NCBI GenBank assembly: GCA_039024555.1
Contig: JBCCQQ010000014.1
Span: 1-64,000 of the forward strand
Reading direction: 5' to 3'
Length of the DNA: 64,000 nt
From: Cyanobacteria bacterium P01_D01_bin.156
GTDB lineage: Bacteria > Cyanobacteriota > Cyanobacteriia > Phormidesmidales > Phormidesmidaceae
How positions within the stretch are numbered: the first letter of the stretch is position 1; each line of letters opens with the position of its first letter. Under the pieces are notes generated by a model that was not told the origin of the DNA, searched no databases, and saw nothing but the letters and a program-made list of their open reading frames with translations. Below, piece by piece: positions 1 to 64,000 of the stretch. The position numbers were made by a program, and so were the translations under genes.

Positions 1-140
1 CGAGCTCCTGTGAGTTTCTGAGCTGCATCTCGAAGGGTCTCTTTTATGGAGGAGTCAAGCATTCGGGGGCCTCAAAACAAGCAGTTAGTCATACATGGTC
101 TATCTCTTAAAATACGGGTAATCTATTTTTTGGCAAGCTC
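1..140 (-). mobile_element. Probable left end of an ISAzo13-family insertion sequence; transposase 5' fragment at 62..1 runs off the window
   Basis: Minus-strand ATG at 62, with GAGG upstream, reads MLDSSIKETLRDAAQKLTGA. This resembles cyanobacterial ISAzo13-type transposase N-termini as I recall them. A candidate terminal IR (GAGCTTGCCAAAAAATAGATTACC) starts right after the kinase stop codon. Only 20 codons are visible. Confidence 0.5.
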
Positions 141-1970
141 CTAACCCCGAACCAACACCATAATTTTGCCGTCATCAGTTCGCTGCACCATCCCCACAAG
201 TTCACCAGCTTCGAACGTGCTTTCTCTGATATCAGTGCTGTTGTAAACAGCCTGCAATGCCTGTCTAGCACCAACAGCATTAGCATCATTTAGCCACGCT
301 TTAAGGGTTGCATCCATAAATTCCATCCCAAGCTCTTGGTTAAAGTAACCTTCCAGCTGAATGATAGATTGTGTCATACAGCCATATACAACCGTCATAT
401 GCAGCTGTTCAGGAACAACTGTATAATCTTCTATCCAGATATCATGATCATTGGCCCAAACAGCCTGGAAGTGACGCCCACCCTCTAAGGGTCCCCCAGG
501 TTTCTGATGTGTTTTCCAAGTATCTCTACGCTCATATCCCTGAATCGTACTATCCCCAAAACGAGTGACGACAGGAGCTTGGGGATCATACATATTCTTT
601 TTGTTACCCGTCCAGTCGCTTGCCTTAAGACTACGCTTGGTCAAATTTAAAGGGCTTAGTTGACTATCGATTTTTAACTCCTCGACTGCGGCTGTCGTAC
701 GACTAATTTCCATTGAGAGAATATCTGCAAGGATTGAAGTGGCTTGCCCATAGGCACTGGTACCTGCAGGGATACTTAAAAGGTCAGCCGCTGCTGCCCG
801 AAATTTTTCTGTTGCTCCACGATCCTTAACAGCCTCTAAATTAGACGCTTCACCAACCAATTTTTGAACGTCTAGTAGTCTTGCTTGAGCATCGTCATCT
901 GTTAGTCCAGAAACCTCTGCAACCGCTACATCAGCTGAAACCACTGCTGTAGCTCTAGGTGGTGCCTCTACTTCAGGAATATCCTCCACAGCTACCCTCA
1001 AAGCGCCCATCTGCACACCGATTGCTCTGACGGAAACCGAGACTAAAGCAATGGCGGCGGCGGCCCCCCAAGCAAATAACCACCAAGGCTTTCGCACAGC
1101 TGAAACGGCAGTTGCTGCCGACGCAACCTTTGGTGATAAGGGAACTTGTCCAGCATCGCTTTCCAACGCTAGTAAATCTTGTTGCATCGCAGCAGCAGAC
1201 TGGTAACGGTCGTCAGGGCTAACCTGGGTCGCTTTGTCTAGAATGGCGGCGAACTTCTCATTGATAAAGGGGAGGTGTTTACGCCATGGTAACTGAGAGG
1301 TGAGAGGCTCACTATCCATATCCCGAGGCAGTTTACCAGTGAGCGCATAAATGGCGACCATTCCTAGTGCGTAAACGTCACTGGATGCATGAATGGAGCT
1401 ACCAGTAACTTGCTCAGGGGGCGCAAATCCTGGTGAATAGGCATCCGCTGAACTAGATATCTCAGTCGTCTTAGTCTCGACCTGTGGCGTTTGATTGATT
1501 AAACCAAAACCAATCAAAACAGGTTTATTATCTTTTATACGAAGGATGATGTTCTCTGGCTTGATGTTGCAATGTATAATCCCCTGTTCGTGAATGTATG
1601 TCAGAATCGGCAGCAGCTCCACAAGCACCCGATAGGTTTCTTTAGCAGATAAATTAAGGGTACGTTTTACCTTTGCTCCTAAGGTTTGACCATCAACCCA
1701 TTCCTGCACAAGATAATGTTGATGGTCTTCTTGAAAATAGCCATAAAGGTCAGGGATCTGATCGTGAGCAAGTTTCTGTAGTGTTGTCGCCTCCTTTTGA
1801 AACTGTTCGGAGGCCACCGTTTGATGCGATTTGCTTTGGGAATCCAGGTGAAGGTACTTCACCACACACAGACGCCTTGAAGGCATATGGGTATCTTTTG
1901 CAAAAAAGGTTTCACTAAATTCACCAGCTCCTAGGGAATCTATAACGTGGAAACGATTATTCAAAAGCAT
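141..1970 (-). CDS. Membrane-anchored Hanks-type Ser/Thr kinase-like protein, probable pseudokinase
   Basis: Kinase motifs GAGEFSET, CVVK, APPEQ and SDVYALG; TM helix WWLFAWGAAAAIALVSVSV; C-terminal extracytoplasmic domain. HRD appears as HCN and DFG as GFG. Confidence 0.85.
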   Translation of the reverse strand: MLLNNRFHVIDSLGAGEFSETFFAKDTHMPSRRLCVVKYLHLDSQSKSHQTVASEQFQKEATTLQKLAHDQIPDLYGYFQEDHQHYLVQEWVDGQTLGAKVKRTLNLSAKETYRVLVELLPILTYIHEQGIIHCNIKPENIILRIKDNKPVLIGFGLINQTPQVETKTTEISSSADAYSPGFAPPEQVTGSSIHASSDVYALGMVAIYALTGKLPRDMDSEPLTSQLPWRKHLPFINEKFAAILDKATQVSPDDRYQSAAAMQQDLLALESDAGQVPLSPKVASAATAVSAVRKPWWLFAWGAAAAIALVSVSVRAIGVQMGALRVAVEDIPEVEAPPRATAVVSADVAVAEVSGLTDDDAQARLLDVQKLVGEASNLEAVKDRGATEKFRAAAADLLSIPAGTSAYGQATSILADILSMEISRTTAAVEELKIDSQLSPLNLTKRSLKASDWTGNKKNMYDPQAPVVTRFGDSTIQGYERRDTWKTHQKPGGPLEGGRHFQAVWANDHDIWIEDYTVVPEQLHMTVVYGCMTQSIIQLEGYFNQELGMEFMDATLKAWLNDANAVGARQALQAVYNSTDIRESTFEAGELVGMVQRTDDGKIMVLVRG

Positions 1971-2428
1971 CTTAATATCAGCCTATTTCAGTGAGTGGGA
2001 ATCGTACTGTCGTATGGGGAGGACATTCTGGAGCCCTTACAACAAACCATCAGAGTTGCTGTAGCTCATATAGGGAGTGACCTGATTACCTAAAAAAAGT
2101 TCTCTACGTAAATACTCTGTTCAGGTCAGAAAGAATCAAACACTTTGCCAGCCAATTACTGAAAGAACAACTTCTGTAGACGATGGTAGAAATACAACAC
2201 TTTTAAGCGTTCTCTAAATCAGTAGTCTCAGGTTATTTCCTTTTACCTAGAACCGAATTTAGTCATCTTGAGTCAAGACTCGCACCATATCTAACTACCT
2301 CTATTTCATATAGAATAAGCTTTCCAGAGTCATTCAGAGAGTTTCAACATATCTTCACCATTGAGATACAACAGCAAGCCCGACATCACCCCAAACTTTA
2401 AGAGCTCTCAACTCAGCTCTCACTACCA

Positions 2429-2485
2429 TGAGATTTACATGAGAACAATCTTTCCATTTCTCAGGTTGTTCTCATGTAAATCTCA
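2429..2485. repeat. Perfect 20-bp inverted repeat with 17-nt spacer
   Basis: TGAGATTTACATGAGAACAA (2429-2448) pairs with TTGTTCTCATGTAAATCTCA (2466-2485). Confidence 0.9.
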
Positions 2486-2756
2486 CCTAAATCTTCAAGC
2501 TTTAGTTTTTAGGCAGAATATTGACTCTGCCGTGTAATATTTGACACCGACTGATTTATGAAACAAGTGGAGAAAAAATAGCAAAATATCTCAAGATGAA
2601 ACACGTCCTGAATCCATACCTTACGTAGCAAACGATATATCTAGAGCTCAAGGGCTTGCTCAAGAGCGCAAAGCTTGATGCGGGCTAAACCTAGATTCGC
2701 TTTAGCCTTAACTATGAAGCATGTCTGATGGCTTACAGAGAGCGTAGTTGTCCCCA

Positions 2757-2797
2757 TAAAGAAAGGCTTTCTCCACAGGTGTAGATCGGAGAAAGCC
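2757..2797 (-). terminator. Rho-independent terminator downstream of cyclophilin gene
   Basis: GGCTTTCTCC/GGAGAAAGCC stem followed by a T-rich tract on the minus strand. Confidence 0.65.
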
Positions 2798-2841
2798 CAA
2801 GATTCAAAATGAACGCTGACGTGAATTAAATTCTCTCTAAA

Positions 2842-3261
2842 CTATTCTTGGATAGTCACTGACAAAATTTTATCGCCAGCTTTAATGGCATTAACAACAT
2901 CCATATCAGCTGTTTGTCCAAAAACGGTATGTACACCATCTAAATGGGGTTGGGGAGAATGACAGACAAAGAACTGACTACCACCGGTATCACGCCCGGC
3001 ATGGGCCATGGATAGGCTACCTGCCTGATGTTTTTTAGGGTTGATTTCACACTTAATTTTATAACCAGGGCCACCGGTTCCCGTGCCATTAGGGCAACCG
3101 CCTTGGATAACAAAGTTAGGAATCACCCGGTGAAAATTCAAGCCGTCGTAAAAACCGTCTTTAGAAAGTTTGACAAAGTTTGCCACCGTATTGGGTGCAT
3201 CGCTGTCAAAGAATTCAATATTGATGGTCCCCTTATCGGTTTCCATGATTGCTTTAGTCAT
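2842..3261 (-). CDS. Cyclophilin-type peptidyl-prolyl cis-trans isomerase
   Basis: [34 protein letters not shown] and [10 protein letters not shown] cyclophilin motifs. Confidence 0.95.
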
Positions 3262-3427
3262 TCAGGCATCCTCGTAGTGAAAAGTGGGTAACCGTACACC
3301 AACGGTAGGTCGTATTTAAGAAGAAACGCGGTTACGGGCAAAAGATTATAACCCTTGCCTATGATGGCAGTAAGGGCAGCTAGGCTCAAGCTACGTATTG
3401 TTTAGAAATTTGGAGATTAGTAGTGGC

Positions 3428-4294
3428 CTAGCGACGACCCTTTTTGGAGGTTTTTTTGACCTTTTTAGGGGCTTTTTTAGCTCCCTTAAAACGACTCAGG
3501 CCAGCATTTGCTGCGGCGACAACTCGACTATCAGTATCTCGTAGAGCCTGACGAAAGAACGGTAGAGCTTTAATAGAGCCAGATTCTTGAAGCGCCGTAA
3601 TTGCGGCTAAGCGAACATCAGCATCATTATTTTTGAGCAGTTTTCCCAGCTGGGGGATGGTGCGAATTGCCTCCTTGGGATTAATGGCAGCCGCTTTACC
3701 CAGCTCAGTCGCTCGACTAACCATAACGGCACTGGCGGACGAAGCGGATGGCGGACGTTTTTGGCTAGTGCTGGAGGCTGCACCAGAAGCGGTAGCAGGG
3801 GGGTGTAAAGTCGGGTTTTCAGCAATAACGGGCTCTACAGCCGCTGGTGCAGCAATGGCCTCATCAGTCCACGGGTCTGGAATTTGACTAAAACTAGCAG
3901 TTGGGGAGGGTGCCTCGGCCGGCGTGATATCAGCTGGAGGGATCCTGTTATCCTCCGGAGTTGGCGTGTCAGAGTTATCTTCAGTGTCTGGAGCAAAGTT
4001 ACCTAAAGCCGCAATCCGGGCCTCGTACTCAGCTTCAAGATCAGCAAGCTGTTCTTGATGAGTATTTTGGTAACGCTCAATTTTGGAAGCTAATTTCTGC
4101 TCGTAGTCAGCTTCCATTTTGCCTAGCGCTGCGCTAAGTTCCTGAGCGTGATCTTCTTGTACTCGGTTGAGCCGGTTTAAGGACTGTTGCAGGGCATTAT
4201 CTTGGCGGCGAATAATTCGCTGCATAAAAAAGGCGGTGATACCTGCCCCGATACCCATCCCGATCAGTACGCCAATCCCTGCCGATATTGCCAT
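3428..4294 (-). CDS. HEAT-repeat protein with N-terminal TM anchor, coiled coil and Pro/Ala-rich linker
   Basis: Hydrophobic N-terminus; DADVRLAAITAL and DTDSRVVAAA PBS-HEAT-like repeats; basic tail. Confidence 0.75.
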   Translation of the reverse strand: MAISAGIGVLIGMGIGAGITAFFMQRIIRRQDNALQQSLNRLNRVQEDHAQELSAALGKMEADYEQKLASKIERYQNTHQEQLADLEAEYEARIAALGNFAPDTEDNSDTPTPEDNRIPPADITPAEAPSPTASFSQIPDPWTDEAIAAPAAVEPVIAENPTLHPPATASGAASSTSQKRPPSASSASAVMVSRATELGKAAAINPKEAIRTIPQLGKLLKNNDADVRLAAITALQESGSIKALPFFRQALRDTDSRVVAAANAGLSRFKGAKKAPKKVKKTSKKGRR

Positions 4295-4482
4295 AGCAGC
4301 GTTTCCTTTTGAGTTATTTCAGGACCAGGTGGATTATCCCCCATGATGGCCAAATTTGATCCCTGCATGTATTACACCTCGTTACACTATGACGGCATAG
4401 TGATTTAATGTGTTCTGCTTCAAATAATTTGCATTAACGTGTAGGTATCACTATTGTTTCTATCTGAGGGAGATGACTATCT

Positions 4483-4911
4483 TTGACTGAGGCAATCGAA
4501 TTAAATACAAAGAGCGCGATCGCAACTAACCCAACCGACGAAGACGCATTGGCATTAGCTATGGCCATTGCCAACGCCGCCGATGACCGCAAAGCCGATG
4601 ACATCGCTATTTTGCAAGTTGGAGACGCTTCCTACCTTGCTGATTACTTTGTAATCGCCACTGGCTTTACCAATGTGCAGGTTAGGGCAATTGCTCGCTC
4701 CATTGAGTCTACTTTAGAAACCGACTATGGCCGTTCTGCGCTACGTACGGAAGGGTCTGATGAAGGTAAGTGGGTGATCTATGACTATGGTGAGGTCATT
4801 GTCCATATTTTCCAACCGCGAGAACGCGAGTATTACGATTTGGAAGCCTTTTGGGGACATGTACAGCGCATAGAGTTTATCCCCAAGCCACCGCCGGAGT
4901 ATCAAGCTTAA
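4483..4911 (+). CDS. rsfS: Ribosome silencing factor RsfS (Iojap)
   Basis: DRKADDI, ADYFVIATG, WVIYDYGEVIVHIF and REYYDLEAFW motifs. Confidence 0.95.
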   Translation: MTEAIELNTKSAIATNPTDEDALALAMAIANAADDRKADDIAILQVGDASYLADYFVIATGFTNVQVRAIARSIESTLETDYGRSALRTEGSDEGKWVIYDYGEVIVHIFQPREREYYDLEAFWGHVQRIEFIPKPPPEYQA

Positions 4912-4972
4912 AGAAGACCAAGATTCTTTAAGAATTGTGTCCTATGATGTTATTAATTTGTGGCCACTGGTT

Positions 4973-5470
4973 ATGAAAAAATCTGCGCATCGCTGCCCCG
5001 TTCCGGCGGAGCAGCTTCCTATTCGAGAATATGAAGATATGCGAGATTCCTGGTTCTACAGCTGGGGAGCTCGTGATTTGCGTGGATATGTTGTACCAGT
5101 TCTAGTGATTTGGGTGCTTAGCTGGTTGGTTTCAGGACCAATTGCTGCCGCTAGCTTCGAACCCGTAGCGGCCCCAAGTAAATTTTTGATTACAGCCGCC
5201 TTGGGTGCACTGGTGATTCCCACACTCACGTTGTTACAACTGTACGTAGGTTGGACTCATATAAGACAACGCTTACAGATTCGCGATCTGCCCTATGAAG
5301 AGTCTGGCTGGTACGATGGCCAGATTTGGACTAAGCCTGACGATGTTTTTAATCGTGATCGTCTGATTGTTGACTACCAGGTCAAACCTATTTTGCTACG
5401 CTTGCGCAATACCTTTGGGATCATAGCTGGCTGTCTAGTATTTGGATTATTAGGGTGGTCTTTAGTTTAG
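4973..5470 (+). CDS. ycf36: CGLD27/Ycf36 (DUF1230) family membrane protein
   Basis: CPVPAEQLPIREY and YEESGWYDGQIW motifs; in the usual cyanobacterial rsfS-ycf36-asparaginase order. Start placed at ATG 4973. Confidence 0.85.
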   Translation: MKKSAHRCPVPAEQLPIREYEDMRDSWFYSWGARDLRGYVVPVLVIWVLSWLVSGPIAAASFEPVAAPSKFLITAALGALVIPTLTLLQLYVGWTHIRQRLQIRDLPYEESGWYDGQIWTKPDDVFNRDRLIVDYQVKPILLRLRNTFGIIAGCLVFGLLGWSLV

Positions 5471-5522
5471 ATTTTTAGGGTTGTCACTCTGACAATGCTC
5501 ATCGCTGTTTCAATCAAAATTT

Positions 5523-6476
5523 ATGCCTAGGCCAAGCCGTATTTCTACTGCTCCCCTATCCGTTCAACTTTTGAGGGAAGGCATTGTTGAGTCTGTTCAC
5601 CAGGTCCATGCAGCATTAGCTGACAGTCGCGGACGACTACTGTCAGCAGCGGGAGATGCTGATCACGCCAGCTTTATTCGTTCTTCGTTAAAGCCATTTC
5701 AGGCCATGGCTATCACCTCTACCGGGGCGCTAGATGCCTATAAGCTTAGCGATAAGGACTTAGCCATTATCTGTGGTTCCCACAAGGGCCTGACCTATCA
5801 GGCGCGTCAGGTGTTTGGTATTCTGTGGCGAGCTGATTTGGAACCCACTTGTCTTCAATGTCCTATTCCTGAAGGTAAGCAGAGTCCACTAGAGCATAAT
5901 TGTTCTGGCAAGCATGCCGGCATGTTAGCGGTGTGTAAGCATCGAGGTTGGGAGCTGGGCACCTACCTTCGCCGGAATCACCCCCTACAAAAACTTATTC
6001 TCGATCGGTTTGCAGGACTTTTAAGTATGCCATCCGATGAGTTTATTGGTGCCCATGACGACTGTGGCGCTCCCACGTATTTTATGCAGCTGAGGCAGAT
6101 GGCAACCCTTTATGCCAAGCTGTCGTCGGGCGAGAGTTTGGAGATGGAGCGTGTGGTGCGCGCCATGACACAGCATCCAGACATGGTATCCGGCCCTCAG
6201 GCATTTGATACAGAACTAATGCGTTTGACCAGTGGCACTATCCTGAGCAAGTCTGGCGCGGAAGGGATCCAGTGTATTAGTCGAGTCGGTGAAGGCATGG
6301 GGTTAGCTCTCAAGGTAGCGGATGGTTCGAAGCGGGCTAAATATGCGGCGGCCCTACATGTGTTGCGTCAGCTGGGATGGATTTCACCCGATATTGCGGA
6401 TACGTTGGCGGAATCCTATCTAAACCTAAGTGACTATAAGCGGCTAGATATGGTTGGCGAAGTTACACTCGCCTAA
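5523..6476 (+). CDS. L-asparaginase II family protein
   Basis: RSSLKPFQA, HNCSGKHAGML, DDCGAP and SKSGAEG motifs. Confidence 0.9.
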   Translation: MPRPSRISTAPLSVQLLREGIVESVHQVHAALADSRGRLLSAAGDADHASFIRSSLKPFQAMAITSTGALDAYKLSDKDLAIICGSHKGLTYQARQVFGILWRADLEPTCLQCPIPEGKQSPLEHNCSGKHAGMLAVCKHRGWELGTYLRRNHPLQKLILDRFAGLLSMPSDEFIGAHDDCGAPTYFMQLRQMATLYAKLSSGESLEMERVVRAMTQHPDMVSGPQAFDTELMRLTSGTILSKSGAEGIQCISRVGEGMGLALKVADGSKRAKYAAALHVLRQLGWISPDIADTLAESYLNLSDYKRLDMVGEVTLA

Positions 6477-6593
6477 GTCTTGATTGATAGGCGTTTTGGG
6501 CAAACGATACTGAAAAATATTCAAAAACTGAGAAATCTAACCAAAAAAGTGTTGCAGTTTACACATTGCCCCGCTATATTAGTAAAGCGCTAA

Positions 6594-6670
<77 letters not shown>

Positions 6671-6676
6671 AAAAAA

Positions 6677-6717
6677 AATAAAAAAGGATTGAGTAACATA
6701 CTCAATCCTTTTTTATT
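6677..6717 (+). terminator. Rho-independent terminator after tRNA
   Basis: AATAAAAAAGGATTGAGTA pairs with TACTCAATCCTTTTTTATT. Confidence 0.85.
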
Positions 6718-6985
6718 GGGAAGCTTTTTTATCTCGCTGAGAGCGACAGTCGCAGCGTTGCGGATCCTCCCCTAAATCATCATCAATGGCGAAGACATAG
6801 CCTGACTCATTTACGTGAGACCACCAAGTAGGGTCAGTTTGCTTAGCGAACACCAAAATTGCGTCGCAGCGTTGTTCCAATAGAGTTGACAGCTGCCATA
6901 CAGCCGGTAGTTTGCCCTATGTTCGCTCTTGACGACGGGCAGAGAATGTTAACTTAAGTAAAGTGACGCTCTGTTGTTCTTTTCT

Positions 6986-7546
6986 ATGGTTTCTCTCTTA
7001 TCAGCCCGTCGTTGGGTTTGCTGCGTTGGCCTATCAATACTATTAATCTGTGGGTCGCTCTTGGGAAATACTTCCCCTGCCTATGCATTGGGAGGTCCTC
7101 AAGTACCGTTGGGAGAACCGGCACCTCAGTTTACGCTGCCAACTAATGTGGGTGATGGTGATATTTCCCTGTCAGATTATTTAGGACAGTGGGTTGTCCT
7201 TTATTTTTATCCCAAGGATTTTACGCCTGGATGCACCCTAGAAGCACAGCGGTTTCAGCGGGATTTGCCAGACTTTATTGCTCGTAATGCCCAGGTCATT
7301 GGGGTGAGTGCGGACGACGTGGATAGTCATGCGGAGTTCTGTGACTCAGAGGGACTGAGATTTCCATTGCTGGCAGATGCGGATGGTTCGGTAAGCCGCG
7401 CCTATGGGTCTTGGATGAGGCCTATGTCAATGCGGCATACGTATTTAATCGATCCAGATGGTCTGATGCGCGATCGCTTTTTAGGGGTGCGTCCTGCTAT
7501 CCATAGCCAAGAGGTTTTGGCTCGGTTGGACGAACTGCAGGTGTAG
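6986..7546 (+). CDS. Peroxiredoxin Q / BCP family, with N-terminal signal-like peptide
   Basis: LYFYPKDFTPGCTLEA peroxidatic motif; hydrophobic leader ending in AYA. Confidence 0.9.
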   Translation: MVSLLSARRWVCCVGLSILLICGSLLGNTSPAYALGGPQVPLGEPAPQFTLPTNVGDGDISLSDYLGQWVVLYFYPKDFTPGCTLEAQRFQRDLPDFIARNAQVIGVSADDVDSHAEFCDSEGLRFPLLADADGSVSRAYGSWMRPMSMRHTYLIDPDGLMRDRFLGVRPAIHSQEVLARLDELQV

Positions 7547-7600
7547 ATGCGTTGAGCTTCCTAAGGATGTTGCAGATAATATCCCTCTAGGGATATGTCC

Positions 7601-8338
7601 CTAGAGCATGGCCTTAAAGTACTCGCGACGCATGGTTGCGATCGCATCGATAGAGATGCCCTTGGGACAGACAGCCTGACATTCCCCATGGTTAGAGCAG
7701 TCCCCAAACCCTTCTGCGGACATTTGCTCAGTCATGTTAAGCACCCGCTGCGGTCGTTCTGGATGGCCCTGGGGAAGCAGTGCTAGATGAGACACCTTGG
7801 CTGCTGTAAACAAAGATGCAGACGCATTAGGGCAGGCCGCGACACAGGCTCCGCAACCAATACAGGTAGCATAGTCAAAAGCAGTTTGAGCGTTGTCGTA
7901 GGCAATAGGTATACTGTTGGCCTCCGGCGCGGCCCCTGTTTGAACAGAGATAAATCCTCCTGCAGCCATAATTCGATCCAGTCCACTACGGTCTGTGACT
8001 AAATCTTTGACAATCGGCAATGCTTTGGCACGCCAGGGCTCTGTAACGACGGTTGCCCCATCTTGAAAGTGACGCATGTAAAGCTGACATGTGGCAGTAT
8101 TTTGCTGGGGACCATGGGCCTTGCCGTTGATCATCAGGCCACAGGAACCACAAATACCTTCTCTACAGTCGTGGTCAAATTCTACTGGGGCCTGTCCTGA
8201 CCTAACTAGTCTCTCATTTAATAAATCCAGCATTTCTAAAAAAGACATATCTGGAGAGATTTGCGAGAGGCTGTACTCTTCTAGCTGCCCTGGCTGCTCG
8301 GGGCTAGCCTGTCTCCAAATTTTCAGCTTTAGCCGCAT
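7601..8338 (-). CDS. sdhB: Succinate dehydrogenase/fumarate reductase iron-sulfur subunit
   Basis: CREGICGSC (2Fe-2S), CIGCGACVAACP and CSNHGECQAVCP cluster motifs. Confidence 0.92.
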   Translation of the reverse strand: MRLKLKIWRQASPEQPGQLEEYSLSQISPDMSFLEMLDLLNERLVRSGQAPVEFDHDCREGICGSCGLMINGKAHGPQQNTATCQLYMRHFQDGATVVTEPWRAKALPIVKDLVTDRSGLDRIMAAGGFISVQTGAAPEANSIPIAYDNAQTAFDYATCIGCGACVAACPNASASLFTAAKVSHLALLPQGHPERPQRVLNMTEQMSAEGFGDCSNHGECQAVCPKGISIDAIATMRREYFKAML

Positions 8339-9075
8339 AGGTTTTAGTCCATCGATAGCCTAATCATACGACCCGTCATACGGAATTGCTATTAACTGGA
8401 GTGTAGTTTATGGCAGCCCAGCCTTGTGACAAGTTGCCACAAGGCTGGGCCGGACAAGGGATATGGCTAATATCCGTAAAACTATGGAGTACCCCAGTAG
8501 CATTTCCAGGTGAAGTTAGATAAAATTCCCTTGATATTACTATCGTATTTGTTAAGGCTGTCTCCTAAGCTTAAAAACTAAGGGGACAGATTTATTGAAA
8601 CAACCTACTATATAAATCTCCGACATCATGATTAATCGTATCTACAGCAGCCTCCAGTTAGGTATCATTATTCTGAAAACCCTAAAGGCTGTCGTTTTTC
8701 AAAGCTCAGATAAACCATTTTGGGAATGGACCCAGCTGAGTATCAAAGAACTACCCAATCCCGAATCCCAAGAGCAACAGTCTTACATAGCAGTACCGCA
8801 AACCTCTGCTCATCAGCAGTTCTGACATTTCTAAATGCCTTGAAAGGTCTATCTGTATCAAGAAGTACGGTATAGATAGGTCTTAGACATTGGGAAAATG
8901 CTTCCTCACCCCTTCCCCTCTCCATAGGGTGAAAATATCTGATTTTGCCCGGACTGCCTGGAACAGAAATTAAATAGGACTTTGGGTTTAGTCTATGCAA
9001 GACGTCGTAGGCCGCTCTCATGTTTGGGGCCTGCGACGTCACAAAGTCGTCTAGACAGTATTCTCTAGACGGTTT

Positions 9076-10044
9076 CTAGCAGCAACCGCCGCCATCGTAA
9101 AACCAGGTTGATGAGGTTAAAACAATATCTTCGGGGAAACGATTGGCCAAATTGTTGGCGGTTTTGTCGCAAACGGCCAGTGGTACACCAGGCTGCATAA
9201 TGTGTCCAGCATTGTCGTCTAAGAACTCTTTAGTGCCCGCATAGACAGCTGTTTTACCCGTAAATACACAGGCTCCGTCCTCGGGAATGGGGACTTTGAA
9301 AGAGACTGAGTCTAGACTTTCCAACAACAATGGCTGGTCTAGTTTATAGGTATCTTTGCCCAATAAACGGTAGGGACGGCGGGCACGCACTTCTACCTGG
9401 CCAAACCCAGTATCAACCAATGCCTGGATATACTCGTCATAGGTGAGTGCACCGGACAGACACAGAGCACGCAAACGCTCATCCTGTTGCAAGTGTACTG
9501 GCATGGGTCGGGTGGCAATGGGATCGCTCATCACTAAACGACCACCGGGTTTAATCACTCGATAGGCCTCTTTAAGGGCACGAATTAAATCAGCTGGCTC
9601 AAAGATATTAAACAAACAGTTCTGGGCCATGACATCAATAGAGTTGTCAGGCAGGGGCAGGTTAAAGGCATCGCCGTTACGGATATCGACAAAACTGGTG
9701 TCAAACCAATCATTTTCTTCAGCTGCGATCGCAAGATTGCGCTGAGCGGCATCCCGCATAGCGTCTACCGGGTCAACGGCAATCACGGCCTGGGGACGTC
9801 GAGAAAAATAGGCAAACTGCAGGGCTTCAATACCGCCACCAACACCGACATAGAGAACCGTAGGCTCTCCTGATAATTCGGAGGGATGGACGGTTGTACC
9901 ACAGCCATAGTTCATTTCCTGCATCAGGGTAGGAACATTCAGCCCTGGTAGTTGTAATGGAGTACTTTGGACACAGCAAAGACCCACCATCGGATCTTCG
10001 GCCACATCACTGTAGAACTTAGCTGTCGTTTCAAGATAACTCAT
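9076..10044 (-). CDS. arsM: Arsenite S-adenosylmethionine methyltransferase, cyanobacterial arsenosugar type
   Basis: N-terminal GLCC, NYGCG, SAM motif VGVGGG, QNCLFNI, and C-terminal GGGCC typical of cyanobacterial ArsM. Confidence 0.88.
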   Translation of the reverse strand: MSYLETTAKFYSDVAEDPMVGLCCVQSTPLQLPGLNVPTLMQEMNYGCGTTVHPSELSGEPTVLYVGVGGGIEALQFAYFSRRPQAVIAVDPVDAMRDAAQRNLAIAAEENDWFDTSFVDIRNGDAFNLPLPDNSIDVMAQNCLFNIFEPADLIRALKEAYRVIKPGGRLVMSDPIATRPMPVHLQQDERLRALCLSGALTYDEYIQALVDTGFGQVEVRARRPYRLLGKDTYKLDQPLLLESLDSVSFKVPIPEDGACVFTGKTAVYAGTKEFLDDNAGHIMQPGVPLAVCDKTANNLANRFPEDIVLTSSTWFYDGGGCC

Positions 10045-10148
10045 GTAAATCTCCTGTCGGGCGGGGATGTCTGATTGTAGGTGGATAGGCTTTTGTTATT
10101 AACCCTCAAGCAGCTGAAAATCTGCTGAAAATCCGCTGAACCTGGCGA

Positions 10149-10571
10149 TCAATACAGGGACGGGGGCGGCTGAGTGAGCTCTAAGTCAAAACAGTGCAGC
10201 CCTTGGGGATGTTGCCAGCCTTGATTGGGGGCTTGGGGCAATTTATGGGTATTACTGTCGGTGGCAAAGTCAGCACACAGTTGATAGCGGCTATCGTCAA
10301 TTTTGCTGTACTGATAGGGCTCTTGGGTAATGGGATCCTGACGCTGATCGTTTGGGTCTAGATTGTCAGGCAGCACATAATCTTCCTGGTCTTGAGAATT
10401 CCAATAGAGAATGCTTGCGATCGCGCTGAGATCTTCCAGACGTTGCTGGTCACCCATAATCAATCGCTGCTGGCCAGGACTCCCCAAAACCCAGAAACCC
10501 GCTGCCGCTCCTGCAGAAACTGCAGTGGTGGCCAGGATGACAAAAATGCGATCAAAAACGGATGGTGCCAT
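10149..10571 (-). CDS. Membrane-anchored hypothetical protein resembling the C-terminal part of DUF5671-containing proteins
   Basis: TM helix followed by GSPGQQR..D.QR..DL, DPIT..PY.Y and YQLCADF motifs. Start placed at ATG 10571. Confidence 0.7.
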   Translation of the reverse strand: MAPSVFDRIFVILATTAVSAGAAAGFWVLGSPGQQRLIMGDQQRLEDLSAIASILYWNSQDQEDYVLPDNLDPNDQRQDPITQEPYQYSKIDDSRYQLCADFATDSNTHKLPQAPNQGWQHPQGLHCFDLELTQPPPSLY

Positions 10572-10637
10572 AGTAGACGGTCTGGGCAAAACATTTACTA
10601 TTTTTGAGATTAAGTTGTTATTTAAAATATTCTCGAA

Positions 10638-11321
10638 CTAGGCAGGGCGTCGCTGCACCCACTGGTAGTAATAGAGAAAGACACTGCCATCAATCGCTAA
10701 AATAACCAAGACCTTAAGGACAAAACGGAGGGTCAGCTCACCCCGCAGAAACGATGTCAAAAACGCCATCAGGGTACCGATACCGACCAATGCCACAATT
10801 AATAAGGCAACATAAGTCAACCACTTACGAACACCAGAGTATGTTTTTTCCCGATGGGTTCTCAGGGCCTTAAGGATGTTATGCATTACCAGCAGATAGA
10901 CCGGATAGGCCACGAGTAGACGGGCTAAGCAAAAAGCCACCCGCAATGCTGAATCGCCCAAAGAGCGATCCAGGGGATCGGGAATGAAATGATTAATTAG
11001 GATAAAGCCAATTTCCCCAAGGGCCTGGGTCCACAGACCTAGGGTAACAAAGGAGAGAAGATATCCAAACGCATCTCGGGCTGATTCTCCTTGACCACCA
11101 TAGGGTGCAGGAATGGGAATACCGACAAGCTCTTCATAGACAACAAAATAAGCTCGTTCAATCTCCTGTTGGGGCCAGCCAAAACTGCGTAACAACTGAC
11201 TAATAAACACATCGGAAGCACCTCGTTGGCGAGCTGCGGCAATAAAATTTACTAGCTCAGAACGATTTTGGGGTTGAGCTAGGGACTGCTCAGGTGTTTG
11301 ATTAGTGATGTCTGCGGCCAT
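10638..11321 (-). CDS. DUF5671-like membrane protein
   Basis: ARDAFGYLLSFVTL, VRKWLTYVALL and FLRGELTLRFVLK motifs; about 4 TM segments. Confidence 0.7.
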   Translation of the reverse strand: MAADITNQTPEQSLAQPQNRSELVNFIAAARQRGASDVFISQLLRSFGWPQQEIERAYFVVYEELVGIPIPAPYGGQGESARDAFGYLLSFVTLGLWTQALGEIGFILINHFIPDPLDRSLGDSALRVAFCLARLLVAYPVYLLVMHNILKALRTHREKTYSGVRKWLTYVALLIVALVGIGTLMAFLTSFLRGELTLRFVLKVLVILAIDGSVFLYYYQWVQRRPA

Positions 11322-11590
11322 GAATGCAAAACTTAGAGATAGTGCCGATCCCTGGGATAACGTTAGAGTTCAAAGTCTGCACCTTAAAAGATTTTATAGA
11401 TCGTTTTATCCCCTAGATGCAGTTACAAAAAAAGGTGCCTTTGCCTAAGCTAGCACTGGAGACTTGTAACGGTGATGAGAAATAGAGAAAGTCTTAGGAA
11501 TTCATGCATAACCTACGATAGGAGTTCAGAGAAGACTTTGGGTAGTGTTAACTGCAAACTGCCCGTTTTCACTGCAAACGACTCTCGGCA

Positions 11591-11688
11591 AGCTGTTAAG
11601 AAACGACTCCACGGGCTAAGCCCAAAAAGCTGGTTAAACCGTAATTTAAATGCACAGGCCATGGTTCTAATTGTTAACCAGTCCTAAG
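11591..11688. repeat. MITE-like dispersed repeat, copy A
   Basis: About 95 bp, aligned by hand to 26683-26785 at roughly 80-85% identity; degenerate terminal inverted repeats. Confidence 0.75.
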
Positions 11689-11781
11689 CCTCAAGAGCAG
11701 TTTAACTGTCACATGCAAAGGGCTTACAGATTGCTCCATCCACTAAATCAGTGATGGAACCGTTTTGGGGAGGCATAAAAG

Positions 11782-12333
11782 TCATGCTGGCGGGCGTCGA
11801 GCTCCCGGCCAAGGCCCTGGAGAGTGTTGCGGTAAATCAAAAATATGCTGCTGGCGATCGTATACAACGAGTCCACGAGCCTGGTAGTTATTGAGGGCAT
11901 TGGGACCATCAATGGAGTTGGTGTGCACCCATACCCGCTTACTGGTCAAAGTCCAGGCGGTTTTTAATGCCAATGTCAGTAAATAGCCCCCATGCCCCTG
12001 ACCAATAAACTGGGGAAGTAGACCAAAATATTCAATTTTTGCACTGCTATCAGGCTGGGTAGATAGCTCAAAATATCCCGCTGGTGTGCCCTGAACATAG
12101 CCGACCCAGACTCTAACAGGGTTGTGATTTAAATAGTCTAGCCATTGCTGATAGGACCATCGTAGACGGTCCATCCAATACCATTGCCCTCCCACAGCCG
12201 TATAGAGAAATCGCTGAAATTCAGGACATGGGCGCACTGACTCCATCAAGATGAGCTCGGTGGACGAAGCTGGATTAATCTGATCCAGAGAGTGCATTTC
12301 CAGATACGTGGTCGTGACCTTTAGTCGGGCCAT
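11782..12333 (-). CDS. GNAT family N-acetyltransferase
   Basis: YFGLLPQFIGQGHGGYLL acetyl-CoA motif; ALNNYQARG. Confidence 0.9.
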   Translation of the reverse strand: MARLKVTTTYLEMHSLDQINPASSTELILMESVRPCPEFQRFLYTAVGGQWYWMDRLRWSYQQWLDYLNHNPVRVWVGYVQGTPAGYFELSTQPDSSAKIEYFGLLPQFIGQGHGGYLLTLALKTAWTLTSKRVWVHTNSIDGPNALNNYQARGLVVYDRQQHIFDLPQHSPGPWPGARRPPA

Positions 12334-12383
12334 TGTGAATAATAGGCAATACCTACGGAGTAATGGAAAACGTTTGCCTACCC

Positions 12384-13661
12384 TTAGCGCAAACTCGCAA
12401 TTTTGGCCTTGACGGTATCAGCTTGGCTAATCAGATCTGCCTGGGACAGTTCGGATTGTTCACCAGAGCTGAGCCACTTCAGTTGAACGCTTTGATTATC
12501 GGCTTCAGCATCCCCCAGGATTAAACAGCCAATCGCACCGCTACGATCAGCCCGCTTAAACTGTTTGCCAAAGGCGCTACCGCTAAGATCAATCTCTACG
12601 GAGAATCCTTGGTGGCGCAGTTGTTGAGCCAGCACTGTGGCGGCAGGTTCAGCATTTTCACCCCGTGAGACAAGATAAAAATCAAGCTCTGGTGCCGGAA
12701 TAGTCTGCAGCTGCTGTAGAAGAATCGTCAGACGCTCTAACCCAATGGCAAATCCAATGGCAGGAACATCGGGACCGCCTAGCTGTTGCACTAACCCGTC
12801 ATACCGACCGCCGCCACAGACGGTGGCCTGGGCTCCTAAATCGTCTGACATAATTTCAAAGGCGGTGTGGGTGTAGTAGTCAAGGCCACGCACTAACCGA
12901 GGATTAATCGTGAAGGGAATATCCAGAGCACTGAGCTGCTGTTGAACGTGATCGAAGTGCCGCTGGGAATCGTCACTCAGATGATCTAGAAGATTGGGAG
13001 CGTCTTTAACAATCTCCTGGGTGCGACTGTTTTTACTATCGAGAATGCGTAAGGGATTACGTGTAAGGCGATCCTGAGAATCAGGGTCTAGGTCATCTTT
13101 GTAGGGCGTTAGGTAGTTTATAAGAGCTTCTCGATAATTTTGGCGGTCTTCGCCTTGGCCAACGGAATTGATGTCTAGTCTTAGGGATTTAAGTCCTAAG
13201 GTAGTTAAGATATCGTTTGCGATCGCGATCACTTCCACATCTGCCCGGGGATCCCGACTACCCAATATTTCCACATCCAGCTGATGAAACTGCCGCTGCC
13301 GACCTTTTTGCGGCCGTTCATAACGAAACGCCGGGCCAGCGTGCCACAGCCGCTGCACGCCACCATCGGCAAATAACTTATTACTAATAAATGCTCGAAC
13401 TAGACCTGCCGTAATCTCAGGCCGTAACGTAATGGAGCGCCCCCCCCGATCTTCAAAGGAGTACATCTCCTTGCCTACAACATCGGTCGCTTCTCCGATC
13501 CCTCTAGCAAACAGCTCCGTTTGCTCAAACATGGGAGGACGAATTTCCCGATAGGCCGCTCGCTGAAGAATATCCTGAGCCGTTGCCTCTACATGCTGCC
13601 AAACACTAATCTCATTGGGCAAGATGTCACGGGTGCCTCGCAGGGGCTGGATATTGCTCAT
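12384..13661 (-). CDS. hisS: Histidine--tRNA ligase
   Basis: RGTRD, LRPEIT, FRYERPQKGRQRQFHQ, RGLDYY and GGGRYDGL motifs. Confidence 0.98.
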   Translation of the reverse strand: MSNIQPLRGTRDILPNEISVWQHVEATAQDILQRAAYREIRPPMFEQTELFARGIGEATDVVGKEMYSFEDRGGRSITLRPEITAGLVRAFISNKLFADGGVQRLWHAGPAFRYERPQKGRQRQFHQLDVEILGSRDPRADVEVIAIANDILTTLGLKSLRLDINSVGQGEDRQNYREALINYLTPYKDDLDPDSQDRLTRNPLRILDSKNSRTQEIVKDAPNLLDHLSDDSQRHFDHVQQQLSALDIPFTINPRLVRGLDYYTHTAFEIMSDDLGAQATVCGGGRYDGLVQQLGGPDVPAIGFAIGLERLTILLQQLQTIPAPELDFYLVSRGENAEPAATVLAQQLRHQGFSVEIDLSGSAFGKQFKRADRSGAIGCLILGDAEADNQSVQLKWLSSGEQSELSQADLISQADTVKAKIASLR

Positions 13662-13720
13662 AAATTAGGCGATTTAAAACATTAGATGGGCAATGCTCAC
13701 CCTACCAAATCCTGAGGAAG

Positions 13721-14011
13721 TTAAGACGCCAATTCCTGCGGCTCGTCCACTCCGGGTAAGGTACAGCAGTTAACATCATCAATACAAACCTTCCCCCACT
13801 TGAGCGCCCAGCGTACCAAGGCCACACGATTGCCCGTCTCTGTTTTGTTGAGGACATTACTGATGTGATTATCGACTGTCCGTTTACTAATTTCCAGACG
13901 GGCTGATATTTCCTGATTGGTTAAGCCAGAGGCTACCAGCTCAACAATCTGTAACTCCCGTTCCGATAGGGGAGTCTTATCTTTGTCCTGCGGAGAGTTA
14001 GTGGCTGCCAT
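13721..14011 (-). CDS. pedR: Small LuxR-type redox-responsive transcriptional regulator PedR
   Basis: LuxR HTH (LSERELQIVELVASGLTNQEIS) plus Cys-rich C-terminus WGKVCIDDVNCC characteristic of cyanobacterial PedR. Confidence 0.85.
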   Translation of the reverse strand: MAATNSPQDKDKTPLSERELQIVELVASGLTNQEISARLEISKRTVDNHISNVLNKTETGNRVALVRWALKWGKVCIDDVNCCTLPGVDEPQELAS

Positions 14012-14137
14012 AGAAATACCTTTCGCTCACTGCGTATATATGCTTAGCGTTACTCCATAATAACTATTTTTACAGTGGGACATAGGTTTTACTTTATTAA
14101 CTCTATTCAGCGCCGAATACGGTGATTTTATTGAGTA

Positions 14138-14989
14138 TCAGCGTCGAACCCAATGCCTGGTCCACTTCCAAACTCCCGTCAGTCGTCGTCCAATATCGAG
14201 CAGTTGAGGCGCAACAGTGTCACTTTCTACCACCGTTTTAAACTGCTCCTGTAATAGTTCCCGCAACCGGTTGGAGGTTAAGGGACGATTGAGACGCCCT
14301 TGCTGAGCAATAGAAATAGAGCCGGTTTCCTCAGACACTACAATGCACAGACAGTTTTCCACACGTTCCGTAATTCCCATGGCAGCCCGGTGACGGGTGC
14401 CGAGCTGTCGCGAGGCAATTCGTTCAGAAATAGGCAAAATCACCCCTGCTGCCACAATCCGTGAGGCTCGAATTAATATTGCCCCATCGTGGAGTAATGT
14501 AGTGGTTTGAAAAATAGTTTGAATCAGTTCTTTCGATAGCTCAGCATTCAGACGCACACCGGGGACCGAGAAATCAGTTTCGTCAATGGGAGGTCCCGTT
14601 TCCAAAATCATCAGTGCTCCGGTGCGTTTTTGAGACAGTTCACGCACTGCATCCACCAACTCATCAATAACGCCATCGGGTCTAGATACAGGGGGATTCG
14701 TCGGGGAAAAGAGCTGCATGATTTCACCACGGCCTAGTAGTTCTAAGAAACGCCGAATCTCCGCTTGGAGAATCAGAGCCATGGCAACAGCAGCACCAAA
14801 GGATAAGTTTGTGAGGACAAATCCTAATAGGGACAGTCCCAGCGTATGACTCAGAACAGCTGCCAGCAGCAGCACAATCAATCCTCGAATCATCCATAGG
14901 TTACGACGTTCGCCAATAACCACCAGCATGAGGTAGATCAGAACGAGGACGAGGGCAATATCAATGATACGGACGAACAGACTTAGCAA
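14138..14989 (-). CDS. cdaA: Diadenylate cyclase CdaA (DacA)
   Basis: Three N-terminal TMs; DAC motifs LHDGA and GTRHRAA; downstream of lysA. Start codon (TTG) uncertain. Confidence 0.93.
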   Translation of the reverse strand: MLSLFVRIIDIALVLVLIYLMLVVIGERRNLWMIRGLIVLLLAAVLSHTLGLSLLGFVLTNLSFGAAVAMALILQAEIRRFLELLGRGEIMQLFSPTNPPVSRPDGVIDELVDAVRELSQKRTGALMILETGPPIDETDFSVPGVRLNAELSKELIQTIFQTTTLLHDGAILIRASRIVAAGVILPISERIASRQLGTRHRAAMGITERVENCLCIVVSEETGSISIAQQGRLNRPLTSNRLRELLQEQFKTVVESDTVAPQLLDIGRRLTGVWKWTRHWVRR

Positions 14990-15364
14990 GTGTTGGACCC
15001 AACCTGGGTGTTCAAGATGTATTGCAGCAGTGCTCTAAGCATTCAGCAACAGAGGGCAAACCGTATTTACCTTACTTAAAAAGCCCCCACGCTGACAGTA
15101 CTCAGGAAATGAGCAAACTGGTCATTAGTTGCAGTTACGATGAGCCTTGGCCGATCTCAGGATATCCCAGGTTAAATCATGAAAGCCTTGCTGATCCCTG
15201 AACAGGAGTTGGCTCTATGCCGATGGCATCAGACGCCATGTTTGGGTTTATTTGCCTAATTCAGCAATTAAAAAATGAATCCCCATTAACAAGCTGCGGC
15301 TTAAAGTAGCTAGGAGCTAGGTCCTGCATTCGAACTATTCTAGGCAATGGCAAGAGAGGTTGCT

Positions 15365-16759
15365 CTAGGCTTCCTGTAGGTGCTTAGGAAGACGATCATA
15401 GCGAATCAAATCGGCATCGGTTTCTCGTTCTAAAAACACAGCTCTCTGACCATGATTGACCAGAAGGGCAGCCGGCCTGGGCACGCGATTATAGTTAGAT
15501 GCCATGCTGTAGTTATAGGCTCCTGTGGCAGGAATGACAATGATGTCTCCAGACTCTAAGGGCGGAAGTTGTGCATGATGAATTATCACATCGCCCGATT
15601 CACAATGTTTACCGGCCAGGGTGACCGTTTCGCTCAGAGGGGCAGACATTTTACTGGCCGCTAGGACTCGATAAACCGACTGATAGGTTATGGGTCGAGG
15701 ATTGTCCGACATACCGCCATCGACAGCAATGTAGGTACGGATACCGGGCACCGTCTTTTGCCCGCCGACGGTGTAAGCCGTAACACAGGCACTACCAATT
15801 AAGGAGCGGCCGGGTTCGCAGATTAATCGAGGCAGGGGCACATTGGCCACTTGGCAAGCGGTCACCATATTTTCGCAGACGATCCGCGCCCAGGCTTGAA
15901 TGCTCGGCGGGTCATCCGCTTCGGTGTAGCGAATACCCAAACCGCCGCCCACATCTAGCTCACTAATGGGTAACCCATAGCTTTTAGCCCGTTCCATCCA
16001 GTGCACTAGAACACTGGCCAGGTCTTGGTGGGGCTGTAGCTCGAAAATTTGGGAGCCAATGTGGGCATGGAGGCCAATGCACTGGAGTGCAGGCTGCTGA
16101 GCCACGTACTCAAATACAGCGTCTAATTGTTCTGGATCAAACCCAAATTTGCTGTCCAGATGGCCCGTCTGAATATATTCATGGGTGTGACATTCAATAC
16201 CAGGCGTCAGCCGTAGCAGGATCGGTGTGGGGGTTTCCACCTTGGCTAAATTACTGACGGTTTTGAGTTCATGCCAGTTATCAACGACGATGCGGCAGCC
16301 TGCTGCGATACCCTGCTGCAGTTCCTGGGAGGACTTATTGTTGCCGTGAAAATACAGATTTTCTGGCTGAGCACCAGCTTTTTGAGCCGTGAGAAGTTCA
16401 CCCCCGGAAACCACATCAATAGCTAAGCCTTCTTGAAGTGCGATCGCACATACGGCTAAACAATTCCAAGCCTTTGAGGCATACATCACCAAGGACTCAC
16501 CTGGATAATACTGGCTAAATGCCTGACGATATTGCTGACAAGCCGTGCGCAGGGTTAGCTCATCTAGAATATAGAGGGGTGAACCAAACTCCTTTACTAA
16601 ATCGAGCACATCACAGCCACCAACCTCTAAATGATCACGGCTATTCACGTGAGCAGTCAGCGGCAAAATTCGTTGGTTAGGTGATGTTGACCCCGCTGCC
16701 TCCAAGTATCGGAGGCTAGAGGGGGAAGTTGGTTCAGTATCGGGCAATGTGAAAACCAT
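15365..16759 (-). CDS. lysA: Diaminopimelate decarboxylase
   Basis: YASKA PLP lysine, HIGSQI, EPGRS, HCESGD and GAYNYSMASNYN. Start placed at ATG 16759. Confidence 0.96.
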   Translation of the reverse strand: MVFTLPDTEPTSPSSLRYLEAAGSTSPNQRILPLTAHVNSRDHLEVGGCDVLDLVKEFGSPLYILDELTLRTACQQYRQAFSQYYPGESLVMYASKAWNCLAVCAIALQEGLAIDVVSGGELLTAQKAGAQPENLYFHGNNKSSQELQQGIAAGCRIVVDNWHELKTVSNLAKVETPTPILLRLTPGIECHTHEYIQTGHLDSKFGFDPEQLDAVFEYVAQQPALQCIGLHAHIGSQIFELQPHQDLASVLVHWMERAKSYGLPISELDVGGGLGIRYTEADDPPSIQAWARIVCENMVTACQVANVPLPRLICEPGRSLIGSACVTAYTVGGQKTVPGIRTYIAVDGGMSDNPRPITYQSVYRVLAASKMSAPLSETVTLAGKHCESGDVIIHHAQLPPLESGDIIVIPATGAYNYSMASNYNRVPRPAALLVNHGQRAVFLERETDADLIRYDRLPKHLQEA

Positions 16760-16984
16760 AGAGAGTGAAATATCAGAGACTGAGGGCAAGAGGAAGACAG
16801 GGCTATTTCTAGCCGTGGCAGCCAAGACGCTCCCTGGGCAAATGTGGCAAGCTCCAGTGTACAATTTTGGCCTATGTGGCCAACCGCGTAAGTATTCCAC
16901 CCTGGCTAAATAGCGTGTACTTAGGACTCTAGTGGCTACCCCATATCATGCGTGCAAAGCTCGCGAGGGAAGCCTTTGGGACCT

Positions 16985-17548
16985 ATGACCATCTCCTTAG
17001 CCTGTCAAATCTTGACCGATGAGCTTTTGCCAGCCGTGCTCAGCCTCGACAAAATTTGCCTAGGGGGATTATGGACTGAGGCGGGCTACCGTCGAGAGAT
17101 TGAGAGCCCCAATAGCGACTTGCTAGTCTTATTAATCAACAATAACGCTGACAGAAAAGTTATTGGCCTGGGATGTTTGTGGGCCATTCTGGATGAAGCC
17201 CACATTACTACACTGGCAATTCACCCCGACTATCATCGTCAACGGTTAGGGCAACGACTACTGATTCAACTACTGCGGCTAGCTCAACAGCGTACCCTTA
17301 CCCATGCCACTTTAGAAGTTCGTGCCACCAACTCAAAAGCTCTAGCGTTATATGAGAAGTTTGGGTTTCGGATGGCTGGACGTCGCAAACGCTACTACAG
17401 CGATGGAGAAGACGCCCTGATTCTGTGGCGTAGTCGATTACAAACGGACGACTACAGAGACTGGCTGCAACGCTTAAATCAAGAATGTGAGCAAGCCATG
17501 GCCGACCACCATTATCAGTGGACGCCCTGTGTAACAGAGACTCAGTAA
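16985..17548 (+). CDS. rimI: Ribosomal-protein-alanine N-acetyltransferase RimI
   Basis: EAHITTLAIHP, TLEVRATN and GRRKRYY..GEDA motifs; lysA-rimI-clpC synteny typical of cyanobacteria. Confidence 0.9.
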   Translation: MTISLACQILTDELLPAVLSLDKICLGGLWTEAGYRREIESPNSDLLVLLINNNADRKVIGLGCLWAILDEAHITTLAIHPDYHRQRLGQRLLIQLLRLAQQRTLTHATLEVRATNSKALALYEKFGFRMAGRRKRYYSDGEDALILWRSRLQTDDYRDWLQRLNQECEQAMADHHYQWTPCVTETQ

Positions 17549-17887
17549 TACGTAGCAAATATTTACGAAAAGCACCCCGGGGACTATTGAGTTTTTTCAA
17601 TGCCTGAATCTACCGATGCTGGCAGCTAAGTACTTGGAATAACCCGAGACGTCAAAGCGATGAATTCCCCAGCCCAGGCTAAGCCTATTGAGATCGGCAG
17701 GAACTAATGTATTACCGCAGGAAACCAGGGCATTCCAGTCCAGGATTGCACTAGTACCCATGTTGCAGTCAGAAATTTTTCCTTTGCACCAAATCCATTG
17801 CAAGTCGTGAATACCGGCACAGTTTCACTAAAAACGCCTGTGCTAGAATCAGGTCAACTCGCAAAAGCCAGGTGATGAAAAGCCGCC

Positions 17888-20356
17888 ATGTTTGAACGCT
17901 TTACAGAAAAAGCCATTAAGGTGATCATGCTTGCCCAGGAAGAGGCCCGCCGCTTGGGTCACAACTTTGTGGGTACTGAGCAAATCCTTCTCGGTCTCAT
18001 CGGGGAAGGAACTGGCGTAGCCGCCAAAGTTCTAAAGTCCATGGGGGTCAATCTAAAAGATGCTCGGATCGAGGTCGAAAAGATCATCGGTCGGGGGTCT
18101 GGGTTCGTCGCCGTTGAAATTCCCTTTACGCCGCGTGCTAAGCGGGTTCTAGAGCTGTCCCTGGAAGAGGCCCGTCAGCTGGGTCACAATTATATTGGCA
18201 CTGAGCACTTGCTACTGGGCCTAATTCGCGAAGGCGAAGGCGTAGCTGCTCGTGTACTGGAAAATCTTGGCGTTGATCTATCGAAGGTACGCACCCAGGT
18301 TATTCGCATGCTGGGTGAGACCGCAGAAGTATCTACCGGCGGTAGCCAAGGCCGTACTAAGACTCCCACCCTTGATGAGTTTGGGTCTAATCTGACTCAG
18401 ATGGCATCGGAAGGCAAATTAGATCCGGTGGTGGGTCGTCAAAAAGAAATTGAACGGGTGATTCAGATTCTGGGTCGTCGTACTAAGAACAATCCGGTCC
18501 TGATCGGTGAGCCCGGAGTCGGTAAAACCGCTATTGCTGAAGGGTTAGCGCAGCGTATTGCCAACGGCGATGTCCCCGATATTCTCGAAGAGAAGCGAGT
18601 AGTCACTTTAGACATCGGTTTACTGGTGGCTGGTACCAAGTATCGTGGTGAATTTGAAGAACGTCTAAAGAAAATCATGGATGAAATTCGCTCTGCTGCG
18701 AACGTCATTCTGGTGATCGACGAGGTTCATACCCTAATTGGTGCTGGTGCCGCTGAAGGCGCCATTGATGCGGCTAATATTCTTAAACCCGCTCTCGCTC
18801 GGGGTGAACTGCAGTGTATTGGTGCAACTACCCTAGATGAGTATCGTAAGCACATTGAGCGGGATGCGGCCCTAGAGCGTCGCTTCCAGCCCGTTATGGT
18901 GGGTGAGCCTAGCGTTGATGAGACCATTGAGATTCTTCATGGTTTACGAGATCGCTACGAGCAACACCACAAGCTCAAGATTCTAGACGAGTCTTTGGAA
19001 GCTGCGGCTAAGCTGGCTGACCGCTATATCTCCGACCGCTATCTGCCCGACAAGGCCATTGACCTAATCGACGAGGCCGGTTCTCGCGTACGTCTGATCA
19101 ATTCCCAACTGCCCCCGGCAGCGAAGGAGCTAGATCGCGAACTGCGTACTGTCCTTAAGGATAAGGACAACGCGGTCCGTTCCCAGGACTTTGATAAGGC
19201 TGGTGAACTGCGCGATCGCGAAATGGAAATCAAAGCGGAAATCCGGGCCATTGCCCAGAGCAAGCGCACGGACGAAGCCGGTACCAGCGACTCCCCTGAG
19301 GTAACTGAGGAGGACATTGCCCACATCGTCGCCTCTTGGACGGGGGTTCCGGTGAATAAGCTCACTGAGACCGAGTCCGAGAAGCTGCTGCATATGGAAG
19401 ACACGCTACATCAGCGCGTTATTGGCCAGGACGAAGCTGTGAAAGCGATTTCTCGTGCTATCCGTCGTGCCCGCGTGGGTCTGAAGAACCCCAACCGTCC
19501 TATTGCCAGTTTTGTCTTCTCTGGACCGACTGGTGTGGGTAAGACTGAGCTAACTAAGGCATTGGCCTCCTACTTTTTCGGTTCTGAAGAGGCCATGATT
19601 CGCCTTGACATGTCTGAGTTTATGGAGCGCCACACGGTTTCTAAGCTGATTGGTTCTCCTCCGGGATATGTCGGTTATAGCGAAGGTGGTCAGCTAACTG
19701 AAGCTGTTCGTCGTCGTCCTTACACTGTGGTGCTGTTCGACGAGATCGAAAAGGCTCACCCCGATGTCTTTAATATGCTGCTGCAGATTTTGGAAGATGG
19801 TCGTCTGACCGATGCCAAAGGTCGCACCGTAGACTTCAAAAATACGCTGCTGATTCTTACTTCCAACATTGGTTCTAAGGTCATCGAGAAAGGTGGCGGC
19901 GGTCTCGGCTTTGAGCTTGAGGAAGATGCTGCTGAGTCTCAGTACAACCGCATCCGCTCCTTGGTCAATGAGGAACTTAAGCAGTACTTCCGTCCTGAGT
20001 TTCTTAACCGTTTGGACGAAATTATTGTCTTCCGGCAGCTCACCAAGCCAGAGGTCAAGGAGATTTCCGACATTCTACTCAAGGAAGTCTTTGGTCGGTT
20101 AACTGAGCAGGGTATTACCCTGGAAGTCACCGATAAATTCAAAGAACGTCTGGTGGAGGAAGGGTATAACCCCAGCTACGGTGCTCGTCCATTGCGTCGT
20201 GCCATCATGCGACTGCTAGAAGATACCTTGGCTGAGGAAATTCTTTCTAGTCGTCTGGGTGACGGCGACACCGCCGTTGTCGATGTGGATGATAAAGGCA
20301 AAGTAGTGATTGCCTCCAAGGAAAAGCGTGAGCTTTTAACCCAAGGGGCTGATTAA
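17888..20356 (+). CDS. clpC: ATP-dependent Clp protease ATP-binding subunit ClpC
   Basis: [26 protein letters not shown]-terminus; two AAA+ modules (GEPGVGKT and GPTGVGKT); UVR coiled coil. Confidence 0.98.
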
Positions 20357-20377
20357 TCGTCACACCCATAGATTAAG

Positions 20378-20420
20378 ACGCAAAAAGCTTCCTGGAATAT
20401 TTCCAGGAAGCTTTTTGCGT
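20378..20420 (+). terminator. Terminator after clpC
   Basis: Perfect 20-bp stem ACGCAAAAAGCTTCCTGGAA / TTCCAGGAAGCTTTTTGCGT. Confidence 0.85.
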
Positions 20421-20630
20421 TGGCTGGCTGCGAACACCAGCTTTTTATAGCCTTGAGATAAAATTACTGATGTCGCTCAAAACCAGGCTATTCGTTGGAT
20501 GCAGCATTGTTAACTATTGTAAATTGGTCTAACGCTTTCTTGCGTACCATTGGCATCAGCTTTGATAATGATTGAACAGCATTGTTCGATGCTGATATTG
20601 TTGCCATTTTTGATTAGGAGCATAGTAAGC

Positions 20631-21086
20631 GTGCTGGGCAAACTTTTGGGTAAAAAGTCTGGATACTACCTAGAGTTATCTGAAGAAGAAATTTCGGCTA
20701 TCCCTGAGCCCGTTGCATCCCCTGCAGCAGCTCCTCAGGCAGCCTCTCCCGAACCTGAAAGTGTAGGGGCTGCTCCTACTGCCGCCGCCCCAACTCCAAA
20801 AACGGTTGCTGCTCCTGCCCTAGCCTCTAGCATTAGCAAAGCCGCAGCTGCTATGCCCCAGGAAGCGGCTACACCTGGTCAAATATCTGACCCAGTAGAG
20901 CTCATTCGGACAGCGATCGCAGCGGCCCCTAGTCAAGCGGCCACCGAAGAGGTGGCTGAATCTTCTGAACCCGAATTTGACTATAGAGCACCGATTGCCA
21001 AAGCCAGCCGCCGCCGTCCCGGTCCTAGCATGTCGCCCTTTAAGACTATGGCTAAGGATATGAAGCGGACGCCAGCTGGTTTCTAA
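20631..21086 (+). CDS. Conserved cyanobacterial Pro/Ala-rich hypothetical protein
   Basis: AGGAG upstream of GTG 20631; conserved-looking ends GYYLEL and RRRPGPSM..F..MA around a low-complexity linker. Confidence 0.7.
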   Translation: MLGKLLGKKSGYYLELSEEEISAIPEPVASPAAAPQAASPEPESVGAAPTAAAPTPKTVAAPALASSISKAAAAMPQEAATPGQISDPVELIRTAIAAAPSQAATEEVAESSEPEFDYRAPIAKASRRRPGPSMSPFKTMAKDMKRTPAGF

Positions 21087-21211
21087 TTTTTTCCATGGCT
21101 AATTCGGTGTATGAATCCCTCGTTATTCCGATAATCCCATCGGTTTTCCGAATGACTTCATACTGAGGATTAATAGCGCACTGATGATGACTCTGCAATG
21201 AATGTTTATTT

Positions 21212-21245
21212 AAAGGGGGAGGCATGGTGTCTCCTCCTTTTTTTT
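21212..21245. terminator. Terminator between convergent genes
   Basis: AAAGGGGGAGGCA / TGTCTCCTCCTTT stem followed by a T-run. Confidence 0.7.
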
Positions 21246-21263
21246 ACCCAGAAAACAATCTAC

Positions 21264-22223
21264 CTATCGCTGGGCATAGGCTGCCATGGGCTCTTTGATA
21301 AACCGGATGTAGAAATGCTTGAAGGTGGATTTCATCACTCTAGGCATCCCAAAATCGATGGGCATCATCTTGGTGGGGAGCTGCCAGTCATCGACAGACA
21401 GTTCACTGGGAGACTGAAGCACAAACTCAATATCCTTAGGACATAACCCTAGCTGTTGGGATGCCGCCACGGTGGGAATTTGCGAAGGTGTTACCTGCAG
21501 TACGTCTAACATGGCTCGGTCCAGGGCATACACATTAACTGACGCGCCCAGGACACCTAAAGGACGGGGCTCGCCCCCGCTGGGGCCATTGCCTTCATGG
21601 CCAATAATGCCATCCAGGATAGTTAAGTCTGGGTTAATCGCTTGGGCAGTTTCCACTAACATCTGGGCAAAACGCTGGCAGTCTTTGCCCGCTTCCATAT
21701 GCCACCAAGCCTTCATTTTTCCAGGCACACAGCCAAAGAGATTTTTGACACCTAGGGTGAGGGTGAGCTGTACATGGGATTTGACCTTAGGCAGGTTGAT
21801 CACCACATCGGCGTCCATGGCTTCTTTAGACAGCAAAAGATTATTAAAATCTTTCTCTGTTTCCGCCAGCTGATAGCGTTTGCCGTGGAGTTCTACGATG
21901 GGCAAATCTAGTTTCTCGGCCCACTGCAGTAAGCCATTTGCCTTAGCGACACCGTGGGCACTGCCAAAGGCGGGGCTGTCACCGAGAAAAGGGTTGCCAC
22001 CAACTTCTTGCACCAGTTTGGCGACACAGTACACCACTTCAGGGCGAGTGGTACATTCTTTCGTGGGACGAGAGCCGGTCAATAAATTGGGTTTGAGCAG
22101 AACACGTTGGCCAGGTTTGACATAGGTTTCCATACCTCCCAAGGGGGCCAACAGGTTACGAAGCTGCTGTTCTAATTGCTCAATATCGTAGCTGGTCGCT
22201 TTCAACAGACTAACGGAAACCAT
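21264..22223 (-). CDS. DUF362 domain-containing protein
   Basis: VLLKPNLL, INLPKVKSH, TLGVKNLFGC and EGNGP motifs. Confidence 0.88.
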   Translation of the reverse strand: MVSVSLLKATSYDIEQLEQQLRNLLAPLGGMETYVKPGQRVLLKPNLLTGSRPTKECTTRPEVVYCVAKLVQEVGGNPFLGDSPAFGSAHGVAKANGLLQWAEKLDLPIVELHGKRYQLAETEKDFNNLLLSKEAMDADVVINLPKVKSHVQLTLTLGVKNLFGCVPGKMKAWWHMEAGKDCQRFAQMLVETAQAINPDLTILDGIIGHEGNGPSGGEPRPLGVLGASVNVYALDRAMLDVLQVTPSQIPTVAASQQLGLCPKDIEFVLQSPSELSVDDWQLPTKMMPIDFGMPRVMKSTFKHFYIRFIKEPMAAYAQR

Positions 22224-22357
22224 AATTCAAAAAATCAACCGCTTTTTCTCTATTGTGAAAGTGGTCTCTATAAAGTGCAATCTGTTGAAAAAAGCTAGCG
22301 TCAAGATTGTACGGTATCCACAGGGACGTTCTACGATGCTGTCATGATGGAAACGCA

Positions 22358-23101
22358 ATGCTAAGCCTGTGGGCAAAAACAAGTGGCACCTGGCTGAACG
22401 TGGTGCTGGTGATTTTAGGAACAGCCAGTGGTCTGGTAATGCGAGGGCGATTACCTCGGACAATGCAGGAAGTGATCACCCAGGCGGTGGGGTTGATCAC
22501 GATTTTTATCGGGGTACAAATGGCCCAGCCCTTAACAGAGGTGGATGCAGGTGCGATCGCAGGTGTGATTGTGGGTTTAGTCGCCTTAGTAATGGGGGGG
22601 CTGCTCGGAGAATGGTGGCAGGTAGAAAAACGACTGGTAGCAATTGGAGACAGCTTAAAACAACAATTTGGCGGTGGGGGGCAATTTACCGAGGGATTTG
22701 TTGCCGCGAGTTTGTTGTTTTGTATTGGTCCCCTGGCAATTTTAGGCAGTCTCAACAATGGGCTCAGTGGTGACGGCACAATCCTAATTATCAAAGGCAC
22801 CATGGATGGGCTGATATCCATTGCACTGACTGGCACCTACGGTATTGGTGTCGGGTTTTCGATTTTACCCGTTGTCATCTATCAAGGTGGATTGTCATTG
22901 TTAGCAGGACTATTGGCCAGCAACATTGGCGACCCAACAACCTCTCCAGGAATTTTGCTCGTAACTGGGGTAGGGGGTGTAATGATTATGGGTCTGGGAT
23001 TGAACCTATTAAAAGTGACAAAGATTCAAGTTGCCTCATTCTTACCAGCATTGTTGTTAACCCCGTTGCTTTACGCCATTTGCCAGGTCTTAAGTAGTTA
23101 G
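22358..23101 (+). CDS. DUF554 (YdfK/YqgA) family membrane protein
   Basis: GTWLNV, GFVAASLLFCIGPLAILGS, KGTMDG and YQG motifs; multi-pass TM. Confidence 0.88.
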   Translation: MLSLWAKTSGTWLNVVLVILGTASGLVMRGRLPRTMQEVITQAVGLITIFIGVQMAQPLTEVDAGAIAGVIVGLVALVMGGLLGEWWQVEKRLVAIGDSLKQQFGGGGQFTEGFVAASLLFCIGPLAILGSLNNGLSGDGTILIIKGTMDGLISIALTGTYGIGVGFSILPVVIYQGGLSLLAGLLASNIGDPTTSPGILLVTGVGGVMIMGLGLNLLKVTKIQVASFLPALLLTPLLYAICQVLSS

Positions 23102-23257
23102 TATGCGGCTGCAGGTGAAACTTATAGGTTGGCGCCCATAGCTGGCCCTCCGAATACTGGATTGAACTTTGTCAGGATGTATTAACTTCTAGGTCAAAAT
23201 AAACCGCAGGGGATTGATTTTTGTAAAATCAGATACATAAACGCTTAGAGAAATCCT

Positions 23258-23512
23258 ATGAGTACGCTCCTTTTGGCCAATGCCCCAAACTGCCCATTAG
23301 CAATAGAACCAGAGGCAGAGACTACCCCCCAATGGCATGCGGTGTGCCACATTAATTACACCCGTGATACCTGGGTCAACTTACTGCAGCTCCCCAGCCG
23401 ATTCGCCTATGAAAAAGCTAAACTGCTTTGCCAGGCATCGAATCATAGCTGGGCAGCCTGGGTGCCCAACCATGGAGAAGTGATTCTAGATAGAAGTCAT
23501 TTTTATTGTTAG
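23258..23512 (+). CDS. Small conserved cyanobacterial hypothetical protein
   Basis: WVNLLQLPS..AYEKAKLLC...W.AWVPNHGE..L pattern familiar from cyanobacterial small proteins. Confidence 0.65.
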   Translation: MSTLLLANAPNCPLAIEPEAETTPQWHAVCHINYTRDTWVNLLQLPSRFAYEKAKLLCQASNHSWAAWVPNHGEVILDRSHFYC

Positions 23513-23578
23513 CCGGTCTAAGGGCGTCTTAGTTAGCATGGATATGCGATCGCGCAGGTTATTTATCTAGCCGCCCTT

Positions 23579-23833
23579 ATGAAACATGCCTCTGAACAAA
23601 CTATTGCTGGCCTAGCTCCACTCCTAGAAAAAGTTCGTCTCTTGCCAGGGTTAAAGGAGAAAAAGCTAGGCATTTTCTATCGTAAATCTAGAGCCTTTCT
23701 TCACTTTCACGAAGAAAACAGCGATGTTTACGCGGATGTCCGTCTACAGGAACCAGATTTTCAGCGCTTTCCAGTGACCACTCCAGAGGATCAATCCACA
23801 TTCCTCAGTGCAGTAGAAAACTTCCTTTTGTAA
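23579..23833 (+). CDS. Small conserved hypothetical protein
   Basis: MKHA...L..LL, GIFYRKSRAFLHFHE and ADVR pattern; clean ATG start. Confidence 0.65.
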   Translation: MKHASEQTIAGLAPLLEKVRLLPGLKEKKLGIFYRKSRAFLHFHEENSDVYADVRLQEPDFQRFPVTTPEDQSTFLSAVENFLL

Positions 23834-23867
23834 CCATCCCTCTGCTTATAAAGTCCTCATTTGATAG

Positions 23868-25481
23868 CTAGCTATTATCAACCCGCTGCTCGAATTTATC
23901 AAACCCACTCTTGAGCACCAGTTTGGTATCCATGGAACCAACCTCGATTCCTTCCTTAAGTAATTCTACGAGGCAGCGCTGGCGGAGTAATCGCTGAATC
24001 CTGAGATGCTTACCTGGCTGAACTTTAGTACGAGTAAAAATCAGGCAAATCTCTTCTGAAAAAGTCTCTACACCTTCAATGTGTGTTGGCTCTAAAATAT
24101 CTTCTTCTTGGTGTGCCAGATCCTGCCCCACCCGCTCGATAATCTCAAATGCTTTTTCTGGATCGACTTCATAGGTAATCGAGACCTCTACGGCTGCATC
24201 AATAGGCTGCTTGGAGTAATTTACAATTGCCCCGATGTCTCCGTTGCGCAAAATCTGTACCTGGCCATCGGGGTGCAAAATTCTGGTAGTTCGCAGCTCG
24301 ATCGACTGTACCGTTCCCTGGGCCTGTTCGGTTTCAATAAAGTCTCCTACTAGATAGTAGTCTTCAAACAAAATAAAAAAGCCGCTGACCACATCTTTTA
24401 CTAGGCTCTGAGCGCCGAGACCTACGGTTAAACCAACAATCCCGGCCCCGGCCAAAATAGGCCCTGGATCAATGCTGAGTGCCTTCAGCAAAAACAGGAT
24501 AGTACCAAAGTAAATTACGTAGCGAAGACAACTCACAATCAATGGCGTAATGGTAATTCGTCGCTGATGTACTGCTGTGGGCATGTCCTCTGTGGACAGC
24601 ATCATCTCCGACACCACGAGCTGCATAATGTTAGTGGCCAAACGTCCTAAAAAGATCAGAGCAATCACCCTAATAGCACGCTGTCCATAGTCTGCGAGAT
24701 TGGCAACTAGAGATATTTGCCCTACCACTAACATGGCCACATAAACCCAAACCACGTATTCTAAAGAACGTTTGAGAAAGGGCACTAAATGCTGAAGCTC
24801 TTCATAAAATCGAGCAATATTATTGGAGCTAGAATACCGTTGGCTCAGGGCGTCTAAGCTATCCACTACTACGGTGACAGCTTTATAGACAAGCACACCA
24901 ATGGAAATAATTAAATAAATTCGCCAGGTAGTGTATGAATAGGGCAAAATCTCCGCTGGCAAACTGATAAAGCGGGCACACCAAATAGAAGCCAGTAGCC
25001 ACATACCGGTATTCAAAACAGCAATCAAAGCATCAAAAAGCTGACTAATACTGTCGTCATTAGCCGTTACCGCATCTACTTTTTGGATGTAATCCCTAGC
25101 ATGGTTCAATAACTGCTGTAGTGGACGCTGCAAAACTCCCACCAGGACTAGCAAACAAACACTTTTTCCACCTCCTGCAGCCACCCCTAGCCAAACATCC
25201 CGAGGCGTATTGCGAATGAGCGATAGGGTATAGGTATCTGGCTGTTCGCCCTGTAATAGAATCCAGCTATTAAAGCCTGCAACAAGAAGGCATAGTAAAA
25301 AGCCAGAGACAACAACAATGCCTAAAATATTTTGTCGTAGCGTCTGTAAGTCCCTATCCTCTAAATTGAAGACTGAGGATTGCACAACTCGTCGAAAACT
25401 CCAGTTAAAGGAAAAGTGTAGAAAACAACATAAAAGAAAAATGACAATTAATTCGGAAAAAATGAGTAAGAATATTGCCAT
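23868..25481 (-). CDS. MscS family mechanosensitive channel with extended N-terminal TM region
   Basis: ILAGAGIVGLTVGLGAQSLVKDVVSGFFILFED and GTVQSIELRTTRI MscS core. Confidence 0.92.
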   Translation of the reverse strand: MAIFLLIFSELIVIFLLCCFLHFSFNWSFRRVVQSSVFNLEDRDLQTLRQNILGIVVVSGFLLCLLVAGFNSWILLQGEQPDTYTLSLIRNTPRDVWLGVAAGGGKSVCLLVLVGVLQRPLQQLLNHARDYIQKVDAVTANDDSISQLFDALIAVLNTGMWLLASIWCARFISLPAEILPYSYTTWRIYLIISIGVLVYKAVTVVVDSLDALSQRYSSSNNIARFYEELQHLVPFLKRSLEYVVWVYVAMLVVGQISLVANLADYGQRAIRVIALIFLGRLATNIMQLVVSEMMLSTEDMPTAVHQRRITITPLIVSCLRYVIYFGTILFLLKALSIDPGPILAGAGIVGLTVGLGAQSLVKDVVSGFFILFEDYYLVGDFIETEQAQGTVQSIELRTTRILHPDGQVQILRNGDIGAIVNYSKQPIDAAVEVSITYEVDPEKAFEIIERVGQDLAHQEEDILEPTHIEGVETFSEEICLIFTRTKVQPGKHLRIQRLLRQRCLVELLKEGIEVGSMDTKLVLKSGFDKFEQRVDNS

Positions 25482-25724
25482 AATCTAGATGCCTAATTGG
25501 CAAACTAAGTTACATAGACATTGCTAACACTAAGGATCGCTGTATCTGAAAGATATCGATTTACAGAATGTCTCTCAGAACGGTTAATCCCTTTGATCGG
25601 CAACGACTAATCTAGCAATCATTCTACGGCCTAAATGCTATAAAGCAATTCCTACAGGAAGTATACAAAACGTACCAATCCTATAAAGACTGACTGTAAT
25701 ACTCTTTCGTATTTTTTCTATAGC

Positions 25725-25764
25725 GTTTGGCCCAGGAAACTCTGTGAGGTTTCCTGGGCCAAAC
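25725..25764. repeat. Perfect 16-bp hairpin; possible terminator or RNA stabiliser downstream of fasciclin gene
   Basis: GTTTGGCCCAGGAAAC-N8-GTTTCCTGGGCCAAAC. Confidence 0.7.
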
Positions 25765-25958
25765 ATCGAAGGTAATTCGGTTAATGCTGCAGACCCGAAC
25801 AATGCTGACGCGTTAGGGCGGCCCAATGCCACAGACAATGCATACTCGCTCTGCAAGTCGCCGCTCATTTAGGGGATGAAATTATCTACAAAACCCTTTA
25901 AAGAATTAGATTCCGAGTACTGAAATAATCCCGAGGAGCAGAAACGCCTAAAACTATC

Positions 25959-26471
25959 TTACTGAGGAGGTAGGATAACTTGGTCAACAACGTGAATAAC
26001 GCCGTTGCTTGCTTCGATGTCAGCTGCAACTACGTTGGCACTGTTAACAGTTACACCGGACCCTACCGCAATATCTAACGGAATACCCGCAACAGAATTG
26101 ACACTGCCTGAGGATAACTGCGTAGAGAGTACGCTGCCTGGTACAACATGGTAGGTCAGAATTGTTGTTAGCAATTCTTGATTTTCAGGTTTAAAGAGGC
26201 TTTCAATGGTGCCCTTAGGTAGCCGACCAAAGGCATCATCTGTGGGAGCAAAAACCGTAAACTCAGTCTCGCCATCGAGTACGCCTACTAGTTTTGCATG
26301 GGTCAATAGCGCTGTTAGAACATCAAAAGAAGCGTTAGTAGACGCAATTCCTACAATGCTGTTACCACCATGATTATCTTTTGCTTCAAGGGCTGTAGCT
26401 TCCTTAACCTGAGCGACAGATACAGTTAGTGCAGTTGCTAAAGCAGTCGTTAATAATGCAATTTTTCTCAT
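25959..26471 (-). CDS. Secreted fasciclin (FAS1) domain protein, paralog 1
   Basis: Signal peptide; FTVFAPTDDAF, ILTYHVV and ASNGVIHVVDQVILP motifs. Confidence 0.95.
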   Translation of the reverse strand: MRKIALLTTALATALTVSVAQVKEATALEAKDNHGGNSIVGIASTNASFDVLTALLTHAKLVGVLDGETEFTVFAPTDDAFGRLPKGTIESLFKPENQELLTTILTYHVVPGSVLSTQLSSGSVNSVAGIPLDIAVGSGVTVNSANVVAADIEASNGVIHVVDQVILPPQ

Positions 26472-26503
26472 GAATTAATACCTTCCTAACAGGTGGTTAC
26501 TAT

Positions 26504-26540
26504 AGGTACGGCATCTAAGCAAAATCGGATTACTTTTTTT
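26504..26540 (-). promoter_or_regulatory. Putative ECF-sigma promoter of fasciclin paralog 1
   Basis: AAAAGTAATCC-N16-CGTACCT on the minus strand, conserved upstream of both paralogs. Confidence 0.6.
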
Positions 26541-26682
26541 ATAAAACTTGCTGTGACTGAGTTAGAACGTAGATCGATTTGGCTTCATACAAAGCATTAG
26601 CATCTCTGTAGATGCAATCATTTCGAGAATTAGCAGCACCCAAAGTCTAAGGATTTTGGGTGCTGCAACAAAATCAGAAAAC

Positions 26683-26785
26683 TTAGGAGCGGTTAAGAAA
26701 CTACTTCACGGTTTAAGCCTGAAAAGCTTGTTAAGCCATGATTTAAATGCACAAGGCCATGATTCTAACTTTTAACAAGCCACTA
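26683..26785. repeat. MITE-like dispersed repeat, copy B
   Basis: Homologous to 11591-11688 in the same orientation. Confidence 0.75.
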
Positions 26786-26933
26786 TCCTAATCACCATAA
26801 AACAGCTCAGGCAACATTAGGTGATAAACCTACACTGCCTGAGCTATTCAAAATCGTATAGTTTTCCGAATATTAGCTGACGTTACAAGGAAGGAAAACC
26901 ACGGTAGAGCTTCCCACAATATATAGTCTCAAT

Positions 26934-27446
26934 TTACTGAGGAGGTAGAATTACCTGGTCAACAACGTGGATGATGCCATTGCTTGCTTCAATATCAGCT
27001 TTAACGACGTTGATGCCATTGATGGTTACACCAGAAGCTACGCTAACATCCAAAGGAATGCCAGCAACAGAGTCCACACTACCGGAGCTTAGCTGGGTAG
27101 AAAGCACACTTCCGGGTACAACATGGTAGGTCAAAATAGTGGCTAAGAGGTCTTGGTTCTCAGCTTTAAAGAGGCTGGCGAGGGTGCCTGCAGGCAGTTG
27201 GCTAAAGGCTTCATCCGTAGGGGCAAAAACTGTGAATTCTGTGTCTCCATCCAATACACCAACTAACTCAGCCTGCTTCAACAATGCTGTTAGTACATCA
27301 AAAGAGCTATTGGTAGACGCGATTCCGACGATACTGTTCCCCATACTATTCTCTTTTGTCTCAAGAGACCGTGTTTCTTGAGCTTGAACAGGTGAAATAG
27401 CAAAAGCTGCAGCTAGGATAGCCGTTAAAAACATAATCTTTTTCAT
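26934..27446 (-). CDS. Secreted fasciclin (FAS1) domain protein, paralog 2
   Basis: Same motifs and same 170-aa length as 25959-26471; tandem duplicate. Confidence 0.95.
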   Translation of the reverse strand: MKKIMFLTAILAAAFAISPVQAQETRSLETKENSMGNSIVGIASTNSSFDVLTALLKQAELVGVLDGDTEFTVFAPTDEAFSQLPAGTLASLFKAENQDLLATILTYHVVPGSVLSTQLSSGSVDSVAGIPLDVSVASGVTINGINVVKADIEASNGIIHVVDQVILPPQ

Positions 27447-27480
27447 GGATAAATACCGTCCTAAACAGGTGTTTCACTAG

Positions 27481-27516
27481 AGGTACGACATCCCACCAAA
27501 ATCGGATTACTTTTTT
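27481..27516 (-). promoter_or_regulatory. Putative ECF-sigma promoter of fasciclin paralog 2
   Basis: AAAAGTAATCC-N16-CGTACCT with spacing identical to the paralog 1 copy. Confidence 0.6.
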
Positions 27517-27551
27517 GGAAAGTTTTCTAATACGGATTTTTCAGCGTAATA

Positions 27552-27593
27552 ACAAAAAGGAACAACTAGCGACTGCTAATTGTTCCTTTTTGT
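27552..27593 (-). terminator. Terminator downstream of AhpC-like gene
   Basis: ACAAAAAGGAACAACTAGC / GCTAATTGTTCCTTTTTGT stem. Confidence 0.75.
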
Positions 27594-27655
27594 ACAGAGA
27601 CAAACAACTATCCACAGCACGCAGATAACCTTTTTGTCTATTCTTATATCCCAGT

Positions 27656-28321
27656 CTAGGCAGCCACTTCTTTGACAACCGCTAGAACATCCTGGGGCTC
27701 TGCTCGTTGCGTATAATCCGCTTCTGCAAAGGCATAGCGAATACGTCGTGAACGATCAATCACATAGGTAGCGGGTAAGGGGAGTTCGTAACTTTCATCA
27801 CCATTGTGGGCTGCCACATCAATGCCAAAATTCTTATAGATGGGTCGTAGAGATGGGTCTAGGGTAAATATAAGACCATACTCACGGGATACTTTGTTAC
27901 CCACATCACTCAGTACGGCGAATTCTAGATTATGCTTTTCAGTCACACTGAGGGAATGGTCTGGCAGTTCTGGAGAAATGGCAACTAGGCTCGCATTGGC
28001 CTGTTGAAAATCTGACAACAGATTCTGAAACGCACGGAGTTCCAGATTGCAGTAGGGACACCATTCACCTCGATAAAAATTGATGACGACAGGTCCCTGC
28101 TGTAGCAGCTCACTTAATCGAACCAATTTACCGGTGGCATCAGGAAGTTCAAAGTCAGGGGCAACATCACCAACGGTCAGCGCCTGAGTAGCGATACCCG
28201 ATGCATCTAGAGCATCGGTTGCTGCGGCCATGGTGTCCTGTACTGCCTGGGGAGCCTGTTGCTGAAACCCCGCACGCTGATCTGCTAACTGGTCCGCGAG
28301 GGAAAGTGAAGTGGTCGTCAT
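27656..28321 (-). CDS. Peroxiredoxin-like AhpC/TSA family protein
   Basis: APDFELPD, FYRGEWCPYCNLEL and LPLPATYVID motifs. Confidence 0.9.
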   Translation of the reverse strand: MTTTSLSLADQLADQRAGFQQQAPQAVQDTMAAATDALDASGIATQALTVGDVAPDFELPDATGKLVRLSELLQQGPVVINFYRGEWCPYCNLELRAFQNLLSDFQQANASLVAISPELPDHSLSVTEKHNLEFAVLSDVGNKVSREYGLIFTLDPSLRPIYKNFGIDVAAHNGDESYELPLPATYVIDRSRRIRYAFAEADYTQRAEPQDVLAVVKEVAA

Positions 28322-28446
28322 GGAAAATTACCTTGGGTGGATAGGTTTGTTCGAAATTCTAGAACTAGAGTATCCAAGAAACATTAAAGTGAGCTGAGAG
28401 TTAACTATCGATAGTCGACCAATGGATAACCGACCAACCTTCAGCG

Positions 28447-29067
28447 CTATAAAACGGGGGGAGCGTCGGCTTGATGCCACATGTAAAGTGCTAGATAAGA
28501 GCGGTAGGGTGCAAAATGCGCGGCTGTACGCACTGTTTTTCGTCGTCGGCTGGTTAGTTTTTCTAGATTTTTGCGTGCAGTGGTATCGCCATCGGGCCAG
28601 ATGTCTGGAGCGCCAAAGTAGAAAATACCCATCATATCTGCGGTCCATGGACCAACGCCCCAAATTTGAGTCAGACAATGCGTGCGTTCAGTATGGTCAA
28701 GCTGACTGAGGGTGACCACATCCAGTTGGTTAGCATGGTTTGCGATCGCAATCGCTCCTATAGCCTTGGCCTTAGCTGCCGACAGTCCACAGCTACGCAA
28801 AGCATCTGGTGGCACTGTAGCAAAGTAGTCCATCAGGGATTGGTCTGCAGCACTTTGGACCACTCGTTGCCAGATGGATGCGGCAGCCTTTACCGATAAC
28901 TGTTGCCCTGCAACGGCACGACATAAGCGTACTGGAAACGGGATATCTTGGCTGGGGGTAAGTTTGAGAGGACTTGTAGCTGCGATCACAGCTGCCAATT
29001 CTTCACTTAGCCCCTGTGCCGTTTCCACAAATTTGGCGTGAATTTCCTGTGGGCTGGCTTCTCCCAT
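28447..29067 (-). CDS. DNA-3-methyladenine glycosylase II (AlkA-like, HhH-GPD)
   Basis: GQQLSVKAA, GVGPWTADM, DIWPDGD and PYRSYLALYMW motifs. Start placed at ATG 29067. Confidence 0.88.
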   Translation of the reverse strand: MGEASPQEIHAKFVETAQGLSEELAAVIAATSPLKLTPSQDIPFPVRLCRAVAGQQLSVKAAASIWQRVVQSAADQSLMDYFATVPPDALRSCGLSAAKAKAIGAIAIANHANQLDVVTLSQLDHTERTHCLTQIWGVGPWTADMMGIFYFGAPDIWPDGDTTARKNLEKLTSRRRKTVRTAAHFAPYRSYLALYMWHQADAPPVL

Positions 29068-29129
29068 TGTGGCCGCAATTGCCAAATAGGCATTATGTGA
29101 TTGCGTTTTAATCCTACACCTGAGCCGTC

Positions 29130-30674
29130 CTACACCCGAGCCGCAAGATGTTCGCCCACCCGCAGCGCATTAGCCATTACGGTTAATGCCGGACTGACGC
29201 TGGCACAGGATGGGAAAAAACTGCTATCCACCACATAGAGATTTTCAATCTCATGGGTACGACAGTTAGTATCCAAAACTGAGGTGGCTGCATCAGTCCC
29301 CATGCGGGCTGTACCACACTGGTAGCCCACCACCTGAACAGGAGATTCTCCCCGAGGGTACAACGACCCCGAGCGCAGACCGATACCGCTATTTTCTATA
29401 TCTTTTAGAATTCCCATCCAGCGATACACCAGACGATCGTGGGCCTCTAGGTTGTTGGGGGTAAACTCATACCGAAGCTTTTTACGCTTACGGCCAAAAT
29501 GGGTGTCTTTCTGCCAGTAAATGCGATTGCTAGGATCTGGCAATGTACCCGTTTGTGCCCACCAACCAATGGAACGCTTCACCAGCTGCTGTAGACTAGC
29601 CCCTGGCAAAATACGTGCCGTGACTGATAACAGGGGAGGAGATTCTGCAAAAATTAAATCTTGCAGCAGACCACCGCTGTTTTCGATGTGGCCCATGGGG
29701 TAGGGATAATCGCCATCACCCCAGTAAAAGTCATTCACACTAATGCTGGGGGGAAACGTGCCCTTATTACTGGTATCGGCCCGTTCCACAATCACCGTCA
29801 TCAGATGCTTCATTAGATTACGGCCCAACAGGCCTGATGCGTTAGCCAGACCGTGGGGGTGCTTTTCATTGGCAGAATCCAGCATGAGGGCGGCTGAATT
29901 CACCGCACCGCAGGCAAGTACCACCAGATGACCGGTAAACATGACGGTATATGGATCATCTGGGGCACCGATTTCGGCTTGCACACCCTTAATTTCGCGC
30001 CCAGAAGCATTGGTATGGAGAGCAACTACCTTCGCATTGGTCTTGAGGGTGACGTTATCGTGCTTTAGGGCCAGATCAATACCAAAGACTTCGGCATCTC
30101 CCGTAGGATCATCGCCACGCTGGGTCAAGCTGACGGGCAAGGTAGTTGGGTGTAAACCTCCTGCCGAAATCTTCTCCACAATGGGCCGCATGACGGGGGG
30201 ATGGGGACATGCGCCATGGGGATACGCGGCACTATGGTCAGGTTCGGTGGGGTCGCTATGCTGATCGCCGTGGACCTGGTAAAGTTGTTCGGCGGCAGTG
30301 TAGTAGGGCTCAAAATCGCTGTACTTGAGGGGCCACTCGGGGGTAATGCCGTCTTGATAGGTGACCGCGCCAAAATCGCGATCGCGCATTCGCATCAGCG
30401 TCGCTCGATAGATTTTTGTATTGCCACCCACCGCATAGTTGGCCTGGGGAGAAAAGGGCTCACCCGTTTCGTCGTACCACTGTTCTGGAGAGCGATAGCG
30501 GCTGGTCTTAAATATATCAATATTGGCGCGGTTCTGGTCTTCAAGAGACATGCGATCGCCCCGTTCTAAGACCAAAATCTTCTTACCGGTCGTCGCCAGT
30601 GCCTGGGCCAGGGTGCCACCTCCGGCGCCAGAACCCACAATAATTACATCGTAGTGCTGATCGTCAATAATCAT
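29130..30674 (-). CDS. GMC family FAD-dependent oxidoreductase with atypical active site
   Basis: IVGSGAGGG FAD motif, VGGNTKIY, LACGAVNS and NLYVVDSSFFP. ATG 30674 lies 11 nt after the ctaE stop. Confidence 0.88.
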   Translation of the reverse strand: MIIDDQHYDVIIVGSGAGGGTLAQALATTGKKILVLERGDRMSLEDQNRANIDIFKTSRYRSPEQWYDETGEPFSPQANYAVGGNTKIYRATLMRMRDRDFGAVTYQDGITPEWPLKYSDFEPYYTAAEQLYQVHGDQHSDPTEPDHSAAYPHGACPHPPVMRPIVEKISAGGLHPTTLPVSLTQRGDDPTGDAEVFGIDLALKHDNVTLKTNAKVVALHTNASGREIKGVQAEIGAPDDPYTVMFTGHLVVLACGAVNSAALMLDSANEKHPHGLANASGLLGRNLMKHLMTVIVERADTSNKGTFPPSISVNDFYWGDGDYPYPMGHIENSGGLLQDLIFAESPPLLSVTARILPGASLQQLVKRSIGWWAQTGTLPDPSNRIYWQKDTHFGRKRKKLRYEFTPNNLEAHDRLVYRWMGILKDIENSGIGLRSGSLYPRGESPVQVVGYQCGTARMGTDAATSVLDTNCRTHEIENLYVVDSSFFPSCASVSPALTVMANALRVGEHLAARV

Positions 30675-30685
30675 GGCTCGCACCC

Positions 30686-31285
30686 TTATTTCCAGACATA
30701 GATCAAAACAAACAACACGATCCAAATAACATCGACAAAGTGCCAGAAAATAGATGTGGCTTCTACGCCATATTCTCCTCCGGCATAGTTATTTGGAATA
30801 AATGACCGACCCAGCATAATGCTCTGGAGTAGTACCCCCGTCAGCACATGGAGGCCATGAAAGCCTGTGAGTAAATAAAACGAACCGCCAAACACTCCAT
30901 CGGTAAAGCCAAACGGTAGCCCCATCCACTCCACGGCTTGACCATAGAGAAAATAGCTACCCATGGCCATGGTCAATAGCCAAAACACGCGAAAACCCCA
31001 AAGGTTTTCTTTTCTAAGAAAGCGCTCTGCAAAATAGATAACAAAGCTGCTAGAAACCAACACGACCGTGTTGATAAATGGCTCCCGTACTTCTAAGCCC
31101 TCAAACCCGGCTGGAAACCAGTCTGGAGCATTGAGCTTATAAACAATGTAGCCCACAAAGAAGCTCAGAAAGATAACACTTTCCGACAGCAGAAAGACAA
31201 GAAAACCAAACATGCGATGGTCTTCTTCTTCTTCATGGCCGGACCGATGGTCGGACTGGAGAGTGGGATCAGATACTGTTGTCAT
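30686..31285 (-). CDS. ctaE: Heme-copper oxidase subunit III (ARTO-type)
   Basis: FLLSESVIF, LTGFHGLHV and FWHFVDVIW motifs. Confidence 0.92.
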   Translation of the reverse strand: MTTVSDPTLQSDHRSGHEEEEDHRMFGFLVFLLSESVIFLSFFVGYIVYKLNAPDWFPAGFEGLEVREPFINTVVLVSSSFVIYFAERFLRKENLWGFRVFWLLTMAMGSYFLYGQAVEWMGLPFGFTDGVFGGSFYLLTGFHGLHVLTGVLLQSIMLGRSFIPNNYAGGEYGVEATSIFWHFVDVIWIVLFVLIYVWK

Positions 31286-31289
31286 TGGT

Positions 31290-32987
31290 TTACACAGGCT
31301 CCTGCTCTAAAACACCAGTTACAGAATTAGACACTAGGGGTTCACCGCTACCGTAGCCATAAGGACCCGACACGATCATGGGAATCTCTTCAAAGTTCTC
31401 ATGGGGGGGTGGGGACGCCACTAACCATTCCAAGCCAATGGCCCGCCAGGGATTATCTCCGGCCTTCTCGCCACGGGTCCAGGAACTTAGCATGTTGAGG
31501 ATAAATGGTAAAATCGATACCCCCAATAGGAACCCCCCTAAACTTGCAATCACATTCCAAAAAGCAAATTCAGGATCGTAGGATGCCACCCGACGGGGCA
31601 TACCGTGCAATCCCATCGGGTGCATCGGCAGGAAAATGAGGTTAATGCCGAGGAATGTCAACAAAAAGTGCAGCTTACCCAGACCTTCGTAGTACATTCT
31701 CCCAGTCATTTTAGGGAACCAGTGGTAAATGGCGGCAAAAAATCCCATCACCACCGCACCGTTAATCACATAGTGAAAATGGCCCACCACAAAGTAGGTG
31801 TTGTTGACGTGAATATCAAAGGGGGCGGAGGCCAGCATAATCCCAGTGATGCCTGCAAACAAAAATGTAAATAGCCCACCTAGGCCAAAGAGCATAGCGG
31901 AGGTGAGCCGCAGCTTGCCGCCCCAGATGGTAGCGACCCAGGCAAAGACCTTGATCCCCGTGGGAACGGAAATGGCCATGGTGGTAAACATAAACACCAT
32001 TCGCATCCAGCCTGCAGTGCCGCTGGCAAACATGTGGTGGACCCAGACAATGCCGCTGAGGCCGGTAATCACTAACGAAGAGATGGCTACTACCTTGTAG
32101 CCAAACAGGGGTTTGCGAGCATAGACCGGAAAAACCTCTGAAAAGATACCAAAAATCGGCAGGATAATCACATACACCGCCGGGTGGGAGTAGAACCAGA
32201 AGAAGTGCTGATACAGCACCGGATCGCCACCTCGGCTGGGTTCAAAAAAGCCGGTCCCCACGGTGAGATCTAACAACAGCATTACCGCACCAGCCGTCAG
32301 GGCTGGCAACCCAAATAGCTGAATAATCTGGGCGGAAAGCACGGTCCAACAAAAGGCCGGCATCTTAAACCAGCCCATGCCGGGAGCCCGCATTCTAAAA
32401 ATGGTGGTAACAATGTTAACCGCCCCCATAATGGAAGAGATACCCGAGAGCGCCACGGCCAAAATCCACAGGGACTGCCCGTTGATCAAGTTGCCAGTGG
32501 GATTTTGCAAACTTACCGGCGGATAGGCCCACCAGCCGGACTGGGAGGGGCCTCCGGGGACAAAAAAGCTAACAATTAGAATCACCCCAAACACAGGCAC
32601 CATCCAAAAAGCGACGGCATTGAGCCGGGGAAAAGCCATGTCCCTCGCCCCAATCATCAAAGGCACCAGATAGTTGGCCAATCCGTTGAGCATGGGAAAG
32701 GTCCACAAAAACAGCATGATGGTGCCATGCATGGTGAATAGACCGTTATAAACGGTGCGATCCACTAGGTCCGAGTCGGGGGTGATCAGCTCGCCGCGCA
32801 TAATCATCGCCAACAAACCACCCACTAAAAAGAAGAAAAAGGCCGTGACAATGTATTGAATGCCGATCACTTTATGGTCGGTACTGAAGCCAAAAAATCT
32901 GCGCCAGTCTTCTGGCTCACCTGGCTGGTGAGGGGCTATATCGGTGGCAGAACTGGGAGGGCGTACCTCCAGAGATGGATTTGTCAT
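31290..32987 (-). CDS. ctaD: Heme-copper oxidase subunit I (ARTO-type)
   Basis: TDHKVIGIQY, MHGTIM, WFYSHPAVY, VWVHHM and GHFHYV metal-ligand motifs. Confidence 0.96.
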   Translation of the reverse strand: MTNPSLEVRPPSSATDIAPHQPGEPEDWRRFFGFSTDHKVIGIQYIVTAFFFFLVGGLLAMIMRGELITPDSDLVDRTVYNGLFTMHGTIMLFLWTFPMLNGLANYLVPLMIGARDMAFPRLNAVAFWMVPVFGVILIVSFFVPGGPSQSGWWAYPPVSLQNPTGNLINGQSLWILAVALSGISSIMGAVNIVTTIFRMRAPGMGWFKMPAFCWTVLSAQIIQLFGLPALTAGAVMLLLDLTVGTGFFEPSRGGDPVLYQHFFWFYSHPAVYVIILPIFGIFSEVFPVYARKPLFGYKVVAISSLVITGLSGIVWVHHMFASGTAGWMRMVFMFTTMAISVPTGIKVFAWVATIWGGKLRLTSAMLFGLGGLFTFLFAGITGIMLASAPFDIHVNNTYFVVGHFHYVINGAVVMGFFAAIYHWFPKMTGRMYYEGLGKLHFLLTFLGINLIFLPMHPMGLHGMPRRVASYDPEFAFWNVIASLGGFLLGVSILPFILNMLSSWTRGEKAGDNPWRAIGLEWLVASPPPHENFEEIPMIVSGPYGYGSGEPLVSNSVTGVLEQEPV

Positions 32988-32992
32988 GGTTA

Positions 32993-33907
32993 CTAGCGAT
33001 CGCGAATGGAGTAGTTAACAATAGGTGCGGGCGCAGGTTGAATCGTCTTATAGCGAAATCCGGGACGGCGTGAAACTTTTTGATACTCGTCGTAGGCTGC
33101 GTTGGCAGCCGATGCAGGGGCACGCTCAGCAGCAGCGGCCAACCACTGTTGATACTCATCTGCTGATTCCACAACAACATTGGTTTGGTTGGCGGCAAAG
33201 TAGGTGCCGCTGTACTCTGAATCTCTAACCCGATAGCGCCCCAATCGAATGGGGGTAAATGAGAAGTCAATCTCCTTACCGGGGACAACGTCTTGTTTCA
33301 CCCGAAAAGCGGGGACAAAAAAGCCATGGAGCACATCTTCAGAAGTGAGCTTAAAGTGCGATCGCTGATTAATGGGCAGGTGTAGCTCAGTGCTACTAAT
33401 GCCAGCATCGGGATAATAAAATTCCCAGGACCACTGTTTTGCATGTACTTCGATGGGCTGCATTCCAGCTGTTACGGCGGTAGACACACCTTCATTGGTA
33501 ATCGCCCCGAGAATACCCATACCCCGATAGGTTTGATAGCTTGCGGTGGCAATCCAGATCACCAACAAAATTGGAATTGCGGTCCAAATCACCTCTAGCT
33601 TAATGTTGCCTTCAATCGGCGGACCATCGCTGGCATCGTATTTAGCCGCTCGCTGAAAGATGACCGAATACAACAGAGTGCCAGTCACTCCAACAAAAAT
33701 AAAGCTGCCAATGGCCGTCATTAAACTAAACAGACGATCCACAAGTACTGCCTCTGCCGATGCCTGGGGAGGCATCCATTGATAGGCTTGTTGCCCCATC
33801 CAAAGGCTAAATAAGAAGTTTGCGATCGCGAGCCCAACCAGCCACAGTATCTGCTGACGGTTCAGTATGGCACCTAAGGATCTGGGTTCAGTATTGTCAG
33901 TAGTCAC
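32993..33907 (-). CDS. ctaC: Heme-copper oxidase subunit II lacking CuA (alternative respiratory terminal oxidase)
   Basis: LEVIWTAIP, QWSWEFYY and DVLHGF motifs. The CxExCGxxHxxM site is replaced by DSEYSGTYFAAN. Confidence 0.9.
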   Translation of the reverse strand: MTTDNTEPRSLGAILNRQQILWLVGLAIANFLFSLWMGQQAYQWMPPQASAEAVLVDRLFSLMTAIGSFIFVGVTGTLLYSVIFQRAAKYDASDGPPIEGNIKLEVIWTAIPILLVIWIATASYQTYRGMGILGAITNEGVSTAVTAGMQPIEVHAKQWSWEFYYPDAGISSTELHLPINQRSHFKLTSEDVLHGFFVPAFRVKQDVVPGKEIDFSFTPIRLGRYRVRDSEYSGTYFAANQTNVVVESADEYQQWLAAAAERAPASAANAAYDEYQKVSRRPGFRYKTIQPAPAPIVNYSIRDR

Positions 33908-34022
33908 GGTGTCGCGTTAGGGTACAGGGTCTAAATCAGAATGCGGTGCCGCAGCCTCGGTTTTCTAGAGTTGTTGGGGAAGCACCATACTCAAAACAAC
34001 AGTGGTAAACCTTCAGGCGCTC

Positions 34023-34688
34023 CTACTCTATTAGAAGTGCTGCAGTGGATGGCTTGGGAGACGATGCCGATAGCCGATCGGAGACCTGCTCTAGGTTCAG
34101 ACCATCGTTTACGAGTCGATCTGCGGTCACATGCACTCCAAAGTCAGCCCCTAGGTGAGCTCCCAAGGTGCCGTGGGCAAACATCAGCACAAAGATAAAG
34201 AGTCCTGAAAATAGATAGTTCCAGGCAACCTGCTGCCCTCGGTCTTCCCGCCATAGGTAACGCTGTAGAGCACGCCAAATGGTCATACCTACAATCAGAC
34301 CTAACAAAACAACCCCCCCCACGCCGTGCCAAACCATTGTGTCGCGGGCACTTAATCCCCAGGGACTGATCATGTCTTGGGGAGGGGCGGCCAACAATAT
34401 TTCATAAAAGCCTGCTGCCACCGTAAAAAAGGTAATAACAGCCGCCGCGACCATGTTAAACCAGCCGACATCGTATAGACCGGCCCGGTTAACGGGAATG
34501 GCTAAAAACTTGAATAGGGGTTTTTCCAGGACATAGAATGTGGCAACAACATCGAATGCGATCGCAACAATAAACAATCCTAGAGTCAGATGTACCAGAT
34601 TAGGATGAATCGGCAAGCTGTAGGGTAGTCCATTTATCCCTGCCGCCAAAAGTGGATGGTGGCCAGCGGCGATATCACACAGCAACAT
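34023..34688 (-). CDS. DUF2231 family membrane protein
   Basis: IHPNLVHLTLGLF motif with further conserved His residues; the ATG overlaps the upstream stop (TAATG). Confidence 0.82.
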   Translation of the reverse strand: MLLCDIAAGHHPLLAAGINGLPYSLPIHPNLVHLTLGLFIVAIAFDVVATFYVLEKPLFKFLAIPVNRAGLYDVGWFNMVAAAVITFFTVAAGFYEILLAAPPQDMISPWGLSARDTMVWHGVGGVVLLGLIVGMTIWRALQRYLWREDRGQQVAWNYLFSGLFIFVLMFAHGTLGAHLGADFGVHVTADRLVNDGLNLEQVSDRLSASSPKPSTAALLIE

Positions 34689-35191
34689 TACGGCAACAAC
34701 CCTCCTCGTGTAGCCTCTACCACAGCCTCAGTGTGCAAACCATAGATCCAAACCAATTTATCTCCAAGATAGGTTTGGAAAATAACAATGAATGCCAGCA
34801 CTGCATTCATCCCCAAATACAGCGTGGGCAGTTGCGCAGTTCCCTGCAGACGTAAAATATATCGCCAGCCCGTGATCACAGCCAATACCCCAGACAGGGA
34901 CCAGCCGATCAGAGTATGCAGGTTCAAATCAGCTACGGCTGAAGCATAGGGCTTAGCCAGCCCCGCCTCCAGTTGGCCAAAAATGATGGCGATAAAAATA
35001 GAAACTGTGGCAAAAACCATATTCCACCATCCCACCTCCTGTAGGCGGGCATTTTTAGTGAAATAGGCAATGCCATCACACACAACAGCAAACAACACCA
35101 TCGCAATAACAAAATGCACCACAATGGGATGAATGGTATCGGGATAGGGCAAATTATGGCTGTTTAGTGGAGGCAATAAATTCTCAAACAT
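34688..35191 (-). CDS. DUF2231 family membrane protein
   Basis: IHPIVVHFVIAM, VGWWN and LGDKLVWIYG motifs; first gene of the ARTO operon. Confidence 0.82.
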   Translation of the reverse strand: MFENLLPPLNSHNLPYPDTIHPIVVHFVIAMVLFAVVCDGIAYFTKNARLQEVGWWNMVFATVSIFIAIIFGQLEAGLAKPYASAVADLNLHTLIGWSLSGVLAVITGWRYILRLQGTAQLPTLYLGMNAVLAFIVIFQTYLGDKLVWIYGLHTEAVVEATRGGLLP

Positions 35192-35423
35192 ACCTCTCTC
35201 CAGAAGACAAAAGATAAGTAAAAACTTTTCTTACAATCCCTAGTTATCTGCCGTATTACTAACTAGTCAAAGCAAGACAGATACTCAAGACCAATTAATA
35301 TCTACTACCTTTGAATGCTAACGTCTTAAAGAGATTATTGCCCTTTCAATCAAACCTTATCTTTAGATTTGTAATGTTGTTTTAGACAATTCATAAGAAT
35401 AAAATAGCCGCCATAGAGAAAGC

Positions 35424-36839
35424 TCAATTCAGATTAGATTTAAGAATATGTTGTGTGTTGAGCTGTAAACCAAGAGCGCCAGGTCCCAACCGTAAAATAT
35501 CCTCATACTGTTCAATAGAGGCTGGATAAGCCCGTTGTCGGCAGGTTTGCCAATGCTCATTAGCATCAGTAGATCGTCCCTGTCGCTCATGTAAAGCCGC
35601 CAGATAGCAATAGGCTACTCCCCGGCCTGGGTAGGTTTTTTGATGGATATTTCTATGGTCAACGGTATCCTCAATAACAACAGATTTTTGAAAATGCTGA
35701 GTGGCTTCTTGAAGCAGTACTTGTTGGCCCGCTTCACCTCCCTCATTAGCCTCGCTACGTTTTAGTAGGGTAATGCCCAAATTTCTGTGGAACGATGCTT
35801 TTAAGACCTGCCTTTCTAAATCTAGAGGCTCCAGATGATCTAACTGGTTTAAACCGATACGAAATAGAACCTCTGCATCCAATAAGCCGCTCAGTTCACC
35901 AAACTCACCTGAATGCTCATTGTCAGCTGCCGCTAAACTCAGGGTACCCATGCCATTCAGGGCAACTAAGTCTCCCTTGAGCAGGCCATCTTGGTACTCT
36001 GCCTGAGCTTCCTGAAAGTTTTCCAAATTTTGGTAAACTTCGGCCAAATGATTGTGGGGAGCAGTTTCTTCTGGATTAAAGGCAATCGCTTCTTTGTAAT
36101 ATTCAATAGCTCCGTAGAGATTACCAGCCTGTTGGGCCTTTAGCCCCTGGTGGTAGTAGTAAGCAGAAAATTGAGGTAGGGAGTTATATATGCCATAGGA
36201 GGCCAACAACAATAAAAGAGAGGCCACCAACGTCACCTCTGCATGCAAATACGCTGGAAGGTTAAACCGCCTGAGGGTGCGTTTTATCAATTTTCGCCCA
36301 CGCTGAGTCAGAGACCCGCCTGCAATCACCACTAATCCCGTAGCTTGAGATAATGTGCTAAAGGTTTGTAATAAATCAAACCCACCAACGACAGAGAACG
36401 CCTGGGCCGTAATGGTGACCAAGGAAGCCGATAGCATCAAGCTAGCAGCGCTCAAAAGGTTCCACAGCCAGTCAAATCGATCTAATCGATGCCGCGCGGG
36501 TTCTGGAATATACGCCTCCAACCACCACCACCAGGCAGTTTCATCAGGCTGGCGGCTTCTGCGACAGTCTGCTAACCGACCCTCCTTAACCAGGTGAGGG
36601 GCTAACCGTTGCAGCCGGTCATCCAAGTCACTGAGGCGTGCTAGCACCTTCGCCTGCTGGATAATCGATTTCTGGCTTTTCAGTTTGCTATCAACGGCAT
36701 CTCTAACCAATAACAGCCGAAGAATTTGTTGCTTGGTGATGGCGTCTGTTTTATCCAAACGCGCTAATTCTTGGCCATAGGCTTGCAATGCTAGTTGCAT
36801 ATCTTGACCTGGCCGTTGGGGAGGGGCTGTCTGTACCAT
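35424..36839 (-). CDS. Membrane protein with C-terminal TPR repeats
   Basis: Several TM segments followed by TPR-like AIEYYKEAIAFNPEETAPHNHLAEVY. Confidence 0.8.
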   Translation of the reverse strand: MVQTAPPQRPGQDMQLALQAYGQELARLDKTDAITKQQILRLLLVRDAVDSKLKSQKSIIQQAKVLARLSDLDDRLQRLAPHLVKEGRLADCRRSRQPDETAWWWWLEAYIPEPARHRLDRFDWLWNLLSAASLMLSASLVTITAQAFSVVGGFDLLQTFSTLSQATGLVVIAGGSLTQRGRKLIKRTLRRFNLPAYLHAEVTLVASLLLLLASYGIYNSLPQFSAYYYHQGLKAQQAGNLYGAIEYYKEAIAFNPEETAPHNHLAEVYQNLENFQEAQAEYQDGLLKGDLVALNGMGTLSLAAADNEHSGEFGELSGLLDAEVLFRIGLNQLDHLEPLDLERQVLKASFHRNLGITLLKRSEANEGGEAGQQVLLQEATQHFQKSVVIEDTVDHRNIHQKTYPGRGVAYCYLAALHERQGRSTDANEHWQTCRQRAYPASIEQYEDILRLGPGALGLQLNTQHILKSNLN

Positions 36840-36888
36840 TCCGTTTACACTGCCGGAAGACTAAGGTTCCTACAGATATACTGTTCCC

Positions 36889-38292
36889 CTAAACCGGGAG
36901 CAGCACAATAAAACAGGTGCGTCCTGGCACCGACTCCAGCATCAGGCTACCGCCATGGCGGTTTTCAACAATCCGCCGCACCACGTCCAGACCTAAACCA
37001 GAGCCTTTGCCCATGGGCTTGGTCGTAAAGAAAGGTTCTGTTAAACGGTTGTGCAGCTCCTCTGGAATTCCTGGCCCGTTATCTTCCACCTCTACCCGTA
37101 AACAGTCATTTTTTTGACAGGTACGAATGGTAATTTTAGGCACATCCCCGGTAAATCCTTCATTTAAGGCATCAATGGCATTGTCAATCAGATTGGTCCA
37201 TACCTGGTTGAGCTCGCTGCCAAAGGCCATAATTTCGGGCAGGTCTTGGTCATAGCGACGCGCTACGGTGATGCCGTGTTTTAGCTTAAAGGAAAAGAGT
37301 CGCAGGGTATCTTCAATACCATTGTGAATGTTGATCTGTTGTTGGGCAGCGCGGTCCATGTAGGAGTAGGACTTCATCGACTGCACTAGGGTAGAAATGC
37401 GTTCGGCTCCATCCAAACCGTTGTGGATCATGCCCATTACTTCAAACGATAGGGCCAACCAACGCAGCCCCATATCTCTGAGTTCGGTGGGATCATCCCG
37501 CCAGCGTTCCATAATGCTGTCCAACCTAGCAGGGTCTACGTGGCCAGCAGCTAGCGGTTCTGCCAACTTCCATGCTTCTTCAATGCCGTAGTCTTCTAGC
37601 CAGTCTGTCAGCATATCCTCACGATCGCCTTGGGCTAGGGGGTCATTATCTGGTTTTGCAATGGCCTGAAAACCGCGATCGCGAATATCTTCCCACTCAT
37701 CCGTATGCTCATCTTCCACCTGCTGCTGACCGTAGACCAAGTTCATCCGCTGCAGCTCTAACATGGCCGGTTGCAAGTCCTTGAGGGCACGGACTAGGGC
37801 GGCGGCGGGATTATTAAGTTCGTGGGCTAAGCCAGCCGATAACGTGCCCAGGGCCGCCATTTTTTCACGGCTCTGAATAAACGACTCTAACCCCCGCAAC
37901 CGTTTACTGACGGTACGAAAAATATCTCGCTCGAACTCTCGACAGCTGTGGAGAACGTCTAAAAAGTCTAGACATTGGAGACGGTATAGATCGACATCTG
38001 TATCAGCAGTTACCGTCACCGGCACTCGGTCTTCTGTAAGTACCTGAATTTCACCAAAAAAGGATGGGCTCTGGTGACGGCCAACGGGCATATCCACACC
38101 ATTACTTTGGCGGGTAATGGTAATCTGACCACTCAGCTGGATAAAGAAGCCCAGAGGACGGCCGCCTTCCCTAACCAGCACGTCGCCTGGTGCCAGTTGA
38201 ATATGTTCGGCGCGATCGCAAATCCAATCTAACCGTTGTCGAGGCAGTGATTGAAATTCAACCATCTGCAACAGAGACTCTGCACACAACAT
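36889..38292 (-). CDS. Cytoplasmic sensor histidine kinase with N-terminal cNMP-binding-like domain
   Basis: FFGEI cNMP-fold motif; H-box AHELNNP; QVWTNLIDNAIDA, DNGPGIP and FFTTKPMGKGSGLGL. Confidence 0.92.
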   Translation of the reverse strand: MLCAESLLQMVEFQSLPRQRLDWICDRAEHIQLAPGDVLVREGGRPLGFFIQLSGQITITRQSNGVDMPVGRHQSPSFFGEIQVLTEDRVPVTVTADTDVDLYRLQCLDFLDVLHSCREFERDIFRTVSKRLRGLESFIQSREKMAALGTLSAGLAHELNNPAAALVRALKDLQPAMLELQRMNLVYGQQQVEDEHTDEWEDIRDRGFQAIAKPDNDPLAQGDREDMLTDWLEDYGIEEAWKLAEPLAAGHVDPARLDSIMERWRDDPTELRDMGLRWLALSFEVMGMIHNGLDGAERISTLVQSMKSYSYMDRAAQQQINIHNGIEDTLRLFSFKLKHGITVARRYDQDLPEIMAFGSELNQVWTNLIDNAIDALNEGFTGDVPKITIRTCQKNDCLRVEVEDNGPGIPEELHNRLTEPFFTTKPMGKGSGLGLDVVRRIVENRHGGSLMLESVPGRTCFIVLLPV

Positions 38293-38298
38293 TATTTG

Positions 38299-38931
38299 TT
38301 ATTCTCCTTCACCCGTTAGGGCCACATAGCCACCTAAAGCAATTAATCCTGTTCCTGTTATATGGCGCTGTCTAGCCCTTAGCTTTGAGCTAGATTTTAG
38401 CCATTGCCCAATGGGGCCTGCCAAGCTAATGACGACCAAGTCCACACTAGTGTTTAGTACAACAGAAATCGTACCCAGTAATAGAAACTGGGCAAAAATA
38501 ACTCCGTCTGGATTTATAAACTGAGGAATAAACGCCAAAAAGAATAGGGCTGTTTTAGGATTTAAAGCCTCCACCGTCACACCCTGAAAAAAGGCTCGCT
38601 GATATCCAGAACGAGGCATAGTCGCTGTAGAAATAGAGTTCTCATCCCGGCCCAAAATTGTCTTAACGCCCAGATACATTAAATACGCCGCCCCAAAATA
38701 TTTCACCAAATTAAACGCTAAGGCGGATGCCGCCAGCACCAGCGAAATCCCTAAAGCCGCTGCAACAACATGGAACATGCCTCCAACAGAGGTGCCTAGG
38801 GCTGAAGCCAAGCCTTCCATCCGACCGCCTCTAATACTGCGGGTCATCACGTAAAAAATGCCGGGGCCAGGGGTGATGGCCAATACAATGGCCGCACTCA
38901 AAAACAGTGAAAAGGTCGAAAAATCAGGCAT
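38299..38931 (-). CDS. LysE/RhtB family translocator
   Basis: ITPGPG, GAAYLMYLG and LNPKTALFFLAFIPQF motifs. Confidence 0.93.
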   Translation of the reverse strand: MPDFSTFSLFLSAAIVLAITPGPGIFYVMTRSIRGGRMEGLASALGTSVGGMFHVVAAALGISLVLAASALAFNLVKYFGAAYLMYLGVKTILGRDENSISTATMPRSGYQRAFFQGVTVEALNPKTALFFLAFIPQFINPDGVIFAQFLLLGTISVVLNTSVDLVVISLAGPIGQWLKSSSKLRARQRHITGTGLIALGGYVALTGEGE

Positions 38932-39207
38932 AGGACAATACCTAGCAGGGTTAGGGTACTAGTGAGCCCTGAAATACTAGCTCAAGTCAGAACTAAAGAG
39001 GGGTTCATTAGTCGATGTAAGGTGTGGAACTGCTAAAGAAGCGTAGCAATTGAATCAAAAGCTTGCAAAGTCGAGTGAATTCCACTTCCTTGATTCCCAT
39101 CGCTGAAATACTACGCTGTAAAATATATTATCTTGAGGTATGGACGACATTTACATCGGAATAACCCGATAGTCTAAATTAAGCTCGAATTATTCGGTGA
39201 AAGTTGT

Positions 39208-41406
39208 ATGACAGGTTCAGAAGCTTTATTTTTAGCTGCATTATCTGGATTGACTAGCATCATAACAGACGTCATCAAGGACACAGGGACTGGAATTGTC
39301 AAAAAAATAGATATCAGTCTAAATGTCTCAAGAAAGCGAATAATCGAGAGATATGTAAGGCATTACTTGCAATATTATGGTGGACTAAAAGTATCTTGTC
39401 TGGGGATAAATGAGCCTATTGACCTTGAGAAGGTTTATGTTAGTCCAAAGGTTTTTGGTCGTTCTATAAAAGATTATCAGTCTAGAGAAGATGTAGAAAA
39501 TGATTTTTTGGCTACTTTGAATTATGGTTCTGGCAAATCATCGGTAGCTACAAGCAATGCAATTGATGTAGCTAATGAGAATCAGTTTTTAATGATTTTG
39601 GGAGGCCCAGGAAGTGGAAAATCAGTCTTTTTGAGAAAACTTGGACTGGAAGCTCTTAAGGGAGGGAAAGGGCCTTATAAGCAGAAGTGTTGGCCAGTTT
39701 TAATTGAACTTAGGTCTTTTGACGGAGAGTCAGGTTCTCTTGAGAAGATGATAGCCAAGGAATTTGTCGGTCACCTTGAGTTGGATGATGCTTATAATCT
39801 GGTGCGAGGGCTATTAGAAAAGGGCAAGTTGTTGATCTTACTGGATGGTATAGATGAGATACCTCTTAATGGGAAAAGGTTTGTTCTTAGTGAGATAGAG
39901 AGGTTTATTAAGGATTATGGCAATAATCGTTTTGTAGCTTCTTGTAGAGAGGCTGCATACACCTTTAGGACAGAGTTTAGGTTGTTCAAGGATGTTGTCA
40001 TGGCGTCATTTGAGGATGATCAAATTCGGGATTATATCAACCGTTGGTTTGAGTATTCAAAGTCTGGCCATACAGAAGAAGAACGTGCAGAGATGGCTCG
40101 GGAATGCCGGAGATTAATAGGAGTAAGAGGACAAGAGCATGTTCAGCAGTTAGCCAGAACACCTTTACTTTTGACTTTGCTCTGCTCAGTTTATGAGAAA
40201 AATCTTAATTTCCCAAAAAATAAATCGCTTCTGATTTCCCGTGCACTGTCTGTGGTTATGCAGGATTGGGTGAAGGGCAGATCTGTTGAGTATTCTCAGG
40301 AGCATAAGTTTTTAGATCCAGACCTTCAGGAGGATTTGCTGTCGGATATCGCTTATTCCCAATTTGAAGAAGGCAATATTGTTTTTTATCGAAACAACAT
40401 ACTGGAAGTCTTTTTGGAAGGTATTGAAGGTAATCGAAATGCTTCAAAGTCTCTAAATGGGGAATCGGTTTTACAGATTACAGAGGTCCAGCAAGGCATT
40501 CTTGTTAAGCTATATCCAAAGATTTATTCCTTTTCTCATTTTACATTACAAGAGTATTTTGTTGCGCGGTACATCGTTGACAATGAAGAGTTGAATGAAC
40601 TTATCTCATCGTATCTTTTTGTGGAGAGATGGAGGGAGGTTTTTGTCTTGGCCTCAGGATTAATAAGAGGGAGGAAAAATCCTGAGTTTTTTTTGTTTTC
40701 TATAAAAGATGAATTGAATAAATACTACGAACAGCATGAGTTAGAGGGCGTAGTTCATTTCTCTAATTCACTTGTTTCTTCCGATCATTCAGATTATCTC
40801 TATGCAGGTAAGTTAGCTGCATTCGTATATATCATAAGAACGTTTCTGGCCTTGGCTCGTTTTGAAATTGAATTTGATGCGCTTAAGGATCCCTTGTGTT
40901 TAAGAGCTTTACATTTAAGCTCTTCTCTCGGGCTTTTCCCAAATCCTGATGATTTTGTTGCTTTTGGGTTTATATTAGATGCCTTGTTTCATTTTGCCAT
41001 TCTTAAGAGCGATTTACCTTCCATGAAGGGAGTAAGACTCCGTGGTACTTCTTATAGGGTTAATGCTACATGTGAAAATGCATTTAAGAGGATGGAGTAT
41101 TTGGAAGAGATAGGAATTTTTAATCCGCGGAGCATCTTGAATATAAAAAAAATAATGCAGCATTATGGAGATGAAAACTTTCCTGTACCTCCAGACGAGA
41201 ATAGCAAAAAGAAGCTTATTTATGAAATCTTAAGTTTATATCTCAAGGCTTTAGGCATAAATAAATCGGTGTTAAAGATAGTGGCTATAAAGAATGACTC
41301 TTTAGGTGCCTTCTTCTATGGAACAGACTTGCTTGTATGTTGTATGAAAGCATCTGCACGCATTTCTCCTGATGTATGGGATGAGCTTAGTACTCAGCTC
41401 ATTTAA
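39208..41406 (+). CDS. NACHT-family STAND NTPase
   Basis: Walker A GGPGSGKS, Walker B LILLDGIDE, TPLLLTLLC, FSHFTLQEYF and RWREVF motifs; visibly AT-rich. Confidence 0.9.
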   Translation: MTGSEALFLAALSGLTSIITDVIKDTGTGIVKKIDISLNVSRKRIIERYVRHYLQYYGGLKVSCLGINEPIDLEKVYVSPKVFGRSIKDYQSREDVENDFLATLNYGSGKSSVATSNAIDVANENQFLMILGGPGSGKSVFLRKLGLEALKGGKGPYKQKCWPVLIELRSFDGESGSLEKMIAKEFVGHLELDDAYNLVRGLLEKGKLLILLDGIDEIPLNGKRFVLSEIERFIKDYGNNRFVASCREAAYTFRTEFRLFKDVVMASFEDDQIRDYINRWFEYSKSGHTEEERAEMARECRRLIGVRGQEHVQQLARTPLLLTLLCSVYEKNLNFPKNKSLLISRALSVVMQDWVKGRSVEYSQEHKFLDPDLQEDLLSDIAYSQFEEGNIVFYRNNILEVFLEGIEGNRNASKSLNGESVLQITEVQQGILVKLYPKIYSFSHFTLQEYFVARYIVDNEELNELISSYLFVERWREVFVLASGLIRGRKNPEFFLFSIKDELNKYYEQHELEGVVHFSNSLVSSDHSDYLYAGKLAAFVYIIRTFLALARFEIEFDALKDPLCLRALHLSSSLGLFPNPDDFVAFGFILDALFHFAILKSDLPSMKGVRLRGTSYRVNATCENAFKRMEYLEEIGIFNPRSILNIKKIMQHYGDENFPVPPDENSKKKLIYEILSLYLKALGINKSVLKIVAIKNDSLGAFFYGTDLLVCCMKASARISPDVWDELSTQLI

Positions 41407-41738
41407 ACTGATAGTATTTAGCCTGTCTCTGTCGAATACTTTTTAAGATTACTAATAGTATGGGCTTTTTGCTTCTTAGTGGGCTTTCCCAAGCTTAATG
41501 CAACTAAGGCAATCCGTCTGCAACAGTTTTTTATCTGCCATCATAGGGGAATGGTTTCAACTCTCTATGTGCCATCCCCATTAATACATTAGTATTTTCG
41601 CATTAATACGCACATGAGCTAATCATGTCGCTACTGAACTTTTAACTCATGTTTTGTGAGCTTAGAGTAAACAGAATGCTGTATTGATGAAGTTCAGTTT
41701 CCATGGTCTCCGCATTTACCGCGATCTTCAAGCAGCAT

Positions 41739-43097
41739 CTATTCAGAGGTGTGTGCTAACTCTTTAGGAAGTCGAGTAGCCCTTAAAATCAACCATGCGG
41801 AGCCCATAAACCAAAGGGCTGCAATAATAAACGCCGTTCTCATCACTCCGCCAATATAACCTCTCAGGTCTTGAACATAGCTCGCGGTATAGGCCAAGGA
41901 AATGGCACCTACAAGATTATTGTTAGAGTCTCGAATCGGCGCGTAGATGTAGTAAAACCAATCATCAAAGACATTATTAAAACGGCGCTGAGACCTTGTA
42001 ATCTCAGTTTGGAGACCATCTAGCTGTGCTTGACCAGAGGCATCAACCACCTGCCGAAAGGCATAGCCTGCGCCTGGTTTTAAATCTCGAGCAATGTCCC
42101 CGATAATTTCTATCTGGCGAGGATTTTGGGAGCGGATGTAGGTTTCAGGGTAAGCATCGGGCACGAGTACATGAATTGTGTTGAGCCACTGCTGATGCTT
42201 TTGATAAAGAGGGTTGTTTTGGTAGTAAGCGGCATTGTTTGGCGGAAACTGTGCCAGCTTGGCAAATTCATCCCCATCAATCCCCTGGACAGCGGTATTT
42301 AAGGTGGTTGCCATGTCCGCAGCGATCTCTCTTCTCACATGACCACTGAGGGATAAATCGATGGCCAGGAGCCCCAAACTAATAAAGATTAAGTTAGCGA
42401 TGACCGTTGTTAGAACCACCAGATACTTGGCTTTTTGACGCGATCGCACAATCGCCTCATTGGCATCCAAGCTTGCCCCAACATAGTCCGCATGAACGTC
42501 TGTCGGTCTTGGATCCTTATTGACTCCCTGGGTCAGCCATTGTCCGGCTTCTTTTAGATCGCGGCCCCGCAGTAAGTAGCTAGCATCGCGATGCTTAGTG
42601 TCCCATTCCAAGGCCCGTACCAACAGTCGAGTGTGGGTAGAAACATGGTCTAAATCTGTATCTAACGCCTCTAAGAGGTCTTGAAATGCCGTTTTAAGGT
42701 TGTCGGTTTCTCGAAAGAATAACCAGTTATGTCGTGAGATTGACGAATGTACTTGCTGTGGATCAAACCCCTCTCGTCGAATAATGGGAAGAAACCGTTT
42801 ATTGCACTTAGTAGCATACTCAATCTCATCGAGACACACCTTAGATGCAATGGAATCCGGAGTAACAACAAAAAGAAATGTGTCTGCGGACTCAATACCC
42901 CGTTTAATAGAGTTCCACCAATCTTCCCCTTTGCGGATATCATCCCAGTCGATCCAAGGGTCACGACCGATCTTACGAAATGCTTGCTCTAGAATTTCCA
43001 CAAACGCTTTATCCCTACGGGAATAAGAGATAAAGACATCGTTAGTGCGGCTGGACTGTTGCTTTGGGGCCTCGGCTGAAGAGGGTTGGGAAGACAT
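41739..43097 (-). CDS. TIR-domain membrane protein: TIR - helical linker - TM - Cache/PDC-like extracytoplasmic domain - TM
   Basis: DVFISYSRRD and VCLDEIEYA TIR motifs; two TM helices flanking IDGDEF...YAPIRDSNNNLVGAISL. Confidence 0.85.
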   Translation of the reverse strand: MSSQPSSAEAPKQQSSRTNDVFISYSRRDKAFVEILEQAFRKIGRDPWIDWDDIRKGEDWWNSIKRGIESADTFLFVVTPDSIASKVCLDEIEYATKCNKRFLPIIRREGFDPQQVHSSISRHNWLFFRETDNLKTAFQDLLEALDTDLDHVSTHTRLLVRALEWDTKHRDASYLLRGRDLKEAGQWLTQGVNKDPRPTDVHADYVGASLDANEAIVRSRQKAKYLVVLTTVIANLIFISLGLLAIDLSLSGHVRREIAADMATTLNTAVQGIDGDEFAKLAQFPPNNAAYYQNNPLYQKHQQWLNTIHVLVPDAYPETYIRSQNPRQIEIIGDIARDLKPGAGYAFRQVVDASGQAQLDGLQTEITRSQRRFNNVFDDWFYYIYAPIRDSNNNLVGAISLAYTASYVQDLRGYIGGVMRTAFIIAALWFMGSAWLILRATRLPKELAHTSE

Positions 43098-43118
43098 AAT
43101 CCATTTTCGCAGATACAG

Positions 43119-43997
43119 TTATCGTCTAGAGGGGCGACCTAATAACAACTTAGTGATAGCACTCCGCGCACTTGCTGGTCGAGGACGATTCAGCAACCAG
43201 CGTAAGGGCGGAAAGGCAATTTCGTCCGGCAGCAAGATAGCAATAAATTCGAAGGGAAGTAACAAGTATGTAGTGTTACTCTCCTGTTGGTCCGTAATGT
43301 AGCGAATACCTAAACGCAGCTGCAAACTGTAGGCTAAAGCCTGACTATCCATATCCATTAAAGGACTCGATAAGGACGCAATCACATCGCCCATATCCAC
43401 CAGGGGCATACCTGGCTGTAAGGTGCCGCTATTGGGATCCAAACTTAAACAGCCCTCTCCAGTGACGCTCGTACCAAAACTTTCGCCAGGGTTGACCACG
43501 CTAAATATTTGAGATCGCGATAGATCCCCCGCAAAGGGAACACCTGCCCGAAACACTCGCTGAGTTTGACGAGATTCATCGGTGGTAATGGAGCTATTGT
43601 CCCAGTCGATATACACTTGGGCATCTTCTGTGCCATTGTCAACAGACACACTTAAACCCGGTAGAGCCATGTTTCGGCTCATATTGCCCATGGGTCCAAC
43701 GGTAACCTTAACCTTATATATCTGTTTTGGATCGTAGGGAGAGGCGACCTTGAGCGATAGATAAGGGGGGCGCTTCAGCCCCCGAAACTCAAGTTGTTCC
43801 ACAGCAGCTGTAACTTTAGGTTGAGATGGGGATGACTGACGCTCTAACTGTTGATTGGTTTGTCCCTCTAAAAACTCACGATCCAGCTCCACCCGGACCT
43901 TATCTTCCAAGTTACTTTCTACCGCTAGGGCCATTTGGTAGAGCACATAGATCACTACCAAAAAGTAGATAGTCAAAATTAGAACGTCATTACCCAT
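43119..43997 (-). CDS. Hypothetical protein with N-terminal TM anchor
   Basis: Long ORF; TM ILTIYFLVVIYVLYQM; IDWDNSSI motif. Start placed at ATG 43997; stop is 21 nt before the TIR gene. Confidence 0.7.
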   Translation of the reverse strand: MGNDVLILTIYFLVVIYVLYQMALAVESNLEDKVRVELDREFLEGQTNQQLERQSSPSQPKVTAAVEQLEFRGLKRPPYLSLKVASPYDPKQIYKVKVTVGPMGNMSRNMALPGLSVSVDNGTEDAQVYIDWDNSSITTDESRQTQRVFRAGVPFAGDLSRSQIFSVVNPGESFGTSVTGEGCLSLDPNSGTLQPGMPLVDMGDVIASLSSPLMDMDSQALAYSLQLRLGIRYITDQQESNTTYLLLPFEFIAILLPDEIAFPPLRWLLNRPRPASARSAITKLLLGRPSRR

Positions 43998-44093
43998 GGT
44001 GTGACCTATCCACAGCCCCGTCGATATACTACTGATGACGCCAGGTGGCGCACCTTTGGCAGGATCGTCAATACTGACGTACCCCAAAGGTGC

Positions 44094-45584
44094 CTATAGA
44101 TTACACCGATTTTTAGAAAGTGTGCCCTGGATTGGGGGATTTGATATTGCTGTGGGCGTCGAGGCAGGATTTACCTGGGTTTTCCAATACTTTTCTAAAT
44201 TGCGGGCCACCTGGTTGGACAGTAGTAGCAGCCCCAGCATGTTGGGAATACCCAGGGCAAACACAAGGATGTCGCTAAAGCGAATGACCGTATTTAGACT
44301 AATGGCTGTGCCTGCAAAACAACCGGTAATGTAAAGCAGTTTATAGAGAAGCAAACCGCGATCGCGAAGTAAATAGCGCCAGCAGGCTTCACCGTAGTAA
44401 AAACACGAAATAATTGTCGAAAAACTAAATAGACCGACAATAATCGCCAGGCCCCATTCCATCATGGGCACTTCCACTGCAAAGGCACGGGTGGTCAGTT
44501 CGATACCATTGACCATCCCGCCCGGTTCGTAAACTCCCGTCAGCAAACAAACCAGAGCCGTTAGATTACAAACAATCACCGTATCGATCAGGGGTTCCAC
44601 CATGGCAACAATCCCTTCTCGCACTGGCTCAGAATTTTTAGTGGCCGCGTGGGCAATGGCGGCGGCTCCGGTGCCAGCACCGTTGGAAAAGAATCCCCGC
44701 TGCAGCCCCTGCATCATCACCCCGATAATGCCCCCTTCAATGGCAACCGGATGCCAGGCCGAGTGCCAGACCAGACCGCCTACGTCGGGAATGTCGCCCA
44801 GGTGATGAAAAATAATCCACAGGGCTGCGGCAAGATATAGGCCCACCATAGTAGGCACAATGGTGGAGGCCACCTGGGCAATCCGCTGCAGCCCTCCGAT
44901 AATCACAGCCGCCACCACCAGAGATAGGCCCAGACCGTACACTCGCGGATCGCTCAACCAGTCCCAGTGCATCCGTTCTGCTAAAGCAGCGACCGCTATG
45001 CCCGACTGATTCGCTTGAAACATATTGCCGCCACTTAGGGCACCCACCATACTCAGCATGGCAAAGGTAACGGCCAGCAACTGCCCCATGGGTTTCAGGC
45101 CGCGCTCCGCTAACCCTTGACTCAAATAGTACATAGGGCCACCAAACACATGACCGCCTTGGACAACGCGGTACTCTTGGGCCAAGGTACATTCGGTGAA
45201 TTTGGTGGTCATACCCAACAGCCCGGCCAGGGTCATCCAGAGGACTGCACCGGGTCCACCGATTTGGAGTGCGATCGCAACACCCGCAATGTTGCCTAAC
45301 CCCACCGTTGCCGACATGGCCGTCGCTAATGCTTGAAAGTGGCTAACTTCCCCTTGATCATCTGGGTCATCATAGGCACCCCGGACCACTTTGAGACTGT
45401 GCGCCAACCCTCGCAGGTTGATAAACCCCATACGCAGCGTCAGATATATGGAGCCGCCCACCAGCCAGAGCACAATTAAGGGCATGCCCCAAAGTTTAAA
45501 AAACAGGCTACGCTCCAGCAGCGTCACCAGCATTTCAAAGCTCTGGTCAAGGTTTGTCAGCAGTTGATTCAATGCCACCATCAC
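44094..45584 (-). CDS. Alanine/glycine:cation symporter (AGCS family)
   Basis: SHFQALATAMSATVGLGNIAGVA, GGPGAVLWM, GGPMYYL and EPLIDTVIVC motifs. Confidence 0.93.
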   Translation of the reverse strand: MMVALNQLLTNLDQSFEMLVTLLERSLFFKLWGMPLIVLWLVGGSIYLTLRMGFINLRGLAHSLKVVRGAYDDPDDQGEVSHFQALATAMSATVGLGNIAGVAIALQIGGPGAVLWMTLAGLLGMTTKFTECTLAQEYRVVQGGHVFGGPMYYLSQGLAERGLKPMGQLLAVTFAMLSMVGALSGGNMFQANQSGIAVAALAERMHWDWLSDPRVYGLGLSLVVAAVIIGGLQRIAQVASTIVPTMVGLYLAAALWIIFHHLGDIPDVGGLVWHSAWHPVAIEGGIIGVMMQGLQRGFFSNGAGTGAAAIAHAATKNSEPVREGIVAMVEPLIDTVIVCNLTALVCLLTGVYEPGGMVNGIELTTRAFAVEVPMMEWGLAIIVGLFSFSTIISCFYYGEACWRYLLRDRGLLLYKLLYITGCFAGTAISLNTVIRFSDILVFALGIPNMLGLLLLSNQVARNLEKYWKTQVNPASTPTAISNPPIQGTLSKNRCNL

Positions 45585-45738
45585 CCCTGCAAACCTCGAT
45601 AACCGTGTTTAAAGCAATGAGTTAATCGTGGAGGCATTGAGGTGAGTTAATGAGATTAACAAGGTGTTTTTACTATTGTAAATGCATGTAAACGTAGATT
45701 GCGTAGCGATAGCCCACGCCGGGTTAAAAACCTAGCGC

Positions 45739-46695
45739 TCATAAATCAGAAATCACCTTCACCTGCCCATACAGCCGTTCCATTTCTGGCACGTTTACCC
45801 CCAGCTGCTTAGCAGCCCGCACTGGATTACCCAAAATCGCTTCTACCTCCAGCGGGCGGCCTTCATCAAAATCAATTTTCATACTGGTACGATAGGGCTT
45901 CATGCGGACCGTTGCCCCCATCATCTCCGTCGCAAAACTCATGGGAATTGCCCGCTCTGCCCCCGCCGCCGCATCCAGGCTGGTCGCCCAAGTATTGCCA
46001 GTGGTGATCACCTCGGTCATCAGGGTATAAATTTTCTGTTTTATCGCCGCATCTGCCATCAATTCATCGGTTGTTGCATTCAAAGCCACCGATAGTCCGT
46101 TGTAGGGCACATTCCACACCAGCTTGCGCCAGCGAGTCATAAACAAATCATCGGTGACTAAAATGGGAATTTTTGCATTGCGCAGATCATCAACGATGGC
46201 TTCCATGGCTGGGGTGAGCGTTCGTTTTTGATTCGTGACGCTGTAAGCCCCCAGCTGAATTTTGCCGTAGTCCAAATGTCGGATATGTCCTGGTCCTACT
46301 TTATTCGAACAAACAAAGCACAGTCCTCCCATAATCTGTTCCGGTGACACCAGCTGGAGAATATCTGATTCAATATCCAGCCCGTTTTGTAAGACCAGAA
46401 CAACAGCATTCTCTTTTAAGGGAGGTAACAGTTTTGAGAGATGGTAATTTTGAGTTGTCTTTAAAGCGATAACAACGACATCTGCGATTGGTATATTTTC
46501 TGGATTGTTATAGGCATTCACCTGGGGCAAAAGGAGATCGCCATCTATCGACTCTACGGTTAGGCCATGGTGTTTTACATGATCGTAGTCGCTACGCAAT
46601 AGAAAATGTACGTCACATCCACTCTGCTGCAGTCGTGCTCCGTAGTAACCACCGATGGCACCGGTACCAATAATGGCGTAACGTTTAGTCGACAT
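45739..46695 (-). CDS. panE: 2-dehydropantoate 2-reductase (ApbA/PanE family)
   Basis: IIGTGAIGGYYG, LQNGL, WRKLVWNVPYN, SMKID and LEVEAI motifs. Start placed at ATG 46695. Confidence 0.88.
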   Translation of the reverse strand: MSTKRYAIIGTGAIGGYYGARLQQSGCDVHFLLRSDYDHVKHHGLTVESIDGDLLLPQVNAYNNPENIPIADVVVIALKTTQNYHLSKLLPPLKENAVVLVLQNGLDIESDILQLVSPEQIMGGLCFVCSNKVGPGHIRHLDYGKIQLGAYSVTNQKRTLTPAMEAIVDDLRNAKIPILVTDDLFMTRWRKLVWNVPYNGLSVALNATTDELMADAAIKQKIYTLMTEVITTGNTWATSLDAAAGAERAIPMSFATEMMGATVRMKPYRTSMKIDFDEGRPLEVEAILGNPVRAAKQLGVNVPEMERLYGQVKVISDL

Positions 46696-46766
46696 ACAAA
46701 ATCCCCCACTGACTGCGTTCATCATTGTATGGGAGCAGTGCAGGTCTGGACGAAATGAGCGGCAAT

Positions 46767-47222
46767 ATGGAGACAACGACATCGAACCACCTATGGTTAC
46801 CTGTAATCCTAATAGGTGTCAGTGGTCTAGGCATTTACTGGTATGGCACAACTTTAACAAAAGCCCGTAACACGGTGCATTGGTCGCCTGCAGCGGGTTA
46901 TGTTACCCGTTCTGAAGTTGTCTATGATCCGACGATATCGAAAGCTAATCGTTATTTTCAATATGCTTACACAGTGGATGGGCAAGAGTTTGTTGGCAAA
47001 CGTGTTACCTGGGGTAACGTGAGCACTTCAGGAACCAGTTTATTTCAGCCGGGTCAACAGGTAACGGTATACGTAAATCCTGAGAACTCTCAGGAAGCTG
47101 TCTTACAGACTGGCATGGACAGATGGACCTGGGTACAGCTGGGTGTTTCATCCGCCATACATCTGTTGGGATGGTGGACCGTTCTATGTTTATTCTCCAG
47201 TCAGCAAGCTCCTGATTGTTAA
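46767..47222 (+). CDS. DUF3592-like membrane protein
   Basis: TM - W..AAG.V..S..YAYTVDG..F..V.VYVNPENSQEAVL - TM. Start (46755 or 46767) uncertain. Confidence 0.75.
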   Translation: METTTSNHLWLPVILIGVSGLGIYWYGTTLTKARNTVHWSPAAGYVTRSEVVYDPTISKANRYFQYAYTVDGQEFVGKRVTWGNVSTSGTSLFQPGQQVTVYVNPENSQEAVLQTGMDRWTWVQLGVSSAIHLLGWWTVLCLFSSQQAPDC

Positions 47223-47248
47223 ATCTAATTCTTTTAGGAATACACCCT

Positions 47249-47866
47249 ATGTTTGAATCTGAAGAGTTAATCCATCGTGTTTTTTGCGATCCATTACCGG
47301 CCCATTGTGAAGCGGCTTATATTTTTGGTCAGACTCCAGATAATGAATATTCTATCTTTCGACGGGCTCAGATTTTGGTGGAGCAACAACAAACATCAGC
47401 CATTTGGATTCCTGGCACAGAGGCCATGAGTGGTTATCCAGGTCAGGCAGTGTGGTGCGATCGCATTGCCGCCTACATCCCCATCGAGCTAGTACAGACT
47501 GTACCCACAGGCCCCACCACCAGCCTAAATACCCTGATCGAAGCCCAAGCTACGGTGCGCTATGCCCAAACCCAGGGGGTCACTTCTTTACTGGTTGTTG
47601 CCACCCCCTTTCACCAGCAGCGGGCAGTGATGACCATAGTGACTGTTGCCATGGCGGAATACCCCACACTCCGAATTTATAGCGCCCCAGGGCTGGCCGT
47701 AGATTGGCAAGCGACGGTGGTCCATTCCCAGGGCATCCTCCGGGGGCAGTGTTACGAACTAATCTATAGCGAGCAGGAGCGCATCAATGAATATAGCAAG
47801 AAAGGCGATGTAGGCTCCCGCGAGGCGATATTAGACTACCTACGCCAGCGTGACAGCCAGGCCTAG
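47249..47866 (+). CDS. YdcF/DUF218 family protein
   Basis: NTLIEA and VVATPFHQQRA motifs; AGGA upstream of ATG 47249. Confidence 0.75.
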   Translation: MFESEELIHRVFCDPLPAHCEAAYIFGQTPDNEYSIFRRAQILVEQQQTSAIWIPGTEAMSGYPGQAVWCDRIAAYIPIELVQTVPTGPTTSLNTLIEAQATVRYAQTQGVTSLLVVATPFHQQRAVMTIVTVAMAEYPTLRIYSAPGLAVDWQATVVHSQGILRGQCYELIYSEQERINEYSKKGDVGSREAILDYLRQRDSQA

Positions 47867-48108
47867 GCCCGCGATATTTGTTGAAGCACCTGATGAATTA
47901 TTCAAGCGTCACATGGCTAGGGAACACACCATAGCTCAAGTCATGGTGTTGTTCTCTTCAACGCTTCTACCCCCTTCACCCCACTGCTGTATGCGCCACC
48001 CCGCTGCTGCATACGACATAACCCTGGTTAACTCTCATTGAGGCTTCAGATACTCCATGGACACAATGGGACCATGACACACCTTCCATTCGTCAAGGAC
48101 CTGAAACC

Positions 48109-49044
48109 ATGGTGTTCACTCATGCCCAGAATTCTCTTGATTTAGCCGGCTATTTCCATCCCGAGCCCAATTACTTTCATACTCGGCAGCGTCTGAACTA
48201 TTTAACCGAGCGTTATTTAGCACCAAATGTGTTGACCGAACGTCTGACAGATTTACCCAGCCAGTTTGTCAATCCCCACCAGCGCCCCTGGGAGAGATTT
48301 TCCTGGAAGACAATTTCACCAGAACAGATTGTTGGTGTAGATCCTAAGTTGTTTATTGGTCTAATCTCATCCTCAGCCGAAGTGGAGGCTCCCATTCGTG
48401 CCTATGCTGAAATCAGTCGTGACTATTTGCAGACGATTCATCCCGAGATGACGCGTTTTGTTAGCGGTTCCTATGATAAGACCGGTCGATTGGTTGAAGT
48501 CGGTGTTTGGGAAAAGGAAGAACGCCAGCACACACCAATTTTTTGCAAAATCTATCAGCAGCTGACGGGAGAGAAACTGGTGCCCCATTCCAACTCGATT
48601 ACGGAGCTACCGACGGTAAGCAGTCCTTCGGAGGCACTTTACCGCCATGCGGTGCGGCGCATTACCACTGAGTGGAGTGCAGTCTCAGTTTATTTGTGGT
48701 TGATGGCCCATTCTACCGGGGCGTTACAACAGGCGATCGCGCAACCGCTGCAGGATGAGGTAAATCATCTGGCTAAGTTTTGGGGGATGACTCGCTGGGG
48801 CTTTGGGGATTCTGCTTCTCAGCGGATGGTGGCGATGATGAGTCAGCTGTTGAATATGTTCGATCATCATAAAAGCGATCGCAGTGATAGCCAGGCCATC
48901 GTGAATTTCTCGAACATGCAGTACGGTGCTGAACTGGTATATATTTTCACCCGCGTTTTACGCCAGGTATGTAGCTGGAATGCCCATCTTCAGCCTGCGT
49001 TGTTGGAGGGCCTATTTGGTCAGCAGCCCGCCGTTGCAGCCTAA
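48109..49044 (+). CDS. Ferritin-like (di-iron) domain protein
   Basis: Paired ExxH motifs (EERQH, DEVNH) with preceding Glu residues (EVE, TTE). Confidence 0.75.
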   Translation: MVFTHAQNSLDLAGYFHPEPNYFHTRQRLNYLTERYLAPNVLTERLTDLPSQFVNPHQRPWERFSWKTISPEQIVGVDPKLFIGLISSSAEVEAPIRAYAEISRDYLQTIHPEMTRFVSGSYDKTGRLVEVGVWEKEERQHTPIFCKIYQQLTGEKLVPHSNSITELPTVSSPSEALYRHAVRRITTEWSAVSVYLWLMAHSTGALQQAIAQPLQDEVNHLAKFWGMTRWGFGDSASQRMVAMMSQLLNMFDHHKSDRSDSQAIVNFSNMQYGAELVYIFTRVLRQVCSWNAHLQPALLEGLFGQQPAVAA

Positions 49045-49109
49045 CCTCCCAGGGGAAAACGTGCTAAACGATCGATGGTAGGCTGCTGGATGCAGTGGCA
49101 CGGCAACAG

Positions 49110-49712
49110 CTATGACCAAATGCGCTGTAGGTCCAAAATAAATCCAGGTAAGGTATCTTCCCCTGATAGTGTTTTTGGATCGTCTAAAACTTCTCTTTCC
49201 CGCCCGGATCGATACACTTCCACCTGTTTATCCTTGGGATTAATCAGCCATGCCAAGCTCACCCCATTGTCCATGTATTCCTGCATTTTATTTTGCAGCT
49301 TGGGGAGACTATCGGATGGGGAGCGTAACTCAATGACAAAATCAGGACAGAGGGGAATAAAGCCTTGGCGCTGTTCCGGCTTCAGGGCTTGCCAACGTTC
49401 TGTCTGAATCCAGGACACATCGGGGGAGCGGTCTGCGCCATTGGGCAATTGAAACCCCGTTGAGGAATCAAATGGAATGCCATGGCCCCCTTGTTCTTCG
49501 ATCCATTTGACCAAGAAGTAGGCGATTTTAATATTGCGATGTCCGGTTTCTCCGCCAGTGGGTGGATTCACAATTAGCTCTCCTGCTGCGGACCGTTCAA
49601 TTCTTAAGTCTCGATTGGCCAGGGCAATGGTTTCAAACTGCTGCTGATCTACCCGCAGGGTCAGGTCCAACGGAAATTCTAAAGCAAGTGTCTGGGGCGA
49701 TACCTGGGACAT
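49110..49712 (-). CDS. Uma2 family (DUF820) restriction-endonuclease-like protein
   Basis: FDSSTGF, RSPDVSW, PDFVIELRS and KMQEY..NG..LAWLI motifs. Confidence 0.93.
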   Translation of the reverse strand: MSQVSPQTLALEFPLDLTLRVDQQQFETIALANRDLRIERSAAGELIVNPPTGGETGHRNIKIAYFLVKWIEEQGGHGIPFDSSTGFQLPNGADRSPDVSWIQTERWQALKPEQRQGFIPLCPDFVIELRSPSDSLPKLQNKMQEYMDNGVSLAWLINPKDKQVEVYRSGREREVLDDPKTLSGEDTLPGFILDLQRIWS

Positions 49713-49970
49713 ATGGCCGGGTTGTGCCGAAAAGAGTACATGTGCATCATAATAGAAAGGAATAAAGTAGCCGCTAAGAATGACTCAATAACGTTTGTAA
49801 ATTTGCTTATCAAATTTTATGTGCGTTAATTCACGCTATTTGCTGTGTCTAGTTTGATATAGCTTTGACCACCTTTTTTAAATCGATGAATCAATAGGTG
49901 TACTGACCAAATCAAACATCAGCAGCATTCTATCCCTAAAACTCCCGCAAGCCCAATTACCAATAGAGGT

Positions 49971-50013
49971 CAAAACAAAAGCCTTATTCTTTAAGATTAG
50001 GAATAAGGCTTTG
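49971..50013 (-). terminator. Terminator downstream of the acidic peptide gene
   Basis: AAAGCCTTATTC / GAATAAGGCTTT stem followed by TGTTTTG on the minus strand. Confidence 0.8.
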
Positions 50014-50032
50014 ATGAGAACTTCAATTACCC

Positions 50033-50269
50033 TTAATAAATTACTTCTTCAATAATGATCTCTTCTTCGACATACTCTTCCTCAATATATTCCTCTTCAA
50101 CGTACTCGTCTTCAATGTAGACGTCTTCGATGTACTCTTCCTCGATGATTTCTTCTTCGATATACTCTTCTTCAATGATGATTTCTTCTTCGAAGAATAT
50201 CTCTTCAGCTATGGCTTGGGGAACGGCTAGCCCCAGGGTCATCAACAATGTCAGCATTACGTATTTCAT
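50033..50269 (-). CDS. Small secreted Glu-rich repeat peptide
   Basis: AGGA-type RBS, ATG, Sec-like signal peptide ending A-I-A, 57-aa mature part made only of E/D/I/V/Y/F, and a downstream terminator. Confidence 0.75.
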   Translation of the reverse strand: MKYVMLTLLMTLGLAVPQAIAEEIFFEEEIIIEEEYIEEEIIEEEYIEDVYIEDEYVEEEYIEEEYVEEEIIIEEVIY

Positions 50270-50360
50270 AACCCTTTTCCTAAATGCTGCGCTTCTCTGA
50301 GATTCAGCGCATTACTTCACCATCAGAATGCCCTGAGTCATCTAGGCGATAACCTATGGT

Positions 50361-53300
50361 TTATGATGCTAAACCTAAGCGTTGTGAGTTATTGGATTTA
50401 GATCGATGAATCAACAAATGTGCTGCAGGAATAAAGTACAGCGCCAATAGCGTTGCCCCCCCTAATCCTCCGGCAATGGCAATTGCCAACGGCGGCCAAA
50501 ATCCAGTGGAATCTAATAACAGCGGCGTAAAGCCAATAATTGTTGTTACCGTTGTTGCCACCACATGGCGCGTCGCCTTCATCACTACCTGCCGTGTGGC
50601 CGCCGCATCTCCCTTTCGTGCCAGCGGATCGTCCCGTAGTGCGGCCAACACAACAATCGAGTCATTAATGGCTAAGCCAATTAAACCCAGGGTGCCAAGG
50701 ATAGCCGTAAAGCCAAATAGCGAGTTAAACAACCACAGTGCCATGGCCGCTAGGCCCACAGCAGCCACCGCAACAACCGCCAGCAATCCAGCCAAGGCAA
50801 AGGAATAAAACGACAATACCAACGTTGCCGTCATCAACACCACCAAAACACCCACGGTCGACAACAGATTACCCACCGCCGAACCCCGCGCATCGGCTTC
50901 GCCTCCATAGCTCAGGCGATAGCCCGTAGGCAGTTCAAAGCCTTGGTCTTCCAACGCGGTTTGAAACTCGGCTAAAACGTTGCTGGGCAAAGAGCCCGCT
51001 GTAATAAACGCCTGTACCGTATTTACTCGCTGCCCATCTTCTCGGGCAATGGTGTTGAGCTCCGGTTTTAGATTGACGGAGGCCACCGCAGAAAAGGGAA
51101 CCGTAGTGCCGTGGGCGCTAAGCAAATCTACAGAGGCAATGCTGGCCAGGTCACCTCTTTCCTCTTTGGGTAGCTGTACCCGCACCGGAATATCTTCGGT
51201 GTCTTCGAGAATGGAGCCGCCAAGCTGACCGTCTAGGAGAGTGCTGAGTTGGGCTGCGATCGCACCGTTACTCAACCCCGCTCGTCTAGCCGCTGCTTCA
51301 TCCACATCTAGCGCCAATTTTGGCGACAGTTCTGTCAGCGTTGCCCTGGTGTGGGTCACACCATTCAGCTGAGATAACATCAGCCGTAGGTCGTTGCCCA
51401 AGGTTCTCAGCTGCTCTAGATCCGGCCCATACAGACTCACTTCAATGGGCGCATCAAAGGGCGGTCCCTGTTCTAATTGTTTGACCAAAATTTGGGCATC
51501 GGGAAAGGCCGCATCCAGTTCGCTTTGTAATGTGCGAATGGTGCCCTGCAAGTCATCTGTGGATTCTAGCTGAACAATACCCTGGGCATATTCAGCAGCA
51601 TTACGACGACTGCCCACCACGTTATAGAAAAATGTTGGTGCGCTTTTGCCTAGGAACCAGTGGATGTCCTTAACGGCTGGATGTTGCTGGATGCGATCGC
51701 GAATAGCCAAAGTTTGATCACGGGTAACCGATAGGGCACTCGATGCCGGTCGTTCCAATTCAATCTGAAACTGGTCGCGATTGGTAGGCGGAAAAAACTG
51801 TTGTGGCAAACTGGCAAACTGAATAAAGCCCACCACAGGCAGCACCATAGCCACTAATATTCCTAAAATCGGACGACGAAAAACAGCCCTCAGACTTCCT
51901 TCATAAAGGCTAGAAAGCCATTGATTGGAACAGCCGCCAACAGCCCAATGTCTTGATTGTGCCAACGGCTGCCAACGATACACCAGACCCGCCAACGCGG
52001 CTAACACCGTCAATGACAAGGTTAACGAACTCAGCAGAGCCAAAATCACCGTACTGCCAATGGTGCCAATAAATTCTCCCGTCCCACCGGGCGAAGTGGC
52101 AATGGGCACAAATGCCAACACGGTTGTTAAGGTTGACGCCAGTAGAGGTATGGTCAAGTGCTTAACCGTCTGTGCCACCGCTTCCGCCGGACGACCGCCT
52201 TGTTGTAGGTGCACCCGCACCTCATCCACTACCACAATGGCATTATCAATCAACAGCCCCAGGGCAATAATTAACCCCGTTACCGACATCTGGTGTAAGG
52301 GAATGCCCAATGTCTTCATGCTGCCAAACACCATCAGGGTAGACAGGGGCAGCGCTATGCCAACAATCAAAGCCGAACGCCAGCCCAACACAATCAAGGA
52401 AATGGCAATCACTAAAACAGAGCTCAGCAAGAGATTGCCAATGACTCCATTTAACCGAGCTTGTACATATCGGCTTTGATCTAAGATCACGTTGAGGCCC
52501 AAGCCATCGGATAGGTTAGCTTCAAACGCTGCTAGCACCTTTCTTGCCTGAATGGCCCACTGGTCCACACGATAGTCAGACTGCACGGTAGCAGCCACCA
52601 CAATGGCGGGTTTTCCAGCGACTAGGGCTAGGTCCGAAACGGGATATTGCACCCCCTTGGTTACCTGGGCAATATCCCCTAATTGAGCAATCTGTCCCGC
52701 TGCTCCCACTTGAATGGGAATCGCTCGCACCCGATCTAACGAATCGAGCGCACTATCTATCTCGAATAAAAGTTCTGTATTGCCGCCCTGGAGTTCTCCG
52801 GTAGAGACTTTTGCATCGCTGGCCCCAATCTGCTGTGACAGCTGCTGCGCGCTAAGGCCGAGTCGTAGCAAATTCGCCTGGGCGACTTCCACCTGAATCT
52901 CTTCATTGGGTTCTCCAAATATTTCCACTCGGTCGGTGCCGGGGATATTTCGCAAGTTAGCTTCTAAGTCCTCGGCCACCCGTCGTAAAATGGCATAGTT
53001 AACAGATTCATTTAGATCCCAAGTCAGTCCCACAATAATGGCATTGGCCTTTACTTCAGAATCTTCGTACTCTGGACGACTGGCCTCAGCGGGTAGTTCA
53101 GGAATCACATCATCAATTTGACTCCGTACCTTGGCCCACACGGGCTCTACATTGGCCACTGTTTCCTTTATTTCTACGGTCACCACCGACAGCCCAGGAC
53201 TAGAGGAGGAGCTAATTTCTTCAACCTCTTCAATATCGGATAGTTCTTCCTCTATTTTGTCGGTTACCAGGGATTCCACCCGTTCCGCACTTGCCCCTGG

Positions 53301-53447
53301 AAAAATCGTTGTTACCGTTGACACTCGCTGTACGATCTCAGGATCTTCTAATCGAGGCAATGACAAAAAGGCAGAAAGCCCCCAGACAATCACCAACGTC
53401 AGGGTTAAAAACAACAGCTGTCGATTTCGAAAAAACAAATTAAACAT
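50361..53447 (-). CDS. RND efflux transporter permease (AcrB/AcrD/AcrF family)
   Basis: 1028 aa, about 12 TMs; LPRLEDP, IALGLLIDNAIVV and LASTLTT motifs. Confidence 0.95.
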   Translation of the reverse strand: MFNLFFRNRQLLFLTLTLVIVWGLSAFLSLPRLEDPEIVQRVSTVTTIFPGASAERVESLVTDKIEEELSDIEEVEEISSSSSPGLSVVTVEIKETVANVEPVWAKVRSQIDDVIPELPAEASRPEYEDSEVKANAIIVGLTWDLNESVNYAILRRVAEDLEANLRNIPGTDRVEIFGEPNEEIQVEVAQANLLRLGLSAQQLSQQIGASDAKVSTGELQGGNTELLFEIDSALDSLDRVRAIPIQVGAAGQIAQLGDIAQVTKGVQYPVSDLALVAGKPAIVVAATVQSDYRVDQWAIQARKVLAAFEANLSDGLGLNVILDQSRYVQARLNGVIGNLLLSSVLVIAISLIVLGWRSALIVGIALPLSTLMVFGSMKTLGIPLHQMSVTGLIIALGLLIDNAIVVVDEVRVHLQQGGRPAEAVAQTVKHLTIPLLASTLTTVLAFVPIATSPGGTGEFIGTIGSTVILALLSSLTLSLTVLAALAGLVYRWQPLAQSRHWAVGGCSNQWLSSLYEGSLRAVFRRPILGILVAMVLPVVGFIQFASLPQQFFPPTNRDQFQIELERPASSALSVTRDQTLAIRDRIQQHPAVKDIHWFLGKSAPTFFYNVVGSRRNAAEYAQGIVQLESTDDLQGTIRTLQSELDAAFPDAQILVKQLEQGPPFDAPIEVSLYGPDLEQLRTLGNDLRLMLSQLNGVTHTRATLTELSPKLALDVDEAAARRAGLSNGAIAAQLSTLLDGQLGGSILEDTEDIPVRVQLPKEERGDLASIASVDLLSAHGTTVPFSAVASVNLKPELNTIAREDGQRVNTVQAFITAGSLPSNVLAEFQTALEDQGFELPTGYRLSYGGEADARGSAVGNLLSTVGVLVVLMTATLVLSFYSFALAGLLAVVAVAAVGLAAMALWLFNSLFGFTAILGTLGLIGLAINDSIVVLAALRDDPLARKGDAAATRQVVMKATRHVVATTVTTIIGFTPLLLDSTGFWPPLAIAIAGGLGGATLLALYFIPAAHLLIHRSKSNNSQRLGLAS

Positions 53448-53543
53448 AACAGTTTGCTATTTTGCAGGGCTTGACCGGCTCCAGAACTCAAATCTGCTGC
53501 AGCGACCACTGTGTTTATGGCTAAACGCACAGTCATTTCCACA

Positions 53544-54836
53544 CTAGTTTTGGACAATCTGTCCAGGCACCAGACGATGGGTACCGCTCGTAATAATCTT
53601 TTCTCCTGGCTGTATAAGTCCTCTAACAAAAGCCTGATCGCTTTCGGTATAGAGCACCTCGACATCTCGGCGAGCTACCTCATACAGATCCACAGTCGTT
53701 TGCTCGTCGGGAGTGGCCAATACATAGGCCGACCATAGCCCCCGCTCTCCTGCAACAAGGGCGCTGGTGGGTAGCCAATAGCCCGTTTCATTCTGTTGGT
53801 CTTTTAGGCGTAGTCGTGCCGTTGCCCCAATGGTGAGCTGGGCGTCAGGGGGTAGTGTCACCACGACAGTAACGGTTTGACTAGCATCGTCTAGCTCCGG
53901 CAACAGTGCGGTCACCGGCCCGGTCCAGGTTTGTCCATTAACTTCAACAGCCTGAGAACTTCCCATCCTGAGACGACTGGCCATTTGATTGGGAATGCCA
54001 ATACGAGCTTCTAAAGCATTGTTTTCCACCAGACGCATAACCGTTTGCCCCGGACTCACCACCGCGCCTTCATCCACCAGCCTCAGTGCAACTCGACCAT
54101 CAAAAGGAGCGACAATCACACTTTTAGCAATGGATACATCCAAATTTTTGAGGCTTGCTTCAATTTGGTCCACTTGAGCATCCTGGGCACTCACCTGTTC
54201 AATGCGAGTACCGGCCTGCAGCTCATCTAACTGACTTTGGGCCTGTTGCAAGCGACTTTCAAGGGCAGAGGCACCAAATGCGGCTTCGTCTCGTTCTTCT
54301 AGAGAAATTGCCCCTTGAAGGTAGAGATCTTCCCGGCGCTCCTGCTGTAGACGGGCTAGCTGCAGCTGAGCCTGCAGATCCTGTACCGCCGCCCCAGCTG
54401 CAGCAATATCTTCCGGTCGCGGACCGCGTTGTAGTTCTTGAAAACGGGCCTGGGCCTGGCGACGCTGGGCCTGTAGCTGCTGTTTTTGGGCCTGTAAATT
54501 ACGGGTATCTAAACGGGCCAGGGGAGTTCCCTGGGCAACGGTTTCGCCCTCATCTACGAGAACCTCGATGAGGGTACCCGCTTGCTCAAACCCGAGATCG
54601 CTACTGCGTCGGGCGACAATTTCCCCCGTGTAGGTACGTTCTACCTGATAGTCGCTCGCTCGTTCCAAAACTTGAGCTTGAACGGAGAGGGGAACAGCAG
54701 GATTTTCTGCCACAGCCATTCCTGAACGAAAACGACCTAGCCACAAGGCGGGCACGACCACAACGGGCAATAGCCACAACCATTTCCAATTAATATTTCC
54801 GGCACCTGGGGAGGAGTTAGACGGTGATAGGACCAT
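53544..54836 (-). CDS. RND efflux periplasmic adaptor (membrane fusion protein)
   Basis: N-terminal TM, lipoyl half-motifs (VDEGETVAQGTPLARLD, IVAPFDG) and long coiled coil. Confidence 0.93.
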   Translation of the reverse strand: MVLSPSNSSPGAGNINWKWLWLLPVVVVPALWLGRFRSGMAVAENPAVPLSVQAQVLERASDYQVERTYTGEIVARRSSDLGFEQAGTLIEVLVDEGETVAQGTPLARLDTRNLQAQKQQLQAQRRQAQARFQELQRGPRPEDIAAAGAAVQDLQAQLQLARLQQERREDLYLQGAISLEERDEAAFGASALESRLQQAQSQLDELQAGTRIEQVSAQDAQVDQIEASLKNLDVSIAKSVIVAPFDGRVALRLVDEGAVVSPGQTVMRLVENNALEARIGIPNQMASRLRMGSSQAVEVNGQTWTGPVTALLPELDDASQTVTVVVTLPPDAQLTIGATARLRLKDQQNETGYWLPTSALVAGERGLWSAYVLATPDEQTTVDLYEVARRDVEVLYTESDQAFVRGLIQPGEKIITSGTHRLVPGQIVQN

Positions 54837-54844
54837 AGTTTAAT

Positions 54845-54932
54845 ACCCAAATAGTTGATATCCAAACAGTTGATATTCAACTTGTTACCTATTAAGTCGT
54901 AGCGTATACTCAACATGTTGGATATGTCAACG
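54845..54932. promoter_or_regulatory. Putative PadR operator array in divergent promoter
   Basis: Repeated imperfect palindromes of the type CAA(C/A)-N2-GTTG: CCAAATAGTTGA, CCAAACAGTTGA, TCAACTTGTTAC and TCAACATGTTGG. Confidence 0.5.
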
Positions 54933-54953
54933 TTCGTTAAGTCGGCAAACTTT

Positions 54954-55505
54954 ATGGCCCTAGCCCACACCATCCTCGCGCTGCTGGCGCAGCAACCCAA
55001 TAGCGGATACGACATTAGTAAGCGTTTTGATGAAGGTCTGAGCTGCTATTGGAAAGCGTCTCAACAGCAGGTATATCGAGAGCTAGGGAAAATGGAGGCC
55101 CAGGGTTGGGTCGATTTTAAGAAGGTGCCTCAAGATGGCAAACCGGACAAAAAGATCTACAACATTACCGATGCAGGCTGGGTGGAGCTCACGCGCTGGT
55201 ATGCCGAACCGACGGAACGCACTCAAATTCGAGAAGACTTGCTGGTCAAGGTAATGATTGGCTACAAGATGCCGAGGGAAATACTGCTCAAGGAATTGCA
55301 CCATCGTCAGGCACTGCATCAGGCTCAGCTAGACGAGTATCACACTATGGAAACCGCCTGCCTCAAAAACCCTGAGCCTTCGGTAGAAATGCAGTTTAAG
55401 TACCTGACTCTCAAACGGGGAATTGCCTATGAGACTAGCTGGCTGCAGTGGTGTGCGGATGTACTCGCTTTTCTGGACCAATACGATGCGGCGCGCGAGG
55501 ATTAA
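54954..55505 (+). CDS. PadR family transcriptional regulator (AphA-like, with C-terminal helical domain)
   Basis: SGYDISKRF, YWKASQQQVYREL and PDKKIYNITDAG motifs; divergent from the RND operon. Start placed at ATG 54954. Confidence 0.92.
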   Translation: MALAHTILALLAQQPNSGYDISKRFDEGLSCYWKASQQQVYRELGKMEAQGWVDFKKVPQDGKPDKKIYNITDAGWVELTRWYAEPTERTQIREDLLVKVMIGYKMPREILLKELHHRQALHQAQLDEYHTMETACLKNPEPSVEMQFKYLTLKRGIAYETSWLQWCADVLAFLDQYDAARED

Positions 55506-55600
55506 ATCATCCTTGATGTGCTCAAAGGTACCCCCAAGGGTGATGCGAAAGCCCTACTCACACTCCATACTCAAAGCAGTACTGTAGCACCACAGGTTCT

Positions 55601-56110
55601 ATGGATAAAACAACACTGCTGCAAGAAACTCTTAATTTTCGAGCTTACTGTGATGAAGACTGGCTCGCCGTCTGTAGTATCCACGATCGGGCGCGGCCCT
55701 ACGAACTCAAAGGAAGCTGTAGTCCCCAGGCTTTTGTGCCCCTAGCAGAGGATGCTGAAGACCTCAACAACTTCCATCACTCTGAAAAATTTGTTGCTTA
55801 TATCGGCAACAAAATAGTCGGATTTGTGGGTGTTGATGGCACGTTACTGTCCTGGCTGTATGTGTCTCCCGACTACTTTGGCTATGGCATCGGTCGCGAA
55901 CTATTGGCCTTGGCCCTAGAACTGACGGGTCCCAGGGCCAGAACCATCGTGTTGGCGGGCAATGCCCGTGCCCGGCACTTATATGAAAAGGCAGGCTTCG
56001 AGAGCATTCATACCTTCGAAAGTACTAATGCCGGCTACCCGTGTAATTGTTTAGAACTCGCCCTCAGGCAAGAGAGCGTGAGCCAACAATCACAATCTCA
56101 TGCCGCTTAG
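55601..56110 (+). CDS. GNAT family N-acetyltransferase
   Basis: LYVSPDYFGYGIGRELL and N.RARHLYEKAGF motifs. Confidence 0.9.
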   Translation: MDKTTLLQETLNFRAYCDEDWLAVCSIHDRARPYELKGSCSPQAFVPLAEDAEDLNNFHHSEKFVAYIGNKIVGFVGVDGTLLSWLYVSPDYFGYGIGRELLALALELTGPRARTIVLAGNARARHLYEKAGFESIHTFESTNAGYPCNCLELALRQESVSQQSQSHAA

Positions 56111-56428
56111 GAATCGCAAGTTTCAGACTTTGTTGTCCCGCTAATTACCCAACAAAGGATTGGACAAAATACAGCGCAGTAAACAGCTAAAACGGCAATT
56201 AATTCAGCAGTGTTCAGAGCATTAGATGTCATAAGATTCGCCTCCAAATAACGCATCGAAGAGGCGCGTTCCTTCGGGATAGGTTCCCTACTTCCGTCCT
56301 TTGAGCTGTGAAGTTCTTAAGTTCAAGGGATGAACGGGCTCTATGGCTATATTTTAGACTAGCCTTTACCGAACAATCAGTACGGGTAGCCGAAACAGCA
56401 GCATTTTACACAGAAAACAACAATAGGA

Positions 56429-56851
56429 TTACTGGGTATCCGGGTTGATGGGCGCGATGTACTGCTGATTCGCTCGAACATAGCAGGTATAAGAAATCGC
56501 TACGCTGTCAGTCACCCGCTGACGTACATCCATTAGGCTGGCTCTGACTTTAAGCCATGGCCGACCGTCCACAGTCTCAATGGCATCGCCTTGGTCAAAA
56601 ACAGAATCTACAACCGCGCCATAGGCTAGGGTTACAACGACATCCCCGTTGGCATCCCGGCAGTTGAAACCGGCTTTATCTGCTTCAATAATCAGCCACT
56701 GCCAGTGGGGATAGGTCCCTCGGTTCCCCTGGACCCTGGCCGAGAGAAAATCACCATTCGCATTTGTACCGGGTACGTCCGCCATTTGAGCCTGTGCTGC
56801 AGATGAGCAAATACAGACTAAAACTAGCGACCCTAGAAACCTACGAATCAT
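56429..56851 (-). CDS. Secreted hypothetical protein
   Basis: AGGAG RBS before ATG 56851; signal peptide ending AQA; C-terminal CYVRAN..YIAP. Confidence 0.7.
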   Translation of the reverse strand: MIRRFLGSLVLVCICSSAAQAQMADVPGTNANGDFLSARVQGNRGTYPHWQWLIIEADKAGFNCRDANGDVVVTLAYGAVVDSVFDQGDAIETVDGRPWLKVRASLMDVRQRVTDSVAISYTCYVRANQQYIAPINPDTQ

Positions 56852-56961
56852 CAGCAAAGAACTCCTAAACTTAGGTTGAGCAATGGCATAGTCCCCGATG
56901 CCACTATAGGTAAACAACCTCGCTCAGCACCATCCGAAAAATGTCTTAATTGGCTAGCCGC

Positions 56962-57000
56962 AATAACAAAACATGCGCCCATAAACTATGGACGCATGTT
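56962..57000 (-). terminator. Terminator after di-heme protein gene
   Basis: AACATGCG.CCATA / TATGG.CGCATGTT stem followed by TTGTTATT on the minus strand. Confidence 0.7.
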
Positions 57001-57045
57001 AAGAACGTTTGGGGTTGTGGCTACTGCAGGGATTACCCCTATGGT

Positions 57046-58428
57046 CTACAGAGACTGTAGGAAGCGGACCAGAGCATCACGATCCTCAGCAGACATGGCT
57101 TCAAACGCAGCTTTGGAGCTTTCGGCTTCACCACCATGCCACAGGATAGCTTCTTCAAACGTGCGGGCACGACCATCGTGCAGATACCCAGAGTACGGCA
57201 GCACAGCTTGGGCTAGACCAACGCCCCACAGGGAGGGAGTGCGCCATTCTTTACCCGTTGCTTCATAGTCAGCGCGATTATCCGCCAGGGCATCTCCCAT
57301 ATTATGGAGCAGCATATCCGTGTAAGGATGAATATCCTGGTTTTCGAGAGCCGGATATTTGTGACTGCCCGTACGGAAGCTGGATACATGACAGGCCACG
57401 CAGCTAGCATCGGTAAAGAGTTGTTCACCCTGCTGTACCTGGGGATCGTCCATGAGGGTGCGGGCTGGGGCAGCCAATGTCTGAGCATAGGCCGCAGCTA
57501 GAACCAGCTTTTCTTGGTCAATTTCTGCAGAGCCATCTTCCCCTGGGAACATCGGGCTAGTAATCCCCATATCGTTGACGTAGGCATCGGCACTCTGTTG
57601 CAAAAGATTAGGCGCATTCGCCTTCCAACCGAAGCGACCCAGAGCAACCTCCTGGGCCTGTTCGTCCCAGACGCGGTTAGGACGTCCAGAAATGCCATCA
57701 CCGTCGACATCATCCGGATCGGCGAGGGCAAGAATGTCGTCCTCAGGAATAGCTTCTAGCAAGCCTAATCCGTAGACATGGGGAGGAATACGAGGAGAAA
57801 CTTGAACAGTCTCTGGTAAGGGTTCACCGTTGGCCAGGGTGACATTGAACTGGGGAGAGCGCAATCGGTAAGGCGTGCCATCAGCGTAGCTACCAGCCTG
57901 TTCTTTCCAAAGAATCTCAACCTTAGCTTCTGGAGTTTCGCCGACAATGCTAAAGTCTTGCACCTGGTTACCTAAACCTGCCACGGGAGGGGCATTCTTG
58001 AGAGCGTCGGCCTTATCAACCACCGCCGCCGCTTCTCCATCAGTCACCCGTAATAATAGCTGGCCGGGTTCTGGCATACCGCGACCGTTGCGAATATGGC
58101 AGCTAACACAGGACACGTTATTAAAGACCGGCCCTAGACCGGACCTTTCTGTGCCAGGGGTGGACACAAACGCTTCTTCAAAGACCTCATCACCCAGATC
58201 ATGATCTACGGTTTCCCACTCAACCAAGTTGGGTGGAGCCTCTTCATAGGCGCTAGATGTGCGGTTAAAAGTAGTTGCGTCCCCTGCAGAAGCTACTGGA
58301 GAGATCTGGGCATTAACGGCACTAGAAAGAACGATGCCTCCTAAAGCAGTCAGTAACGTTGTGAGTAGCACAACTAGAGCGAAGCGTAAGCGCTTGGAAA
58401 AAGCCCCTAAGGCTCGTCGAAATTGCAT
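57046..58428 (-). CDS. Di-heme oxidoreductase family protein (DUF1111/DHOR, IrpB-like)
   Basis: Two CxxCH motifs (CVSCH, CVACH), GLGPVFN, GRFGWKA, WRTPSLWG and YLHDGRAR; signal peptide. Confidence 0.9.
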   Translation of the reverse strand: MQFRRALGAFSKRLRFALVVLLTTLLTALGGIVLSSAVNAQISPVASAGDATTFNRTSSAYEEAPPNLVEWETVDHDLGDEVFEEAFVSTPGTERSGLGPVFNNVSCVSCHIRNGRGMPEPGQLLLRVTDGEAAAVVDKADALKNAPPVAGLGNQVQDFSIVGETPEAKVEILWKEQAGSYADGTPYRLRSPQFNVTLANGEPLPETVQVSPRIPPHVYGLGLLEAIPEDDILALADPDDVDGDGISGRPNRVWDEQAQEVALGRFGWKANAPNLLQQSADAYVNDMGITSPMFPGEDGSAEIDQEKLVLAAAYAQTLAAPARTLMDDPQVQQGEQLFTDASCVACHVSSFRTGSHKYPALENQDIHPYTDMLLHNMGDALADNRADYEATGKEWRTPSLWGVGLAQAVLPYSGYLHDGRARTFEEAILWHGGEAESSKAAFEAMSAEDRDALVRFLQSL

Positions 58429-58563
58429 ATCAACTAGGTATTGGTAGATTACACATGTAGTCGGTCAAAAACCGCCGCGCCTAAAGCAGTATCAGGCTAA
58501 AGCAACACCTCTGTAGACATTGTTGCTGAGAGCAGCTGCTCAGGTGTCTAAAATTGTTGACGG

Positions 58564-59652
58564 CTAGTTTTGGACCAGTGGCAACACTTCGGTTTCCAAT
58601 AGTTCAAAGGCTAACTCAAGGGATGCCTGGGCCTGGACCAGTGATGCTACATCGTTGGGATTACCCATGGCCTGCTCAATATTGTCTAGGGCAGACACAA
58701 GAGAAGTTTGAATTTGATCATCAATGGTGGGATTTGCGATCGCAACCAGCTCACTCACCCCTGCTATGTCTTCACTAGGTTCACCAACAACGCCTAAATA
58801 GGCCGACTGAATTCCCTGTAAACTGCTGTTCAAAAGCTGTAAGGTAGTTGCATCAGGAGTCTCAGCCATCATCGCCGATGTTTCAACAATGTCAGGTAGC
58901 TCCTCACCTGCCACCACATCTAAGCTATTGATAATGGTTCGAACAATCTCTTCAGACCCCGCCTGCACCGACAAATAGGCAGCATTCCCTGGACTACCCG
59001 CCGTCGATAGCAGCGTACTATAAGCCGGGTAGCTATTCCACCCCGCCTGCCACACAGTCAAGATATCCGTAGTCACTTCCTGTGCCCTGACTGTCAGGGC
59101 TGTAAGATAGCGTCGCTCCTGCCTCGAAAAATCAGCAGCTGTTTTCTCACCCTCAGTAGACAACACATAGGCCATCGCCTCAAACCCCTGTAAAGACGGC
59201 AGCAATAATGCCACCTTAAAGTCCTCCGACTCAGCAACATCTGCTAACAGCAGATCGATCCCGGTCTCATCCACAGGAGATTCCAGGGCCGTACTATAGC
59301 CCAATGAATGCACTGGGCCAAAAGCAACAGCATTGCTACTAGCCCATTGAGACACGACATTGAGCCAAGCAGACCGTATCGCGGCCAAGTTCATCTCTGT
59401 CGGCTCACCTTCAAAGGACCGGGCTGCCTGCACTAGACTCTCCATGTGCAACCCCAATGCCTGATATCCAGGAATAATCACTTCGCTAGAGAACTGCCGA
59501 TTCAACTGTTCCATAGCATTTTCCATATCAGGCGTTGCCGCATGGCCAATCCCAGCCCAAAATACGGAAGTAGATACTCCAAGCACGCCCAAAAAGTGTT
59601 TAGGCACAGACAACCATGGACGCTCTCTATTACAGAAAATTGTTGGCATCAT
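58564..59652 (-). CDS. Imelysin family (IrpA-like) exported protein with degenerate metal motif
   Basis: Signal peptide; VIIPGYQAL, L.AIRSAW and FGPV motifs; upstream of DHOR gene. GxHxxE appears as GFEAMA. Confidence 0.78.
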   Translation of the reverse strand: MMPTIFCNRERPWLSVPKHFLGVLGVSTSVFWAGIGHAATPDMENAMEQLNRQFSSEVIIPGYQALGLHMESLVQAARSFEGEPTEMNLAAIRSAWLNVVSQWASSNAVAFGPVHSLGYSTALESPVDETGIDLLLADVAESEDFKVALLLPSLQGFEAMAYVLSTEGEKTAADFSRQERRYLTALTVRAQEVTTDILTVWQAGWNSYPAYSTLLSTAGSPGNAAYLSVQAGSEEIVRTIINSLDVVAGEELPDIVETSAMMAETPDATTLQLLNSSLQGIQSAYLGVVGEPSEDIAGVSELVAIANPTIDDQIQTSLVSALDNIEQAMGNPNDVASLVQAQASLELAFELLETEVLPLVQN

Positions 59653-59684
59653 AATGCACACACCCTCACTAGTAACGACTCTTG

Positions 59685-59728
59685 CAGGTATTAAATTTGT
59701 ATTTTCGAAAATACAAATTTAATACCTG
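59685..59728. repeat. Perfect 44-bp spacerless palindrome
   Basis: CAGGTATTAAATTTGTATTTTC|GAAAATACAAATTTAATACCTG. Confidence 0.95.
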
Positions 59729-60235
59729 TTAATACCTGCCTCTTTTAACTGACGGCTTATAAAGATTTAGCCCAATAGTCATCTGTCCGCCGTAGCAAGC
59801 GAAACACAAAGATAATATCGGAGTATCGAAACTCAATTCTTAAAATACTATGGAAGACGCCTGAATATGGCAGTAACCATTACACATTACCGTGTCTTAG
59901 GGATTACCCATAGGTAAACGAACATTCTTTGAAACTTGCTATTTCAAGGCATTAAGTCTGTAGCGGTCCGGATCAAGGCGTTTCCTTTCCTTAAAAGATT
60001 TTGAAGGTTATAGAAATTAGTTTCATGCTGGGTTGTTCTAACTAGCCAATAGACAATAACACCAAAAATAGTAATCGCAAAAGTCCTGGCGTTAGTAACA
60101 TCCCAACGCCAGGAAGTAATCAAGAGAGCTGATGGCAAATCTTCTTACGGGCCAGAGACGTGCCTAAGCAACTGTCGAATAGGTCAAAAGACCGTATGCC
60201 AAGGCCATGAAAGTCACCAAAGGTCATACCATCTC

Positions 60236-60940
60236 CTATGCTGTCATATCAAACAACAGAATCTCAGCATCCTCTGTTTGTCCTGTAATATCCAGATTAG
60301 GCACCGCTGCAACAGCAACACCATCACCAGCAACGAGCTGATGCTGATCAATCTGAACGTTACCCCGTACTACCTGTATCCAGATAGCGCGACCATCCGG
60401 CACAGCATAGCTAAGCTCCTCATTGGCTGCGAGTCTTGCTGAGTACAGGTTTACATCTTGGTGGATCGTAATCGAACCATCACGACCATCCTGAGACCCC
60501 ACTAGACGCAACTTCCCCTGCTTTTCCTCAGGGCTAAAGTAAATTTGCTCATACCCAGGCTCAATACCCTGCTTTTCAGGCAGCACCCAAATTTGGAGAA
60601 AGTGGACTGGCTGATCTTTAGAGGCATTGTATTCACTGTGGCTAATGCCGGTCCCTGCGGACATGCGCTGTACATCACCTGGCTTAATGATGGAGCCATT
60701 ACCAATGCTATCTTTATGCTCTAAAGCGCCATCAATCACATAGGAGATAATCTCCATATCTCGATGGCTGTGGGTAGAAAACCCTTGACCTGGAGCAACC
60801 CTATCTTCATTAATCACCCGTAAATTTCCAAACCCCATGTAGCTTGGGTCGTAGTAATTACCAAAAGAGAAGGTGTGATGACTGTCGAGCCAACCAAAAT
60901 TGGCATGACCTCTTTCGGATGCGGAGCGAATGCTGATCAT
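60236..60940 (-). CDS. Pirin family protein (YhhW-like)
   Basis: HTFSF, LRVINED, HSHRDMEIISYV, HKDS, AGTGISHSE and FLQIW motifs. Confidence 0.95.
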   Translation of the reverse strand: MISIRSASERGHANFGWLDSHHTFSFGNYYDPSYMGFGNLRVINEDRVAPGQGFSTHSHRDMEIISYVIDGALEHKDSIGNGSIIKPGDVQRMSAGTGISHSEYNASKDQPVHFLQIWVLPEKQGIEPGYEQIYFSPEEKQGKLRLVGSQDGRDGSITIHQDVNLYSARLAANEELSYAVPDGRAIWIQVVRGNVQIDQHQLVAGDGVAVAAVPNLDITGQTEDAEILLFDMTA

Positions 60941-61025
60941 AATTTTGGCCTCCCGTAGGTTTACGAGTAAATTTCGGACTTGGCTCTATTATGGATTGCA
61001 TCTGAAAAATATACAATAATCAATT

Positions 61026-61046
61026 TAATAGACATAATGTCTATTA
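61026..61046. promoter_or_regulatory. Putative LysR-type regulator binding site
   Basis: Palindrome TAATAGACAT-A-ATGTCTATTA in the pirin/LysR divergent intergenic region. Confidence 0.55.
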
Positions 61047-61255
61047 TTAGAGGACAATAAAACAGTTAAACGTCGTTGCCGCACGATGTGGTCAGCCAAT
61101 TATTCTGCAGCCCCGATATTTCAAAGGTTGTGGCGTATGGCCTATTACAGGCAGCGTCGGTGCCCCAATGCCTACGGCTCAACCATATTTGTGGATTGAA
61201 GCATCCTTTTAGGTATCAACAGCGTCAATTATTGTGATTCATTCGCATTCAAAGC

Positions 61256-62206
61256 ATGGACAAGTTTGCTGCTATTCACGCTTTTGTAAGGGTGGTAGAG
61301 GCCAGAGGATTCGCAGCCGCTGCCAGGGAAATGGGTATGTCCCGTTCAGCCGTCAATAAGCTAGTCATTAGCCTCGAAAAGGATCTCGGGGTAAAACTTT
61401 TGCAGCGTAGCACCCGGAAGGTGACCCCAACGGCGACAGGCAGTGCTTTCTATGATCGGTGTTTGAGGATTGTGGCAGATCTAAAGGAAGCTGAACTCGC
61501 CGTTTCCCAAGCCCAGAGAGAACCGGTAGGCCCTCTACGCATTAATGCACCGATGACCTTTGGCACCATGCACCTAGGTCCAGCCTTGGCTGACTTTATG
61601 GTGCGATATCCAGGGGTGCAAATTCAGCTCACCCTAGACGATCGATTTATTGATCCCATCGCCGAGGGATTTGATCTGGTTTTACGCATTGCCCAACCCT
61701 CCACATTGCCTAACGTTGTGGTTCATGAGTTGGCCATGGTCCGCTGTTTGCTCTGTGCGTCTCCCACCTATTTATGGCATCGTGGCGTTCCACACTCAGT
61801 GCATGATTTAAAGGAACATAGTTGTTTAGCCTATGGAGAACTTGCCAATCATCATGAATGGACACTGACTAGCACTGAGAAAGAACAAAAGGTTTCTGTA
61901 GCGGGTGCCATGTGTTCTAACAACGGGGAAGTCTTACGAGATGCAGCCCTTGGCGGTTTAGGCATTGTGTTGTTGCCTGAATTTATTGTGAGAGAAAGTC
62001 TTAAAGAATGGCACCTGCAAGAAATTTTACTAGAGTCTCACCCACCCTCCTTATCCCTATGTATTATCTATCCCACAAATCGTCACTTATCCAATAAAGT
62101 ACAGTTGCTAACAACGTTCTTGCAACAGCGGTTTGACACGCTATTTGAAGCAGATAGCTACCCTTTGGGTAAACGCGCACAAACAAACTCTTCCATTTCT
62201 TCATAG
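61256..62206 (+). CDS. LysR family transcriptional regulator (CrgA/DmlR-like)
   Basis: FVRVVEARGFAAAAREMG..SAV..LEKDLGVKLLQRSTRKV HTH; EGFDLVLRI; divergent from pirin. Confidence 0.95.
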   Translation: MDKFAAIHAFVRVVEARGFAAAAREMGMSRSAVNKLVISLEKDLGVKLLQRSTRKVTPTATGSAFYDRCLRIVADLKEAELAVSQAQREPVGPLRINAPMTFGTMHLGPALADFMVRYPGVQIQLTLDDRFIDPIAEGFDLVLRIAQPSTLPNVVVHELAMVRCLLCASPTYLWHRGVPHSVHDLKEHSCLAYGELANHHEWTLTSTEKEQKVSVAGAMCSNNGEVLRDAALGGLGIVLLPEFIVRESLKEWHLQEILLESHPPSLSLCIIYPTNRHLSNKVQLLTTFLQQRFDTLFEADSYPLGKRAQTNSSISS

Positions 62207-62592
62207 AGAAACTGGAGCTTGAGTCCCGATACCGGATCAAAAGCTTGACCGCTGAGGTCCATGAGCTCCCCAACTCGATTAGCGATGAGTTCGCTAGAGC
62301 CACGCAGCGTGTCTGGGGCAATGCCACCACGACGTCCGGCTTCTAAAAAGGTAGCTTCCAAGTCTTCTCGTAAATAGGCTGGGTTAATGATGCCATTGGG
62401 AAAACTGACTGCCAAATAAGCCCTGCATTCTAGCTCCATACGATCCACACCGTTGCCCAGCATGATGGAGTAACCCTCATTATTGACAGTATCTGCCACC
62501 TCTGGAGTGTTCTCTATAGGAATAACCTGGGCGAACGCGGGGGCAGCAACGACAGCACAGACGCCGAGAATAGAAAACAAGAACGGTTTCAT
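62158..62592 (-). CDS. Secreted hypothetical protein
   Basis: Signal peptide MKPFLFSILGVCAVVAAPAFA; 3' end overlaps the LysR gene by 49 nt. Confidence 0.6.
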   Translation of the reverse strand: MKPFLFSILGVCAVVAAPAFAQVIPIENTPEVADTVNNEGYSIMLGNGVDRMELECRAYLAVSFPNGIINPAYLREDLEATFLEAGRRGGIAPDTLRGSSELIANRVGELMDLSGQAFDPVSGLKLQFLYEEMEEFVCARLPKG

Positions 62593-62845
62593 GGGAAACG
62601 AAGGTATATCTACTGAGATTGCAGTCTAACCCGATACTATATCTTTGGCGTTGCTGATCTCGGCATAATTTTAATTTTCACAGTCTGTATCTTAAACAGG
62701 CTTGCAGTTTCATCCGTTAAATCAGCAACGGTGATTTTGCAGCTCATTGCTATCGCCGAGATCAGCAACGTACTTATCCTTACACTCGGCTCACCATAGG
62801 TCCGGGTATCGTTCCCTAACGTGTTTTAACCAGCCCTTTTCATTC

Positions 62846-63574
62846 ATGCAATTTACGCCCCCTCAAAGTCCAGAAACACCGATTCATCCAATTTTTGATC
62901 GTCCCTGGTATCGTCGTTTTGAAGCCTGGCTAGGAAACTCTTCCCCCCTGGGGAATGCCCCTATTTTTCCAGCAGATACCTTCCCTTGGGCCAGCCAGCT
63001 TGAAAAAAACTGGACCGTGATTCGCCAAGAACTGGACCAGGTGCTAGCTGATGTCAATGGTCTGCCCAGCTTTCAGGACATTATGCCCCGGCAAAATCGC
63101 ATTAGCCCGGACAATAAGTGGAAAACCTATTACTTTTGCGCCTTCGGATTTGTTGCTACTAAAAATTGTGAGCAATGTCCCGGAACATGGGCACTCCTCA
63201 AGGATATTCCCGGCTTAAAGGTGGCGTTTTTCTCAATTCTGGCACCGGGGAAACATATTCCAGAACATCGGGGTAAGCACAAGGGGCTGGTGCGCTACCA
63301 TCTGGGGCTACGGGTGCCCGAGCCCAAGGAAAAATGCCGGATTCGTGTAGATGACACGATTACCTATTGGGAAGAGGGTAAAAGCTTGATTTTTGACGAT
63401 ACCTATTACCACGAAGTCTGGAATGACACCGACGGCTATCGGGTAGTGCTGTTTCTAGATATCGAGCGTCCCTTTGATTTTCCTCTCTCGTGGGTAAATG
63501 GGGCTATTTCAAAACTTTTGGCGCTATCTCCCCAGGTAAAACAAGCTAAGGAAAACTACGAGAAATTTAGCTAA
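62846..63574 (+). CDS. Aspartyl/asparaginyl beta-hydroxylase domain protein (Fe(II)/2OG dioxygenase, LpxO-like)
   Basis: FFSILAPGKHIPEHRG, RYHLGL, FDDTYYHEVWN and RVVLFLD motifs. Start placed at ATG 62846. Confidence 0.9.
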   Translation: MQFTPPQSPETPIHPIFDRPWYRRFEAWLGNSSPLGNAPIFPADTFPWASQLEKNWTVIRQELDQVLADVNGLPSFQDIMPRQNRISPDNKWKTYYFCAFGFVATKNCEQCPGTWALLKDIPGLKVAFFSILAPGKHIPEHRGKHKGLVRYHLGLRVPEPKEKCRIRVDDTITYWEEGKSLIFDDTYYHEVWNDTDGYRVVLFLDIERPFDFPLSWVNGAISKLLALSPQVKQAKENYEKFS

Positions 63575-63596
63575 AGGGTGCTATCTTGCAAGCTGC

Positions 63597-64000
63597 CTAC
63601 CACCAGCGAACAGCGAGCATGGATGCCTCAGGAATGTCATCTTCCGCAGGCCATTCCATGGGCTTGTAGGTACCGAAAATATGGTCCCACCAGTCCACGC
63701 CCAGGCCAAAATTATGGTTCCACATGCCGTACTTATGGTGCACATAGTGGACTGGCATTTTCATCCAGAAGCATTTACGGGGGTTCTCATGCTGAAGCTG
63801 GTGGGCATAGGCAGAAAATGCGGCATAAACAAATGCGCCACTGGCCCAGCCCAATCCCACTACCAGGGAAAAGATAAAGGGAACAGCCATTGCGATCGCA
63901 CTGCCTAACACATAATCACGAAACTCCCACAGCACGCCTTGACCTTCGTTGCGGCGATGGTGGTCGCGGTGACGCTTACCAACTTTGGGAGACACATGCA
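63597..64000 (-). CDS. Sterol desaturase/fatty acid hydroxylase family protein (5' end outside window)
   Basis: His boxes HRDHH, HQLQH and HYVHH, plus NFGLGVDWWDHIFGT. Confidence 0.85.
   Translation of the reverse strand, partial: HVSPKVGKRHRDHHRRNEGQGVLWEFRDYVLGSAIAMAVPFIFSLVVGLGWASGAFVYAAFSAYAHQLQHENPRKCFWMKMPVHYVHHKYGMWNHNFGLGVDWWDHIFGTYKPMEWPAEDDIPEASMLAVRWW

Follow-up and report, generated by a model that had tools for sequence, protein, structure and literature searches.

A cyanobacterial protein family that joins an enzymatic-looking TIR domain to a predicted extracytoplasmic Cache sensor

Introduction

Animal Toll-like and IL-1 receptors combine an outer sensor, a membrane helix and a cytoplasmic TIR domain, and their paralogues carry one TIR type with different outer domains. 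ToxR/CadC-type one-component receptors are output-first proteins, in which the signal passes through the N-proximal TM helix to a DNA-binding output. To our knowledge, the triggers of the characterised bacterial TIR enzymes act inside the cell and are phage proteins, nucleic acids or cyclic nucleotides.

Here we analyse a 452-aa protein of Cyanobacteria bacterium P01_D01_bin.156, encoded in a window of 64,000 nucleotides (the whole stretch of DNA that was analysed; contig JBCCQQ010000014.1, positions 1 to 64,000). The chassis to which it belongs resembles the Toll-like and IL-1 receptors in having an outer sensor, a TM, an inner TIR domain and swapped outer domains. In contrast to those receptors, the 452-aa protein has the reverse domain order, two TMs, a Cache domain in place of LRR or Ig domains, and a TIR domain that looks enzymatic. 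We treat the likeness as an analogy and make no claim of common origin. With ToxR and CadC the protein shares an output-first topology, whereas their output is DNA binding.

The closest described designs come from Kaur et al. 2021 (PMC8195603). Section 9 of that paper presents EACC2-caspase proteins with variable C-termini, including TM+CHASE2. Its source data hold cyanobacterial TIR+TM+CHASE2+TMs proteins, present as neighbour annotations only in three rows of one file, together with one nSTAND1+TM+CHASE2 entry, and all 13 CACHE entries there are conventional GGDEF-EAL receptors. In the text and source data covered, neither CHASE2 combination is characterised. These effector-first proteins are like the 452-aa protein in being cyanobacterial, in setting a cytoplasmic effector before a TM and an extracellular small-molecule-type domain, and in combining a constant chassis with a variable C-terminus. 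They differ in the sensor: that of the 452-aa protein, a single Cache domain flanked by two TMs, derives from HAMP kinases.

STAND and TIR conflict proteins are treated without Cache in the main text of PMC10907252 and PMC7159879. The word "Cache" is absent from the main text of these two papers, of PMC8195603 and of a Thoeris survey (bioRxiv 10.64898/2025.12.03.692087), and "TIR" is absent from that of PMC4822843. A literature search that covered mainly open-access papers and part of their supplements found no publication on TIR+Cache. The sequence-only reading that preceded this work knew of no characterised example of such a receptor. The design is less unprecedented than it had seemed, with TIR+TM+CHASE2 and nSTAND1+TM+CHASE2 on record. 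The idea of a TIR domain, a TM and an outer sensor is already recorded in uncharacterised form; the Cache form, its likely repeated origin and the split pocket were not found in print within the searches made.

Results

Domain architecture and membrane topology

The features of the 452-aa protein are collected in Table 1. Hydropathy maxima lie at aa 226-244 (2.49) and aa 422-440 (1.78), in agreement with the two TM helices and very short tail described from the letters alone, and the C-terminal tails of the 82 full proteins of the family are 7-29 aa long. The 12 residues ahead of TM1 contain on average 4.65 Lys or Arg in these 82 proteins, against 1.23 behind it. This bias places the TIR domain inside the cell, and it upholds the proposal of a cytoplasmic TIR domain and an extracytoplasmic sensor. 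A full-length AlphaFold model on the 84-row alignment (pLDDT 87.6) contains one helix, aa 200-271, that covers linker, TM1 and the start of the Cache domain.

The motifs quoted in the sequence-only reading begin at aa 87, 158, 175 and 385. The last of them, YAPI...VG, was taken to mark the end of a Cache domain. It does belong to a Cache domain, but it is not the end: it spans strands 4-5 and stops at about aa 401, and a helix then leads to TM2.

Table 1. Features of the 452-aa protein and their positions in the window
Feature	Position	Strand	Basis
Gene, 452-aa TIR-linker-TM-Cache-TM protein	41739..43097	-	ORF call; GC 47.2% vs genome 47.1%
TIR domain, aa 20-147, cytoplasmic	42657..43040	-	Pfam TIR_2 aa 21-142, E 3.6e-25; Z 16.9 to SARM1 TIR
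Glu91, candidate catalytic residue	42825..42827	-	84/84 aligned rows
Helical linker, aa 148-222; final helix continues into TM1	42432..42656	-	Common to TIR-linker-TM chassis
TM1, aa 226-246, with invariant Asn235	42360..42422	-	Hydropathy, conservation, charge bias
Single Cache/PDC domain, aa 249-412, extracytoplasmic	41862..42353	-	AlphaFold pLDDT 88.8, pTM 0.85
Presumed pocket strands 3-5, aa 373-402	41892..41981	-	Pocket assignment inferred from sequence register
TM2, aa 420-440	41778..41840	-	Hydropathy, conservation
12-aa tail, ends where HAMP of donor receptors starts	41739..41777	-	Alignment to HAMP kinase relative

The TIR domain

The TIR_2 match and the invariance of Glu91 (Table 1) bear out the earlier call of a TIR domain with an intact candidate catalytic Glu. 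The top Foldseek match is SPARTA TIR-APAZ, and the structural matches include SARM1 as well as scaffold TIRs such as MyD88. Glu91 is matched by a Glu of 8qlo_A and of 7xoz_A, chains of a SPARTA TIR-APAZ and a plant-type TIR, in both of which we take this Glu to be catalytic. By sequence and structural match, the TIR fold and the catalytic-type Glu that distinguish enzymatic (NADase) TIRs are both present, and the domain looks enzymatic. Column conservation in the 84-row alignment drops from 0.78 in the TIR domain to 0.48 in the sensor.

The TIR fold and the aligned Glu are common to the 452-aa protein, SPARTA TIR-APAZ, SARM1 and Thoeris ThsB. The 452-aa protein differs from all three in being membrane-bound with an outer sensor, its enzyme activity being putative; unlike SPARTA it has no Argonaute or APAZ part, and unlike Thoeris no adjoining thsA-type gene. 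PADLOC and NCBIfam matches are confined to the TIR part, with NCBIfam scores far below cut-offs. The PADLOC SPARTA match covers at most aa 21-170 against models of 430-443 positions, and the ThsB models likewise match the TIR part only. The Thoeris layout of a TIR gene and an effector gene in one operon was not seen, with no neighbour conserved over 15 loci, and there is no short Argonaute partner among the neighbours scanned. Atlas feature matches for the whole protein are all at most 0.80.

The sensor is a single Cache domain

Modelled alone with AlphaFold (scores in Table 1), the outer domain adopts a single Cache/PDC fold, with a PAS-like sheet and a long N-terminal helix that continues TM1, placed between two TMs. 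Leading structural matches include WalK (Z 13.0, rmsd 3.3, 138 residues aligned), DctB (Z 12.8, rmsd 3.6, 150 aligned), a formate-binding chemoreceptor (Z 12.5, rmsd 3.5, 147 aligned) and CitA (Z 12.2, rmsd 2.5, 127 aligned). Foldseek gives the same assignment, and these model-based checks confirm the Cache/PDC identity proposed earlier for the region between the TMs. In sequence the domain is distant from named families. None of the Pfam Cache families sCache_3_3, Cache_3-Cache_2 and dCache_1 scores above its curated cut-off; sub-threshold matches at aa 374-415 reach 21.5 bits against a cut-off of 28.8 and 18.3 against 27.7, and weak Pfam Cache matches occur in 18, 9 and 5 of the 84 members. 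A sensor profile searched against the sequences of solved structures gave a best E of 0.3.

The single-Cache kinases WalK, CitA and DcuS and the distal modules of DctB and Tlp3 all resemble this sensor in fold (Z 11.8-13.0, rmsd 2.5-3.9, 127-155 aligned), at a sequence identity of only about 10%. The TM-Cache-TM layout, and a dimer through TM and Cache helices (predicted here), are shared as well. In contrast to receptor kinases, the 452-aa protein has no HAMP or kinase after TM2 and its output is N-terminal; the signal must therefore exit through TM1.

The presumed ligand pocket differs between clades

The sensor core is well kept, with Tyr298, His301, Gln302, Tyr320, Gly333, Asp334 and Arg337 among the residues found in 80-83 of 84 rows. 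On strands 3-5, conventional relatives carry the motifs Tyr-x-Asp and Trp-x-Ser and then a final Asp; in the 452-aa protein, these Tyr, Asp, Ser and Asp positions are taken by Phe373, Asn375, Tyr383 and Ala402. Of the conventional rows, 116/121 have the Ser/Thr+Asp pair, as do 36/47 rows of the sister clade (fusion clade 2) and 9/12 other rows, which include three TIR-less fragments, one of them placed by the tree in clade 1. The pair is present in 0/33 rows of clade 1, home of the 452-aa protein, and in 0/4 of a small neighbour clade. Before the trees and these counts, 25 of the 242 pooled rows, with split, partial or multiple domain matches, were removed. Clade 1 has conserved residues of its own, Tyr385 and Tyr403 (33/33 each) and Arg337 (32/33), and at position 402 it has no fixed residue (Ala 11, Glu 9, Arg 4). 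Arg337 is found in 83/84 rows of the three main fusion clades versus 21/121 conventional rows, the latter including five donor-group kinases.

Two described motifs are relevant here. The dCache_1AA amino-acid sensors have a double Cache with a Y-R-W carboxyl half and a Y...D amino half, the amino-group residues of PctA being Y144/D173 (PMC8915833; motif also in PMC11237719). The dCache_1AM amine motif comprises a Ser, a terminal Asp, an upstream Arg/Asp and an aromatic pair, with S217/D235 as the Ser and Asp (PMC10589655). The pocket was brought into register with 3LIB by spacing and an indirect sequence alignment, not by residue-level superposition; by that register, the relatives' residues would fall with Y144/D173 and their Ser/Thr+Asp with S217/D235. 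The family departs from dCache_1AA in having a single module and no RxW half in the alignment, and the 452-aa protein has no final Asp; the relatives retain a Tyr...Asp pair at a spacing similar to that of dCache_1AA. The full amino-acid motif is absent from the proteins fetched for a direct register test.

Since the pair is kept in relatives and found in none of the 33 clade 1 rows, we regard an amine-type ligand as a fair lead for the sensor family, while the 452-aa protein itself would read something else, or nothing. An amino or amine group was probably part of the ancestral ligand, and clade 1, with its remodelled pocket, probably reads a different cue. Small-molecule gating is less sure in clade 1 than in the sister clade because clade 1 lacks the pocket residues of the relatives.

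Conservation, distribution and gene neighbourhood

Among the best 120 of 435 matches, 82 proteins (query included) have the TIR domain, linker, both TMs and sensor; six are partial and 32 have other C-termini. The full design recurs many times among the homologues, and the protein is no one-off chimera. Within these best 120, all full-length homologues that bear organism names are cyanobacterial. For 11 distinct pairs, with dS near saturation, dN/dS is 0.07-0.25 in the sensor and 0.04-0.23 in the TIR domain (one TIR value is undefined), and by these values the sensor is under purifying selection.

Of the order's 173 genomes, 25 have the sensor and nine the fusion, which in one of the nine is cut by a contig end. 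Some genomes have two or three fusion copies; one has three, two in tandem. None of 21 congeners was found to have the fusion; in a set of 401 genomes from across the phylum, the fetched loci (30/36 matches) show it only in this genome. The 15 homologue loci lie in housekeeping surroundings; close kin are syntenic, but beyond them no neighbour gene is shared. One subgroup (L021, L022, L023) adjoins a gene cluster that, from N-terminal sequence and general knowledge, we take to be chemotaxis-like.

Synteny breaks at the fusion gene, which has a low-GC NACHT gene as its neighbour; the three upstream genes lead to other genes in 4/4 congeners, with the fusion missing from that site. The NACHT protein (732 aa, window 39208-41406, + strand, GC 37.9% vs genome 47.1%) is encoded convergently with the fusion and has a weak PADLOC PDC-S60 match. 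On the other side lies a conserved protein (window 43119-44087, - strand) with no Pfam, PADLOC or NCBIfam match, found in 21/22 genus genomes; in the four examined (4/4) it keeps synteny with panE and a sodium:alanine symporter. An operon with the upstream gene (21-bp gap) was rejected as a conserved feature because other genes stand there in 4/4 congeners and the neighbour is at no homologue locus. A promoter scan came out near chance (8 vs 5.9).

The TIR-linker-TM chassis

We define the TIR-linker-TM chassis as a TIR domain, this linker, a TM and a variable outer domain, all of which the 452-aa protein has. Fourteen ORFs of this genome carry TIR plus the same linker, and 11 of them continue into WD40 (Pfam), usually past a TM helix. 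Of the remaining three, one is the 452-aa gene, one has TM and CHASE2 behind five TIR-linker units, and one, close to the end of a contig, stops with no outer domain. The best other ORFs are 42-49% identical to it over TIR+linker. By pattern count, 71 of 89 linker-bearing ORFs without Cache are WD40 proteins, and with the 11/14 in this genome this substantiates a linker-WD40 association that had been offered from recall. Elsewhere the chassis bears CHAT, ARC6-like IMS, TPR, NACHT or unnamed domains. A fast TIR+linker tree of 183 rows places the 85 main Cache fusions in a single clade (95) amid relatives that bear WD40, a result favoured by their having been gathered as best matches to the query. 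This placement fits the proposal that a Cache domain has replaced a WD40 repeat sensor.

The 452-aa protein has no STAND NTPase of the nSTAND1/NLR-like kind. The linker has a weak match, with a best E of 2e-4 for a nominal database size of 1000, to the helices that follow nSTAND1 NTPases, in 2/6 sensor-bearing STAND proteins and 1/3 genome ORFs. Because of this match, the chassis may be an NTPase-less form of nSTAND1 receptors.

Several chassis ORFs have further features. The TIR-CHASE2 ORF (G000:C7:14086-18615; L087, L209) encodes 1,500 aa with five tandem TIR-linker units, a TM, CHASE2 and further TMs; LSDAT (SLOG) and DUF4231/SLATT genes lie about 2.5-5 kb upstream of it. Three to five tandem TIR-linker repeats occur on five other contigs (G000:C3, C6, C57, C78, C86; L084, L085, L095, L097, L098), mostly before TM and WD40, with Cys-x-x-Glu in most repeats by pattern search. 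Four tandem TIR-linker-WD40 paralogues of about 1,000 aa have near-identical N-termini (G000:C11:64920-77636; L088-L091). The outer domains of further TIR-linker proteins (L034, P0104, P0105, P0116; L055, L082) have no Pfam match where scanned.

Origin and probable repeated recruitment of the sensor

A profile built from 23 sensors gave 3285 representative matches, 406 of them at 1e-10, of which 150 were listed and 73 scanned. Most of the 73 are TM-Cache-TM-HAMP receptors with a kinase, GGDEF-EAL or cyclase output or a short tail. Searching with the sensor region yielded no more than 19 fusions or fragments. After TM2 the fusions carry a Thr-Arg-Pro-like motif, its Pro present in 64/82, that aligns with the first HAMP residues of a kinase relative. 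In a 78-row sensor tree, five HAMP kinases fall in one group (96) with the 27 main-family sensors sampled. By these alignments and trees, the sensor and TM2 derive from a HAMP-kinase receptor, cut where HAMP begins.

The same sensor also ends a TIR-nSTAND1 protein (P0191), three nSTAND1 proteins (P0221, P0233, P0238), a triple TIR-linker protein (P0160) and a second TIR-linker group (P0212, P0235, P0251). A single origin of all 39 fusion rows was rejected (AU p 8.7e-5, for a group named after the trees had been seen); it is therefore likely, from these phylogenies, that the sensor was joined repeatedly to TIR and nSTAND1 proteins. The recruited sensors mostly retain the pocket pair. P0056 combines a main-family TIR+linker with a sensor nearer the kinase receptors (50% to P0123), which may reflect a later sensor swap.

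Among the other sensor-bearing proteins, many (P0123, P0129, P0130 and others) are Cache-HAMP receptors of 300-420 aa with a short conserved tail and no enzyme output; the tail pattern L-x-I-E-I-D occurs in 41 of 71. Seven proteins of 1,000-1,400 aa (P0155, P0196, P0200, P0201, P0239, P0253, P0255) consist of repeated TM-Cache-TM units. Some of these repeated-unit proteins carry a TrmB or MarR-like helix-turn-helix at the N-terminus, and so put the sensor to a further output-first use.

A predicted dimer and a possible signalling route

The protein is predicted to form a homodimer, with a score of 0.50 against 0.00 for the best control, agreement between runs in at least 81% of contacts and pLDDT of at least 79. 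Twenty of 30 solved pairs attain the score mark, as does 1 of 23 single chains, and the prediction may pass through likeness to solved Cache dimers. Predicted contacts are TM1-TM1', TM1-TM2' and those between Cache helices, and the invariant Asn235 touches TM2 of the other copy. No TIR residue lies in the confident interface.

We give about an even chance to the reading that this is a one-component, output-first, ligand-responsive dimeric TIR membrane receptor that would signal through TM1 to NAD+ cleavage. The N-terminal helix of Cache domains is a direct extension of TM1 (PMC4822843). In the model, a dimer held by TM1/TM2 and the Cache helices would receive an outside cue that moves Cache helix 1, which forms one unbroken helix with TM1 and the final helix of the linker. 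As HAMP is missing, the signal would exit via this helix joining Cache, TM1 and linker, and its shift could permit TIR assembly beyond the dimer, alone or with paralogues. The assembled TIRs would then cleave NAD+, with an ADP-ribose-type second messenger likelier than bulk NAD+ loss, and this messenger might be shared with the cell's other TIR-chassis receptors.

An LSDAT (SLOG) gene is present in 9/9 carrier genomes of the order versus 83/173 overall, the carriers being kin and not independent; it is also present in 21/21 congeners, none of which was found to have the fusion, which counts against a link. This genome has an LSDAT (SLOG) and SLATT-like gene pair at a distance of about 2.5 kb from its TIR-CHASE2 paralogue. 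STALD, ThsA_Macro and LD_cluster3 had no match in the genome, a result that carries no weight, since the controls matched nowhere or only below cut-off.

The receptor reading draws on the recurrence of the full design, the invariant Glu91, the sensor dN/dS, the conserved core, the continuous helix, the predicted dimer, the recruitment of the sensor and the LSDAT counts. Against it stand, as the main doubt, the absence of the pocket pair from clade 1 (33/33) and the small neighbour clade (4/4), the presence of only two TIRs per dimer, neither of them in the confident interface, and the lack of a conserved partner gene over 15 loci.

Alternative explanations

The missing pocket pair bears on the idea that the clade 1 Cache domain serves as a dimerisation clamp, or as a sensor of protein or envelope change, with the TIR domain freed when the clamp is disturbed. 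We consider this somewhat unlikely. It agrees with the loss of the pair throughout clade 1, with the bulky Tyr383 and missing Tyr-x-Asp of the 452-aa protein, and with dimer helices and TM residues that are still conserved; however, clade 1 has its own invariant residues, the varied position 402 could also mean new ligands, and the sister clade largely retains the pair. The TIR domain might instead be a docking module, making the protein a co-receptor that joins TIR-linker-WD40 receptors and tunes their assembly. Thirteen further TIR-linker ORFs in the genome, the lack of a partner gene nearby and the matches to scaffold TIRs all suit such a role, which is nevertheless improbable given that pure scaffolding does not need the invariant Glu91 and its surrounding motif.

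A dedicated anti-phage or anti-predator guard, sensing the invader at the envelope and killing the cell by NAD+ drain, also appears unlikely. SPARTA TIR-APAZ is the nearest solved TIR by Foldseek, the chassis overlaps nSTAND1 conflict proteins, the distribution is patchy, and the gene lies at a synteny break with the low-GC NACHT gene alongside. Yet homologues sit among housekeeping genes and are syntenic in close kin rather than being in defence islands, the sensor is under purifying selection, and the PADLOC and NCBIfam matches concern the TIR part only. The absence of the gene from the same site in all four congeners examined could be read as a neutral chimera or a decaying gene, as could the deviation of the 452-aa copy from the family consensus in the pocket. 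With 82 full-length proteins among the best 120, purifying selection and genomes holding two or three copies, that explanation is hardly credible, and at family level such a reading is largely refuted.

Discussion

Returning to the ligand-responsive receptor, a broader picture is tentative and, in our judgement, doubtful: filamentous cyanobacteria may hold an inverted Toll-like family in which numerous TIR-linker-TM paralogues with exchanged outer domains contribute to one NAD-derived signal, read by an unlinked SLOG-SLATT module. In it, a small molecule outside would act on Cache to turn on the TIR enzyme via TM1 alone, with the sensor regrafted repeatedly onto TIR and NLR-like (nSTAND1) proteins.

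A compact receptor of about 450 aa, its Cache domain open to ligand screening, would make it possible to test directly if an outside molecule gates TIR NAD+ cleavage across a membrane and if Cache can signal backwards through TM1, with the clades that have and lack the pocket pair as a natural control. The result would offer a handle on the much larger unstudied TIR-TM-WD40 set, which has 11 members in this genome. The design is conserved and probably arose several times, and it could reveal the way in which a bacterial TIR domain, whose activity here is putative, is turned on by a cue from outside.
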